Shown here: positions 1 to 64,000 of the stretch, piece by piece
How the letters are laid out: every line of letters starts with the position of its first letter
How positions within the stretch are numbered: position 1 is the first letter of the stretch
UHGV virus genome: UHGV-0142425
Strand: one strand, 5' to 3'
DNA: 64,000 nucleotides
DNA from: a virus
The notes under the pieces: model-generated
Databases searched by the model: none
The model's input: only the letters and a program-made list of their open reading frames with translations
Told to the model about the DNA's origin: nothing
Translations under genes and position numbers: made by a program

Positions 1-38
1 GTGTTCAACAGGGGGATCTTTTCACCGCTTGTGCCGAG

Positions 39-64
39 TTCTCTTAAACCAAGGTTTAGGATTG
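39..64. other. cix-like Cin crossover site (imperfect 12-bp inverted half-sites TTCTCTTAAACC / GGTTTAGGATTG around central AA), overlapping the cin stop codon
   Basis: Resembles hix/gix/cix 26-bp sites; sits at the 3' end of cin at the window edge, so the invertible tail-fibre segment would lie left of the window. Confidence 0.5.
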
Positions 65-616
65 AAATGATGACGCCGGAAACTTCTTATAAAGCGTGGA
101 AACAGCCACATCATAGATGATTGCAACCTGCTTACGGGGGATACCCTTCTCCAGCAATCGCCGCATTTGCTGCCATGTTTCTTCTTGGTATTTAGGCCGA
201 CGCCCACCTATACGACCTTCTGCGCGAGCTACATCAAGTCCAGCGCGTGTACGTTCAACGATAAGCTCACGTTCCATTTCTGCCAGCGCGCCCATTACGT
301 GAAAGAAAAAGCGCCCCATGGGGGTACTGGTGTCGATGGAGTCAGTGAGACTCCGGAAGTTAATGCCCCTGTCACGCAGCTCTTCCACCAGCACAACTAA
401 GTGACGCATGCTGCGCCCAAGACGATCTAACTTCCATACGACCAGGGTGTCACCTCTGGAAAGCATACGGAGAACCTTTTTTAACCCAGGGCGTTCAGCC
501 TTTTTGCCGCTCGCCTTGTCCTCAAAAATTAGCTCACATCCTGCGCTTTCAAGGGCATTTCGTTGCAAAGCAGTGTTTTGTTCATTTGTTGATACGCGCA
601 CATAGCCAATTAGCAT
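56..616 (-). CDS. cin: Cin serine DNA invertase (Hin/Gin/Cin family)
   Basis: 186 aa; N-terminus MLIGYVRVSTNEQ with catalytic Ser, resolvase core GDTLVVWKLDRLGRS, C-terminal HTH; matches P1 Cin as I recall it. Confidence 0.9.
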   Translation of the reverse strand: MLIGYVRVSTNEQNTALQRNALESAGCELIFEDKASGKKAERPGLKKVLRMLSRGDTLVVWKLDRLGRSMRHLVVLVEELRDRGINFRSLTDSIDTSTPMGRFFFHVMGALAEMERELIVERTRAGLDVARAEGRIGGRRPKYQEETWQQMRRLLEKGIPRKQVAIIYDVAVSTLYKKFPASSFQS

Positions 617-743
617 ATTTTCTGCTCACCATAGTTATTCATAGCAAGCTGCGGATTTTAATTAACAGAAACCAGTGTGTGTGGAAATCACAAAGTGCAT
701 ACCGTGTCCCAATGATGTTTTATTAAAAAGCGGGGATACTTTA

Positions 744-1025
744 ATGTTTGATTTTACGATAATTTTTATAACCATCCTTGGCGGGGTGCATTCGTTTCTG
801 AATGGGGTTCGTGAAAAACGTTACGAAGCGTCATGCAGGCAATTGCTGGCCGAGTGTCTTGCTGCCGTACTTGCAGGCTTTATAGGCATGTGTTTCGCGG
901 AATATAAGGGTATGGATGAAAGTCTTCAGAATTGCGTGACTATTATTTGCAGCATCAATAACAGGCTCATTCTTGAAAAGTTACAAAGGATTATCGATTC
1001 GCACCTCAATAGAAATGCCTCTTAA
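744..1025 (+). CDS. small two-TM membrane protein, holin-like (track ORF 675..1025, likely start at internal Met MFDF)
   Basis: Two hydrophobic helices; motif GGVHSFLNGVREKR parallels GGIGTFLMDVRDGR in the next gene. Confidence 0.4.
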   Translation: MFDFTIIFITILGGVHSFLNGVREKRYEASCRQLLAECLAAVLAGFIGMCFAEYKGMDESLQNCVTIICSINNRLILEKLQRIIDSHLNRNAS

Positions 1026-1092
1026 GCAACAAATGACCGGTTGAGAAGTTACTTTGCATACCATTACCTCCTGACAACGTAGGAGGGAACTT

Positions 1093-1422
1093 GTGCTTGA
1101 CACACAGGAATTAGCTCCAGTTGCTATTGCGCTCCTGCTTTCAGTAATTGGTGGGATAGGCACGTTCCTGATGGATGTCCGAGACGGTCGCCAGTCTGGC
1201 AATTTGTTAGGATTGGTTACGGAGATCTTTGTTGCAGTGACAGCTGGCGCGGTGGCGTACCTATTGGGGCAACACGAGGGCTGGGAGTTATCAATTACGT
1301 ACTTAATGGTAACGATAGCCAGCAATAACGGTCATGAGGTGATTTCAGGGATGAAACGAGTGAATATCGATAGCATTCTGAATGTTCTTACAAGTTTGGT
1401 GAAAAAGGGAGGCGGGAAATGA
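1093..1422 (+). CDS. lydA: holin-like membrane protein, probable LydA
   Basis: 109 aa, 2-3 TM segments, directly upstream of the lydB-like and darA genes as in the P1 darA operon. Confidence 0.5.
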   Translation: MLDTQELAPVAIALLLSVIGGIGTFLMDVRDGRQSGNLLGLVTEIFVAVTAGAVAYLLGQHEGWELSITYLMVTIASNNGHEVISGMKRVNIDSILNVLTSLVKKGGGK

Positions 1423-1862
1423 TTGGCTGGGGTGTATGCGTTCTTGCGTTAGCCTTAGCCGATCGCTATTTGCTAAAACGCAAGGACATCACGCATTTAG
1501 AACTTGGTGATGTGGAAATTAAACCGGGTTTCATCCGGGTGCCGTTCAAATACCGGTCTAAATTCCCGTTTTTGCGCGGCGCAACGGTCAGATATTGGAT
1601 CCGCGATGTTCAGAAGCCGACGACAGTGATTGAAGGCGAACAACGTTGTCTGACGTCGGCTGAACAGGGCGAAAACAGTGAATGGTTGTACATACCCACT
1701 GAATATATGGGTAAAGGAGAGCGACTGTGGCATTTCAACGTCATGGTTACGCATGGCGACTCGTTCATTAACCCGTTGTATCGGATTTTCCCTGTTACTC
1801 AGCAAATCCGCAGAAGTTACGTAATAAATCTCGCACAGGATGTGTCAGATGACGAAAAATAA
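1419..1862 (+). CDS. lydB: probable antiholin LydB
   Basis: 147 aa, N-terminal hydrophobic segment, start overlaps lydA stop; P1 synteny. Confidence 0.45.
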   Translation: MIGWGVCVLALALADRYLLKRKDITHLELGDVEIKPGFIRVPFKYRSKFPFLRGATVRYWIRDVQKPTTVIEGEQRCLTSAEQGENSEWLYIPTEYMGKGERLWHFNVMVTHGDSFINPLYRIFPVTQQIRRSYVINLAQDVSDDEK

Positions 1863-2451
1863 GTATGCAACGGTCGATTTTGACCAGGTTAATGAAAAGG
1901 GGCTGAAATCCCTTATCGCGGCGATCAATAAAACCGGGGTTACGGTAATTGAGGTTGACTCCAGCAACCGCGCAACAACGAAAGATGGCGTTAAAGTTAA
2001 AACCGCAAAGCTGGTTCTTAACGACGGACAAATCCTTGCCATACAGGTAAACGATACTGGCGATATATCGTCTGTGAAACTGAATGGAAAAGCTATTCCT
2101 AACGCTCAGTCGCCGGATATCAAGACGCTTGGTACCGTCATGGGACAGGCGGCCCGCAAAAACTCCGCAAAATTCCAGAAATCACTGATCGCCAAAGCGA
2201 AGCGTGTAGCCAATCCGGTAGACAAGAAACCGGCAGTTAAATCCAACTTTCAGCGCCTGCAAGAAGCAAAACAGCGGAATGCTCAGGTGGTTGCCGCTTA
2301 TAAGTCCGCGCAGAATTCGGTGTCTTTCAATCAACAGCAGATCACTGATTTGCGGGCGAAGCTGGATAAGGAGACAGGCCGACTCAATAACGAAAAGGCC
2401 CGAAATGGCGAACTCAAACGCCGTCTTAAGCAACTGAAAGCAGGAAATTAA
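1840..2451 (+). CDS. hdf: Hdf, homolog of DarA fragment (head/antirestriction)
   Basis: 203 aa; shares the KNSAKFQ(K/R) motif plus coiled-coil tail with the adjacent DarA; position immediately upstream of darA. Confidence 0.6.
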   Translation: MCQMTKNKYATVDFDQVNEKGLKSLIAAINKTGVTVIEVDSSNRATTKDGVKVKTAKLVLNDGQILAIQVNDTGDISSVKLNGKAIPNAQSPDIKTLGTVMGQAARKNSAKFQKSLIAKAKRVANPVDKKPAVKSNFQRLQEAKQRNAQVVAAYKSAQNSVSFNQQQITDLRAKLDKETGRLNNEKARNGELKRRLKQLKAGN

Positions 2452-2452
2452 C

Positions 2453-4372
2453 ATGGAACAGTTCAATATCAATAAAGGGGTGACGATCAAGCCTGGGCTT
2501 GACGTGCTTCCCCCGCCAGTGACTGATGATGAATATCGCGCATTAATGGCCGGTGAGGACCGCTATCTGATGACGGAATCCAACACCCTGGAGGAAATCG
2601 AGGCTACGTTCTTCTATGACACGCCGATCCACTGGTGTGCTACGGATTTACTGGAGGCGATTAGTTCTACTCGTTTGCAATTACACCGGACCATGCAGGC
2701 ATTTGTCCGGGCATTGAACCAGAAGCTGAATGGTACCGGAATCTCTGCGGGGAGTGATAAAACGGGGGATGTGGCCCAGAGCGGCGCGCGCGCGATCGGC
2801 GGCGCTGAAATTGGCCGGGCACGTAACGTTAACGGGCTGCCGGTCCTGCCAGCCATTATTCCGCTCAGTGATGGTCAGACTATCAGCATTCTGTTTCATA
2901 GCCCGACAGCGGAAAACCGGATCACCAATAGCGATACGCTGGTTGCTTTCCAGTTCTTACTGAATAAAAAAGACGTTACTCACACCGTTGCTCCGATGAG
3001 TGGACGTGATATGACGCTGGCGCAGGTCACCATGAAACTTGCCAACCTTGCAGAGAAAAACTCGGCAAAATTCCAGCGTGCGCAGAAGAAGAAAAAAGCC
3101 CTTGTTGATGAAATAACCCAACTACAGGCTGACAGTGACCAGAAAGAGGATGCCATGAGCGACCTCGCGGATCAGGTGGCAGCGGTAGAAGGGCAGAAGG
3201 CAGATCTGGAGCAGAAAATTAACGCTGTTGCATCGGAAGCGGATTCTCTTTATGAAGAGAATGAGCGTTTGCAGACGGAGATTGATCAGCTCAATCGCAC
3301 TGGTGGGCGCGATACCATTGCTCCAGCGGGGATGACTGGTGGGCACTCTCGCGCGCTGACGGATCGCCTTGCCAGTATCAAAAATCGTATGCATATGGAC
3401 GGGGAAGCGACGCTCAGTAATGGTGCATCAATGAAGCAATTCATTGGGGATGGCGAAGGGTATATCCAGTTAACCGATCCGGATGGCAGCGTATACATGA
3501 TCAAGGCTAAATCCATACAGGGTGTGGACATGGCAGATGCGATCGGCAAGCTGTTTAAAGCCTATAAAGCGGGTAATGTATCGGAATACCTGGTCCAACC
3601 AGAAGAACATAAACCGGAAAACGTCGAACCTGAACCAGCGGAGGATACCGGTAGCTCTTCGCCTGAACCAGAAGTCTCTGTAGGTGCATATCGATATGCC
3701 CTGCAAATGCGTCCGGCGGCCCCTGGCGCAATACCTGAAGGTAACAAAGCAATTCTGCCGCGCCCTGATGAAGGTGACCCGTATTATGAATATGCACGCT
3801 ACGGCATTGCTACTTACGATACCCCGCTTTCTGATCAGCAAATGAGTGAGTACGACCTGAAGTTATTGCCTCGCGAGGATTCTTTCGACTTCCTGGCGAA
3901 GACACTTACTAATGGTCCGTTTGGCAAATATGCACAAAAAGCTCTGGAGCTGGCCACCAGCTCACCAGACGAGTTCCGCGTAATGCTGAAAACTCAGTTT
4001 CAAAAAACTTTCCCCAATATTGCGTTTCCGGGGGGCGCTGGCACCGAGAAAATGGTGCAGAGCATGATCAATGCATTGCAGGCCGAAGTCGGTGAGATTA
4101 CTCAGCCAGAACCTGCCCCGGCACAGCCTGATGAAACGGTTAGCGAAGCAGATGCAGAGGCTAATAAAGCCATTGAATATCTCAATAACGTGATGGATAT
4201 GCAAAGCACTGACATGGCGGAGATCCGTAACGCCCGGGGTAATGTCCGGGAAGCGATTGCAGCCCTTCAGGCTGCCGGGCGTTTTGAGGAAAACGAAGAG
4301 CTGGTTAATGGCGCTGCTCGCCACCTGGCTGATCTGCTGGTAGCAATCCAGAAAGCGGGGGTAGCGGCATGA
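2453..4372 (+). CDS. darA: DarA, capsid-packaged antirestriction protein
   Basis: 639 aa, coiled-coil central region, followed by ddrA/ddrB-sized ORFs; size and order as in P1. Confidence 0.7.
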   Translation: MEQFNINKGVTIKPGLDVLPPPVTDDEYRALMAGEDRYLMTESNTLEEIEATFFYDTPIHWCATDLLEAISSTRLQLHRTMQAFVRALNQKLNGTGISAGSDKTGDVAQSGARAIGGAEIGRARNVNGLPVLPAIIPLSDGQTISILFHSPTAENRITNSDTLVAFQFLLNKKDVTHTVAPMSGRDMTLAQVTMKLANLAEKNSAKFQRAQKKKKALVDEITQLQADSDQKEDAMSDLADQVAAVEGQKADLEQKINAVASEADSLYEENERLQTEIDQLNRTGGRDTIAPAGMTGGHSRALTDRLASIKNRMHMDGEATLSNGASMKQFIGDGEGYIQLTDPDGSVYMIKAKSIQGVDMADAIGKLFKAYKAGNVSEYLVQPEEHKPENVEPEPAEDTGSSSPEPEVSVGAYRYALQMRPAAPGAIPEGNKAILPRPDEGDPYYEYARYGIATYDTPLSDQQMSEYDLKLLPREDSFDFLAKTLTNGPFGKYAQKALELATSSPDEFRVMLKTQFQKTFPNIAFPGGAGTEKMVQSMINALQAEVGEITQPEPAPAQPDETVSEADAEANKAIEYLNNVMDMQSTDMAEIRNARGNVREAIAALQAAGRFEENEELVNGAARHLADLLVAIQKAGVAA

Positions 4373-4734
4373 CACTATCAGCTATTGAGTTAATGGACCT
4401 CAGCGACAAGTTGGATTCTCTGATGTCCAAAGCTGCTACCGCGAGTGGCATGGAGTTGCTGGATATCAGCGATGAAATTGACCAGATCATGCAACAGATG
4501 GGGTACGGCGCGTCCGGCGGTGGTAGTGGCGAGGAAAAACAACCTTCGGAACATGATGGTGTGCCAAAACTGGTTGCTGATTTCCTGGCTGATAAATTCG
4601 TCGATCAGAGCACAGATGCATTTATCGGTACCTTGCAGGACTTGAGTCAATATGTTGGCACATACATCGACCTGGACCAGGTTAAACAGCACACGGCGGC
4701 ATGGATAGCCGCCAACATTAAAGAGGCAGCATAA
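4369..4734 (+). CDS. ddrA: DdrA-like small acidic protein
   Basis: 121 aa, start overlaps darA stop (translational coupling); P1 darA operon synteny. Confidence 0.55.
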   Translation: MTLSAIELMDLSDKLDSLMSKAATASGMELLDISDEIDQIMQQMGYGASGGGSGEEKQPSEHDGVPKLVADFLADKFVDQSTDAFIGTLQDLSQYVGTYIDLDQVKQHTAAWIAANIKEAA

Positions 4735-4746
4735 GGCGTAACAGGG

Positions 4747-7734
4747 ATGAGCTTAAGCGATCAGGTGGTAATGGCCACCAGCATAGAAACGCTGATCGAG
4801 CTGCTAAAGAACCTGCCCGATTATGGGCGGGTTTCGTATGTGGTGACAGCGAAGGGAGACGAGGTAAAAACGGCATTTGATATCGTCGATGCCTCAGCTC
4901 TTTTGGTATCCAATACTCTGGATGGGAAAATTAATCCAGACTATCCCCAGGAACTTCAGCCGCGCGACCGGACCCGCGCATCCAGCCTTCTTCAGGTCAA
5001 CCAGATATCCAAGGATTTGCGTCCTGCCCAGCTTACCGACTCCGGTTTATCCAGCCATGGCGCGCCGATAATTGGTGAGGACAATGCCGTTGAGTCAGGT
5101 AATGGGCGGACCATGGGGATCATTAAAGCCTATCAGGACGGTAATGCGGATCGGTATCGGGAGTACCTGATTGAACATGCGACCGAATTCGGCATACGAC
5201 CTGAAAAGGTTGAATCAATGACGGCTCCGGTACTGGTGCGCCGCCGGTTAACGAAGGTTGACCGTGTTCAGTTTGCCAAGGACTCAAATATTTCTGATCT
5301 CCAGGAAATGGCAGCCAGTGAAAAGGCTTTTGTTGATGCCGACAGCATAACTCCGGCGATGATGGCGCTGTTTAACCCGTCAGAAAGCGGAGATCTGCTT
5401 AGCCGCAGTAATGACGCGTTTATTCGCGGATTCATGACGCAAGTTGGTGCTACACAGGCGGCTGGACTTGTAACTGAAGATGGGCGACCAACACGGCAAC
5501 TTGTTGACCGGATACAAAACGCGATCTTTGCCAAGGCATATAAGGATGCGCGCTTGGTAAGGATGGTTGCAGAAGAACCTGATCCGGATATGCGTAATGT
5601 TCTGACGGCGCTTAATGCGGCGGCCAATGATTTTGTCCAGATGCAGGCTTTATCAGGAGAAGCGCACAAGCAGGCTGTGACAACTATCGTTGATAGCATT
5701 GAAACAGCGGATAGCCTCGATAAAAAGGCGCTGGCGGCATTGAAAGATGCGGTAGACCTGGTAAGGCAATCGAAGGAGTCAGGCCAACATATTACCGATG
5801 TTATTGCTCAGGGGGATATGTTCAGCGAAACAGCCCCGGAAGTGAAAGCTCTCGCGTTGTTCATTGTCGCGAATAACCGTAGCGCGAAGCGTATGGCCAC
5901 CGCCTTTAAATTGATGGCTCAACGTATCAATGATGAGTTACAGCACCAGGGCCAGGCGCTGGGGGATATGTTTGGCGGTGGTGATGTGTCGTTACAGGAT
6001 ATCCTTCGCCAGGTGTCTCAGGAACTGGAAAACGAAGGCATTCAAGGGATATCCGGCGGTCTTTTCGAGTCCGTTTCCGGCGGTAGTTACAACGGTGTTG
6101 CTCCATATACCAGTTTGCTATTACATCGTGCATCCGGCATCAAAGACATTATTCATCTGATCAGGCTGCTTTCCCGTACAGATCCCCAGGATGAACAGCT
6201 TGTACAAGTGCTTGCGCATTTTGTTCGAATGCCTGTTGCCGACGTGAAAAAATGGTGCCGATTATTCGGTATCAGCAATTCGTTACTTCGCGGCTTGTTA
6301 AATCACGCATCCACTCTTGGGCGCGATGGCTTTGACGAGATAGCGCAGGCGATAAAAAACGGAGATATGCCACCAGCTATTGACTGGTTTTCCATTCGCC
6401 CAACCAGGGTGAAAGCATTCCTTAGCGCGGCGCATTCGGCATCACCATTGACAGAAATGGTTCAGAGGTTGTCGCTCATATTCACAGACCATACCGCGTT
6501 GGGTGATCTGACTCTGGACGAGATGAAAGAAGCCTCCATTCAGTGGGCCGATCAACAAAATGAGGTTAACTCAGACTTCTTGCCAGCATTCAGGAAAGCC
6601 GTTAGTAAAGCGGATGATGCCCGTGGAATTCTGAAGGCATTTAAGGCATTGAAAAGTCGGGTTAATAAACATCTCGGGGATATTGATGGGGTAACGACGG
6701 AAGGCCGGGATATCCTAAAAGAGCACGGCATAACGCCAGAGTTTATTGATGAGATCAGGACTGATATGCAGCGTGAGGTAGTATCGTCCCTGCAAATCGT
6801 AGCCAGAGCGTTGGCGGATGCTAATCCGAAGAGTGCGGCCATTGTTAACCGGGTTATTGGTGATATTGAAGCATCGGAGGGCATGGGGGCGCTGAAACTC
6901 TTCCTTTCGCGAGCGTTTAATCCTAACGGCAATATTCTCCCTGGCATTATTGGTGAGGCTAAAAAGTATGTCAGTGAAGAAGAACTTGAGCAGCTTGACC
7001 AACTACTTAAGCGATTCTCATATAACCCGCAGACACGCTGGCAAATGAATCAGCGAAGTATGGGTTCGGTCCACGAGAAAGTGTTATCTGCCATGAACAG
7101 TGCGATCGCCAACTCATCCGTATCTGAAGAAAAAGCTCTTGAGTGGGCCGACTCTTTTATCACGGAAGAAGTGGAAGAAGCCCGCGCTGGACAGAATGGT
7201 GGGATAGACCTGCGCAAGGAACTTGCTGATATTTATCGCCTGACCGGCGGTAAAATTTCGACCTTATCAAAGGTGGTTCACCACCAGGGAAGGGCATATG
7301 CAAATCTTAATGGTGTTGTTGCTGTCAATTTGAACGATGAAAATGCAAGAGCACTGTGGCACGAGCTGGGTCATCATCTTGAGTACAGTAACCCTGGTTT
7401 GTTAGAGAAAGCCCGGTCATTCCTGAAGGCCAATGTTGAAGGGGATAAGCCATCTTTCGTTAATATCGGTGGGCGTGGCAAGCCTGAATGGTGCTTCAGA
7501 TCTCGATTGAGTAATATTTATATGGCGAAGGTATACCCGCCAGCCTCAGTAAGTAACACCGGGAAAATTCGGCAGAAATCACCGACTATTTCCAAAACGT
7601 CAGCAACGGAAGTATTCTCTATGGCTCTTCAGTTGTATCATGACAAAGAGGCCGCTGCCGCATCACTGATGAATGGTGACGGATTGCTGGAACTGTTATT
7701 AGGTGTGGCAAAGGAGCTAAATAATGCAGATTAA
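4747..7734 (+). CDS. ddrB: DdrB-like large internal head protein
   Basis: 995 aa ORF following ddrA; P1 darA operon synteny. Confidence 0.6.
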   Translation: MSLSDQVVMATSIETLIELLKNLPDYGRVSYVVTAKGDEVKTAFDIVDASALLVSNTLDGKINPDYPQELQPRDRTRASSLLQVNQISKDLRPAQLTDSGLSSHGAPIIGEDNAVESGNGRTMGIIKAYQDGNADRYREYLIEHATEFGIRPEKVESMTAPVLVRRRLTKVDRVQFAKDSNISDLQEMAASEKAFVDADSITPAMMALFNPSESGDLLSRSNDAFIRGFMTQVGATQAAGLVTEDGRPTRQLVDRIQNAIFAKAYKDARLVRMVAEEPDPDMRNVLTALNAAANDFVQMQALSGEAHKQAVTTIVDSIETADSLDKKALAALKDAVDLVRQSKESGQHITDVIAQGDMFSETAPEVKALALFIVANNRSAKRMATAFKLMAQRINDELQHQGQALGDMFGGGDVSLQDILRQVSQELENEGIQGISGGLFESVSGGSYNGVAPYTSLLLHRASGIKDIIHLIRLLSRTDPQDEQLVQVLAHFVRMPVADVKKWCRLFGISNSLLRGLLNHASTLGRDGFDEIAQAIKNGDMPPAIDWFSIRPTRVKAFLSAAHSASPLTEMVQRLSLIFTDHTALGDLTLDEMKEASIQWADQQNEVNSDFLPAFRKAVSKADDARGILKAFKALKSRVNKHLGDIDGVTTEGRDILKEHGITPEFIDEIRTDMQREVVSSLQIVARALADANPKSAAIVNRVIGDIEASEGMGALKLFLSRAFNPNGNILPGIIGEAKKYVSEEELEQLDQLLKRFSYNPQTRWQMNQRSMGSVHEKVLSAMNSAIANSSVSEEKALEWADSFITEEVEEARAGQNGGIDLRKELADIYRLTGGKISTLSKVVHHQGRAYANLNGVVAVNLNDENARALWHELGHHLEYSNPGLLEKARSFLKANVEGDKPSFVNIGGRGKPEWCFRSRLSNIYMAKVYPPASVSNTGKIRQKSPTISKTSATEVFSMALQLYHDKEAAAASLMNGDGLLELLLGVAKELNNAD

Positions 7735-8038
7735 AATCGCAGCGCCATTAGGCGGAGATGCCATTATCGAATTTGATGATAATGAAGAAGTTTCCGGGCG
7801 TTTAAGCATTATCTCCGGTGACATTACCGAGGACATGATCGCTGAAGCCATAGCTGGAGCAAATCCCAATAGCTATATGGGATTCGTTAACACCCTTGAT
7901 GCTCCCGCAAGTGATGTTCTCCGAACGCTGCATCTTTACGCTGGCTGGTTTGTTGATTGGCCAGCAGTAGATGGTGGCGATGAGGACGACGACGACGACG
8001 ATGATTTTGGTGATCATGTAGACCAGATCGTATATTGA
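7724..8038 (+). CDS. small protein with poly-Asp C-terminal tail (DGGDEDDDDDDD)
   Basis: 104 aa ORF overlapping ddrB stop; acidic tract encoded by GAC/GAT run near 7980-8005. Confidence 0.4.
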   Translation: MQIKIAAPLGGDAIIEFDDNEEVSGRLSIISGDITEDMIAEAIAGANPNSYMGFVNTLDAPASDVLRTLHLYAGWFVDWPAVDGGDEDDDDDDDFGDHVDQIVY

Positions 8039-8040
8039 AG

Positions 8041-8066
8041 AAATCCCGCCAATCGGCGGGATTTTT
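8041..8066. terminator. rho-independent terminator hairpin (AAATCCCGCC-AATC-GGCGGGATTT + T-run), usable from both strands
   Basis: Perfect 10-bp stem followed by TTTTT; lies between convergent operons. Confidence 0.7.
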
Positions 8067-8069
8067 ACC

Positions 8070-9164
8070 TCACGAGAAGCTCTTTTCTGATGTCAGCCAA
8101 CAGTGCTCGTGCAAATCTCTTGGTGGTTTTTCGACAAATGCCTCTTCAGCCACATCCCGCCAGGGAATTTGTTTAGCCCATTCAGCTATAGCGTTATGGT
8201 TTGCTGAGAATAACGGTATTGTATAGGCTTTCAGCCAGTCTAATGTGCTGGAGTTGTGTTTTTGAGCGTGATGTTTCGCATGGTGTTTGGCGATCACGAT
8301 CGTAGGCACTACCCATTTACTACCGTCAGTCATTGTGAAGTGCATATTACGGGGAACAGATGATTTTTCCATCAACTCCCGAATCCCAGGGAATTTCCCC
8401 AAGATCAATCGGCGATATTTATCGCTATTGCACCCACCAAACTCTTTGGCTTTATATTCAAGATATGCTTCAGAAACGAGAGGTGAATCCTCTGTGCTGA
8501 GAGTTATAGCCGTGAAAATACCAGCAGGAGTGTTCTCACTATGGGCCAACCGGTGATGCGAATCATAAAAATACCCTTTCTCTCGTTCCGATGGTTTCGA
8601 CAGCAACAGCAGGCGCGAATCATAACCGGTCAAATTGCCTGTTATCACAGCATGAGCGCGGTCGCTGATTTCTGCCGCGTTAATAACGATGAAAAGATCA
8701 TGCGGCCCAGTAAAACCAGCCAGAGATTCTTCGTTATTCAGACAATAGTTTAAATATACACATCCCCATGCTTCACTGATATGTACCAACCCTTTTTCAG
8801 GGTGCAGTTTGAAATGATTGCCAAGAAAAGGGTGTTTCTTGATAACCTGCGCCCAATAACAGCACATATAGTCAATTATATTGTTTCGACTATCGTTAAT
8901 AGCAGGAGAAACAACCACTGTACGGGAACACGAATACAGTATTGTTTGCAGGATGCTAATCACTGCCACAATAGAGGTTTCCCCAATACCATGTGGTGTG
9001 GTGGCAGTGACTTTGGCTCCGGTGTTCTTTATCGCGTTAATAATTTTTGCTTGATGAGGTGTTAACTCAATATCAAGCAACTCTTTCGCTGCCAGTTCCC
9101 AATTGTCTTTATACTGTTCTATCAGTGCTAACCAGGCAGGTTCATTCTGTATACGATTAGTCAC
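8070..9164 (-). CDS. terminase large subunit (PacB) N-terminal ATPase-domain paralog with degenerate Walker A/B
   Basis: 364 aa; collinear similarity to PacB in this window (e.g. ITGNLTGYDSRLLLLSKPSEREKGYFYDSHHRLA vs [33 protein letters not shown]) but Walker A GHGTGKS is PHGIGET and Walker B IIDEAS is VINAAE; no nuclease domain. Confidence 0.6.
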   Translation of the reverse strand: MTNRIQNEPAWLALIEQYKDNWELAAKELLDIELTPHQAKIINAIKNTGAKVTATTPHGIGETSIVAVISILQTILYSCSRTVVVSPAINDSRNNIIDYMCCYWAQVIKKHPFLGNHFKLHPEKGLVHISEAWGCVYLNYCLNNEESLAGFTGPHDLFIVINAAEISDRAHAVITGNLTGYDSRLLLLSKPSEREKGYFYDSHHRLAHSENTPAGIFTAITLSTEDSPLVSEAYLEYKAKEFGGCNSDKYRRLILGKFPGIRELMEKSSVPRNMHFTMTDGSKWVVPTIVIAKHHAKHHAQKHNSSTLDWLKAYTIPLFSANHNAIAEWAKQIPWRDVAEEAFVEKPPRDLHEHCWLTSEKSFS

Positions 9165-9951
9165 TTTCCACCTCTTCCGTGGTGTTTTCTTGCAGTTCTG
9201 TTAATGCAGCACGACACAGGTTCCGGGCCTTGGCTATAGCCACACTTTTGACTTCATCTGTCATCGTGCAGGTAATGTACTGATCGAGTTCTTCAGCGCG
9301 GATGATGCTTTTGCCAATCAGAAACTGTATTTGCCAGAGCAGATCGGCATCCATAATCAGAATTTCTGCCGGGCCTTCAGGGCCAGCCGGGAAGGAAACA
9401 TAAGACTGTTTGCCAAGGCCGATAACTCGACAACTTGCTTCAAGAATTGCGCGCTTGAGGTCTGACTTTGTAACTGAAACAGGTTGATTTTCACCTGCGA
9501 TTACGCCGTTGACATGGATGTGGAAGGGCATGTAGCTTGAAATTCGCTCTACTTTCCATACGCCAGCAAGCGATCCTTCATGCAGCACAATGGGGGTAAC
9601 AGCGAGTTTCATCTCACCATATAACTGCTGGCAGATAGCTGGATTGCTGAATACATCCAAAGGTTCACACTCAAACAGCGGTGCAATCTGCATGAGGTCC
9701 ATCATGGTCATACCTGGGGTACGAGCGGTAATGAATCTGCGCATGCCAGTATCCATTGTTCGCCAGATAGCTACACCATGCTTTTTGCTCACTTCTTCAG
9801 TAAAGCCAAGGTGGCACATGATGGTTTTTTCGATAGCCAGATCAGAGATAGAAACCTTTTCGCCTGGCACTCCATCATTATTGATGGTCACTTCGACACT
9901 CTGGCCATTACGTAGGCGGTATTGAATGGTTTTAGTATTTTGTGCTGTCAT
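9157..9951 (-). CDS. hypothetical protein, co-operonic with the PacB-like paralog
   Basis: 264 aa ORF whose stop overlaps the downstream gene start; no recognisable motif. Confidence 0.45.
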   Translation of the reverse strand: MTAQNTKTIQYRLRNGQSVEVTINNDGVPGEKVSISDLAIEKTIMCHLGFTEEVSKKHGVAIWRTMDTGMRRFITARTPGMTMMDLMQIAPLFECEPLDVFSNPAICQQLYGEMKLAVTPIVLHEGSLAGVWKVERISSYMPFHIHVNGVIAGENQPVSVTKSDLKRAILEASCRVIGLGKQSYVSFPAGPEGPAEILIMDADLLWQIQFLIGKSIIRAEELDQYITCTMTDEVKSVAIAKARNLCRAALTELQENTTEEVESD

Positions 9952-10148
9952 AGTCTTTTCTCTGCTTAAAAACTGATGTATTGCGCCTTCAGGTTGGTTA
10001 GGAATGTTTTCCCACCAGCGAAAGCAATATCTCGGGGTGTTCTATTCGTTAAAAGCGCGTGCCATTGCCAACTTTGGCGTTTTTGAGCGAGTTCGTGCTT
10101 TTGTCGGCGTCTGGACCACCGCTTTTCTTTCAGTCGTTTTTTACACAT

Positions 10149-10637
10149 TCAAAACGGAATATCGTCGTCAAAGTCCATTGGAGGTTCGTTATTGGCGTTG
10201 CTCTGAGGTTTACCGCCACCACTGTATTGCTGGTGGTTTTGAGGTTGGTTTGATTGCCCCCAGCCATTTGGGGACTGTGAATCGTCACGGCGAGCGCCGA
10301 TCATTTGCATGGTGCCGCCCTGGCTGACGATAATTTCCGTCGTGTAACGTTCTACACCGGCGTCATCTGTCCACTTACGGGTTTTAAGTTTCCCTTCGAT
10401 GTAGACCTGAGAACCTTTTCGTAAATATTCACTCGCAATTTCAGCAAGTTTCCCGAACAAAACGACTTTATGCCATTCTGTTTGCTCTTTCTGTTGGCCC
10501 GTTTGCTTGTCGCGCCATGATTCATTCGTTGCGATGCTGAGTCTTCCGACCGCGCCGCCATTTGGTATATACCTGATCTCCGGGTCTTGCCCCAGGGTAC
10601 CAATCAGGATGACTTTGTTTACACCGCGTTGTGCCAC
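10149..10637 (-). CDS. ssb: single-stranded DNA-binding protein
   Basis: 162 aa; OB-fold N-terminus, Gly/Gln-rich linker, acidic tail DFDDDIPF. Confidence 0.9.
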
Positions 10638-10656
10638 TTATCTTACCTAATAAAAT

Positions 10657-10673
10657 AAATTAATTAGAGCAAT
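10657..10673. promoter_or_regulatory. C1 repressor operator (AAATTAATTAGAGCAAT, 1 mismatch to the 17-bp consensus)
   Basis: Match to the P1 operator consensus ATTGCTCTAATAAATTT (reverse orientation); upstream of ssb and lyz. Confidence 0.6.
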
Positions 10674-10806
10674 AATGTATATCTTTGAAACGTAGCTAAC
10701 AAGTGATTTGCATTATCCTGTGCCTTCTAAAGGGATCGAGTCAGTCGGTATTGGCTGTGAATGGGTGTTTGTCCTGGAGCGTAAAAAATTCGCTTATGAG
10801 GTCTTT

Positions 10807-11364
10807 ATGAAGGGAAAAACAGCCGCAGGAGGCGGTGCAATTTGCGCTATCGCGATGATGATTACCATCGTGATGGGTAATGGCAATGTGCGAACCAACC
10901 AGGCGGGGCTTGAGCTTATCGGAAACGCTGAAGGTTGCCGACGTGATCCATACAAGTGCCCGGCGGGTGTATGGACTGACGGGATTGGTAATACACACGG
11001 GGTAACGCCAGGCGTGCGAAAAACCGACCAGCAAATCGCCGCTGATTGGGAAAAGAATATCCTGATCGCTGAACGCTGTATTAACCAGCACTTCCGGGGC
11101 AAAGACATGCCCGATAATGCCTTCAGCGCAATGACAAGCGCGGCATTCAATATGGGATGCAATAGTTTACGGACCTACTACAGCAAAGCGCGAGGCATGC
11201 GAGTCGAAACGTCCATCCACAAGTGGGCGCAGAAAGGGGAATGGGTGAATATGTGTAACCATCTCCCTGATTTTGTGAACAGTAACGGCGTCCCCCTGCC
11301 CGGGTTAAAGATTCGCCGTGAAGAAGAACGCCAGCTTTGCCTGACGGGGCTTGTCAATGAATAA
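10807..11364 (+). CDS. lyz: SAR endolysin (lysozyme)
   Basis: Track ORF 10708..11364, likely start at MKGKTAAGGG; N-terminal Gly/Ala-rich signal-anchor-release segment, T4-lysozyme-like catalytic region NAEGCRRDPY..GVWTDGIGNTHG. Confidence 0.85.
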   Translation: MKGKTAAGGGAICAIAMMITIVMGNGNVRTNQAGLELIGNAEGCRRDPYKCPAGVWTDGIGNTHGVTPGVRKTDQQIAADWEKNILIAERCINQHFRGKDMPDNAFSAMTSAAFNMGCNSLRTYYSKARGMRVETSIHKWAQKGEWVNMCNHLPDFVNSNGVPLPGLKIRREEERQLCLTGLVNE

Positions 11365-11611
11365 ACTCCGGCAGCTCCGCCGACTTTCGACAATGAAGTT
11401 ATCGCTGGCGGCGATAGTTTTTGACTCGATTTTCATGGCGGTATATGTGCTCAATGAGACGTGGCCACTGGAACCGCTATTATATGCCGGGCTTCGGCTG
11501 TGCCTGACATTTTTGAGCATGGCTGCAAGATTGATGCAGCAGAAAGAAACCGCTTCAGATTGCCCACGTCGCGCGGTGCGCAAATATATGGCACGCAGAC
11601 GAAGGCGATAA
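11357..11611 (+). CDS. small membrane protein translationally coupled to lyz (ATGAATAA overlap)
   Basis: 84 aa, two hydrophobic segments, Arg-rich C-terminus; start overlaps lyz stop. Confidence 0.4.
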   Translation: MNKLRQLRRLSTMKLSLAAIVFDSIFMAVYVLNETWPLEPLLYAGLRLCLTFLSMAARLMQQKETASDCPRRAVRKYMARRRRR

Positions 11612-11620
11612 TAGTTAACG

Positions 11621-11650
11621 ATAACCCCGGCAGCCGCCGGGGTTATTTTT
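11621..11650. terminator. rho-independent terminator (AACCCCGGC-AGCC-GCCGGGGTT + TTTTT)
   Basis: Perfect 9-bp GC-rich stem and T-run between convergent lysis and head operons. Confidence 0.75.
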
Positions 11651-11655
11651 GGTGG

Positions 11656-14386
<2,731 letters not shown>

Positions 14387-14452
14387 TTAATTAGAATAAT
14401 TCGCATCGTGTTTGAACGGAATTTAACACTAGTCACTTGTTAAGGATTACCA

Positions 14453-17400
14453 ATGAACAAGCTATCTATGGGGGTGTTTCGCTGTTCAAGTGTCAGCGAA
14501 ATATTGAAATATATTAGGGCAATAACATCTCACCGAGCGCCGATTAGATACGGCGTGGAAAAGGTGGAAGGCAAAAGCTATGACCGACTGCGCCGGGAGG
14601 CGAATCAGAAGGCGATAGATTTGCTTAATTCACTGGTGGACGGCGCGACACTGACAGATGAACAGCGCCAGATCCTGGCTGGGTACACCGGTGAAGGCGG
14701 CATTGGCGGGTCCGTCTCCGAATATTACACACCAAAGCCTATCGCTGAAGGCGTCTGGGAGATCATGAAGCTCTATGGCGCGGACGTAGGTAACACTCTG
14801 GAACCATCGGCGGGCACCGGCGTTTTTAATGAGACAAAACCGGTTGGTACGGTGATGACCGCGACTGAGATCAGCAGTGTTTCCGGTCGTATAAACCAGC
14901 TGTTACATCCGGAAGACAGCGTACAGATTTCCCCGTTCGAACAGCTGGCTATAAGCACACCTAACGATTCATTCGACCATGTTGTGGGTAACGTTCCGTT
15001 CGGCGGTCGTGATAACACACGCAACATCGATAAGCCTTACGCAGAAGAAACGGATATGGGGTCTTACTTCATGCTCCGCATGCTGGACAAGATAAAGCCA
15101 GGCGGATTCATGTGTGTGATTGTGCCGCCGTCCATTGTTTCAGGTTCAAACATGAAGCGGTTGCGCCTGCGCCTATCCCGTAAAGCTGAATTTCTTGGTG
15201 CCCACCGCTTGCCTACCGGTACTTTTGACGCAAACGGGACCAGTACGGTCGTTGATGTGGTGCTGATGCGCAAGCATCCGGCAGAGATGGCTGAGAAAAT
15301 CCCCCTGGTGGATGAAAGCACTCTTGAATCGGCAAATGTGATTTGGCCAACGTTTATTTCTGGCAAGTGGTTTGAAAAGGACGGCCGCCGGTTTGTTCAT
15401 GGCACCCAGGAGAAGGGATTCCAGGGGCGTATTGAGGTTCGTGCCGACGGGCAGATTGATAACCAGGCTCTTAAAGCGAAGCTGATTCATCGTTTCGAAA
15501 GTCGTATCGACTGGTCTTTGCTCGATATGGCTGAACCGTCACCGACCGCAGACGTTGTTGATGAAGGGGAAATGCGCCTGATTAATGGCGTATGGCAAAA
15601 ATATGCTGGTGGTCGCTGGATTGAATCTGATGCCGGGAAGGAGCTGAAGATTGATGTTGCCAGTTATGGCGCGGACAGCTGGGAGGCTCTTCAGCGTAAC
15701 CTGACTACAACAGAAGGTCGTCTCGGTATGACATTTACCCAGATGGCAAATGTCCGCGATAAGTACACCACATCAATCAGCGACGATATGGTGCAGCTGG
15801 TGGACTGGATTAACAGTCAGCCTGAAAAATACCGTGAACGCTTGTATCGCGGGGCGATGATTGGCCGGATGTTAATTGAATATCAGGATATGAAGGCCGC
15901 CGGGCATAGTGCTGAACAAATCGAACAGCAGCGCCTTTCCCTGGTATCCCGTTTGCAGGCAGAGATTGACCGTTTTGGTAACCCCGGTCGCGGTCCGATA
16001 GCGAAATTGTCGGGGAGCGGTGCGCGCGCCTGGTTTGCTTTCCGTGGTGCAATTAAGCTGGATGGCACTATTTCTGACGAGCTGACAGGAAAGCTGGTTA
16101 CGCATGATTCCAGCGCCAGTTATGACTCCACCAGCTATCAGGACACCCTGCGTTATCTCTACAGTGATCTCACTCGCGATCCAATCCAGCTCGATGATTT
16201 CCGCCTTGCGTTTACCGGCGAACTGCCAGCCAGTGATGACGAGTTGCTTAATTTATTGGCCAGCACCCCTGGCATTGCGGTTTCACCGTATGGCGGGATT
16301 GTTCCGTTTGCCCGCGCCACCAGCGGCGACATTAACGAGATAGTGGCTCCAAAACAGGAATTCCTCGCCACGCTCCCCGACGGTCCAGTAAAGAACAACG
16401 TCCTTAATCAGCTGGCAGCGATCGAAGAGAAGCGCATCAAGACGCCAGCAGAGAATATCCGGTTTAAGCTCAATAGCCGTTGGTTCGACCGTTCCGTCAT
16501 TCTGGAATTTTTGCAGGAAAACGGCTATCCGGATCTGCGCTATGTGCAGTCAGTGCAGCTGGAAGGCGACGAAATGGTTTCTGACACCTATCACGGTGGT
16601 GATGGCCTGTTCGTCGGGCACCGATACGGTGTCGTCCAGCGCAAGGATAAAGACACAGGCGAGATCCGCTACGAGTGGGACCGTAAATCAGGTGAAAACG
16701 CGACCGGGTTCCCGGCACAGCTGGAAAAGTATCTCAATGGTGCGCGTATTGGTGGCAAAGATAGCGCGACGGCGAACGGCTACCGCGAGCAGATGGCACT
16801 GCTTGAGGACCAGTTCAATAAGTGGATCAAGACGCACGATCGCTACGATGAGCTGGTTGCCAAATACAACGATGTTTTCAATAGCAATATTCCGTATGAA
16901 CACTCTGGTGATCCGCTTGGGTTGAAGGGATTAAGCGGTAAGCGTCAGCCATTTGATTACCAGAATAGCGAGGTGCGCCGACTGTCCGAAGATGGGCGCG
17001 GCATCCTGGGCTTCGGCACCGGGCTGGGTAAAACTACGACCGCGCTGGCGCTTGAGGCGTTCAACTATGAGAACGGTCGCTCCACCCGTACTGCGTATGT
17101 AGTGCCTAAATCAGTGCTGGAAAACTGGTATTACGAAGCAAAAGAATTCCTGAGTGAAGAGGCATTCAGTAACTACCTGTTCGTCGGTCTTGATGTGCTG
17201 ATGGATGGCGATCAGATTCGCCAGGTGCCGGTGCTCGATGAGAACGGTAAACCAGTTCTTGGTACTGATGGCACTCCAGTTATGCGCGATGCTCTTAAGC
17301 TGGCAGATGAAGCCACTATCACGGCGCGGATGAACGCGATCCCGCACTCAAATTACCGTGCAGTCGTGTTTACCAAAGAACAATACGCCCGCATTCCGCT

Positions 17401-20400
17401 ACGTGATGACACCGTAGATGAGCATGCACAGGATATGCTTTATGACTTCGTTGCCGCCGGGCGCGTAGCCAGCGCAATGGACTCCGACTCCCACCGCAAA
17501 GAGGCCGCGCGTCGCCGGGTATTGTCGGAGTATTCAGATACCGGCACCGAAAAAGCAGAGAGGTATCCGTACTTTGAGGATATGGGCTTCGATAGTGTGA
17601 TCGCCGACGAAGGTCACAACTACCGCAATAGCTATAAAAATGGTCGCGAAGCGTCACAACTGGCCTATCTGCCCACCAGCGCGGTGGCGCAATCGGCGCG
17701 GGATATGGCAATCAAAAACGCGTACCTGATGAAAAAGAATGGCGGGCGCGGACCGGTTCTCCTGACTGCAACGCCAGTCGTTAACACCCCGATCGATGCA
17801 TACAACATGCTTTCTCATGTTCTGCCGAAGGAATACTGGCAGAAGATGGGGATCTACAGTCCTGATGACTTCGTTAAATTCTTCGGCAAGACCAGGCTGG
17901 AAACGGTACAGAAAATCAGCGGTGAAGTTGAAGAAAAAATGGCGCTGGTGGGCTTTGAAAACCTTGATGCGCTGCGCGGTATATTCCATCGCTGGGTAAC
18001 GCTTAAAACGGCGGAAGACGTTAAGGATACCGTGGAGATCCCGGAGCTGGACGAACACCAGCAGGATGCACCACTTACTGAAGAACAACTGGCGGCGTAT
18101 GAAGAATTGCGTCAGCAGGCGGAAGCGGCAGCCAAAGCCAACAATGGCGTAACGACCTCGGTCAATGAAGACGGCGTGATTGAGCACGAGAAAGCCCGTC
18201 CGATCTTCTCAATAATCAGGGATATGGACCGCGTATGTACTGACATGGACCTGTACTATCGCCGGATCACCTATCGTTTCCTGCCGGAGTACGCCGATGC
18301 GGTGCAGCAGCTGGCGGACAGTTTGCCTAAACAAGCCACCAGCGAAGACGACGACAGTGATGATTCAATCACGCAGCAATCGCAATACTCCCTGATAGAT
18401 AAGGGCGAGTTTATTCAGTTGCAGGTTCCGGAAGCGTTTGAGCAGGAAGTGAATAAGCGCCTGGCCAAGTTTGGCATTGACGAACAGACCGTAACTCACC
18501 CCGTTACACCCAAATACGCGAAGCTGATCGCCACGCTGAAGGAGTTTTTCCCGGAAGGTAAGCAAATCATCTTCACGGACGAAAAAACGCAGCACCAGAA
18601 GCTCAAGCGCATTATCTGCAATGCTCTTAACCTTGAACCTTCAAAGGTGGGGATCCTGAATGCTCAGACGGTTGCCGAGGCAGGTAAAACCGGTAAGAAA
18701 CTGAAATCGGTTAAACCGCCGAAAGAGTTACCGGATGAACCAACAGATGCACAGATAGCGAAATACAACGAGCAAATGGCTCTGTATGACGCCTATATCG
18801 CGCAGCAAAATGAAATGTCGTTGGGCGGTCTGGAAAAGATTGCAGCAGACTTCCAGGAGGGCCGGACTCCGATCATCATCTGCAACAAAAAGGCAGAGGT
18901 GGGTATCAACCTGCATCGAGGAACGACTGACATCCATCATCTGACGTTGCCGTGGACTCCAGCCAGTATCGCACAACGTAACGGTCGCGGTGCCCGAGTT
19001 GGCTCCAACCGTGCAAGCGTTCGCGTTCACTACTACTGCGGCAAGGGTTCTTTCGATGAATACCGACTGAAGACGCTGAAGCGTAAAGCAGGCTGGATCT
19101 CCGATATCCTCCGTTCAGATAAGTCAGAAATGGAGAACGCCGACGCCAACGATATGATCGAAATGCAGATGTATACCGCTAAGGATGATGGCGAACGTCT
19201 GGCAATGATGCAGGTTCAAATGGATAAGGCGAAAGCCGCGCAACGCGCTCGCCAGAAAGAACAGGCTACTATCGACCTTCAGAACTACATCAAGGCACAG
19301 CACGCAGCTGGTGAGGATGTGGAGGTACTTACCGCTGAATTAGAGCGAAGCAAAGCGGAATTTGAAAAGACCACCGCCGAGGTAGCTAAATTCAAACAGG
19401 CGGTAATGGCCAAAGCAGCTGATAACGCAGACTGGAAGGCCCGCTGGGGGAGTGTCCATCACACAGACCGTACGTTGTTAGCACAGTATCGCGCGTCGTT
19501 GAAAAGCGCCATTCAGCGCAAGGCTAATATCTCTCAAGCCATCTCCCGCTATGAGAAATTATTGAACCGTACTCAGAAGGCCGCGACGGATATCAAACGC
19601 CTGCGCCCGCTGGTGGAGGATGCAATAAATAAAGGCATTCTGGATGTTGATCCTGACCTGGTTAACCATGCGAGTGAGTTCCTTGTTATCGGCGATCGCT
19701 CATGGCGTGTAGGCCAATACTACGATTGTGCCGGTGATATCGTTCGCATTAAGTCGCTGGACTTCGACAGCCAGCGCGCAGACGTGGAGATCATCTTTAC
19801 CTTAAAAGGCACCAAATCGGGTAACTGGGATGTGAAGACGCTGGATAAACAGATTGATGTAACTCCCGATGAAGATGCTGTTATGCAGAAAATCAGTGGT
19901 GGCGTCTCCATCGCCGGGATTAACGACATCATTTCCTGTGACGATTTCTACCGTTTCCAGCAGCGCGGCATGATCAAAATCACTGACTCGTACGGCGTCC
20001 AGGCTACAGCGTCAGGCTACAGCATTGATTTTGTTGGTACCTATACGGACCCACTGAAGCATGCGGTTTACCCGGATCGCCGTGACGGCGCGCTGAAGTC
20101 GTCAATTGCAAAATGGGTGCTTGGTATGATGTCGGAAGGGAATAACCGCCAGATCCGTTCGGCAGAAACATTCCTGGTTGAACTGTTTGGCTCCAATTAT
20201 GGTGATGTAATCGCGTCATACGGAGATACGCTATCCCCTGAAGCAATTCAGGAGAAAATAGCGGATGCGATCGCCAGAATGCCGGAAAAAACAAGCCAGG
20301 GGGCTACTCGTAACGGGGATTCTGAACTTGAAGTCACCAATGCCATTTTCGGTACCAATGAGTTCCGGGCGTCAGATTATGAGATCACCACAGCACAGTT

Positions 20401-21220
20401 TGGCACCATTGGCATTTACAGTAATAAAGACGAGATCAAGCAGGCAATGGACGCAGCAAGTGCGCGCATTGCAGCAGAACGGAAAGCCAATCTGAATCAT
20501 GCAGTCGCCGCGCTGACTCAATCGTGGGTAACAGCAATCAGGGAGGCCGCCACCACAGGGAAAATCACACCTGCAATAGCGGATGTCGTAAACGACGGCT
20601 CTAAATTTATGGATGCCTATCAAATGGATGCGGTGAAGTTGCCATCAGCCTATGGTCAACTCAGCTATCGCATGACCTACAACCTGGTATCAATGTTTTC
20701 CGACCTTGCCATCCTTGGGCTGGTGGATCTTAACGAGGTTACGCCGGAATTGCTCAGCATGCGCAAGAATCATGTGGAGATATTGCAGAGAATTAACACG
20801 GTTCTTGCCGGACGCACCGATGAAGAGAAACAGGCCGACGCTGATCGGATAAACCTGGCCCTTGGCAACATCACGGAGGAAGAGATTGCCGCCAGAAACG
20901 AGAAACAAGAAGAGTTATCATCAATACAGGGTGATGCCACCAGCATAGCTCAGTCTCTTGGTCTGAATTATCGCGTATCCACCGCCGACCTGAAGATGAT
21001 GTACGCACCAAAATTCGCCGCTGGCGAGGTATTTGGGCTTCAGGAAGCCTCAGGCATGAAAGGCGTTCTTTTCCGTGCGAAAGACGCAATCAAGGCGAAA
21101 TTCGGCGCTCGCTGGCTGCCTGCGAAGGCGAAGAACAGCGATTTCCCGGGTAACTGGTGGATTATCGAGACAAAACACAACGTGGCGGACGTTCTGGCCG
21201 TCATCCAACAATACGCATAA
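14453..21220 (+). CDS. darB: DarB, giant antirestriction protein (N6-adenine methyltransferase + SF2 helicase domains)
   Basis: 2255 aa; AdoMet motif LEPSAGTGVF and NVPFG near N-terminus; helicase Walker A GFGTGLGKTT and DEGH box. Confidence 0.85.
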   Translation: MNKLSMGVFRCSSVSEILKYIRAITSHRAPIRYGVEKVEGKSYDRLRREANQKAIDLLNSLVDGATLTDEQRQILAGYTGEGGIGGSVSEYYTPKPIAEGVWEIMKLYGADVGNTLEPSAGTGVFNETKPVGTVMTATEISSVSGRINQLLHPEDSVQISPFEQLAISTPNDSFDHVVGNVPFGGRDNTRNIDKPYAEETDMGSYFMLRMLDKIKPGGFMCVIVPPSIVSGSNMKRLRLRLSRKAEFLGAHRLPTGTFDANGTSTVVDVVLMRKHPAEMAEKIPLVDESTLESANVIWPTFISGKWFEKDGRRFVHGTQEKGFQGRIEVRADGQIDNQALKAKLIHRFESRIDWSLLDMAEPSPTADVVDEGEMRLINGVWQKYAGGRWIESDAGKELKIDVASYGADSWEALQRNLTTTEGRLGMTFTQMANVRDKYTTSISDDMVQLVDWINSQPEKYRERLYRGAMIGRMLIEYQDMKAAGHSAEQIEQQRLSLVSRLQAEIDRFGNPGRGPIAKLSGSGARAWFAFRGAIKLDGTISDELTGKLVTHDSSASYDSTSYQDTLRYLYSDLTRDPIQLDDFRLAFTGELPASDDELLNLLASTPGIAVSPYGGIVPFARATSGDINEIVAPKQEFLATLPDGPVKNNVLNQLAAIEEKRIKTPAENIRFKLNSRWFDRSVILEFLQENGYPDLRYVQSVQLEGDEMVSDTYHGGDGLFVGHRYGVVQRKDKDTGEIRYEWDRKSGENATGFPAQLEKYLNGARIGGKDSATANGYREQMALLEDQFNKWIKTHDRYDELVAKYNDVFNSNIPYEHSGDPLGLKGLSGKRQPFDYQNSEVRRLSEDGRGILGFGTGLGKTTTALALEAFNYENGRSTRTAYVVPKSVLENWYYEAKEFLSEEAFSNYLFVGLDVLMDGDQIRQVPVLDENGKPVLGTDGTPVMRDALKLADEATITARMNAIPHSNYRAVVFTKEQYARIPLRDDTVDEHAQDMLYDFVAAGRVASAMDSDSHRKEAARRRVLSEYSDTGTEKAERYPYFEDMGFDSVIADEGHNYRNSYKNGREASQLAYLPTSAVAQSARDMAIKNAYLMKKNGGRGPVLLTATPVVNTPIDAYNMLSHVLPKEYWQKMGIYSPDDFVKFFGKTRLETVQKISGEVEEKMALVGFENLDALRGIFHRWVTLKTAEDVKDTVEIPELDEHQQDAPLTEEQLAAYEELRQQAEAAAKANNGVTTSVNEDGVIEHEKARPIFSIIRDMDRVCTDMDLYYRRITYRFLPEYADAVQQLADSLPKQATSEDDDSDDSITQQSQYSLIDKGEFIQLQVPEAFEQEVNKRLAKFGIDEQTVTHPVTPKYAKLIATLKEFFPEGKQIIFTDEKTQHQKLKRIICNALNLEPSKVGILNAQTVAEAGKTGKKLKSVKPPKELPDEPTDAQIAKYNEQMALYDAYIAQQNEMSLGGLEKIAADFQEGRTPIIICNKKAEVGINLHRGTTDIHHLTLPWTPASIAQRNGRGARVGSNRASVRVHYYCGKGSFDEYRLKTLKRKAGWISDILRSDKSEMENADANDMIEMQMYTAKDDGERLAMMQVQMDKAKAAQRARQKEQATIDLQNYIKAQHAAGEDVEVLTAELERSKAEFEKTTAEVAKFKQAVMAKAADNADWKARWGSVHHTDRTLLAQYRASLKSAIQRKANISQAISRYEKLLNRTQKAATDIKRLRPLVEDAINKGILDVDPDLVNHASEFLVIGDRSWRVGQYYDCAGDIVRIKSLDFDSQRADVEIIFTLKGTKSGNWDVKTLDKQIDVTPDEDAVMQKISGGVSIAGINDIISCDDFYRFQQRGMIKITDSYGVQATASGYSIDFVGTYTDPLKHAVYPDRRDGALKSSIAKWVLGMMSEGNNRQIRSAETFLVELFGSNYGDVIASYGDTLSPEAIQEKIADAIARMPEKTSQGATRNGDSELEVTNAIFGTNEFRASDYEITTAQFGTIGIYSNKDEIKQAMDAASARIAAERKANLNHAVAALTQSWVTAIREAATTGKITPAIADVVNDGSKFMDAYQMDAVKLPSAYGQLSYRMTYNLVSMFSDLAILGLVDLNEVTPELLSMRKNHVEILQRINTVLAGRTDEEKQADADRINLALGNITEEEIAARNEKQEELSSIQGDATSIAQSLGLNYRVSTADLKMMYAPKFAAGEVFGLQEASGMKGVLFRAKDAIKAKFGARWLPAKAKNSDFPGNWWIIETKHNVADVLAVIQQYA

Positions 21221-21253
21221 CAGGAGCGCCCGGTTCGCCGGGCGTCGCATAAT

Positions 21254-21694
21254 ATGGCCACACTATCTGATACAATAAAACCGAATAAAACATATCTTGA
21301 GGCGGTACTCCGTACAGCGTTGTTAGGAAAGACAGAAGACGAATACGTTGATTTCTTCCTGTCAGGGCTACGCGGGCGATTACTGAAAAATCCCCGCCTG
21401 TACCGCAGCTACGGCCCATACTGGCCGGAAATTAAAAAATTATTACTGGAGCGCGGTTATGGTAATTTCGGTCGTCTCGTTGACCGTGACGTTCGCAAAA
21501 TTTACCGTTATGACCGCCCGGCGCTGACGCTCATAGCCGCGACGCTCTACAGCCAGGAGCGTTTTGATAATGGTCAGATATACTCAGCCTGGCATTTACT
21601 GCCTGTGCCTGAAGAGGTTGACGACCAGGACTATGAGTTTGAGTCTTACGATTTGGAAGTTGAAGCCTTAGCACAGGCTGGAGAGAAAACTTGA
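21254..21694 (+). CDS. ulx: Ulx-like protein
   Basis: 146 aa ORF between darB and the lxc-sized ORF; P1 synteny. Confidence 0.5.
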   Translation: MATLSDTIKPNKTYLEAVLRTALLGKTEDEYVDFFLSGLRGRLLKNPRLYRSYGPYWPEIKKLLLERGYGNFGRLVDRDVRKIYRYDRPALTLIAATLYSQERFDNGQIYSAWHLLPVPEEVDDQDYEFESYDLEVEALAQAGEKT

Positions 21695-21939
21695 AAAAGC
21701 GATACTACACAGTAAAGCATGGGACGCTACGAGCATTACAAGAGTTTGCTGACAAGCATAACGTTGAGGTGCGCAGGGAAGGGGGAAGTAAAGCTCTGCG
21801 CATGTACCGCCCGGACGGGAAATGGCGGACGGTCGTCGATTTCAAAACTAACAGCGTTCCCCAGGGCGTCCGTGACCGGGCATTCGAGGAATGGGAGCAG
21901 ATCATCATAGATAACGCATTGCTTCTGAATGCTGATTAA
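21691..21939 (+). CDS. lxc: Lxc-like small protein (modulator of C1)
   Basis: 82 aa, start overlaps ulx stop; P1 synteny. Confidence 0.5.
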   Translation: MKKRYYTVKHGTLRALQEFADKHNVEVRREGGSKALRMYRPDGKWRTVVDFKTNSVPQGVRDRAFEEWEQIIIDNALLLNAD

Positions 21940-21949
21940 TAATCATTTA

Positions 21950-21971
21950 AAGCCCATATGATATGGGCTTA
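21950..21971. terminator. perfect hairpin AGCCCATAT-G-ATATGGGCT after lxc
   Basis: 9-bp perfect palindrome; separates the lxc operon from the inserted gene. Confidence 0.55.
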
Positions 21972-22021
21972 AACAACAGGATCGATATACAGTGTTAGTT
22001 AAATATATAGGCGAGAGTTAT

Positions 22022-23032
22022 ATGGATAAACCTTGGCCGGGCATGCACATTAGAACATCTTGTCTGGAGGATGGTTTCTTTAGAGCAACGCAACCAAAGT
22101 ATCTTAATGATCCGTCGAGTGAGTCGCGACTTCTTCCATTTTTTAATAAATTTTCACCAGCCGATTACGCATGGGCTAGAAATGAATTTAAGAAAATGCA
22201 ACGAGATCCATCTTATGTCCCATCTATACAAGAGTTAGAGTATTATTTAAAACCTTGCGGGAAACGATACGGAGAGGATTTTCCACACTTGTTAATCAAT
22301 GAAGGTTTTACCTCAATGGATTCATATGATGAATCTAAACTCCAAGAAATAGTAACGTACCTTAACGATTATTTAGTAGAAGCCGTAAGCTGTCATCTTG
22401 GTGTGTTCTCTCTATCAAAAAGTGATTGCAATCTACACATGTGGACTCATTATGCATCGATAGGAAAGGGGTTTGCTGTAGTTTTCGATGAAACACACGA
22501 TTTTTTCAAAATATATCGGCCGTGTGATGTTAGTTATAATCCAGAAGATAGAGCATCTGTAACCTATTATAAAGGCGCTGTGCGATTTAATGGCTATCCT
22601 GCGCCATCGAGGAATATAGATATAAAGAATAAAGATAATACATTGCATGGGATCTTAAATCGAGATTCAGTTCGCGAGCTTTTTATTAATAGGCTTCTTT
22701 ATACAAAAGGTGAAGAGTGGCTTCCTGAAAATGAAAGTAGAATTATTTTTCCATTGGCTGATTGCGAGAGAAAAATAGGAAGCATTGTCTCTCCATCGAT
22801 TGATGACTGCCTATTAAATGAGTATCCTGATGTTTTTCATGACTATCATGAAATTAACTTAAAGAAAATTCCTTTTTCTGCATTCAAGCAAATTACCTTA
22901 GGGTATAACATGACTGAAAAAGATAAAAATATAATTTTAGATAAAGTTAGTTCGAATAAAGAATTGTCTCACGTCAACGTATTACATTCAAAACTTGATA
23001 TATACGGAAAGGTTGTGGTTAAGCCCATGTAA
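22022..23032 (+). CDS. hypothetical protein occupying the res-mod slot; candidate defence/exclusion gene
   Basis: 336 aa from ATG 22022 (346 aa from GTG 21992 in the ORF track); SD-like AGGCGAGAG upstream; AT-rich; central motif CNLHMWTHYASIGKGFAVVFDE; no recognisable catalytic motif. Confidence 0.6.
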   Translation: MDKPWPGMHIRTSCLEDGFFRATQPKYLNDPSSESRLLPFFNKFSPADYAWARNEFKKMQRDPSYVPSIQELEYYLKPCGKRYGEDFPHLLINEGFTSMDSYDESKLQEIVTYLNDYLVEAVSCHLGVFSLSKSDCNLHMWTHYASIGKGFAVVFDETHDFFKIYRPCDVSYNPEDRASVTYYKGAVRFNGYPAPSRNIDIKNKDNTLHGILNRDSVRELFINRLLYTKGEEWLPENESRIIFPLADCERKIGSIVSPSIDDCLLNEYPDVFHDYHEINLKKIPFSAFKQITLGYNMTEKDKNIILDKVSSNKELSHVNVLHSKLDIYGKVVVKPM

Positions 23033-23064
23033 TAATACGCTTATGTCTACACTTCATGATAAAT

Positions 23065-23086
23065 ACCTTCCTTAACTTAGGAAGGT
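23065..23086. terminator. hairpin CCTTCC-N8-GGAAGG between convergent genes
   Basis: Inverted repeat followed by T-rich tract; lies between the inserted gene and mat. Confidence 0.5.
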
Positions 23087-23129
23087 TAGTTGTAGGTTTA
23101 CGCAGAAAGTAACAAATAACCTTCGTAGG

Positions 23130-23798
23130 TTATAGAATATTATTCTTTCCGGTGAGTATTCCTTGAGGAACTCTAGCGCATCCCATAATTTGAGTTTTCT
23201 TGATGATGTTTATATATGACGCTATCAGCGATGAGTCATCACGACTATCCACTTCACAAGCCATTGCCCTGATGTAGTCGGCGCTGGCAACGTTGTTGTA
23301 TTCCGTCGCAAAGCAACAGAGTAACGTCAGAACATGCTCTGTCGTTATTTCGCTCCAATTGATGTTGAAAAATTCATCGCCTTTTTTATCGTGTTCGGAA
23401 TCGAAGATGCTTTGGTGGAGGATGTATTTGCCGGATTCCTTGCGCGGTAACTTGATTGCTTTCTGGCGTTCCAGCTCCTTATAAATCTGCATTGCCTCAA
23501 TTAGTACCGGCCTGCCGTTCATGAAGGGATCGCGCAACCTTACACGCTGGCCAACTCGACCAGTAATAAAGCTGTTTTCCTCTTCCACCAGCACGATAAA
23601 ACCCTTTTCCTCTTTTTCTCGCAATTCGCGCAGCAGCTGGAGTTCCATGTCGCGGCGGCGTTCAGGGTAGCTGGTCCGCTCAGCCATTATCAGCTCGTTA
23701 TTGATCCATGCAGCAGTCATTGACGCCGGTTTGCCGACGCTCATCGAAACAACGCATATTTTCTTATCCATAGCGCCCCTACAAAAAAGAAAAGCCAC
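23130..23798 (-). CDS. mat: Mat-like particle maturation protein
   Basis: 222 aa ORF (likely start at MDKKICVV); position next to ref as in P1. Confidence 0.5.
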   Translation of the reverse strand: MAFLFCRGAMDKKICVVSMSVGKPASMTAAWINNELIMAERTSYPERRRDMELQLLRELREKEEKGFIVLVEEENSFITGRVGQRVRLRDPFMNGRPVLIEAMQIYKELERQKAIKLPRKESGKYILHQSIFDSEHDKKGDEFFNINWSEITTEHVLTLLCCFATEYNNVASADYIRAMACEVDSRDDSSLIASYINIIKKTQIMGCARVPQGILTGKNNIL

Positions 23799-23959
23799 CA
23801 GCGGCGGCTTAGCAATACAACTGAAGGTAGCGCCCGGTACTCAGACTGTGCCGTCCATGGAATATTTGAAAAGGGATCCATCCGTACCGGGCGTGTGATG
23901 ATTCTGACTGAAGTCACTTGTCAGTTGTCAATTATTTATCATTAAAAATAATATATTTA

Positions 23960-24520
23960 TTAGTGCATTATGTTTGCCATCTCATAGGCGTCAGCCAGTA
24001 ACTCCATCTCTGACTTGTTCAGCAGGGTGAATTCTTTCTTGCCTCCAACCACACCATCGGCATGAACAGGGACCAGCCAGGGATATTTTGCTCTTACTTC
24101 AGCCGGTGCTGCATGCTGGTGGTGCCATCTACAAAGTGGCAATTGCTTTTTATGACAACCCGGCGCGGTACGACCGGCGATATGGTGCAGAGATACCTCA
24201 TTAGATATTACTCCATGCATATAGCAGGCAATGCAGGGGAGAGCGCCAAGAGCATTGGCGATGCGCCGTTCCTCCGCCGTTGGTGTTCTCCCCTTCAAGC
24301 CACGAGATTTTATTTTTACCGCGCTTTTCCGCGTTTTGCTGGCTGGTGGGCGCTCTTTCTGTTTAGCGATACGGCGGTCGATAGTATCTCGCATTTTCTG
24401 ATATTGAGATTCTCGCCAGACCGGATCAGCCAACTTCTCCCGTTGCCGAGCGATCGCTCGTTCTCTGGCTGCCTTCTGCCACTTGCGGCACTGTTCAATT
24501 TTTTGTTCGATTGTTTTCAT
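23960..24520 (-). CDS. ref: Ref recombination enhancement function (HNH endonuclease)
   Basis: 186 aa; basic N-terminus, Cys/His-rich HNH core CIACYMHG..HHIAGRT..CRWHHQ. Confidence 0.85.
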   Translation of the reverse strand: MKTIEQKIEQCRKWQKAARERAIARQREKLADPVWRESQYQKMRDTIDRRIAKQKERPPASKTRKSAVKIKSRGLKGRTPTAEERRIANALGALPCIACYMHGVISNEVSLHHIAGRTAPGCHKKQLPLCRWHHQHAAPAEVRAKYPWLVPVHADGVVGGKKEFTLLNKSEMELLADAYEMANIMH

Positions 24521-24618
24521 ATGGTCAAAAAAAAGGCGGCCTAATGGCCGCCTATGATGTCAAGGAGTTAAGTAATGGCACGTCTTCGTAGTTGACAAAA
24601 ACTGCGGCTCAATTATAA

Positions 24619-24635
24619 CAATCAATTAGAGCAAT
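24619..24635. promoter_or_regulatory. C1 operator upstream of ref
   Basis: Core ATTAGAGCAAT at 24625-24635; ref is C1-repressed in P1. Confidence 0.6.
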
Positions 24636-24767
24636 GGTAGCTATTTTATTTGTCGCGAATCACATTTTTTCTCTTCAGTGCCTGTGTGCTATACTCCTTC
24701 TTGATTGATTGGATGCGGAATACAAACCCGCTCTTTTGTGCAGCCTGGCTCCTTGCCAGGCTTTTTT

Positions 24768-25079
24768 TTATTTCATCATGGAAGCTGTTAATGCTTTGGA
24801 CCTTGCTGAACTGATTGAGAGGGCTTTGTCAACGTGCCCCAAAAATTCGCCAAACTCAGACATCACTTTGGCAAAACCGCGCCGTGCTTCTTCCTCGGTG
24901 GCATTCATCACGAAATGTTCAGCACTACGCATACTTTTGACAGGGAACGCAACGGATATTGAGTCAATATCAGGCATTCTATCGCTCAACTTTACAGTGA
25001 CAATGACGGCTGGCGACTGAATATTAGTGCTTACAGACAGCACTACACATTTTCCGTCGATGTTGAAATCCTTTCTCAT
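24768..25079 (-). CDS. cra: Cra-like (cre-associated) protein
   Basis: 103 aa ORF between cre and ref; P1 synteny. Confidence 0.5.
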   Translation of the reverse strand: MRKDFNIDGKCVVLSVSTNIQSPAVIVTVKLSDRMPDIDSISVAFPVKSMRSAEHFVMNATEEEARRGFAKVMSEFGEFLGHVDKALSISSARSKALTASMMK

Positions 25080-25095
25080 ATGCCACCATAAATAT

Positions 25096-25112
25096 CAAAT
25101 AATTAGAGCAAT
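25096..25112. promoter_or_regulatory. C1 operator-like site between cre stop and cra start
   Basis: Core ATTAGAGCAAT at 25102-25112. Confidence 0.5.
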
Positions 25113-25129
25113 TTACTATACATTGACGG

Positions 25130-26161
25130 CTAATCGCCATCTTCCAGCAGGCGCACCATTGCCCCCGTTTCACTATCCAGATTACGGATATAGTTCATGA
25201 CAATATTTACGTTGGTCCAGCCACCAGCTTGCATGATCTCCGGTATTGAAACTCCGGCGCGGGCCATATCTCGCGCGGCTCCGACACGGGCACTGTGTCC
25301 AGACCAGGCCAGGTACCTCTGACCAGAGTCATCCTTAGCCCCGTAAATCAATCGGTGAGTTGCTTCAAAAATCCCTTCCAGGGCGCGAGTTGATAGCTGG
25401 CTGGTGGATGATGGCGAGGCAACACCATTTTTTCTGACCCGGCAAAACAAGTAGTTATTCGGATCATCAGCCACACCAGAGACAGAAATCCATCGCTCGA
25501 CCAGTTTAGTTACCCCCAGGCTAAGTGCCTTCTCTACACCTGCGGTGCTAACCAGCGTTTTCGTTCTGCCAATATGGATTAACATTCTCCCACCGTCAGT
25601 ACGTGAGATATCTTTAACCCTGATCCTGGCAATTTCGGCTATACGTAACAGGGTGTTATAAGCAATCCCCAGAAATGCCAGATTACGTATATCCTGGCAG
25701 CGATCGCTATTTTCCATGAGTGAACGAACCTGGTCGAAATCAGTGCGTTCGAACGCTAGTGCCTGTTTTGCACGTTCACCGGCATCAACGTTTTCTTTTC
25801 GGATCCTCCGCATGACCAGTGAAACAGCATTGCTGTCACTTGGTCGTGGCAGCCCGGACCGACGATGAAGCATGTTTAGCTGGCCCAAATGTTGCTGGAT
25901 AGTTTTTACTGCCAGACCGCGCGCCTGAAGATATAGAAGATAATCGCGAACATCTTCAGGTTCTGCGGGAAACCATTTCCGGTTATTCAACTTGCACCAT
26001 GCCGCCCATGACCGGCAAACGGACAGAAGCATTTTCCAGGTATGCTCAGAAAAAGCCTGGCGATCCCTGAACATATCCATCAGGTTCTTGCGAACCTCAT
26101 CACTCGTTGCATCGACCGGCAATGCAGGCAAATTTTGGTGTACGGTCAGTAAATTGGACAT
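25130..26161 (-). CDS. cre: Cre tyrosine site-specific recombinase
   Basis: 343 aa, MSNLLTVHQNLPALPVD...; C-terminal catalytic region with HSARVGAARD and MNYIR; adjacent exact loxP. Confidence 0.97.
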   Translation of the reverse strand: MSNLLTVHQNLPALPVDATSDEVRKNLMDMFRDRQAFSEHTWKMLLSVCRSWAAWCKLNNRKWFPAEPEDVRDYLLYLQARGLAVKTIQQHLGQLNMLHRRSGLPRPSDSNAVSLVMRRIRKENVDAGERAKQALAFERTDFDQVRSLMENSDRCQDIRNLAFLGIAYNTLLRIAEIARIRVKDISRTDGGRMLIHIGRTKTLVSTAGVEKALSLGVTKLVERWISVSGVADDPNNYLFCRVRKNGVASPSSTSQLSTRALEGIFEATHRLIYGAKDDSGQRYLAWSGHSARVGAARDMARAGVSIPEIMQAGGWTNVNIVMNYIRNLDSETGAMVRLLEDGD

Positions 26162-26579
26162 TTAACACTCAGATAATGGTTTTAAGTAAAGTGTACAGGA
26201 TCGGCTCTGCCTTTACCTGTTTATGGTTCTCGTCATAGAAACGCCAGCGACCGCGCGTGCGTTCTATCTTTTCTTCACCGCGCGATAATGACAGTTGGCA
26301 ACTATCACGATCAAACCCTTTTGCCCGCCAGTAACCACGATTTTTCTCAAGCTCAAGATGAGTGGACACTTTAGCAGCTGAATATCCCATTTTTCACCTC
26401 TGATTGATTGGTGGTGCTAAGTGCGCTACGCGAAATCTGGAACACTAACACTGCCAACTTTTCACAGATTTTACGTAGCGCAACCTTGATCAAATGATCA
26501 AGTGATCACTATTTGACCTGATAAGGTATTGAACTGTATGGATTTACAGGTAAATTGATCATGTTCAATAACCCTTAAG

Positions 26580-26613
26580 ATAACTTCGTATAATGTATGC
26601 TATACGAAGTTAT
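26580..26613. other. loxP site
   Basis: Exact ATAACTTCGTATA-ATGTATGC-TATACGAAGTTAT. Confidence 0.97.
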
Positions 26614-26656
26614 TAGGTCCGAAGAGGAGTTTACGTCCAGCTGCGCATAAAAATCA

Positions 26657-26673
26657 AGAATTATTAGAGCAAT
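26657..26673. promoter_or_regulatory. C1 operator (ImmC region)
   Basis: Core ATTAGAGCAAT at 26663-26673. Confidence 0.6.
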
Positions 26674-26733
26674 AAATTTTGAGAGAAAAATCCCACTCCA
26701 CCAGCCAAAAACTGGATTGTTTTTCATAGTTGT

Positions 26734-26760
26734 TTGACAATTGCTCTAATAAATTATAGT
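26734..26760 (+). promoter_or_regulatory. C1-repressible promoter: TTGACA -35, operator ATTGCTCTAATAAATTA in the spacer, TATAGT -10
   Basis: TTGACA 26734-26739, 17-bp operator 26740-26756 (1 mismatch to consensus), TATAGT about 26755-26760; reads toward coi/c1. Confidence 0.65.
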
Positions 26761-26994
26761 TTTGCCGCCGTTTCGTAATACGACTTTGGATTCACTATTT
26801 AATGTGTCTTCAGCGTTGTAGAGCGGCTCAGAAGGAAATGAGCAAACAGGGAAACCTTATACAACGGCATTACAGCTATGCATTGCTCATCTTACACACA
26901 GCGCAATGTTGTTAGATTACCCCAGCATGGATCATGGGTGAAACAGTAGGTCAGAGCTTCAGGCTCTGTGTTGTCAATACAGTGAGGCATAATT

Positions 26995-27204
26995 ATGGCT
27001 TTCATTCCACCAACCATCGACGACGTTAGACATTGCTCTAACGCTTTATCTGTAGACCCCGCCGAAACCGACGCTGCCCGCGCCATTGCTGAACACTACT
27101 CAAAGATATCCAATCAGGAGTACCGCATCACCCAAGACGACCTGGATGATCTCACTGACACAATCGAATATCTCATGGCCACTAACCAGCCAGACTCACA
27201 ATAA
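26995..27204 (+). CDS. coi: Coi, C1 inactivator
   Basis: 69 aa ORF immediately upstream of c1. Confidence 0.8.
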   Translation: MAFIPPTIDDVRHCSNALSVDPAETDAARAIAEHYSKISNQEYRITQDDLDDLTDTIEYLMATNQPDSQ

Positions 27205-27314
27205 ATGCACTAATAAATCTATTATTTTCGTTGGATCCTTCTATAATGGTGGCCAACAACTCCCAGTGTAATCCGCTGTGAGTTGTTGGCCATGTCAATT
27301 CTGGAGGAGGATCA

Positions 27315-28166
27315 ATGATAAATTATGTCTACGGCGAACAACTGTACCAGGAGTTCGTCAGCTTCAGGGATCTCTTTCTAAAAAAAGCTGTTGCACGCGC
27401 CCAACACGTTGATGCCGCCAGCGACGGTCGTCCTGTTCGCCCGGTTGTCGTTCTGCCGTTCAAAGAAACGGACAGCATTCAGGCTGAAATTGATAAATGG
27501 ACTTTAATGGCGCGGGAACTGGAACAGTACCCAGACCTCAATATCCCAAAGACTATTTTATATCCAGTGCCTAACATCCTTCGCGGTGTGCGTAAGGTTA
27601 CAACTTATCAGACAGAAGCTGTGAACAGCGTCAACATGACCGCTGGCCGCATTATTCATCTGATTGATAAGGACATTCGCATCCAGAAAAGCGCGGGGAT
27701 CAATGAGCACAGTGCGAAATACATAGAGAACCTGGAAGCAACAAAAGAGCTAATGAAGCAGTACCCGGAGGATGAAAAATTCCGTATGCGTGTACACGGC
27801 TTTAGCGAAACAATGCTGCGCGTCCATTACATTTCCAGTAGCCCTAACTACAATGATGGTAAATCAGTTAGTTACCATGTGCCGCTGTGTGGTGTGTTTA
27901 TCTGCGATGAAACTCTCCGTGATGGAATCATCATCAACGGTGAATTCGAGAAAGCAAAATTTAGCCTTTATGACTCTATAGAACCGATCATCTGCGACCG
28001 CTGGCCGCAGGCAAAAATATATCGCCTGGCAGATATTGAAAATGTAAAAAAACAAATTGCCATCACTCGCGAAGAGAAAAAGGTCAAATCAGCCGCATCA
28101 GTTACGCGCAGCCGTAAAACTAAGAAGGGGCAGCCAGTAAACGACAACCCCGAAAGCGCGCAATAG
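27315..28166 (+). CDS. c1: C1 repressor of lytic functions
   Basis: 283 aa, MINYVYGEQLYQEF...; the cognate operator sequence recurs across the window. Confidence 0.93.
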   Translation: MINYVYGEQLYQEFVSFRDLFLKKAVARAQHVDAASDGRPVRPVVVLPFKETDSIQAEIDKWTLMARELEQYPDLNIPKTILYPVPNILRGVRKVTTYQTEAVNSVNMTAGRIIHLIDKDIRIQKSAGINEHSAKYIENLEATKELMKQYPEDEKFRMRVHGFSETMLRVHYISSSPNYNDGKSVSYHVPLCGVFICDETLRDGIIINGEFEKAKFSLYDSIEPIICDRWPQAKIYRLADIENVKKQIAITREEKKVKSAASVTRSRKTKKGQPVNDNPESAQ

Positions 28167-28190
28167 TTTCTATCCGGCATGGTCAATGAG

Positions 28191-29675
28191 TTATTCATTA
28201 AGCCATGCCAGAGCTTCATCAACCTGCGCTTCGTCTTCGACGCTAAGCACTTCATCCTGGGGAACATAATCCGCCAGCATAGCGAAACAATATGTATCCC
28301 AATGGTCTGGTGAGTGCAGGTTGAGTTTTTTCTTCATATCCTCCTTACTCATCACCTTCCATTGACCTGCGGAGTTAATCCCTACAGGGATTTTCGACGC
28401 TTCCTCAATAGTTTCATTACCCTTATCCAGTCTCATACGACCAGATTTTACGGCCTCTGCGGCTTGAACGTTGGCATAAGCACGTTTATCAAAGTACAGG
28501 CTCTTATCTTCACGGCTATGCATCTTTTTACCCCAGCGTATACGCTGTACGGTAATACCATAATACTCGTACATCAGATCCGCCGTTGCTTTACCCAAGC
28601 CATCGCCGTCTATCGCTATGGTGATATTTGGGAATCGCTCAGGATTGCATTCTGCGAAAATTTTGGCGGCAAGCTGCGTTTCTGTAACGTCTGTGTATTC
28701 CAGCATTCGATAGTTGATTACACGGCGTTTATTTCGCTGGCCGGACACCATCATGATATTGATAACGGACTTATCCCGTCCCGTACCACCAGCAACGTCC
28801 ACACATGCAAGCCAGCCCCATCCTTTGGCAATCTTGACTTTCCGCCGCGTTGCACGTTCAACCTCATCACGTCCAAGAAGGAAGCCATCCTGTGATTTAG
28901 GGAATAGGCCGCGTACCTTAATCATGTACATAGGGTTATCACGCCCGCCGTACTCCGCCAGCTTCATTTTGATAAATGCTGGCGTTACCAGCGGTGATTC
29001 CTCACTGTTAAGCGTGATCGCCGTATAAACGCCATCAGGGTTACCAGGACGCTTGGCCAGTTTATGGTGTGTATCGTAGAAATAGCCGCTTGGGCGTGTA
29101 GGCTGTGACAGTAATAAGATGCGGTTATCCTGTCCGGTAAGAGCACCGGTGATGATACCGAAAGCTCTATCACTGACACCGGAGGCTTCATCGATAATAT
29201 ACAGAAGATGATCTGCGTGTTCACCGGCGAGAGCTTCTTCACTTCCCAAACGAAAGCCCTTCGGTACTACAGTCCATACACCTTTACCAGTAACCTCATA
29301 GAAAGCGGTTTCTGTCAGAACAAAATAATCAGCAAGCCATGGGAAACGGCTGGTGGCAGTAGCCCAGTTTATCTTGATGTACTTGAATATACCGGTCATT
29401 ACCTGCTGAATTTTGTTCGCAACGATAATGGCGCGGGCACCGGGATACATGATTATGAACAACATGATCATGATAGAAGTCATGTCTGATTTCCCGGTAC
29501 CGTGACCAGACGAAACAGATGTCTTGCTACCCTGTTCCTGCACAGACTCAATAATCAGATCCTGCTGCCAGGTAGGTGTTTTGCCGAACAAAACATCAGC
29601 GGCAGCAATCCAGTCATAACGATATAGCGCCACCAGCTCGCGCCAACGTGGATCCGTTACGCAACTTCTGGCCAT
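28191..29675 (-). CDS. pacB: terminase large subunit PacB
   Basis: 494 aa; Walker [10 protein letters not shown], Walker [12 protein letters not shown]-terminal nuclease domain. Confidence 0.9.
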
Positions 29676-30868
29676 TAATCATCATCCCCGTATAGCTTGC
29701 GGGTAACTTCTTCGTCTTCCTCCTCGTCTTCGTCCAGGTCTTGTTCCAGCCATGGGTCGTTTGATACACCTTCAGTATCAACATCTCCATAACCGCCTGT
29801 ATCAACGATATCGGCGATTTCTTCCCTACGCTGCTCAATCCACAATGCGGCATCGGCGCGGCGGTTGGCGGCCCGTTCTCGCGCAACTTTGTCCAGATCT
29901 TCAAGAGAAGGGCCACCGACGGCTGTTTGCCTTTCCTCATCATCGGTATTGGTCTTCGGAGCACGCAGATCGGCTTTGATTTGCTCCAGCATCAGGGGCG
30001 GCACTTTCCCGCCATGCGCCTCGATGAATTCAGCTGCTTCCAGCACTGACCAGTTATTTTCACGCTTTCGTTCGTATGCCAGCTTAACAATGCCAGCTTG
30101 CCCCATAGATAAAGCGTGCTTTTCCGCCTCCCGGCTTTCTTTTCGATAGTTATTCCGGATGCTGTAAATGGTGTTGATCAGGCTGCTTATCTGCGCGGAA
30201 CAGCTGTTTAGCATGCTCGCGATACGGTATTCAGGCGGAGTACCTTCATCATCGGCTTTTTGCTGATCGCGCATTTCCTGCACCAAGCGAATACACGTAT
30301 CCCTGGCGTTCTCCAGCATAAGGAGATGAGAAAGAGACTTTTCAAGAAGAGTGGTTTCCAGAACATCGGCCCCGGACCGACGCAACATAGCGCGCGCGGC
30401 CTTCCGCGCTTCAACGTTATCTATCAGGTAATCGCCAGCTTCAAATTCAAAGCGTTCACCATCATCATCCAGGGTGTCGCGTTCCAGGCGATCACGTAAG
30501 GTCCGGTGGGCGCGGGTGATCACGTCATGATCATCTGAACGATCATTTATGCGCTTATTTTGGCGCTTCGCATTCTCTACTGCGGCACTGACAACGGCAT
30601 TAACTCTTTGTTTTTCCGCTATTTCCGCCGCAATGTGATCACCTGAATGTTGATCATTAGAGTGATCAATGATCATGCTTTTTAGTGGCTTCCTGACTGG
30701 CTTATTTGGCTTGCGGCTGTCCGCTGTCCTGGTGTCTTCTTTGAAGGCACGGAGATAACGACGTGCGGTATTAGGGTTAAGATTAAACTCGGCGGCATAC
30801 TGTGCGATGGTGTAACCACCATCTCGCGCCAGGCGAGCAAAATTCTTCTTGTGATCGTCCCAGGTCAC
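29675..30868 (-). CDS. pacA: terminase small subunit PacA (contains pac site)
   Basis: 397 aa, N-terminal HTH, acidic C-terminus; stop overlaps pacB start; GATC hexamer clusters inside the 5' part. Confidence 0.85.
30490..30690. other. pac packaging site: two clusters of TGATCA/G hexamers separated by about 90 bp
   Basis: Hexamers at about 30491, 30528, 30539, 30551 and 30646, 30662, 30674, 30681; each contains a Dam GATC. Confidence 0.65.
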
Positions 30869-30953
30869 TTATGCTTCCTTTCGTAAAAACTCTTTTTGAC
30901 GCGAGGGTAACGAAAGTCACATGTCAAAAGGCCCGGAACGGGCAAGCAATCAA

Positions 30954-31406
30954 TCAGATACGTGCGGATGTGGCATTACCGTAATTACGGTGCTGACGGG
31001 CCACCTTATTGAAAAGTTGACGCGCCATTACCCAAGGCTGGTGCTCCCGGCGTTCCTTTTCGTCCTGCGTCATATAGAGTTCGTTCTGGAGTTTTTCATC
31101 AAACCGGCGCGGTGCGCGGCTGCGGCGAAAGAATTCAGGGTTCAGAGAGTGGATCTGAAATCTACGTGGGCGTGTACTGTCATCAATCAAAACAGACGAA
31201 TACTTAGACACAGCGATAGCCTTTAAGCGCAGATAAACGTCGCGCTTATCGACATCCAGATGCGGGTATTCCTTTTCAAGGATTGCTGCGAGTTCTTTCG
31301 CTGATAGAAGAGATTTAGTGCGGATCATGTAATCCGCAATCTCATACGATGTTATTCGTGAGTGATTTATTTCCATGAAGTGGCGTCCCTGCCAGTTAAG
31401 TAACAT
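30954..31406 (-). CDS. lpa: Lpa-like late promoter activator
   Basis: 150 aa ORF adjacent to pacA; preceded by a C1 operator; P1 synteny. Confidence 0.5.
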   Translation of the reverse strand: MLLNWQGRHFMEINHSRITSYEIADYMIRTKSLLSAKELAAILEKEYPHLDVDKRDVYLRLKAIAVSKYSSVLIDDSTRPRRFQIHSLNPEFFRRSRAPRRFDEKLQNELYMTQDEKERREHQPWVMARQLFNKVARQHRNYGNATSARI

Positions 31407-31476
31407 CCTGTCACCTACTGATTAGCCCATGTCAACTAATCAACGTGGAATATAATACCCTCGATTAAAGAAATAG

Positions 31477-31493
31477 CAACACATTAGAGCAAT
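31477..31493. promoter_or_regulatory. C1 operator upstream of lpa-like gene
   Basis: Core ATTAGAGCAAT at 31483-31493. Confidence 0.55.
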
Positions 31494-31494
31494 T

Positions 31495-32538
31495 TTATCT
31501 AACGCTCGACGAATGACTTGTGATAGCGCCGACTCCAAGCGCGTAATCAAAGAACAATCGTTGATGCATCGCCAGCCTGCCGTGTGTTTTCTCCCAATTA
31601 TCGCGGTCACGCTCAATATCACGCTGGCATGACTGGCACAGAGGAATCGCATAAATGTCATGCGCGCATAATCGACTATGACGAACGATATAAGGCGTAA
31701 TGTGAGCGCCAGCTCCCGCAGCTCCACACCCACAGCATGGACGGGAAGCAACAAAGTCCATGTACTCAGGTAATTTTAGCGATTGCAGTTTTGGTATTTT
31801 GAAATGCGCCATGCCAGGGTCGGAGTCAACATCCACAGGGCATACTTTTGCTCGCATCGGCGCGGCGCGTTCTTCCATCATCTGAACATATGCTGTAGCG
31901 CGATCGTCATACGGGCGAATATCCGCCTCTTTCAGAGGCCCGCTATCCTGCGTTGCAGTCTTAATCTTATTTATTGATATACGGCAGACTTCTTCCGGCA
32001 TCAGGTGCATCATGTCGCGCATGAAAGCCCACCAGCACAGTTCCTGAATACTTAAATCATGGCCATCTGAAAGCCCCATTTCCTGACGGGCGACATCCAG
32101 TATCCAGTTAACGCGATTATTATGCAGCGTTTCTTTCAGCTCATTAAGACCACGCATCCGGTAATGGTTATCGTGATGCCAGCACAACAACACCGCGCTA
32201 TTGTCTCGTTCTGCGTGGACAATATGGTTGTCACACCAGCTCCGATCTGCGGCCTGGCATTGCCCCTCTTTCCTGCGCAACCACGCCACCAGCGCGTCAA
32301 TTCCACCAATACGGCGAAACAGTTCATCGCTGTTAAAAAACGGCTGCAACGCCTCATTTGTTGCCATAGTTTGCTCGGAAACAACGAGGCCGTCGTCCAT
32401 GTGCTCGATTAACTCACGCGGCACCGGCTCCATAATAAATTTACGGCCAGCCTCCACCAGCTTTCTGACTTCCTGATCCACTTTGAATGTGGCGACGCCA
32501 AGCTCTTTTTGTACAAAGGGAGTAATTACGGCTTTCAC
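31495..32538 (-). CDS. hypothetical Cys-rich protein (position of P1 pdcB)
   Basis: 347 aa ORF, C-terminal CCGCG...CQSCQ cluster. Confidence 0.5.
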
Positions 32539-32565
32539 ATCACACCTTTCATCACTGATTGGGCT

Positions 32566-32766
32566 TTATCTGCTGCCCGGCATTCTCTGTTTAAGCACAA
32601 CCATTTCCTGACGACATAACACAGCAATAGCAATCCTGGCTCCAATTTGCTTACCAACCAGGTATTGCTTTACCTCGCGGCGACTCACGCCATCAAGAAG
32701 CATCTTTAACGCTTCACGGGACAATTTGTTGTATTTACGTGCCATTAATCTACTCCGCGGAACCAT
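32566..32766 (-). CDS. small hypothetical protein
   Basis: 66 aa ORF. Confidence 0.3.
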   Translation of the reverse strand: MVPRSRLMARKYNKLSREALKMLLDGVSRREVKQYLVGKQIGARIAIAVLCRQEMVVLKQRMPGSR

Positions 32767-33025
32767 ACAATCTACGTAGCGTGGTAGCAGTAGATGCAGA
32801 TATCGCCCTTAAAATCTCCTCCTTACTTACATCACTGCGGGAGAGGAGTTCAGAAAGCGATATTTCCTTTAACGACTTTTGCTTCTCTTTGCAGTTCTCG
32901 ACCAGTTCCGCAGGAATAACAAACCTACTATCAATCGGCACAAGTTCATCAAGCGTTTGTTTGGGTACGTTAAACGTAGGATTCTTGAACACCGCAGATT
33001 CGGTCCTTAAGTTAATTTTCGACAT
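32750..33025 (-). CDS. small hypothetical protein
   Basis: 91 aa ORF. Confidence 0.3.
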   Translation of the reverse strand: MSKINLRTESAVFKNPTFNVPKQTLDELVPIDSRFVIPAELVENCKEKQKSLKEISLSELLSRSDVSKEEILRAISASTATTLRRLYGSAE

Positions 33026-33044
33026 TGTTTCGTAACTCCACTAC

Positions 33045-33425
33045 TCAGGTCTTGGAACCATATAGTTCACGTAGCTTTTCTGCGACTGAAGATACGGCGA
33101 TTTCACCAGTTGCAGCCCCTACGGTAAGGTCTACCAGTTCAGGTGAGTCAAATACCTGCACCCCATTACGGCGTAGGAATAGCAGCGCACTGTTTAGCGC
33201 GGTACGCTTATTGGCATCATTGAATATATGCCCTCTCGCAGTAGCCACCAGGTAGGTTGCGGAGACTTCGAAAAGGTCGGTAATCTCTTCGTACACAACT
33301 CTGGCCTGGACTCTCCCGATAATGGCCTCTGCCCTGCCCGGATCTGACATGCCAGGCAGGCCGCCGTAGCGGTTTATATTCGCATCATGAAGCGCAATAA
33401 GTTCTTCCGGTGATATATGCCTCAT
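33045..33425 (-). CDS. doc: Doc toxin (Fic-fold kinase)
   Basis: 126 aa, [17 protein letters not shown]..., Fic-like motif HIFNDANKR. Confidence 0.95.
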
Positions 33426-33646
33426 TATCGGTTAACCAGTTCCTTGTTGGTGGAGTCCAGGGTGTCAAACAGGGATGCAAATTCAGCATCCAGCGCCGCT
33501 TTTTTGTAGGCTTCGAAAGTAGCCTTGCTGACAATTACTGCTGGCTCACGGCCTCTGCGGGTGATTTCAACCTCTTCCCCGGCTTCAACATTGTTGAGCA
33601 CTTCAGAAAGGTTGCCGCGCGCGGTACGGAAGTTAATGGATTGCAT
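33425..33646 (-). CDS. phd: Phd antitoxin
   Basis: 73 aa from [16 protein letters not shown]; stop overlaps doc start. Confidence 0.9.
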
Positions 33647-33718
33647 AAACACCTCGTGTACTCGTTATGTGTACACAATTATAAACTTCACAGGCATAAA
33701 GCACCAGCACTTTGCAGC

Positions 33719-34108
33719 TTAAATCACCGGACAATCATCAAATTCCCCACTTCGGGCATCATTGATGACATGAGTGATCACACCAAAAACAGCATTACTG
33801 CCCGTGTATCCATCGTCATCCACTGGTAACGCCTCTTTCTTCCCGGTGCTTAAATCCTCCAGGTGCTGGCGCGGATACTTCCGGTATCTCTTTATGCGAT
33901 ATTCACCCTCCATAGCGCACACAAGCAGAGAACCATCAACCGGAGTAAGCGAGGAATCAACCACCAGCAAAGCACCCTGCAATATTCCCTCACGGTGATG
34001 GCTATCAGCTGCCCGCATGAAGTAGGTTGCTGATGGATGCCTGATTAGTTGCTGATCAAGAGAAATTCGGCTTTCAACATAATCCGCCGCAGGAGAAGGG
34101 AAGCCCAT
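33719..34108 (-). CDS. humD: HumD (UmuD'-like SOS mutagenesis protein)
   Basis: 129 aa with UmuD/LexA C-terminal peptidase fold (Ser...Lys); LexA box immediately upstream. Confidence 0.9.
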   Translation of the reverse strand: MGFPSPAADYVESRISLDQQLIRHPSATYFMRAADSHHREGILQGALLVVDSSLTPVDGSLLVCAMEGEYRIKRYRKYPRQHLEDLSTGKKEALPVDDDGYTGSNAVFGVITHVINDARSGEFDDCPVI

Positions 34109-34127
34109 AGCGTTTTCACCTCAATAA

Positions 34128-34147
34128 TACTGTTCATTTATACAGTA
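34128..34147. promoter_or_regulatory. LexA (SOS) box TACTGTTCATTTATACAGTA
   Basis: CTGT-N8-ACAG with AT-rich spacer, in the divergent region between humD and the 193-aa plus-strand gene. Confidence 0.75.
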
Positions 34148-34282
34148 TACATTAAAGAGACACCTTTGGTGCAAACGCGTTACGTACATCAACCACCGCT
34201 GATTATTTTGTGCTCTTTGCTACTATTCATCACCAACGGATCAGCGTAACCTCGTTGCCAATCAGTTAATAAGGAATTAGCT

Positions 34283-34864
34283 ATGCCTAATCGCATTCCT
34301 CTCGATCCTGTATTGCCCAAAAATTTTGACTGCACTCCTAACGAGAAACGCTCTAAAGCTCAGCTGGACGCCTGGTGGGACCATCCCTATGGGGTTACAC
34401 ACCCTGACGGGAAAATTGTTGTTTATTGTCTGAATGGTGGCGCGTGGGACCGTCCATCCGTGCTTGGTTTGGCAAATAACTATGATGAAGCCTGTGAACT
34501 TGCCGAAAGACAGCAGGCTAGATGGGTGAAAACACGGTCACAGCCGACATTCATGTTTTCAAAAGAACCGCCATTTATACTGGCGAGGATGCCGCAGCGA
34601 CCGGATCATCAACAAGAAATTGTTGCTGAATTTTCCTCAAGGGATGAGATGAATCTCTTCTCATTAAAGCAGGAAGAAAGGGAGCGCGTCGAAGTGTCTC
34701 CAACTCTCGACCACAACCGGATGAACCTGGCCCAACTCGCCTGGTACAGCAAAGAATTAGAGATGTCTATTGCCCGACTTGAAAACGAAAAAGCCGCTAT
34801 CCAAGCCCAGCATGAAGTAGTTCTGAACCGGATTAGAGAAATGCAAAACGATAATAGAGGCTAA
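34283..34864 (+). CDS. hypothetical protein with C-terminal coiled coil, divergent from humD (possibly LexA-regulated)
   Basis: 193 aa, RBS AAGGAA, downstream hairpin. Confidence 0.5.
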   Translation: MPNRIPLDPVLPKNFDCTPNEKRSKAQLDAWWDHPYGVTHPDGKIVVYCLNGGAWDRPSVLGLANNYDEACELAERQQARWVKTRSQPTFMFSKEPPFILARMPQRPDHQQEIVAEFSSRDEMNLFSLKQEERERVEVSPTLDHNRMNLAQLAWYSKELEMSIARLENEKAAIQAQHEVVLNRIREMQNDNRG

Positions 34865-34890
34865 ATCGAGGTAGAAAACACATTGTTTAA

Positions 34891-34907
34891 GGCCACTAAT
34901 TGTGGCC
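34891..34907. terminator. hairpin GGCCAC-TAATT-GTGGCC between convergent genes
   Basis: 6-bp stem, weak T-run. Confidence 0.35.
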
Positions 34908-34924
34908 TCAAAGGGGAGAGATGC

Positions 34925-35479
34925 TTATTGGCTATGGCTAAAAATCAAATGAGACACTTCATGTGGTTGTAGCTCGTCAAGATCCGGGGCCACAAAACCT
35001 TTTCCGAAAGACTTCACAAGTAATTCACCAGCCGCATCATTGTCACCTATTACACGAAAGTCATACGGCAGCATCGCAAGTTGACGGCGTAATCCTGCGG
35101 AGAAAGTCGAACCTAACAGCGCCCACGAATTGCCGCCCGCGTTGTGTACAGCTGCGCTCTTAAAAATAGACTCAGTTATCCATATTGGGCCATCTTTTAA
35201 AGGAAGATAGGTTCCCCAAAGTAACTGTTTGCCATGTGATCGCGTGAAATACCGAGCCATCTTCGGATTGCTATGCTGCTTAGGAGCACCTGGTCTATAT
35301 GTCTGATACCCAGCCAACATCCCATCAAATCTGTATAGAGGGAATGTAACTACTCCTTCACTTTCATCGATCCACTGTCTATATGGGTGTATATCATGGC
35401 GGTAGTTACGAGTTAGCAAATGAGCTTCCAGCTTTCCAAATTTTGTCATAATTCCGTTCTTCCTGGCTTTTAGCTGCAA
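34925..35479 (-). CDS. Toprim-like domain protein
   Basis: 184 aa; IWITESIF (conserved Glu) and RVIGDNDAAG (DxD) resemble the primase/topoisomerase Toprim motifs. Confidence 0.4.
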   Translation of the reverse strand: MQLKARKNGIMTKFGKLEAHLLTRNYRHDIHPYRQWIDESEGVVTFPLYRFDGMLAGYQTYRPGAPKQHSNPKMARYFTRSHGKQLLWGTYLPLKDGPIWITESIFKSAAVHNAGGNSWALLGSTFSAGLRRQLAMLPYDFRVIGDNDAAGELLVKSFGKGFVAPDLDELQPHEVSHLIFSHSQ

Positions 35480-35497
35480 TATTGCAGTTGCTCATGT

Positions 35498-35770
35498 TTA
35501 AAGCTCACATTTCCAGATGGTATTCTGAACACCCGAACCGGGAGCGAGATGGGGATTAGCGTTCGCGCTATGCTGATATACGGCTTTAGACTTCCCATAT
35601 TGCTGACAGGCTTTATCTGCGGTTTTTTGCAAGCTATCAAGGCCATACCAACCATCTGACTGTATGCTTACCTTTTCACCGTCGTTGTATTGCACCATTG
35701 CACACCCAGATATAGCCAGTATCGCGCCGACAATAACGCTTTTCCATAAAACTCTATACAACATAGACAA
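35498..35770 (-). CDS. putative lipoprotein
   Basis: 90 aa; signal peptide ending in lipobox-like ISGCA. Confidence 0.55.
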   Translation of the reverse strand: MSMLYRVLWKSVIVGAILAISGCAMVQYNDGEKVSIQSDGWYGLDSLQKTADKACQQYGKSKAVYQHSANANPHLAPGSGVQNTIWKCEL

Positions 35771-35809
35771 AAATCCCCTCTGTGAATTGAGGGGATTTTA
35801 GCATGGTGA

Positions 35810-36097
35810 TCAGAGATCAGCTTTATGCAGAATTTTATCCACCAGCGATGTGATTTTTTCTGCCAGGTCATCATTACTTACCCAATCCTGGCGGGCAGCC
35901 AGAACGGGCGACAAAGTTAATATTAACTCTCGCCGTAATGATGCGTTCCGTGGTGCTAGTGGTGGTTTAAGCCCCTCGCTCCCTTGTATTTCTGGGGTAT
36001 GCGGCTGATAGCCATTAATCATCCTTTTTTTCTCCATTTTCGGTGGGCGCGGACGCGGGAGAATCATGATTCCTTTCTCTTCCTGCATACTGGGCAT
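35810..36097 (-). CDS. small hypothetical protein
   Basis: 95 aa ORF. Confidence 0.3.
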   Translation of the reverse strand: MPSMQEEKGIMILPRPRPPKMEKKRMINGYQPHTPEIQGSEGLKPPLAPRNASLRRELILTLSPVLAARQDWVSNDDLAEKITSLVDKILHKADL

Positions 36098-36372
36098 GTG
36101 TTCTCTGTGAAATATGGGAAACTATTATCCAGCTCATCTACCCACTGTTTATGGTCGAAGCAGAAAAATATCTCCCACGGCATTCCATATTCTTCCATCC
36201 ATAGGCGGATCTGCATTTCTATTGGAATCGGCGGTATTGCAGACACCATATCAACAGGATAACAGTTCAGACGACGTTCCAGTTCTTCTACTCTCTTCTG
36301 GAGATGAAATATCCGATCCAGATGCACACGCCGCTCCCGTGCCATTTTAAAATAAAGCTCGCCGGTCATCAT
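36064..36372 (-). CDS. small coiled-coil protein with C-terminal W..DELD.SFPYF..CP.CR motif (paralog A)
   Basis: 102 aa; paralogous to the adjacent upstream gene. Confidence 0.45.
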   Translation of the reverse strand: MMTGELYFKMARERRVHLDRIFHLQKRVEELERRLNCYPVDMVSAIPPIPIEMQIRLWMEEYGMPWEIFFCFDHKQWVDELDNSFPYFTENTCPVCRKRKES

Positions 36373-36656
36373 TAACTCCTACATTCAGGGCAAGAGTTCC
36401 CTTCCGCAAAATAGGGGAAACTGCTATCAAGCTCATCACACCATCTGCGATGGTCGTAGCACCAAAACGCCTCCCACGGTGCACGGAAATACTTCATCCA
36501 CCAGGACACTCGATCAGGTATATCTGCTGGTGGCAGCTCTTCTGGCAATAATTTGCCTGATAATTCCCTTTCCGCCCGCGCCAGCATTCCTTTTAGACTC
36601 GCATTCTCTTTTTCAAGAATCTCTATGCGCGCCTGTAACTCAGCTTTCGTTGGCAT
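36372..36656 (-). CDS. small coiled-coil protein with C-terminal W..DELD.SFPYF..CP.CR motif (paralog B)
   Basis: Track ORF 36372..36737 begins at a TTG; likely ATG at about 36656 (MPTKAEL); same C-terminal motif as paralog A. Confidence 0.45.
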   Translation of the reverse strand: MPTKAELQARIEILEKENASLKGMLARAERELSGKLLPEELPPADIPDRVSWWMKYFRAPWEAFWCYDHRRWCDELDSSFPYFAEGNSCPECRS

Positions 36657-37320
36657 GGTCCGCCTCATGCTTTTCAGCCACCAGCGGCAATAAAGCCCTG
36701 GCCATCTTATGAACCAATAGTGCATCAATAATGCCAAGCGTATGCCCCGGCTTAATGTTTAATGCCGCCTCAAGGTGACACCTTTCCAAGCCACTTTTCT
36801 CGGCTTGTTTATGATGATCTGGCGTAATAACGTCGCCCAAAACACGGCTAATTCTTTCTCGTAATTGCTGGGTGCCAGCACACTTGATCGCTGTATCGTG
36901 GAGACGGTTAACCAGTTCGCGATAAACATGCGGCTTAATGCGGATACGTCCACCGGTGACGCCCTTTCCTGGCGCTGACACCGAACTATCCGGAATATCC
37001 GGATAGTTGCCAGCCTCGTAAGCTACCCGCAGCCAGTGCATGAATGTTTCAGTGGACACACAACCACAGTCCACATCGATTTTTCCGCGTTGCTGTTCCA
37101 GCCACTGCTCAAAATTCAATCTACACGTATTACTTTCATGTTGCTCTTTTTGTCTCAAGGCCAGTACCTGTTGGGCCAGTTCCAGAACGATACCGGGTGA
37201 CGCTAACCTCTCAAATTCCAATAAATAGTTTGTGTCAGGATGACAAGTAGCCTCGCCTGCAAAAAATACCAATTGCTGTAAGTATGCTGTCGTTAGAGTA
37301 GTCATTTCTTTTTGCGCCAT
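36640..37320 (-). CDS. hypothetical protein
   Basis: 226 aa ORF. Confidence 0.4.
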   Translation of the reverse strand: MAQKEMTTLTTAYLQQLVFFAGEATCHPDTNYLLEFERLASPGIVLELAQQVLALRQKEQHESNTCRLNFEQWLEQQRGKIDVDCGCVSTETFMHWLRVAYEAGNYPDIPDSSVSAPGKGVTGGRIRIKPHVYRELVNRLHDTAIKCAGTQQLRERISRVLGDVITPDHHKQAEKSGLERCHLEAALNIKPGHTLGIIDALLVHKMARALLPLVAEKHEADHANES

Positions 37321-37676
37321 TTCTTTTCACATTCCTTAGTCCATTTTTCAATGTTCATTTTGGCAATATCAGTCATTCCGTCACCCAAGAAATACTTTTT
37401 CCGGTATGTCTTGCACTTAAACCACACTACAACAGCCACCAGCCAGAAAATAAAAGGCCATACAGCAATGCCAACGACAGCCGCGATAAAGCCCAATAGC
37501 CATAAATGAAGCTCTCCAACTTCTGTTTCCGGCAATATTCTTAAAGAATTAAACAGCAGGGTGAACGAATGATCGTATGCATTGGCAGTATAAGACATGC
37601 AATCCATATAATTAAAGTCATAGCCTGCGGCTGCCGCCCATAATGGGCGGTCAAGAAAATGTTTTAGTGTCATCAT
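37302..37676 (-). CDS. hypothetical membrane protein
   Basis: 124 aa with two hydrophobic helices and a Lys-rich tail. Confidence 0.4.
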   Translation of the reverse strand: MMTLKHFLDRPLWAAAAGYDFNYMDCMSYTANAYDHSFTLLFNSLRILPETEVGELHLWLLGFIAAVVGIAVWPFIFWLVAVVVWFKCKTYRKKYFLGDGMTDIAKMNIEKWTKECEKKWRKKK

Positions 37677-37682
37677 ATTAAT

Positions 37683-38072
37683 TTAAGGTTCAGACCAGTT
37701 ATCTTCAATAGCAATGCTTAATCTTTGTAGCCATTCTGCTAATTTCAGCATTGCTTCTCTTTCGCTTAAACCACGAGGAAAATCATCAAGCGATATTGTT
37801 GGCTTGAAGCCCCCGTAATTATCCATTTCAACGGTCAGATTTTGCTCCAGTACGGTATTCCTTACGCGGCTATTGTGGCGAAGCAAATATACTGAACGTG
37901 ATTTATTGGTTTTGTGGTCGAGCTGATATTCGGTAAGTATCATCTGGCTTTTGCCATGACTATTACCTCTCCACATACTTACCTCACTTAATAAAACAAC
38001 TCCATGCGTAGTTGATGATTTTTTCCCACGTAATATAAATCTGCACTCCGGCAGTAAAACCAAAGCCAACAA
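37683..38072 (-). CDS. hypothetical protein
   Basis: 129 aa ORF. Confidence 0.35.
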   Translation of the reverse strand: MLALVLLPECRFILRGKKSSTTHGVVLLSEVSMWRGNSHGKSQMILTEYQLDHKTNKSRSVYLLRHNSRVRNTVLEQNLTVEMDNYGGFKPTISLDDFPRGLSEREAMLKLAEWLQRLSIAIEDNWSEP

Positions 38073-38154
38073 TTGCTGAAAAAATCAAAACATTTACTTT
38101 TGACATTATAAATTTTCTCTCGGTGTCGTAGGTGATAGCACCATAATTGATAAT

Positions 38155-38406
38155 TTAGTGAGTTAGCAGCTCCATTTTTTGGATGATTTCCGCATGAGCA
38201 TCATCGTTATCAACACTTAACTCGTTTAATGCCTCTCGCACCACATCAACTTCTTCTGGTTGGAAGAAATCATCTCGGTAGTCACCAAATAGAACCGAAA
38301 CAAGCCTGCCACCAGCAACATCAAGATTGGCGCTAACAGGTGGCTCTTTACCATCCTCAAATTCGACTACAAAAGTTATTTTTCCCATCGTTACCACCAG
38401 CGACAA
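38155..38406 (-). CDS. small acidic hypothetical protein
   Basis: 83 aa ORF. Confidence 0.35.
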   Translation of the reverse strand: MSLVVTMGKITFVVEFEDGKEPPVSANLDVAGGRLVSVLFGDYRDDFFQPEEVDVVREALNELSVDNDDAHAEIIQKMELLTH

Positions 38407-38470
38407 ATTGAATACAAACCCAGTGCTGCCGCCATCACAATTCCTACCGTGGTGAATGCTTCAGGCCAGC

Positions 38471-39742
38471 TCATTGATTCACCTCCTGCGGCGGTTCTGG
38501 TAGCGGCATCCAGTGTGATGGTTTCCACGACGCACCAGGAATTATCCACCCATCATTAGCGTCAGGATGCCCCGGGATGTAAGTAGCCCATTTCATTCGC
38601 CAGTCACCTTTCCTGTCAAACTCCACGGCAACAAGAACGGCTGTTTTGGTATCCGGCATTCGCTCACTACAGCTTATCCAACCATCCGGAGTTACCGGAG
38701 AGTTGCCAGCTAGTCTACGCAAAACAGCCTTAACAGCCTCAATACGGTCATCATCGCAACTTTCCAGCGTATCTATGCGATCGAGCATGATGATGGCGTT
38801 ATCAATATCAGGATTGCCGGTCCACTCATTACCGCGATTGGATTCGGCAGCCTGGTTGCCAGATGCTGGTTGATTGTCGGCATGGCTATAGCTAACAGCA
38901 CGGCAGGCATCCTCAACGCCTTTAACTGCATCTGCGCAGTAGTTATAGCGATTGCATTCCACTAATTTCCGTTTGAGTTTTTCAATTGCCTGCGCGACAT
39001 CAGCCTGCATTACCGGAACTGGCGGAACGGCTGTTTGCTCTCGAACGTCATTAGTCGCTATCGGTTCTGCTGCCAACTGACTGGCATATTTGTTAATGGT
39101 AACGATAAGCTCTTGCTCAGCCTCATCCAGACAATCATCGATACCTCGCCTGTCACCGTCAAAATCATCGAAATCGGCACGAATCTTGGCAACCTTCAGG
39201 ATTGCGGACAACACCTCACTAGGAATTACCGGATAGTTGGTTGACGTTTCCGCGATTTCCCGAAAATTATTGGTTGACGAATTCTTGTTTTCCCGAAAGT
39301 TTCCGGACTGAAGCATGGCGTCGCTCCGCTCTATACCATCCAGCGCGATTCGCAGTGCCTGAATTGTGGTAGAGCTATCGTTTGGGGCTATTCCATATCG
39401 CTCGAATACAGCTAAATGGTTGCGCATAATCTCAGGCGTAAGCTCTTTGTAAGCATAAGCAAGAGGCTCTGATGCATTATCCGGCACAACCGACGCAGGC
39501 GCGGCAGCATAAACAGGAATAACGTCCGCTTGCTCTTTATTGCTTTCATCCGTTAAAGCCCAGAATAATTTCCCGGCCGGATGTTTGAAAATATAAGCAA
39601 CTGGTTCTGCTTCCAGTGATGCCAGCGCAATTTTGTATACTTCCAGATCCATTTGTGCAGTTACTAAATCAGGATAACGATCCATAACCGTTATATTGCG
39701 CTTAATCATCTCTATTAATTGTTCTTTAGTAAAAGTGGTCAT
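38471..39742 (-). CDS. hypothetical protein with DUF551-like C-terminus
   Basis: 423 aa; N-terminal IALASLEA..P..VYAAP block shared with the 128-aa protein at 40175..40561; C-terminal W..P.SHWMPLPEPP. Confidence 0.45.
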   Translation of the reverse strand: MTTFTKEQLIEMIKRNITVMDRYPDLVTAQMDLEVYKIALASLEAEPVAYIFKHPAGKLFWALTDESNKEQADVIPVYAAAPASVVPDNASEPLAYAYKELTPEIMRNHLAVFERYGIAPNDSSTTIQALRIALDGIERSDAMLQSGNFRENKNSSTNNFREIAETSTNYPVIPSEVLSAILKVAKIRADFDDFDGDRRGIDDCLDEAEQELIVTINKYASQLAAEPIATNDVREQTAVPPVPVMQADVAQAIEKLKRKLVECNRYNYCADAVKGVEDACRAVSYSHADNQPASGNQAAESNRGNEWTGNPDIDNAIIMLDRIDTLESCDDDRIEAVKAVLRRLAGNSPVTPDGWISCSERMPDTKTAVLVAVEFDRKGDWRMKWATYIPGHPDANDGWIIPGASWKPSHWMPLPEPPQEVNQ

Positions 39743-39752
39743 TCGTTATGCC

Positions 39753-39992
39753 TCAATACACAAAATCTGTTTTAAATTCATGGTTACATTCTGGACAGCA
39801 TGTTTCGTAACCTTTTATTTCTTCACATGCCTGTTTTGCTCCAGAAAATTCCCAGAAATCTGGATCACAAAGCAGATCGAAATTGTGACCGCATTTTGGG
39901 CATTCGGTATCAAGTGACAGATTCCAGTAAGCAGTGGTGTTTTTATCCATATCAGTCTCCTTTACCCGCTGCTTTCTCCTGCTCTTTAGCAA
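39753..39992 (-). CDS. small zinc-ribbon protein
   Basis: Two CPxC-type pairs (CPKCG, CCPECN); likely start at MDKNT. Confidence 0.4.
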   Translation of the reverse strand: MLKSRRKQRVKETDMDKNTTAYWNLSLDTECPKCGHNFDLLCDPDFWEFSGAKQACEEIKGYETCCPECNHEFKTDFVY

Positions 39993-40215
39993 GCCGCTCC
40001 GCTTCTCTGAAATCCCAATCCACTCGATGTGCTATATCAATTGCAGAACGCACGGTCCGTTCAATTAGCGTGTCCAGATTATCAATTGTCATTGCCATAT
40101 CTGGATTGCGAGATAAAATCTCCGCCCTCTGAATCTGCCAGTTGTTGCAGGTTTCAAGTAATGAGTTAGCCATATCACTTTCCTTTCCCATGAAGCATAG
40201 CCGCGCGGCAGGCAT
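39952..40215 (-). CDS. small hypothetical protein
   Basis: 87 aa ORF. Confidence 0.3.
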   Translation of the reverse strand: MPAARLCFMGKESDMANSLLETCNNWQIQRAEILSRNPDMAMTIDNLDTLIERTVRSAIDIAHRVDWDFREAERLAKEQEKAAGKGD

Positions 40216-40561
40216 TCCAGCCTCTTACCTCTGCAATAGCGGCAACAGCATCAACCGCGTACATGCTAAGAGGATTAGGCATTGGTTTTTCTTCCGGTAC
40301 TACTGGAACGGGGGGAGCGGCGTAGACCTCAATAATTCCATTATCAATAGGCCACTCCCCATCCTTGATGTAGTCACTTGTGCCGTCAACTTGCTGTTCT
40401 GCAATGTGGAATGCACCTATTGGTTTTGCTTCCAGCGATGCCAGAGCAATTCGTGCCAGTTCTTCCGCTTCTTCTGCTGGCAGTACAACGTTGCTACCAG
40501 GTCCGTATGTTTCGCGCCACTGCTGGATTGTCAGCAGGCGTTCTTTGGTAATAGTGATCAT
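40175..40561 (-). CDS. hypothetical protein, paralog of the N-terminal region of the 423-aa protein
   Basis: 128 aa; shared IALASLEAKP and VYAAPPVPVVP blocks. Confidence 0.45.
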   Translation of the reverse strand: MITITKERLLTIQQWRETYGPGSNVVLPAEEAEELARIALASLEAKPIGAFHIAEQQVDGTSDYIKDGEWPIDNGIIEVYAAPPVPVVPEEKPMPNPLSMYAVDAVAAIAEVRGWNACRAAMLHGKGK

Positions 40562-41121
40562 GCTGCGTTTCCTTCTTTCTTATTAACAATTACACCGTCA
40601 TATATTTCATTAAGGTGCCCTCTCAACTCCATGCGCCTTAATGCAGATAACATGTAATCGCATTCAACCTGCTTATTTCCAGTAAATGGCTTATCGTCAG
40701 GATTACCCCAACAGCAATTACCCTTGGGCCACCCATGTACTTTCCGTACTCTTCCGTTAACAACGTGAAGTAATCCCCAGCCAGGTGGTAAATCCTCAAT
40801 TGAAATAATTCCCGGCTCACTAATAAAGAATCGCCAGTCTCCCATTCCAAGAGACGGATTTTTACGAAAACGCTTTTTTCTATCTGCCAACAAGTCAGCA
40901 CGAGAACATTTCGCCTCTATCAGGCATGATGCTGAATTTCTGAATCCCATAGCATCTGGCTGTTCTCCGGTACTGGTTACAGCTATAAAGCGGTCATGAA
41001 AACAAACCTTGAACCCGTTGCGCTTAAGGAACTTGTACGCAATCTGACAGAGTTCGCGGTGTGTTAACGCCATATCACTCTCCTTTGATGCGAATGCCAG
41101 CTGCGCTTGCTGATTCTTCAT
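40558..41121 (-). CDS. putative PD-(D/E)xK-like nuclease
   Basis: 187 aa; candidate D...E-A-K arrangement (PDAMGF ... CLIEAKCS). Confidence 0.35.
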   Translation of the reverse strand: MKNQQAQLAFASKESDMALTHRELCQIAYKFLKRNGFKVCFHDRFIAVTSTGEQPDAMGFRNSASCLIEAKCSRADLLADRKKRFRKNPSLGMGDWRFFISEPGIISIEDLPPGWGLLHVVNGRVRKVHGWPKGNCCWGNPDDKPFTGNKQVECDYMLSALRRMELRGHLNEIYDGVIVNKKEGNAA

Positions 41122-41671
41122 ATGCGCGTTTAGCAGCGTTAAGGATTGCTGTCAGTGGCGTATATCCGCCATCCATTCGGATTGTGTTGTGGATGCCAGC
41201 CATTGTGTCGCGCAATTTGCTGTGGCTAGCAGACAGTTCTGCTATGCGCTTCTCTGCGGATTCCAGCGCTGCAACCAATTCGTCTACAGTTCCGGCAGCT
41301 TGCAGTGCGTAATCGGTAATAGCCATCTCATGATCAATTTCAGTACCGTTCTCATTCGTTGAGGTGATAGCAAAATAATCAGAGTCGATTTCGTTATCAG
41401 CTAAGTGGCGTAGCGTATCGGCAACAAGCTGACCGTTTTCGATTAACAGTTTCCCTACCGTTAGCGCAATATCCTCGTTCTCCTGGTCGCGGCGTTTGAT
41501 GTATTGCTGGTTTCTTTCCCGTTCATCCAGAAGCGCCAGCACAATGCGTGGCGTTATTAAGGACTCAAATTCGGCAACAGCTTGCTCACCTCGCTTGTAA
41601 TTCTTAATCTCACCTAAATCTTTCGCGTTCTGTGCTGCCTCACGCAGTGCCTGGTAATTAATTTCGCTCAC
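41075..41671 (-). CDS. coiled-coil protein (paralog pair member)
   Basis: 198 aa; N-terminus INYQALREAAQNA similar to the next gene's IDYQVLREAAEQA. Confidence 0.4.
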   Translation of the reverse strand: MSEINYQALREAAQNAKDLGEIKNYKRGEQAVAEFESLITPRIVLALLDERERNQQYIKRRDQENEDIALTVGKLLIENGQLVADTLRHLADNEIDSDYFAITSTNENGTEIDHEMAITDYALQAAGTVDELVAALESAEKRIAELSASHSKLRDTMAGIHNTIRMDGGYTPLTAILNAAKRAYEESASAAGIRIKGE

Positions 41672-42360
41672 TGGTTGCCTCCTTTGCGAAGCTGGGCAGC
41701 AAAGTCAACTAACCACTCAGTCATTTCAACCTTCCCTACCAGGTCTGAACCAGGGTGCATACAGCAATCACTCTGCGCCGCTTTGAAATCCTTATACTCA
41801 TATTCTTGGACCACCAGATTTTTTGCAGCTTCTATAGCAGCATCCACCCCCTGCGCCCGCACTTCAGACAGGAAAGCATCAGTGGCTGGAATGGGCTTTT
41901 GTGGTGATATAGCAATGCGAATTGTCTCAAGGTCTGGATCTGTTTCCGCTGCTGGCACCTTGATATAACCCATCTGCACCCCATTCATGATGAACCTGCG
42001 ACGGTCATCACATATCGCCTTTAGCCCCACATTCTCCGCCACCAGCGCCGCGAGATTAGTCTCAAGCTCTGCAATTCGACACATAGCATCAATATTTGTG
42101 TCCTCCAGGCGCTTAATTTCATCCAGTAGAGCCAGCACAACTTTGGGTGGGATAGCCGCGATATAACGGGCATTGGCACCAGCGTTTCTCTGTCCATCAA
42201 TGCCAGGCCAGTCAATAAAGTATCCGCAATGCCTACCCTCAGACGTATGCGCAGGATAAGTGCCGTTTTGCCCCGGCAAAATATATGCTACCCATTCATC
42301 TTGCGTTGCCTGTTCCGCCGCCTCGCGCAGTACCTGATAGTCAATTGTCATTCTCGCCAT
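41668..42360 (-). CDS. coiled-coil protein (paralog pair member)
   Basis: 230 aa. Confidence 0.4.
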   Translation of the reverse strand: MARMTIDYQVLREAAEQATQDEWVAYILPGQNGTYPAHTSEGRHCGYFIDWPGIDGQRNAGANARYIAAIPPKVVLALLDEIKRLEDTNIDAMCRIAELETNLAALVAENVGLKAICDDRRRFIMNGVQMGYIKVPAAETDPDLETIRIAISPQKPIPATDAFLSEVRAQGVDAAIEAAKNLVVQEYEYKDFKAAQSDCCMHPGSDLVGKVEMTEWLVDFAAQLRKGGNQ

Positions 42361-43013
42361 CCTTCACAGTTGTAATCACTACAGCCTTCAAAATCATATG
42401 GGCTGTACTGCCAGGTGATTTTTCCGCAATGCGGACAATTCCAACGCACCTTCCCGCTTCGCGACTTCTTTCTTCTGTTCTGCTTTTTCAACCAGTCAGG
42501 CATGATCAAACCTGCGCCCTGAACCATTGTTCTGCGGTTAAAGTTATTGATATTGAACGTCCGGCGCTTTGCTGCATCAGCAATGGAAAATGGCAACCAA
42601 ACTATTCCTGGTTCGTTTTTGTTGGCGACGCTAAAGATGGTCGCTTTACTGAAGTCATCTGTTGGCAATCCACCGTGTTGAAGCCAGTAAACATCGTTGC
42701 CGTTCCAGCTACCTTTTTTGTAGGCCACATACGCAGTGCAATCTGACTCAATCAGGCTTTCTGTAGGGATGTACTGGCAATCAACGTGCCACACAGCCAT
42801 TGCATCCACGCTATCAGCGCAAACAGGCTGATCGATATCTCGTCCACAATTCCAGGCTTTTTGGGCTTCTTCCAGCGTGTAAACATGAGCGCGATCAATA
42901 TCAGAACTGTAACCATTGCCGTTATGGCAATGGAATGAGGCGTTATTACCCACAGTTTCACGCAAGCACATCATGTAAAAGCGGTTATTCACTGGTTGCC
43001 TCCGCTTCCCCAC
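42348..43013 (-). CDS. hypothetical protein with C-terminal zinc-finger-like motif
   Basis: 221 aa; CPHCGK...C..C. Confidence 0.4.
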   Translation of the reverse strand: MGKRRQPVNNRFYMMCLRETVGNNASFHCHNGNGYSSDIDRAHVYTLEEAQKAWNCGRDIDQPVCADSVDAMAVWHVDCQYIPTESLIESDCTAYVAYKKGSWNGNDVYWLQHGGLPTDDFSKATIFSVANKNEPGIVWLPFSIADAAKRRTFNINNFNRRTMVQGAGLIMPDWLKKQNRRKKSRSGKVRWNCPHCGKITWQYSPYDFEGCSDYNCEGWRE

Positions 43014-43270
43014 GTTTTCAGACTTTCACCACAGAACGGGCAAAATGAAACTCGAATAGGCGATTTAGAAAATTCACCAGACCGCAGCATGATCAGGTCT
43101 TGTGAATGAATTAATTCATGGTTATAGATTTTGTATTTCAGCAGACCTTTTCGCGTCGTGTATTCAGCGTCATGCTCCAGGGATTGTGTCAACGCCGCGC
43201 ACGGTTCTATCTTGTTGCCATTAATTTGGCATTTTGACTCACTCACTGGTTGCCCCCTGAATACGCTCAA
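42989..43270 (-). CDS. small Cys-containing hypothetical protein
   Basis: 93 aa ORF. Confidence 0.3.
   Translation of the reverse strand: MSVFRGQPVSESKCQINGNKIEPCAALTQSLEHDAEYTTRKGLLKYKIYNHELIHSQDLIMLRSGEFSKSPIRVSFCPFCGESLKTWGSGGNQ

Positions 43271-64000: not shown

Follow-up and report, generated by a model that had tools for sequence, protein, structure and literature searches.

Among the proteins of tailed phages, the large terminase (TerL) is the most conserved, and it is a main target of bacterial pattern-recognition immunity. The SaPI Ppi and PICI Rpp proteins, which are encoded by satellites and target the small terminase, are non-catalytic and act by binding terminase subunits. On the host side, the pocket of Avs2 contacts the ATP bound by the terminase, and Upx is another sensor of the ATPase core (PMC13601566, PMC11564622). 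The uncharacterised T4 protein vs.8, a terminase-ATPase paralog, activates EcAvs2 (PMC13601566), and Avs2 is also triggered by Ksap1 and Ksap2, two small accessory proteins of phages (PMC11564622, PMC13601566). P1-like phages have variable regions that serve as cargo sites, and the interval studied here is one of them, named RD-2 (PMC6906374) or region 2 (PMC9603915) in published descriptions that do not mention a terminase paralog. Both isaA and isaB, the genes described from this part of P1, are non-essential in P1 by CRISPRi (PMC10695390). A literature search found no paper that describes a paralog of PacB, or a pseudo-enzyme or decoy of the terminase.

The DNA analysed here (64,000 nucleotides, referred to as the window) belongs to a P1-like phage-plasmid, and its positions 7700..10700 match Punavirus records at 95-97% identity. 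The order of genes on the minus strand is ssb (10149..10637), a 264-aa ORF (9157..9951) and a 364-aa ORF (8070..9164), with lyz flanking the locus at one end and hxr/ddrB at the other. The two ORFs are present and overlap as the preliminary description had them, and the isaA stop and the GTG start of the 364-aa gene, which we refer to as the pseudo-terminase gene, share 8 nt (GTGACTAA). The 264-aa protein, earlier taken to be of unknown function, turned out to be P1 IsaA, with 96.6% identity over 264 aa and an equal position beside ssb. P1's annotated IsaA has 320 aa, and the 56-aa N-terminal extension that accounts for the difference is blocked by stop codons in the window. The AF2 model of the 264-aa protein has a pLDDT of 84, and the homolog from locus L006 is 47% identical to it. 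IsaA is also spread more widely than the pseudo-terminase, occurring without it in P1, SJ46 and Pantoea elements. A possible origin of the pair as a duplicated pacAB, with IsaA as a paralog of the small terminase PacA, was ruled out, there being no similarity between the two.

Comparison with reference P1 showed that its DNA matches the window down to position 9141 and then again from 8036 downwards, so that window positions 8037..9140, almost exactly the 364-aa gene, have no P1 counterpart. In P1 this place is held by IS1 and isaB, and the guess that the interval is the IS1 site and a second variable region was therefore correct. The pseudo-terminase gene would thus explain what IS1 displaced in laboratory P1. 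P1 IsaB was considered as a remnant of the pseudo-terminase and ruled out for lack of similarity, as was P1 Mat, an idea that came from a clade member adjacent to ref.

The window encodes a bona fide PacB of 494 aa with intact Walker A, Walker B and nuclease part (28191..29675, minus strand), which served as the reference paralog. BLASTP aligned residues 1-272 of the 364-aa protein with residues 1-274 of PacB at 35% identity over 276 columns (E 3e-56), so the paralogy to the PacB ATPase domain is significant, and the alignment contains the blocks ITG.LTG.D.R.LLLS.P...GYFYD.HH.LA and TAITL..E.SPLV that had been quoted from reading the two proteins. The Walker A change was also read correctly: GHGTGKS of PacB is PHGIGET in the pseudo-terminase (aa 57-63; 8976..8996, minus strand), with K62 replaced by E and S63 by T. 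For Walker B the loss of the acidic pair was upheld, but the register given for it (IIDEAS to VINAAE) was one residue off. In the correct register LYIIDE(AS) of PacB aligns with LFIVIN(AA) (LFIVINAA, aa 157-164; 8673..8696, minus strand), D162 corresponding to I161 and E163 to N162. Realignment did not recover intact Walker A or B motifs. The C-motif SQPT(R), which follows strand 4, is likewise altered to SKPSE (aa 189-193; 8586..8600, minus strand) and is variable across the clade of related dead proteins described below. The TerL-type ATPase-fold domain spans aa 1-262 (8379..9164, minus strand). An AF2 model built from 29 sequences had a mean pLDDT of 86, rising above 90 over residues 10-260, and in a Foldseek search it matched solved TerL ATPase domains only: Sf6 gp2 (1e-9), P74-26, D6E and T4 gp17. 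Thus, among five features of a functional TerL, the ATPase fold is present and the other four (Walker A, Walker B, C-motif and nuclease domain) are not. Together, these data confirmed that the 364-aa protein is a derivative of a PacB-type large terminase in which the ATPase fold is kept, and the alignment indicates that the residues needed for ATP binding and hydrolysis are all lost.

The absence of the nuclease domain was borne out, since the alignment with PacB does not extend past residue ~272, but the domain was not simply lost: a separate domain of about 100 aa (8073..8378, minus strand) substitutes for it, and judged by the alignments the nuclease domain of the pseudo-terminase is replaced by this C-terminal domain. 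AF2 models it as a small beta-hairpin and three helices with pLDDT of 56-77. It matches PHROG 17928, a family of unknown function, had no match in Pfam, NCBIfam or PADLOC, and occurs free-standing in one 123-aa protein (P0117) and at the N-terminus of another (P0024). The pseudo-terminase as a whole gave a full-length profile match to PHROG 5902 (E 7e-179 over residues 2-364; profile of 359 positions), which is listed in PHROGs as of unknown function and mixes active and pseudo kinds, because PacB too matches the profile. Database labels for the protein read 'hypothetical', apart from one GenBank record that wrongly names it 'terminase large subunit'. Neither the pseudo-terminase nor the 264-aa protein had a match in Pfam, NCBIfam or PADLOC, and even with E values up to 1 allowed, neither protein hit a family among the PADLOC defence-protein models.

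A HMMER search against 1.84 billion representatives recovered 691 relatives, mostly terminases of about 500 aa. Among the closest were a full-length 366-aa homolog at 49% identity (P0004), proteins of 244-266 aa that end directly past the ATPase domain and one 444-aa protein with a different tail. About 13 dead proteins, all without the catalytic residues, were found in divergent P1-like phage-plasmids. The lysine of Walker A (GxxxxGK[ST]) is missing in 11/11 clade members checked and kept in 21/21 full-length relatives. In a joint alignment, the 21 full-length proteins all retain G(H/T)GTGK[ST], DEAS and SQPT; the pseudo forms all lack the Walker A Lys, the Asp-Glu pair and SQPT(R), and retain QQ, EExLAG, G[YF]FYxSHH and SxE[DE]SP[LF]V. 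Eleven pseudo forms group as one clade, apart from the intact PacBs of their carrier phages, with 84% bootstrap in a first NJ tree in which long-branch attraction is possible. The contigs with informative context are all divergent P1-like elements that encode a C1-type repressor, a Cre-like recombinase, RepL and their own PacA/PacB. The pseudo-terminase clade is old and confined to P1-like phage-plasmids. The protein had previously been called a duplicated terminase, and as to paralogy this holds, but it is not a simple or recent duplicate made in this genome. A further dead ATPase-only protein (P0051) is nested in a different terminase subclade, which suggests a second, independent origin of a dead paralog; its contig, like those of P0029 and P0009, is too short for genomic context.

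The pattern of conservation differs along the ATPase domain. Over the first 50 aa, identity is 41% among pseudo forms vs 35% among real TerLs, and over the lid segment (the last 60 residues of the domain) it is 44% vs 46%. In contrast, the catalytic core is relaxed in the pseudo forms (24 vs 41% and 41 vs 62%, pseudo forms vs real TerLs). The gene had been described as an intact, retained ORF, and it is indeed full-length and under purifying selection, with a dN/dS of 0.26 against the MH422554 allele; the value for isaA is 0.10.

We found neither a sigma-70 promoter nor a late (Lpa-type) box before isaA or before the pseudo-terminase gene. The spacer of 197 nt between ssb and isaA (9952..10148, minus strand), which is conserved, holds no promoter-like site, and a C1-operator-like site (ATTGCTCTAATTAATT; 10658..10673, minus strand) lies upstream of ssb at the position of P1 Ossb/Op21. 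Given that no promoter precedes isaA and that this operator-like site stands before ssb, ssb is probably the first gene of the operon, and the unit is most likely an early, C1-repressed ssb-isaA-pseudo-terminase operon. A two-gene operon had been proposed: the overlapping pair holds, but its extent was probably drawn too narrowly. The terminator reported after the 364-aa gene is present as a hairpin between the pseudo-terminase stop and hxr (core stem 8041..8064, -20.7 kcal/mol, z -5.3). It is bidirectional and serves both convergent genes, the U-tract being better on the opposite (hxr) strand.

In PLSDB, 509 plasmids match the region and 119 of them (~23%) carry the pseudo-terminase region in full. 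On the other plasmids the isaA-hxr slot is vacant or filled by a HipA-family kinase gene or by IS1 and isaB, and in phage Ro157c2 it is occupied by a Tad2-like (DUF2829) gene. The Tad2-like gene is commoner in a second slot, the ssb-isaA spacer, and its product matches solved Tad2 anti-Thoeris proteins (E 3e-13). Scanning IMG/VR yielded 77 loci. Of these, the 20 loci in the P1 group of E. coli have the order ssb, a Tad2-like gene in 5, isaA, pseudo-terminase gene and hxr; a second group (12 loci, ~50% identity) has dUTPase, a Tad2-like gene in 11, isaA, pseudo-terminase gene and doc. The form with the C-terminal domain follows isaA directly in 32/32 of these viral loci, with a Tad2-like gene just upstream in 16/32, and the overlap of the isaA stop with the pseudo-terminase start is kept in relatives. 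Dar/Ddr anti-restriction genes adjoin the locus. The short clade members (~260 aa) adjoin ref, radical SAM genes and small ORFs, not Tad2, and in three loci (L009-L011) a translationally overlapping ref, encoding a RecA-dependent nuclease, lies beside the short member.

Since no ATP-handling residues are left and another domain stands in for the nuclease domain, we infer that the pseudo-terminase acts by binding, without catalysis. Our preferred reading, which is put forward tentatively, is that it may be a non-catalytic PacB mimic in counter-defence. It would be made early, ahead of PacB, and would occupy or mask a host immune sensor of the terminase ATPase domain of the Avs1-3 or Upx type. 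The sensor, bound without being presented with bound ATP and a nuclease surface, would then fail to be activated, or PacB would be masked from it, and the C-terminal domain and/or IsaA may assist. This reading is consistent with a patchily distributed, early accessory gene located at a hot spot for cargo, with a cassette of Tad2-like gene, isaA and pseudo-terminase gene that recurs in two flanking contexts and has Dar/Ddr genes adjacent, and with conservation that persists in the non-catalytic motifs, in the first 50 aa and in the lid but is relaxed in the catalytic core. A precedent for engagement of a receptor is provided by T4 vs.8 and by Ksap2, which is weakly TerL-ATPase-like; both engage Avs2 (PMC13601566, PMC11564622). 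However, guilt by association is weak evidence, the short clade members are not beside Tad2, and no PADLOC, Pfam or NCBIfam signal points to such a role. In addition, a mimic that binds Avs would normally be expected to activate it, vs.8 and Ksap1/2 being triggers and not inhibitors, and no anti-Avs decoy is known in the literature. The restriction to phages with a PacB-type terminase would fit a packaging partner equally well. The narrower proposal, that this pseudo-PacB, possibly with IsaA and the C-terminal domain, blocks or shields against terminase-sensing receptors (Avs1-3, Upx), is more doubtful than counter-defence in general or than the packaging role considered next. If true, it would be the first decoy-type inhibitor of bacterial pattern-recognition receptors made from the protein that they detect, and the separately derived P0051 hints that such a receptor-mimic solution evolved more than once.

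Ranked just below counter-defence, and possible in its own right, is the kind of role that had first been suggested for the protein, that of a modulator or poison of packaging, in which the pseudo-terminase would sequester PacA or cap PacB rings. It would keep the surfaces that bind PacA or PacB subunits and lack DNA cutting, translocation and portal docking, with the outcome that cleavage of the phage's own pac is delayed early in lytic growth or that a co-resident P1-like competitor is sabotaged. The distribution agrees with this, the protein being confined to P1-like elements, each of which has its own PacB of the same subfamily, and so do the conserved N-terminal and lid segments next to a relaxed catalytic core and a lost nuclease domain. 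Judging from other terminases, loss of the nuclease domain would also remove the part that docks to the portal. If expressed early, the protein would be made before the pacase or at the same time. On the other hand, the gene is carried by a minority of P1-like plasmids, its location is a cargo hot spot away from pacAB, and reference P1, which lacks it, packages normally. A precedent in the literature for a phage that controls its own terminase by a dead paralog was not found. Genomic context favours counter-defence at least as strongly as it favours this packaging role.

It is unlikely that the fold has been reused in early DNA metabolism, as a non-catalytic DNA- or protein-binding factor that acts alongside SSB, Ref, dUTPase or RdgC-type functions. 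The neighbours ssb in the window, dUTPase in the second group and the overlapping ref of L009-L011, all early genes, would suit such a factor. Yet these neighbours vary from lineage to lineage, no motif for DNA binding was found, and patchy distribution and a hot-spot location would be unusual for a replication factor. Slightly more improbable still is that the gene is cargo for defence or exclusion to the host's benefit, with the fold sensing or binding the small terminase or portal of unrelated phages, alone or with IsaA. The HipA-family kinase in the same slot of other plasmids and the use of P1-like variable regions as cargo sites (PMC6906374, PMC9603915) speak for it, but there is no PADLOC match and no effector domain, and the C1-repressed context means that there is probably little expression in the lysogen. 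That the gene is a decaying, functionless remnant of a duplicated pacB fragment heading for loss, as a C-terminal frameshift in one copy (L004) and truncated fragments (P0005, P0038, P0054) might suggest, is very improbable and appears largely refuted by the conservation pattern, with full-length ORFs at 49-53% identity and the same domain order in distant lineages, the low dN/dS given above, and conservation of the non-catalytic motifs and of the isaA start overlap.

Whether the pseudo-terminase serves packaging control or, as we prefer, immune evasion, either would be new biology. A conserved, dead and nuclease-less copy of a terminase, kept across a whole phage lineage, would be a pseudo-enzyme of a kind new to phages. 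Since the reference strain of P1, a genetic workhorse, lacks the gene, effects can be tested by simple add-back.

Compared with the known systems, the pseudo-terminase is closest to P1 PacB, with which it is homologous over the whole ATPase domain and shares the QQ, EExLAG, GYFYDSHH and SxEDSPLV motifs. It differs from PacB in lacking the Walker A Lys/Ser, the Walker B Asp-Glu and the nuclease domain, in its altered SQPTR and in having the extra C-terminal domain of ~100 aa. The gene setting also differs, PacB being encoded in the lpa-pacA-pacB operon and the pseudo-terminase in an early accessory locus. The isaA-IS1-isaB region of P1 is the same ssb-hxr locus and has IsaA, but the pseudo-terminase gene is absent from it and the unrelated isaB is present. 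The mechanism of SaPI Ppi and PICI Rpp is that which the packaging role would require, and these proteins are unrelated to TerL in sequence and fold. T4 vs.8 was ruled out as a member of the pseudo-terminase family (hhalign probability 5%); it derives from a T4-type terminase and, unlike the pseudo-terminase, keeps Walker A (GGRQSGKS) and Walker B (LYIIDEP). What vs.8 and the pseudo-terminase have in common is that each is a phage-encoded, nuclease-less, accessory paralog of the ATPase domain of the phage's own terminase.

The homolog of the window pseudo-terminase in MH422554.1 (L002 1865..2959) carries the GenBank label 'terminase large subunit', which is misleading since this protein has a dead ATPase site and no nuclease domain. 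The allele of phage vB_EcoM-813R1 (L004 1888..2958) contains a frameshift about 30 codons from its end that alters the C-terminal tail, and several truncated fragments (P0005, P0038 and P0054) are present among the database clusters of the pseudo-terminase. The small domain of ~100 aa, C-terminal in the window pseudo-terminase, is by contrast fused N-terminal to the ATPase region in the homologous protein P0024 (L014 10001..10741, GCA_024867085.4). This N-terminal fusion shows the small domain to be an independent module, with the caveat that the P0024 ORF itself looks truncated. A second dead paralog, P0051 (L028 644..1450, on a contig of only 2.5 kb), is a 268-aa protein consisting of the ATPase only, with degenerate Walker A and B motifs; its grouping with a different terminase subclade suggests an independent origin. 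In addition, three PacB-type terminases (P0033, P0052 and P0057) harbor an insert of ~150-340 aa inside the Walker A motif (SGHGCF...HNTGKS) that looks like an intein.

IsaA of P1 is annotated at 320 aa, i.e., with a 56-aa upstream extension whose frame is open in P1 only (L001 4341..4508); the same frame is interrupted by TAA/TAG stops in the window (9966..10148, minus strand) and in MH422554. Since distant IsaA homologs, moreover, start at the ATG of the 264-aa form, the P1 annotation is probably too long. Many relatives carry a gene for a DUF2829 protein of ~225 aa, either within the ssb-isaA spacer or immediately 5' of isaA (L026 2547..3224; also L036, L038, L043 and L046, and the group B loci L050-L059 and L099). 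The C-terminal half of this protein matched solved structures of the Tad2 anti-Thoeris protein and AcrIIA7. The window is without this gene, and its ssb-isaA spacer of 197 nt (9952..10148) is 99% conserved. On the other side of isaA, a 434-aa HipA-family kinase (yjjJ) replaces the pseudo-terminase in the isaA-hxr slot of many P1-like plasmids, e.g., L027 665..1969 (CP057799.1).

The 995-aa DdrB homolog of the window (4747..7734, plus strand) contains an HExxH-type motif, HELGHH; this agrees with the P1 record, where a 'possible metallopeptidase' is noted. The ref product is a RecA-dependent nuclease, and in one P1-like lineage (L009 9336..10792; also L010 and L011) a short pseudo-terminase of 263 aa starts over the ref stop with a 4-nt overlap, a coupling unlike that between isaA and the pseudo-terminase.

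Follow-up and report, generated by a model that had tools for sequence, protein, structure and literature searches.

A DUF2971 gene in the lxc–mat cargo site of a P1-like phage-plasmid: a candidate single-gene defence determinant with a predicted ADP-ribosyltransferase-like fold

Among the described systems closest to the gene analysed here is Aristaios, a DUF2971 protein of 316 aa encoded by a single gene of the Lactococcus plasmid pUCCL641 (Grafakou et al. 2024, PMC11381338), which has been validated as an abortive-infection-type resistance that blocks phage transcription (PMC11381338, PMC13064643). Proteins of this family have also been published as predicted DarT-like ADP-ribosyltransferases with a conserved Y and an E-x-E motif, in a Legionella study in which about 18% of the DUF2971 proteins were predicted to be secreted effectors (PMC12522546). 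In addition, PADLOC lists a DUF2971 candidate, PDC-S31, as one of the PDC families, a category defined by location inside established defence systems (bioRxiv 10.1101/2024.01.29.577857). Earlier publications cover the domain as well as the chemistry predicted for it and its part in defence, and no new class of system is described in this work; in view of these three precedents, the term "undescribed" used in a preliminary description of the locus does not hold.

The gene belongs to a 64-kb stretch of DNA (the window), which is a P1-like phage-plasmid, and occupies the interval between lxc and mat. Two defence systems are known from this same interval in related elements. The classical cargo is EcoP1I (res-mod) of P1, in the same position and the same orientation as lxc, although it consists of two genes (about 5 kb), relies on methylation-based discrimination of self from non-self and has no homology to the DUF2971 protein. 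The second is CapRelSJ46 of the P1-like phage SJ46, which consists of one polypeptide (about 370 aa) and has to restrain its own toxic enzymatic domain until infection, when the major capsid protein acts as the trigger; in contrast to the DUF2971 gene, it is encoded on the opposite strand, and its fold and chemistry are unrelated, being those of a RelA/SpoT pyrophosphokinase that acts on tRNA. A recent survey of P1-like phage-plasmids reports type III restriction-modification, dGTPase, PrrC and CapRel, with DUF2971 unmentioned.

The likeness to Aristaios consists in a single DUF2971 protein carried by a mobile element in both cases. The hosts differ (Firmicutes for Aristaios, Enterobacterales here), the protein analysed here is 30 aa longer, and the phenotype of Aristaios has been demonstrated, whereas that of the present protein is predicted; the kinship of the two is that of a common Pfam family. 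Lactococcus was neither among the ten most frequent genera of 272 plasmid tblastn records nor named among 119 profile hits.

Cargo exchange between lxc and mat

The arrangement of the locus is as follows, with positions numbered from the first base of the window.

14453–21220, plus strand: darB (open reading frame list)
21254–21694, plus strand: ulx (open reading frame list)
21691–21939, plus strand: lxc, the conserved left flank, whose stop codon is the exact left edge of the exchangeable segment (open reading frame list and blastn)
21940–23247, no strand assigned: exchangeable low-G+C segment of 1308 bp, with a hairpin, the DUF2971 gene, a second hairpin and the last 39 mat codons
21950–21970, plus strand: hairpin 1, with a 9-bp stem and a 3-nt loop, without a U-tract
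21978–21981, plus strand: AGGA, candidate Shine-Dalgarno sequence for a GTG start, 10 nt before the GTG at 21992 (read from the sequence)
21992–23032, plus strand: DUF2971 gene, stop codon included; 346 aa from the GTG, or 336 aa from an alternative ATG at 22022
23065–23086, no strand assigned: hairpin 2, with an 8-bp stem and a 6-nt loop, located where the DUF2971 and mat genes converge and resembling a terminator on the minus strand
23130–23247, minus strand: the 39 final codons of mat, variable and exchanged along with the cargo, with the right recombination boundary inside
23248–23771, minus strand: conserved part of mat, the right flank, 96.9% identical to P1 (blastn); a mat of 213 aa is annotated here in RefSeq
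23130–23771/23798, minus strand: whole mat gene (open reading frame list)
23960–24520, minus strand: ref (open reading frame list)
25130–26161, minus strand: cre (open reading frame list)

When the window was compared by blastn with P1 (NC_005856), in which the interval is made up of mod, IS5 and res, identity ended exactly at position 21939, the final base of the lxc stop codon, and restarted at 23248, inside mat. As identity to P1 is absent over the span from 21940 to 23247, the exchangeable unit corresponds to this span and takes in the 39 terminal codons of mat. Seven variants of the slot were compared (the window, P1, SJ46, RCS47, JL22, a SIR2 plasmid and a YaaC plasmid), and all of them part immediately after the lxc stop codon. 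At the other side, the C-terminal 39 residues of Mat were found in a different version in each of the seven variants, always with the same length.

The contents of the slot were then counted in PLSDB (72,556 plasmids), where the 708 plasmids with the lxc–mat flanking genes were taken as the P1-like set. The cargos detected were:

DUF2971 gene: 89 records, each with at least 95% identity
YaaC plus a 169-aa protein: 85 records
SIR2 protein: 66 records, matching the PADLOC PDC-S25 and ThsA-like models
PIN protein (as JL22 gp7): 23 records, matching PDC-S34
RelA/SpoT protein (CapRel): 22 records
EcoP1I-type res: 108 records, 48 of them at 99% identity or more
No cargo: 39 nt in RCS47, uncounted in PLSDB

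The RelA/SpoT protein of SJ46 is identical across all 373 residues to PDB entry 7ztb, that is, to CapRelSJ46, a validated anti-phage fused toxin-antitoxin (Zhang et al. 2022, PMC9712102). The lxc–mat interval is therefore a cargo-exchange site with known defence contents, and its fixed position between core genes, together with many unrelated cargos that include known defence, is the pattern by which mobile-element hotspots of the P2/P4 style are recognised. The variable defence slot proposed in the preliminary description was in this way upheld by EcoP1I in P1, by CapRelSJ46 in SJ46 and by the further cargos counted in PLSDB, and the comparison of the interval across P1-like elements, which had been suggested as a check, both confirmed and quantified the turnover of its cargo. 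The possibility that the DUF2971 gene is part of the P1 backbone, which would have spoken against a cargo, fails on the same data: P1 itself has mod, IS5 and res, and the gene is present in 89 records vs. the 708 plasmids with the flanking genes.

The copies of the DUF2971 gene in P1-like elements differ from each other at only 2–7 codons. Among 5,426 complete E. coli genomes, 62 (about 1%) carried the gene, and 63 of the 64 copies found were on plasmids. A search for direct or inverted repeats that could mark transposition of the cassette yielded only short matches resembling chance, and the cassette is apparently mobilised by recombination within the genes on either side.

Composition and transcription of the cassette

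The DUF2971 open reading frame has 35.4% G+C and a GC3 of 28.8%, compared with a mean of 48.4% G+C for the window and a GC3 of 57.8% for darB, and its cassette is the lowest-G+C 1-kb stretch of the whole 64 kb (0.5th percentile). The G+C content of the cassette (35%) is continued by the 3′ end of mat (36%), whereas the rest of mat has 49%. The foreign, AT-rich character first attributed to the gene from hand counts is thus borne out by these values.

Both hairpins that had been described as bracketing the gene are real by folding. Hairpin 1 folded with −12.1 kcal/mol (z −3.95), and none of 200 shuffled sequences was as stable, whereas hairpin 2 folded with −11.8 kcal/mol (z −2.1). A different G+C-rich hairpin was found at the position of hairpin 1 in the SJ46, RCS47, JL22, SIR2 and YaaC variants, P1 being the exception. 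As other cargo types carry a hairpin of their own at this place, hairpin 1 is more probably the terminus of the lxc operon or the edge of the cassette than the bracket of a transcription unit.

A promoter scan of the 52 nt that separate lxc from the start of the gene detected no sigma-70-like site. Given this result and the better reading of hairpin 1 as an edge, the proposal that the gene forms a transcription unit of its own was not sustained. Matches to the C1 operator were found at 15 places in the window, with none of them in the lxc–mat slot. In P1, the −35 element of the annotated P2mod promoter lies inside lxc and the −10 element over the lxc stop codon; the position equivalent to this −10 element would read TAATAA in the window. 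Read-through from the lxc promoters and a hybrid P2mod-like promoter are both possible as the source of transcription.

Family, fold and candidate catalytic residues

Between the lxc stop codon (21939) and that of mat (23130) a single long open reading frame was found, with its stop codon at 23030–23032, and no second frame of 80 aa or more was detected in the cassette. The reading frame is open from the GTG at 21992, which adds ten residues (MLVKYIGESY) ahead of the ATG at 22022. The homologues share a conserved N-terminus, MLVKY(Y/L)G, and each of V3, K4, Y5 and G7 is found in 90% or more of 37 aligned sequences. Based on the conservation of these ten residues and on the AGGA located 10 nt upstream, the GTG at 21992 is most likely the true start, for a predicted protein of 346 aa. 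The lone gene and its stop were therefore placed correctly from the outset, whereas the start, first assigned to the ATG at 22022 for a product of 336 aa, was apparently set about 30 nt too far downstream. The start calls in RefSeq are themselves inconsistent (336 aa in NZ_CP049847, 346 aa for the cluster representative P0001), and the open reading frame was left unannotated in two GenBank phage records whose DNA is 98.8% identical.

The following segments of the gene are referred to below, with residues numbered from the GTG.

22076–22123, plus strand: candidate motif I, F29-F-R31-A-T-Q-P-K-Y-L-N-D-P-S-S-E44, the lowest-entropy window of the family, in which R replaces H, with a strand at residues 29–31
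22409–22453, plus strand: candidate motif II, S140-L-S142 followed by a helix with W151, H153 and Y154, at the end of strand 136–142 of the model
22439–22744, plus strand: region matching the Pfam DUF2971 model (PF11185), aa 150–251
22727–22741, plus strand: E246-N-E248-S-R250, the putative catalytic E-x-E (motif III), where strand 248–254 of the model begins

The Pfam model PF11185 (DUF2971) matched aa 150–251 of the 346 residues with 28.6 bits against a gathering score of 22, the whole 89-position model being covered, and all 38 aligned members scored above the gathering threshold (best E value 2.5e-10). The resemblance to DUF2971, proposed only tentatively in the preliminary description, was therefore correct, and the matched range includes the central block that had been quoted for it. 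Within PADLOC, four PDC-S31 models matched the protein with E values from 2.8e-16 (PDLC04994) to 1.3e-6; the PDC-S31 model PDLC04990 gave 1.7e-14 over aa 108–314. These matches were judged by E value, and coverage was partial for three of the four models. The PDC-S31 models have 208–273 positions and match parts of the 346-aa protein, mainly aa 108–174 in the numbering of the 336-aa form. As they cover parts only, the protein of the P1 slot belongs to a longer sister subfamily of PDC-S31. In both cases, the prediction is of a single DUF2971 gene and derives from genomic association with defence systems, PDC-S31 being itself a predicted defence family, and nothing was found in the literature under the name "PDC-S31". 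In PHROGs the protein fell into phrog_1762 (E value 1.4e-69), to which no function is assigned there, and a search of NCBIfam returned no family. Assignment to a characterised non-defence family, which would have spoken against a defence role, likewise did not occur in Pfam or NCBIfam.

The nearest relatives form a tight subfamily of about 350 aa, 36–54% identical and found chiefly in Gammaproteobacteria. An exhaustive profile search retrieved 8,790 representative clusters at an E value of 0.001 or below, but only 39 of them at 1e-30 or below. The protein is thus part of a long-form branch that is small within a very large family, which at 50% identity comprises about 8,800 clusters.

With the family alignment as input, AlphaFold2 produced a confident model, with a pLDDT of 91.3 and a pTM of 0.85. 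The data are consistent with a cytoplasmic protein with an ADP-ribosyltransferase-like core, whose closest, if remote, solved folds are those of DarT and Tpt1; further ADP-ribosyltransferases (TreX, CteC, scabin, LT and pertussis-like toxins) ranked below these two. Foldseek yielded no match at an E value of 0.001 or below in the PDB or among the BFVD viral models, the weak top matches being short tRNA-splicing-endonuclease-like fragments. HMMER profiles of two family alignments, a close one (A1) and a divergent one reaching about 24% identity (A2), found nothing meaningful among all PDB sequences, and none of the DarT sequence models of Pfam or PADLOC matched at an E value of 1 or below, the only matches being DUF2971 and PDC-S31, respectively. 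Compared with DarT, the modelled protein has additional large helical insertions (aa 56–135) and a C-terminal alpha/beta region (aa 257–346), and carries Arg in place of the His of motif I. The DarG macrodomain antitoxin that accompanies DarT in DarTG is absent here, where the flanking genes are lxc and mat, and from the neighbourhoods of the homologues, where no other partner takes its place.

Conservation was examined in both alignments. The residues invariant in A1 include R31, S140, W151, Y154, Y182, K239, W243, E246, E248 and R250. In A2, Y154, Y182, K239, W243, E248 and R250 remained invariant and R31 and E246 were conserved in at least 90% of the sequences, with E246 replaced by Q in one member, which is the classical Q/E-x-E alternation. 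In the model, R31 ends strand 29–31, S140-L-S142 ends strand 136–142 ahead of the helix with W151-T-H-Y154, and E246-N-E248 opens strand 248–254, a placement like that of the motifs in ADP-ribosyltransferases. From their order and secondary structure, R31, S140-x-S142 with Y154, and E246-x-E248 were assigned as candidate ADP-ribosyltransferase motifs I, II and III. The earlier statement that no restriction, methyltransferase, ATPase or nuclease motif could be recognised in the protein is overstated in so far as this ADP-ribosyltransferase-like candidate set of R, S-x-S plus Y, and E-x-E is present. Within the family, conservation is highest at aa 26–44 and lowest at aa 205–238 and aa 257–284, on the two sides of the E-x-E; as a speculation, these hypervariable segments could form a specificity or trigger-sensing surface.

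The protein is probably a catalytically active ADP-ribosyltransferase. That its target would be a nucleic acid, by analogy with DarT and Tpt1, is considered less likely than not. The same role in defence could be exerted with another chemistry, that of the R-S-E type protein ADP-ribosyltransferases (cholera toxin, C3, or enzymes like Alt and Mod of T4), the protein modified upon infection being one of the host or of the phage, for instance RNA polymerase or a translation factor. The R-S-E-like motif set suggests a protein instead of a nucleic acid as the substrate; this alternative, a variant of the main reading, is considered unlikely.

Homologue contexts and proposed role

The homologues of Salmonella and Enterobacter (46–47% identical in the family alignment) are located between V (baseplate) and S (tail) of P2-like prophages, on the strand opposite to the late genes. 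This site is the position of the non-essential orf30 of P2; Orf30 itself was considered as a DUF2971 protein and ruled out, with no Pfam match and an hhalign probability of 0.2%. In Serratia the homologue is found at a prophage end that adjoins smpB, with a PDC-S64-like gene nearby. One Klebsiella homologue adjoins, in an islet, an ABC ATPase of the HEC-04-like type, and another is located in an AlpA/H-NS island. No conserved partner gene was detected in any of the homologue contexts examined, which suggests that the protein works alone, as no neighbour is common to them. Like the stand-alone genes of PDC-S31, the DUF2971 gene has no companion open reading frame in its cassette and its neighbours vary.

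The reading to which these results lead, held with a confidence only somewhat above even, is that the gene serves defence on its own, as a horizontally exchanged cargo of a P1-like phage-plasmid, and encodes an ADP-ribosyltransferase-like effector at the site of EcoP1I. The family membership of the protein, the resemblance of its fold, the conservation of its candidate residues, the turnover of the slot and the mobile or defence-adjacent contexts of its homologues are supported by the data presented here. What we infer from them for the DUF2971 protein is its function in defence, its catalytic activity, its target, its silencing and its transcription. Association with the other cargos of the slot is suggestive only with regard to defence. 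Considered together with the validated member of its family, the DUF2971 gene is a plausible anti-phage gene, and a defence role is rated as probable. The best-supported reading of its action is that the protein would work like Aristaios, with a chemistry closest to that of DarT or Tpt1.

In such a mechanism, the DUF2971 protein would already be produced during lysogeny, with read-through from the lxc promoters as the most likely source of its expression, and would stay inactive until another phage infects the cell. Upon infection, it would ADP-ribosylate a nucleic acid (DNA or RNA, as DarT and Tpt1 do) or a component of the expression machinery, so that phage gene expression stops. The outcome would be an abortive infection, by which the clonal population that carries the plasmid prophage is protected. 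The segments at aa 205–238 and 257–284, on either side of the E-x-E, are candidate surfaces for the recognition of the trigger or of the substrate.

A more specific version of this defence reading, based on analogy and put forward tentatively as a rather unlikely case, is that the enterobacterial DUF2971 subfamily of about 350 aa comprises sensor and effector in one protein, an antitoxin-free, DarT/Tpt1-like nucleic-acid ADP-ribosyltransferase that would be held inactive by its own hypervariable insertions around the E-x-E loop or by its C-terminal domain until a phage component is bound. If this were true, the protein would be the ADP-ribosylating counterpart of CapRel, the fused toxin-antitoxin of the same slot, and the first such enzyme characterised in prophages of E. 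coli and Salmonella, of both the P1 and the P2 type.

The contexts and the conservation of the candidate residues disfavour the two explanations in which the gene has no role in immunity to other phages. One of them takes it for a non-immune, selfish or neutral passenger, for example a toxin with a stabilising effect, an effector that acts on other cells independently of contact, or a remnant without catalytic activity, kept in a slot that tolerates insertions. Some DUF2971 proteins are indeed predicted secreted effectors, according to the Legionella survey, and the cassette is nearly clonal, with at least 98% identity across the 89 plasmids, so that recent spread and not selection could explain its frequency. 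However, no antitoxin partner, secretion signal or partner gene was found in any context, and the gene has turned up independently in two prophage cargo slots that are unrelated to each other. Moreover, the candidate catalytic residues are strongly conserved across relatives with 24–50% identity, which argues for a maintained enzymatic function. Such a passenger is therefore considered improbable.

The other explanation, an ADP-ribosyltransferase that serves the P1-like phage during its own infection, in takeover of the host or in counter-defence and possibly in connection with the Dar genes darB and ulx, would fit the position of the gene directly downstream of darB-ulx-lxc on the same strand and the fact that phages carry such enzymes for host takeover (for instance Alt, ModA and ModB of T4), but it is improbable, as the other occupants of the slot are defence genes, close homologues are found outside phages beside defence genes, those of P2-like prophages are placed opposite the late operons, as expected for genes expressed in lysogeny, and the gene is missing from most P1-like elements and is thus dispensable for the phage cycle.

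If the defence reading were confirmed, Aristaios would be joined by a second validated defence protein with DUF2971, the first from Gram-negative bacteria, in a genetically tractable host for which large phage collections would allow quick mapping of trigger and target. The lxc–mat interval of P1-like phage-plasmids would then stand as a compact hotspot of single-gene defence.

As a separate observation, the elements that carry the DUF2971 cargo also spread resistance genes.

Edges of the lxc-mat slot

On the left side, a G+C-rich hairpin was found directly 3' of the lxc stop (21940-21975), with equivalents in SJ46, RCS47, JL22, the SIR2 plasmid and the YaaC plasmid (L003, L004, L005, L012 and L013). 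Its position was kept and its sequence differed with each cargo type, as would be expected of a terminator of the lxc operon brought in by each cassette. On the right side, the final 39 codons of mat (23130-23247) varied among the slot variants (the window compared with P1, L002, and these five) at constant length and, in the window, shared the low G+C of the DUF2971 cassette. Therefore, the right recombination boundary is placed within mat, an essential-looking gene, and each cargo supplies its own Mat C-terminus.

Alternative cargo and annotation of the DUF2971 ORF

One slot variant, present in 85 plasmids, carries two genes:

L013 (NZ_CP023381) 1099-2648, - strand: YaaC two-gene cargo in the lxc-mat slot

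The first gene encodes a YaaC-family protein of 346 aa and the second a 169-aa product with a sub-threshold match to nucleoside 2-deoxyribosyltransferases. No match to this cargo was obtained in a PADLOC search, and the pair may be less described as a defence candidate than the DUF2971 gene. The DUF2971 ORF itself is annotated inconsistently across GenBank and RefSeq records: it lacks annotation in two GenBank 'phage P1' records (MH422554.1 2141-3178 and MH445380.1 103014-104051), and its start codon varies among RefSeq records, giving 336 aa (as in NZ_CP049847 47480-48490) or 346 aa.

DUF2971 genes in other elements

A distant DUF2971 protein (22-28% identical) is encoded by Salmonella phage SSU5 (NC_018843, 32677-33273), and this type was found in ~180 plasmids of roughly 110 kb each in Klebsiella, Enterobacter and E. 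coli. As SSU5-type phage-plasmids are a family unrelated to the P1-like ones, DUF2971 genes are recurrent phage-plasmid cargo. A closer homologue (46-47% identical) occupies the S-V gap of P2-like prophages of Salmonella and Enterobacter (8001-9050 in L010, L011, L019 and L020). The equivalent in P2 is orf30 (L021 940-1725), whose product is unrelated to this homologue and had no match in a Pfam search; the S-V gap behaves as another cargo slot. Genes near chromosomal homologues include two with PADLOC matches:

L006 (Klebsiella) 9785-11314: ABC ATPase, 509 aa; HEC-04, E 7e-42
L015 (Serratia) 10113-11156: 347-aa protein; PDC-S64, E 1.6e-37

A second low-G+C patch

Besides the DUF2971 slot region, G+C fell under 40% in a single part of the window, 37075-38385, perhaps another acquired patch. 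Several short ORFs of 124, 129 and 83 aa lie there on the - strand, and hydrophobic segments are present in one of them.

Follow-up and report, generated by a model that had tools for sequence, protein, structure and literature searches.

The LexA box between humD and lxr in a P1-like phage-plasmid is assigned by comparison of relatives to humD

Introduction

The SOS box of gammaproteobacteria is a 16-mer palindrome, CTGT-N8-ACAG, with an AT-rich spacer, and it usually lies inside the longer sequence TACTGT-N8-ACAGTA. The LexA/RecA* mechanism that acts through such sites is established knowledge. At the chromosomal umuDC genes of E. coli the box overlaps the -10 region of the promoter, and in the divergent E. 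coli pair uvrA/ssb a single SOS box is shared by the two genes, whose regulated promoters have been mapped experimentally. The system closest to the one described here is that of phage P1. Its annotation, credited to Lobocka et al. (2004), includes a LexA site between lxr and humD, and P1 HumD is reported to complement UmuD' in SOS mutagenesis, a result of McLenigan in 1999 to which both the P1 record and PMC4713147 refer.

In the P1 record (AF234172) the 20-mer at 87545..87564 is labelled 'LexA binding site in the regulatory region of lxr and humD', and the product of lxr is given as 'LexA regulated function'. The record of phage P7 labels the box 'regulation of humD expression' only, and the lxr ortholog there is called Upf94.2. 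Elsewhere, humD has been described as a LexA-regulated SOS gene (PMC9603915), and lxr has been listed under 'LexA-regulated functions' in a study in which CRISPRi showed both lxr and humD to be non-essential (PMC10695390). In PMC4713147, the P1 genome paper is cited for the coi LexA site, and qPCR primers for humD and hot serve thermal induction of the lytic cycle only. No direct test of lxr regulation was found in the literature searched.

Here we examine the corresponding locus in a viral genome, UHGV-0142425; the whole stretch of 64,000 nucleotides that was analysed is referred to as the window. The original prediction, made from these letters, was that a near-consensus SOS box lies in the divergent region between humD and a 193-aa gene, that both genes may therefore be SOS-induced, and that the 193-aa gene is thereby linked to the host DNA-damage response. 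The box and the proposed SOS link of the 193-aa gene were already known, having been part of the P1 annotation since 2004, since AF234172 annotates the identical 20-mer for both lxr and humD. The new element is a comparison among relatives that asks to which of the two genes the box belongs. Its outcome favours, with moderate confidence, a reading in which the box is the LexA operator of humD, inherited with a umuD-type gene, and lxr is likely to be under a LexA-independent promoter of its own.

Results

The window carries the P1 humD-lxr locus

Megablast against phage records gave 95-98% identity between the region and P1, P7, SJ46, JL22 and other P1-like elements. The region is also 98% identical to E. 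coli phage-plasmids of about 95 kb, such as NZ_CP067234, and is matched by 1431 plasmid records. Because of these identities to P1-like phages and phage-plasmids, the window is identified by its sequence as a P1-like phage-plasmid, in reverse orientation relative to the P1 map. The locus contains the following features:

33045..33652, minus strand: phd-doc addiction module, directly downstream of humD (ORFs, P1 annotation)
33045-33425, minus strand: doc (ORF)
33425-33652, minus strand: phd (ORF)
33719..34108, minus strand: humD, encoding a 129-aa pre-truncated UmuD' homolog with the S24 peptidase fold (PF00717, phrog_811, P1 annotation)
34128..34147, no strand: predicted LexA operator (SOS box) TACTGTTCATTTATACAGTA (matrix score, identity to P1, conservation, invariant core)
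34283..34864, plus strand: lxr, the P1 'LexA regulated function', 193 aa (ortholog of P1 lxr, phrog_6164, AF2 model)

Window 33055-34817, which spans doc, phd, humD and the greater part of lxr, is 97% identical to P1 in nucleotide sequence. The LexA site of P1 (AF234172 87545..87564) and that of the window are the same 20-mer, with the same flanking genes at the same distances (19 nt and 135 nt), and the 193-aa gene is the ortholog of P1 lxr in a conserved position. The two sequences differ only in trivial ways, by one substitution located one base outside the box (GTATACATT in the window, GTACACATT in P1) and in the length of Lxr, which has 193 aa in the window and 190 aa in P1. They also differ 3' of lxr, where P1 has hot, whereas the window is without it and carries a convergent toprim/primase-like gene instead. 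This gene, an ORF of 184 aa (34925-35479, minus strand), matches phrog_849 'DNA primase', and related plasmids annotate it as 'toprim domain-containing protein'; between it and lxr there is a terminator-like hairpin (34886-34912). On the other side of the locus, phd-doc of P1 has its own promoter, Pphd, according to the P1 annotation.

Two adjacent, paralogous small ORFs on the minus strand, 36064-36372 and 36372-36737 (102 and 121 aa), were also noted. They share the C-terminal motif W..F.C.DH..W.DELD.SFPYF.E...CP.CR, which looks cysteine-rich and zinc-binding.

The box is a near-consensus LexA site

The box, TACTGTTCATTTATACAGTA at window 34128-34147, is an exact TACTGT-N8-ACAGTA with the spacer TCATTTAT, so that a near-consensus SOS box between humD and the 193-aa gene, as originally proposed, is borne out. 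The distances given for it, about 20 bp to the humD start and about 135 bp to the 193-aa gene, also hold. The gap to the ATG of humD (33719-34108, minus strand) is 19 nt and that to the 193-aa ORF (34283-34864, plus strand) is 135 nt. A LexA weight matrix scan, the check that had been suggested, was carried out with a matrix of 29 E. coli sites, and its scores are approximate. On this matrix the box reaches 24.2 bits, which places it among the top five of the 29 training sites. The maxima of 50 shuffled windows scored with the same matrix were 12.5 +/- 2.0 bits, the highest being 17.5. The exact sequence TACTGT-N8-ACAGTA is expected by chance about 0.004 times per 64 kb (64000/4^12).

Searches that tolerate mismatches gave a different picture. 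With up to 2 mismatches to the consensus, 1 site was found in the window against 1.16 expected, and the bare CTGT-N8-ACAG was found 3 times against 0.75 expected; neither search discriminates. That such searches do not exceed chance is what would be seen if the box were a fortuitous palindrome, or a relic unused by LexA, with neither gene under SOS control. We give this explanation almost no credence, however, since the score lies far above every shuffle, the core is invariant while the spacer varies, and the box is placed just as at chromosomal umuDC. Moreover, the box keeps a fixed position in all of the humD loci that could be scored, across diverged lineages (see below).

Only one other site in the window, AACTGTATGGATTTACAGGT at 26532-26551, rises above the shuffle range. 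It scores 17.9 bits, lies between cra/cre and coi, and exactly matches the LexA site annotated in P1 (AF234172 46..65) that overlaps P2coi beside lox. This P2coi site is thus a second LexA site of the same element, present in P1 and in the window alike. It differs from the humD-lxr site in being weaker and in controlling the antirepressor Coi, hence prophage induction and not a repair function; it is presumed to be the SOS input to prophage induction.

The box accompanies humD with or without lxr

We sampled 80 humD loci from IMG/VR, 79 of which could be scored. A box of at least 17.5 bits lies 18-19 nt 5' of the humD ATG in every one of them (79/79), comprising 37 loci with a divergent lxr and 42 without. 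Three named relatives without lxr in this position behave in the same way. RCS47 and D6 have hot upstream of humD, with both genes pointing the same way, and phage Cyrano lacks both hot and lxr beside humD. All three keep a box of 25-26 bits at 16-19 nt from the humD ATG, and their homology to the window stops about 10-15 bp past the box.

Thirteen variants of the box were recovered. None of the 8 positions of the CTGT/ACAG core varies among them, as against 10 of the 12 remaining positions (Fisher p = 3.6e-4). Because the core is invariant while the spacer varies across relatives, the pattern of substitution marks the box as being under selection.

The box is found at lxr only where humD is present

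Could a single LexA dimer on this box act as a bidirectional operator that represses both humD and lxr, placing the two genes together in the SOS regulon? The labels in the P1 record, 'regulatory region of lxr and humD' and 'LexA regulated function', say as much, and the arrangement is a stable one. Indeed, of 56 lxr loci, 52 have lxr back-to-back with humD and the box at 124-136 nt from the lxr start codon. The uvrA/ssb pair offers a precedent, in that both it and lxr/humD are back-to-back genes with a single intergenic LexA box; for lxr this would call for a promoter with a long leader overlapping the box. Against a shared operator stand the 42 humD loci that have the box without lxr, and the P7 annotation, which assigns the site to humD only. 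Loci that retain both genes cannot settle the matter within the P1 lineage because their intergenic regions are near-identical, with divergence starting inside lxr.

Loci in which a member of the lxr family occurs away from humD are more informative. We collected 63 such loci, which include 45 genome loci and 12 further loci from plasmids, phage-plasmids and metagenomes, and no humD homolog was found nearby at any of them. A LexA box of the Gamma/Beta type was found upstream at 0 of the 63. In the 45 genome loci checked, the Alpha-type motif (GTTC-N7-GTTC or its complement) was likewise absent; for the alphaproteobacterial homologs the search reached 400 bp upstream. Full-length Lxr orthologs are among the loci concerned: L058, with 68% identity, and L125/L126, with 58%, lack both a box within 500 bp and a neighbouring humD. 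An 18-bit box in a Serratia locus (L081) was dismissed, because it falls within an unrelated ORF, 2.3 kb downstream of the locus's lxr homolog.

The full-length ortholog in L058 (3001-3570 of IMGVR_UViG_2880329822_000001, a viral contig of 101 kb) constitutes a natural 'lxr without the operator' variant. The small genes upstream of it are on the opposite strand and are without assigned function.

Since the box is absent from 63/63 lxr-family loci lacking humD, SOS control is not a trait of the lxr family. The box is present at humD with or without lxr, and absent at lxr without humD; by this comparison of relatives it is a conserved, selected feature of humD and not of lxr. The distribution also sets the pair apart from uvrA/ssb, in that the lxr family has no independent LexA association. 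On these grounds we regard a shared operator as unlikely, though still a serious contender.

The name 'LexA regulated function' itself comes only from adjacency to the humD operator. Given that adjacency, and the lack of a LexA association elsewhere in the family, the name is not evidence of function. Annotations and gene tables continue to repeat the label (PMC10695390, for example).

Candidate promoters on both strands around the box

A scan of 33600-35000 for strict sigma-70 consensus promoters, on both strands, gave none. We therefore turned to a looser scorer, which allows spacers of 15-19 nt and an extended -10; its background, taken from random 271-nt segments of the window, had best scores of 6.7 +/- 2.0 and a 90th percentile of 9.2. 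The candidates are:

34144..34149, minus strand: candidate humD -10, TATACT, covering the first 4 nt of the box (looser scorer)
34169..34174, minus strand: candidate humD -35, TTGCAC, at a suboptimal spacing of 19 nt (looser scorer)
34218..34226, plus strand: candidate lxr extended -10, TGcTACTAT, with a -35-like CTGATT at 34199 (score 7.8, within background)

The best candidate on the humD strand, TTGCAC-19-TATACT, scores 8.8, within the background, and its -10 overlaps the box. TATACT is the one element past the box that RCS47, D6 and Cyrano have in common, the upstream sequence being otherwise unrelated. In RCS47 the alignment can be read as placing a TTCACA, at 18-nt spacing, in the position equivalent to the humD -35 candidate. 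A box overlapping the -10 would correspond to the arrangement at umuDC.

On the lxr strand, the extended -10 candidate (score 7.8) is located 74 bp downstream of the box, and a promoter there would not be occluded by LexA because of this distance. Plus-strand candidates that do overlap the box, as a shared operator would need, can be drawn (TTCACC-18-TATACA and ATAATA-18-TACATT), but their scores of 4.7-5.0 are below the mean of random sequence. Again unlike uvrA/ssb, lxr thus has no evident promoter over the box. Since none of the candidates exceeds the random-segment background, none is significant alone, and the promoter geometry suggested for humD and lxr is drawn from weak matches.

The P1 record also contains a 'predicted sigma 70 promoter PhumD' at 87080..87106 (approximately window 34586-34612, minus strand), which falls within lxr at a distance of about 480 bp upstream of humD. 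This prediction looks doubtful because that sequence is missing from RCS47, D6 and Cyrano, all of which retain humD and the box; a promoter overlapping the box seems more plausible.

The proposal that both genes may be SOS-induced can now be divided. Its humD half is supported by the box at 79/79 loci, and, judged by its predicted LexA operator, humD is very probably SOS-controlled. Its lxr half gains no support from the comparison, the box being found at 0/63 loci without humD. A link between the 193-aa gene and the DNA-damage response is accordingly unsupported, as the best candidate promoter of lxr is also 74 bp downstream of the box.

Expression of lxr and humD during P1vir infection

The TruSeq RNA v2 kit is one that we take to be unstranded. 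It was the library kit of a published RNA-seq study of P1vir, which followed lytic infection and not SOS induction of a lysogen (PMC8201110). In the wild-type host (Table S1 of that study), the log FC values at 10 and 30 min were 5.9 and 10.4 for lxr, 3.8 and 6.8 for humD, and 6.3 and 9.6 for hot. Of all P1 genes, humD (with lxr, at P1 coordinates 86837-87973) thus gives one of the lowest signals, and lxr resembles the late genes (PMC8201110). The expression of lxr and humD differs about 12-fold at 30 min of infection in these unstranded data, which speaks against one operator governing both genes. Because the kit is unstranded and the infection lytic, the result is only suggestive that lxr and humD are not co-regulated under these conditions.

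The rise of lxr from 5.9 to 10.4 between 10 and 30 min, as for late genes, raises the question of whether lxr is a late, Lpa-dependent lytic gene whose nearness to a LexA box is irrelevant. However, the '-22' element of P1 late promoters (ATGTGACTT or AAGTTACTT) could not be found upstream of lxr, the best match being 6/9 with no -10 at the right spacing. In P1, moreover, antisense read-through from LPhot/hot could contribute to the signal of an unstranded library, and the window itself is without hot. We therefore consider late control of lxr very improbable.

HumD resembles a processed UmuD and its operator that of umuDC

HumD has the S24 fold of the LexA/UmuD type, with matches to PF00717 at 5.7e-9 and to UmuD' (1umu) at 2.4e-23. 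In alignments, residues 2-116 of HumD correspond to 25-136 in full-length UmuD (8gmt_B), and residue 2 corresponds to residue 1 of UmuD' (1umu). Since residue 2 matches residue 25 of UmuD, HumD is, by alignment, synthesised from the UmuD cleavage site onwards (the Gly25 equivalent), that is, in the already-cleaved form. As such a protein needs no RecA*-mediated processing, LexA repression is probably the sole SOS checkpoint for HumD.

The likeness to umuDC extends to the operator. In E. coli, chromosomal umuD has the box TACTGTATATAAAAACAGTA, whose end is separated by 19 nt from the annotated ATG and which aligns with the humD box; both are near-consensus TACTGT-N8-ACAGTA sites that precede a umuD-type gene at this distance from its start codon. 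The humD locus differs from umuDC in encoding the processed UmuD' form, in having no umuC partner in the element, and in the sequence upstream of the box, which is unrelated. Because the spacing between box and ATG is equal and the boxes align at umuD, the simplest reading is that the operator arrived together with the umuD-type gene.

These comparisons suggest a model in which, in the undamaged host, a LexA dimer would sit on the box, covering the likeliest -10 and the transcription start of humD and so keeping the gene off. On DNA damage, RecA* would trigger the self-cleavage of LexA, and humD would be transcribed. The protein, made in the UmuD' form with its start at the equivalent of UmuD Gly25, would skip the second RecA*-dependent processing checkpoint and could join host UmuC directly to give a translesion polymerase of the Pol V type. 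The near-consensus operator would be explained by this bypass of the second checkpoint by pre-cleaved HumD. As for lxr, it would be a back-to-back neighbour of humD in one P1-like sub-lineage, most likely transcribed from a separate promoter within the 135 nt that lie between the box and the lxr start codon, with no direct LexA repression.

E. coli and Salmonella commonly harbour P1-like phage-plasmids, which bring along a ready-made UmuD', very probably under tight LexA control. The relevance is to damage-induced mutagenesis in lysogens, which has been known since 1999-2004, and the practical consequence is small.

Lxr combines a widespread domain with a P1-specific tail

Lxr matches phrog_6164 over its full length, a family that PHROG places in the category of unknown function. 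It consists of a conserved N-terminal domain (residues ~1-125) and a C-terminal coiled coil (~149-192) that is specific to the P1 lineage. The AF2 model (mean pLDDT 84.7) contains two beta-beta-beta-alpha units, the first with strands 36-64 and helix 67-85 and the second with strands 89-117 and helix 120-133, followed by the long helix 149-192, which is limited to P1-like proteins.

This distribution admits a variant of the shared operator, namely that the P1 lineage alone both added the coiled-coil tail to Lxr and placed lxr under the SOS operator of humD. If so, a constitutive plasmid-maintenance or accessory factor would have become damage-inducible, and the sharing of the operator would date from a recent regulatory capture, not from an ancestral state. 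We regard such a capture as rather improbable and continue to favour an operator belonging to humD, with lxr transcribed independently of LexA.

Sequence searches with Lxr gave nothing significant in Pfam, NCBIfam or PDB, and Foldseek searches with the model found no match with E <= 0.001 in PDB or BFVD. A DNA-binding domain built on a three-stranded sheet, of the AP2/ERF or integrase type, was considered for Lxr. The best PDB match, 1gcc (AtERF1, AP2/ERF domain; E = 0.4, prob 0.82, target TM 0.60), and the BFVD matches of about 50 residues to phage HNH homing-endonuclease modules (E = 0.04-0.5) are not significant. Most Lxr homologs carry the NCBI label 'DNA-binding protein'. We take it as a lead, and not a finding, that the family probably binds DNA through the two beta-beta-beta-alpha modules of the model.

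Residues 1 to ~125 (window 34283-34660) occur on their own as proteins of about 133 aa with 50-68% identity, in Enterobacterales, Pseudomonas, Burkholderiales, Xanthomonas, Rhizobiales and Sphingomonadales. Members of this Lxr-N family (loci L065-L126) show the motifs WWDHPYG, CLNGGAWDR and QRPD, and are carried by plasmids, ICEs and phage-plasmids of Alpha-, Beta- and Gammaproteobacteria. As a widespread and uncharacterised plasmid/ICE protein, the N-terminal domain may merit a study of its own. The genomic contexts are mobile elements throughout. In Pseudomonas plasmids, Lxr-N forms a tight unit with a 67-aa gene and a resolvase, beside RepA_C and Fic/VbhA. The homolog in Klebsiella adjoins a HEPN/Toprim gene; the element that carries it is large and codes for proteins resembling gp32, RecA and Pol III alpha. 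Further copies are found within blocks of small unannotated genes, a MazE/PIN pair among them.
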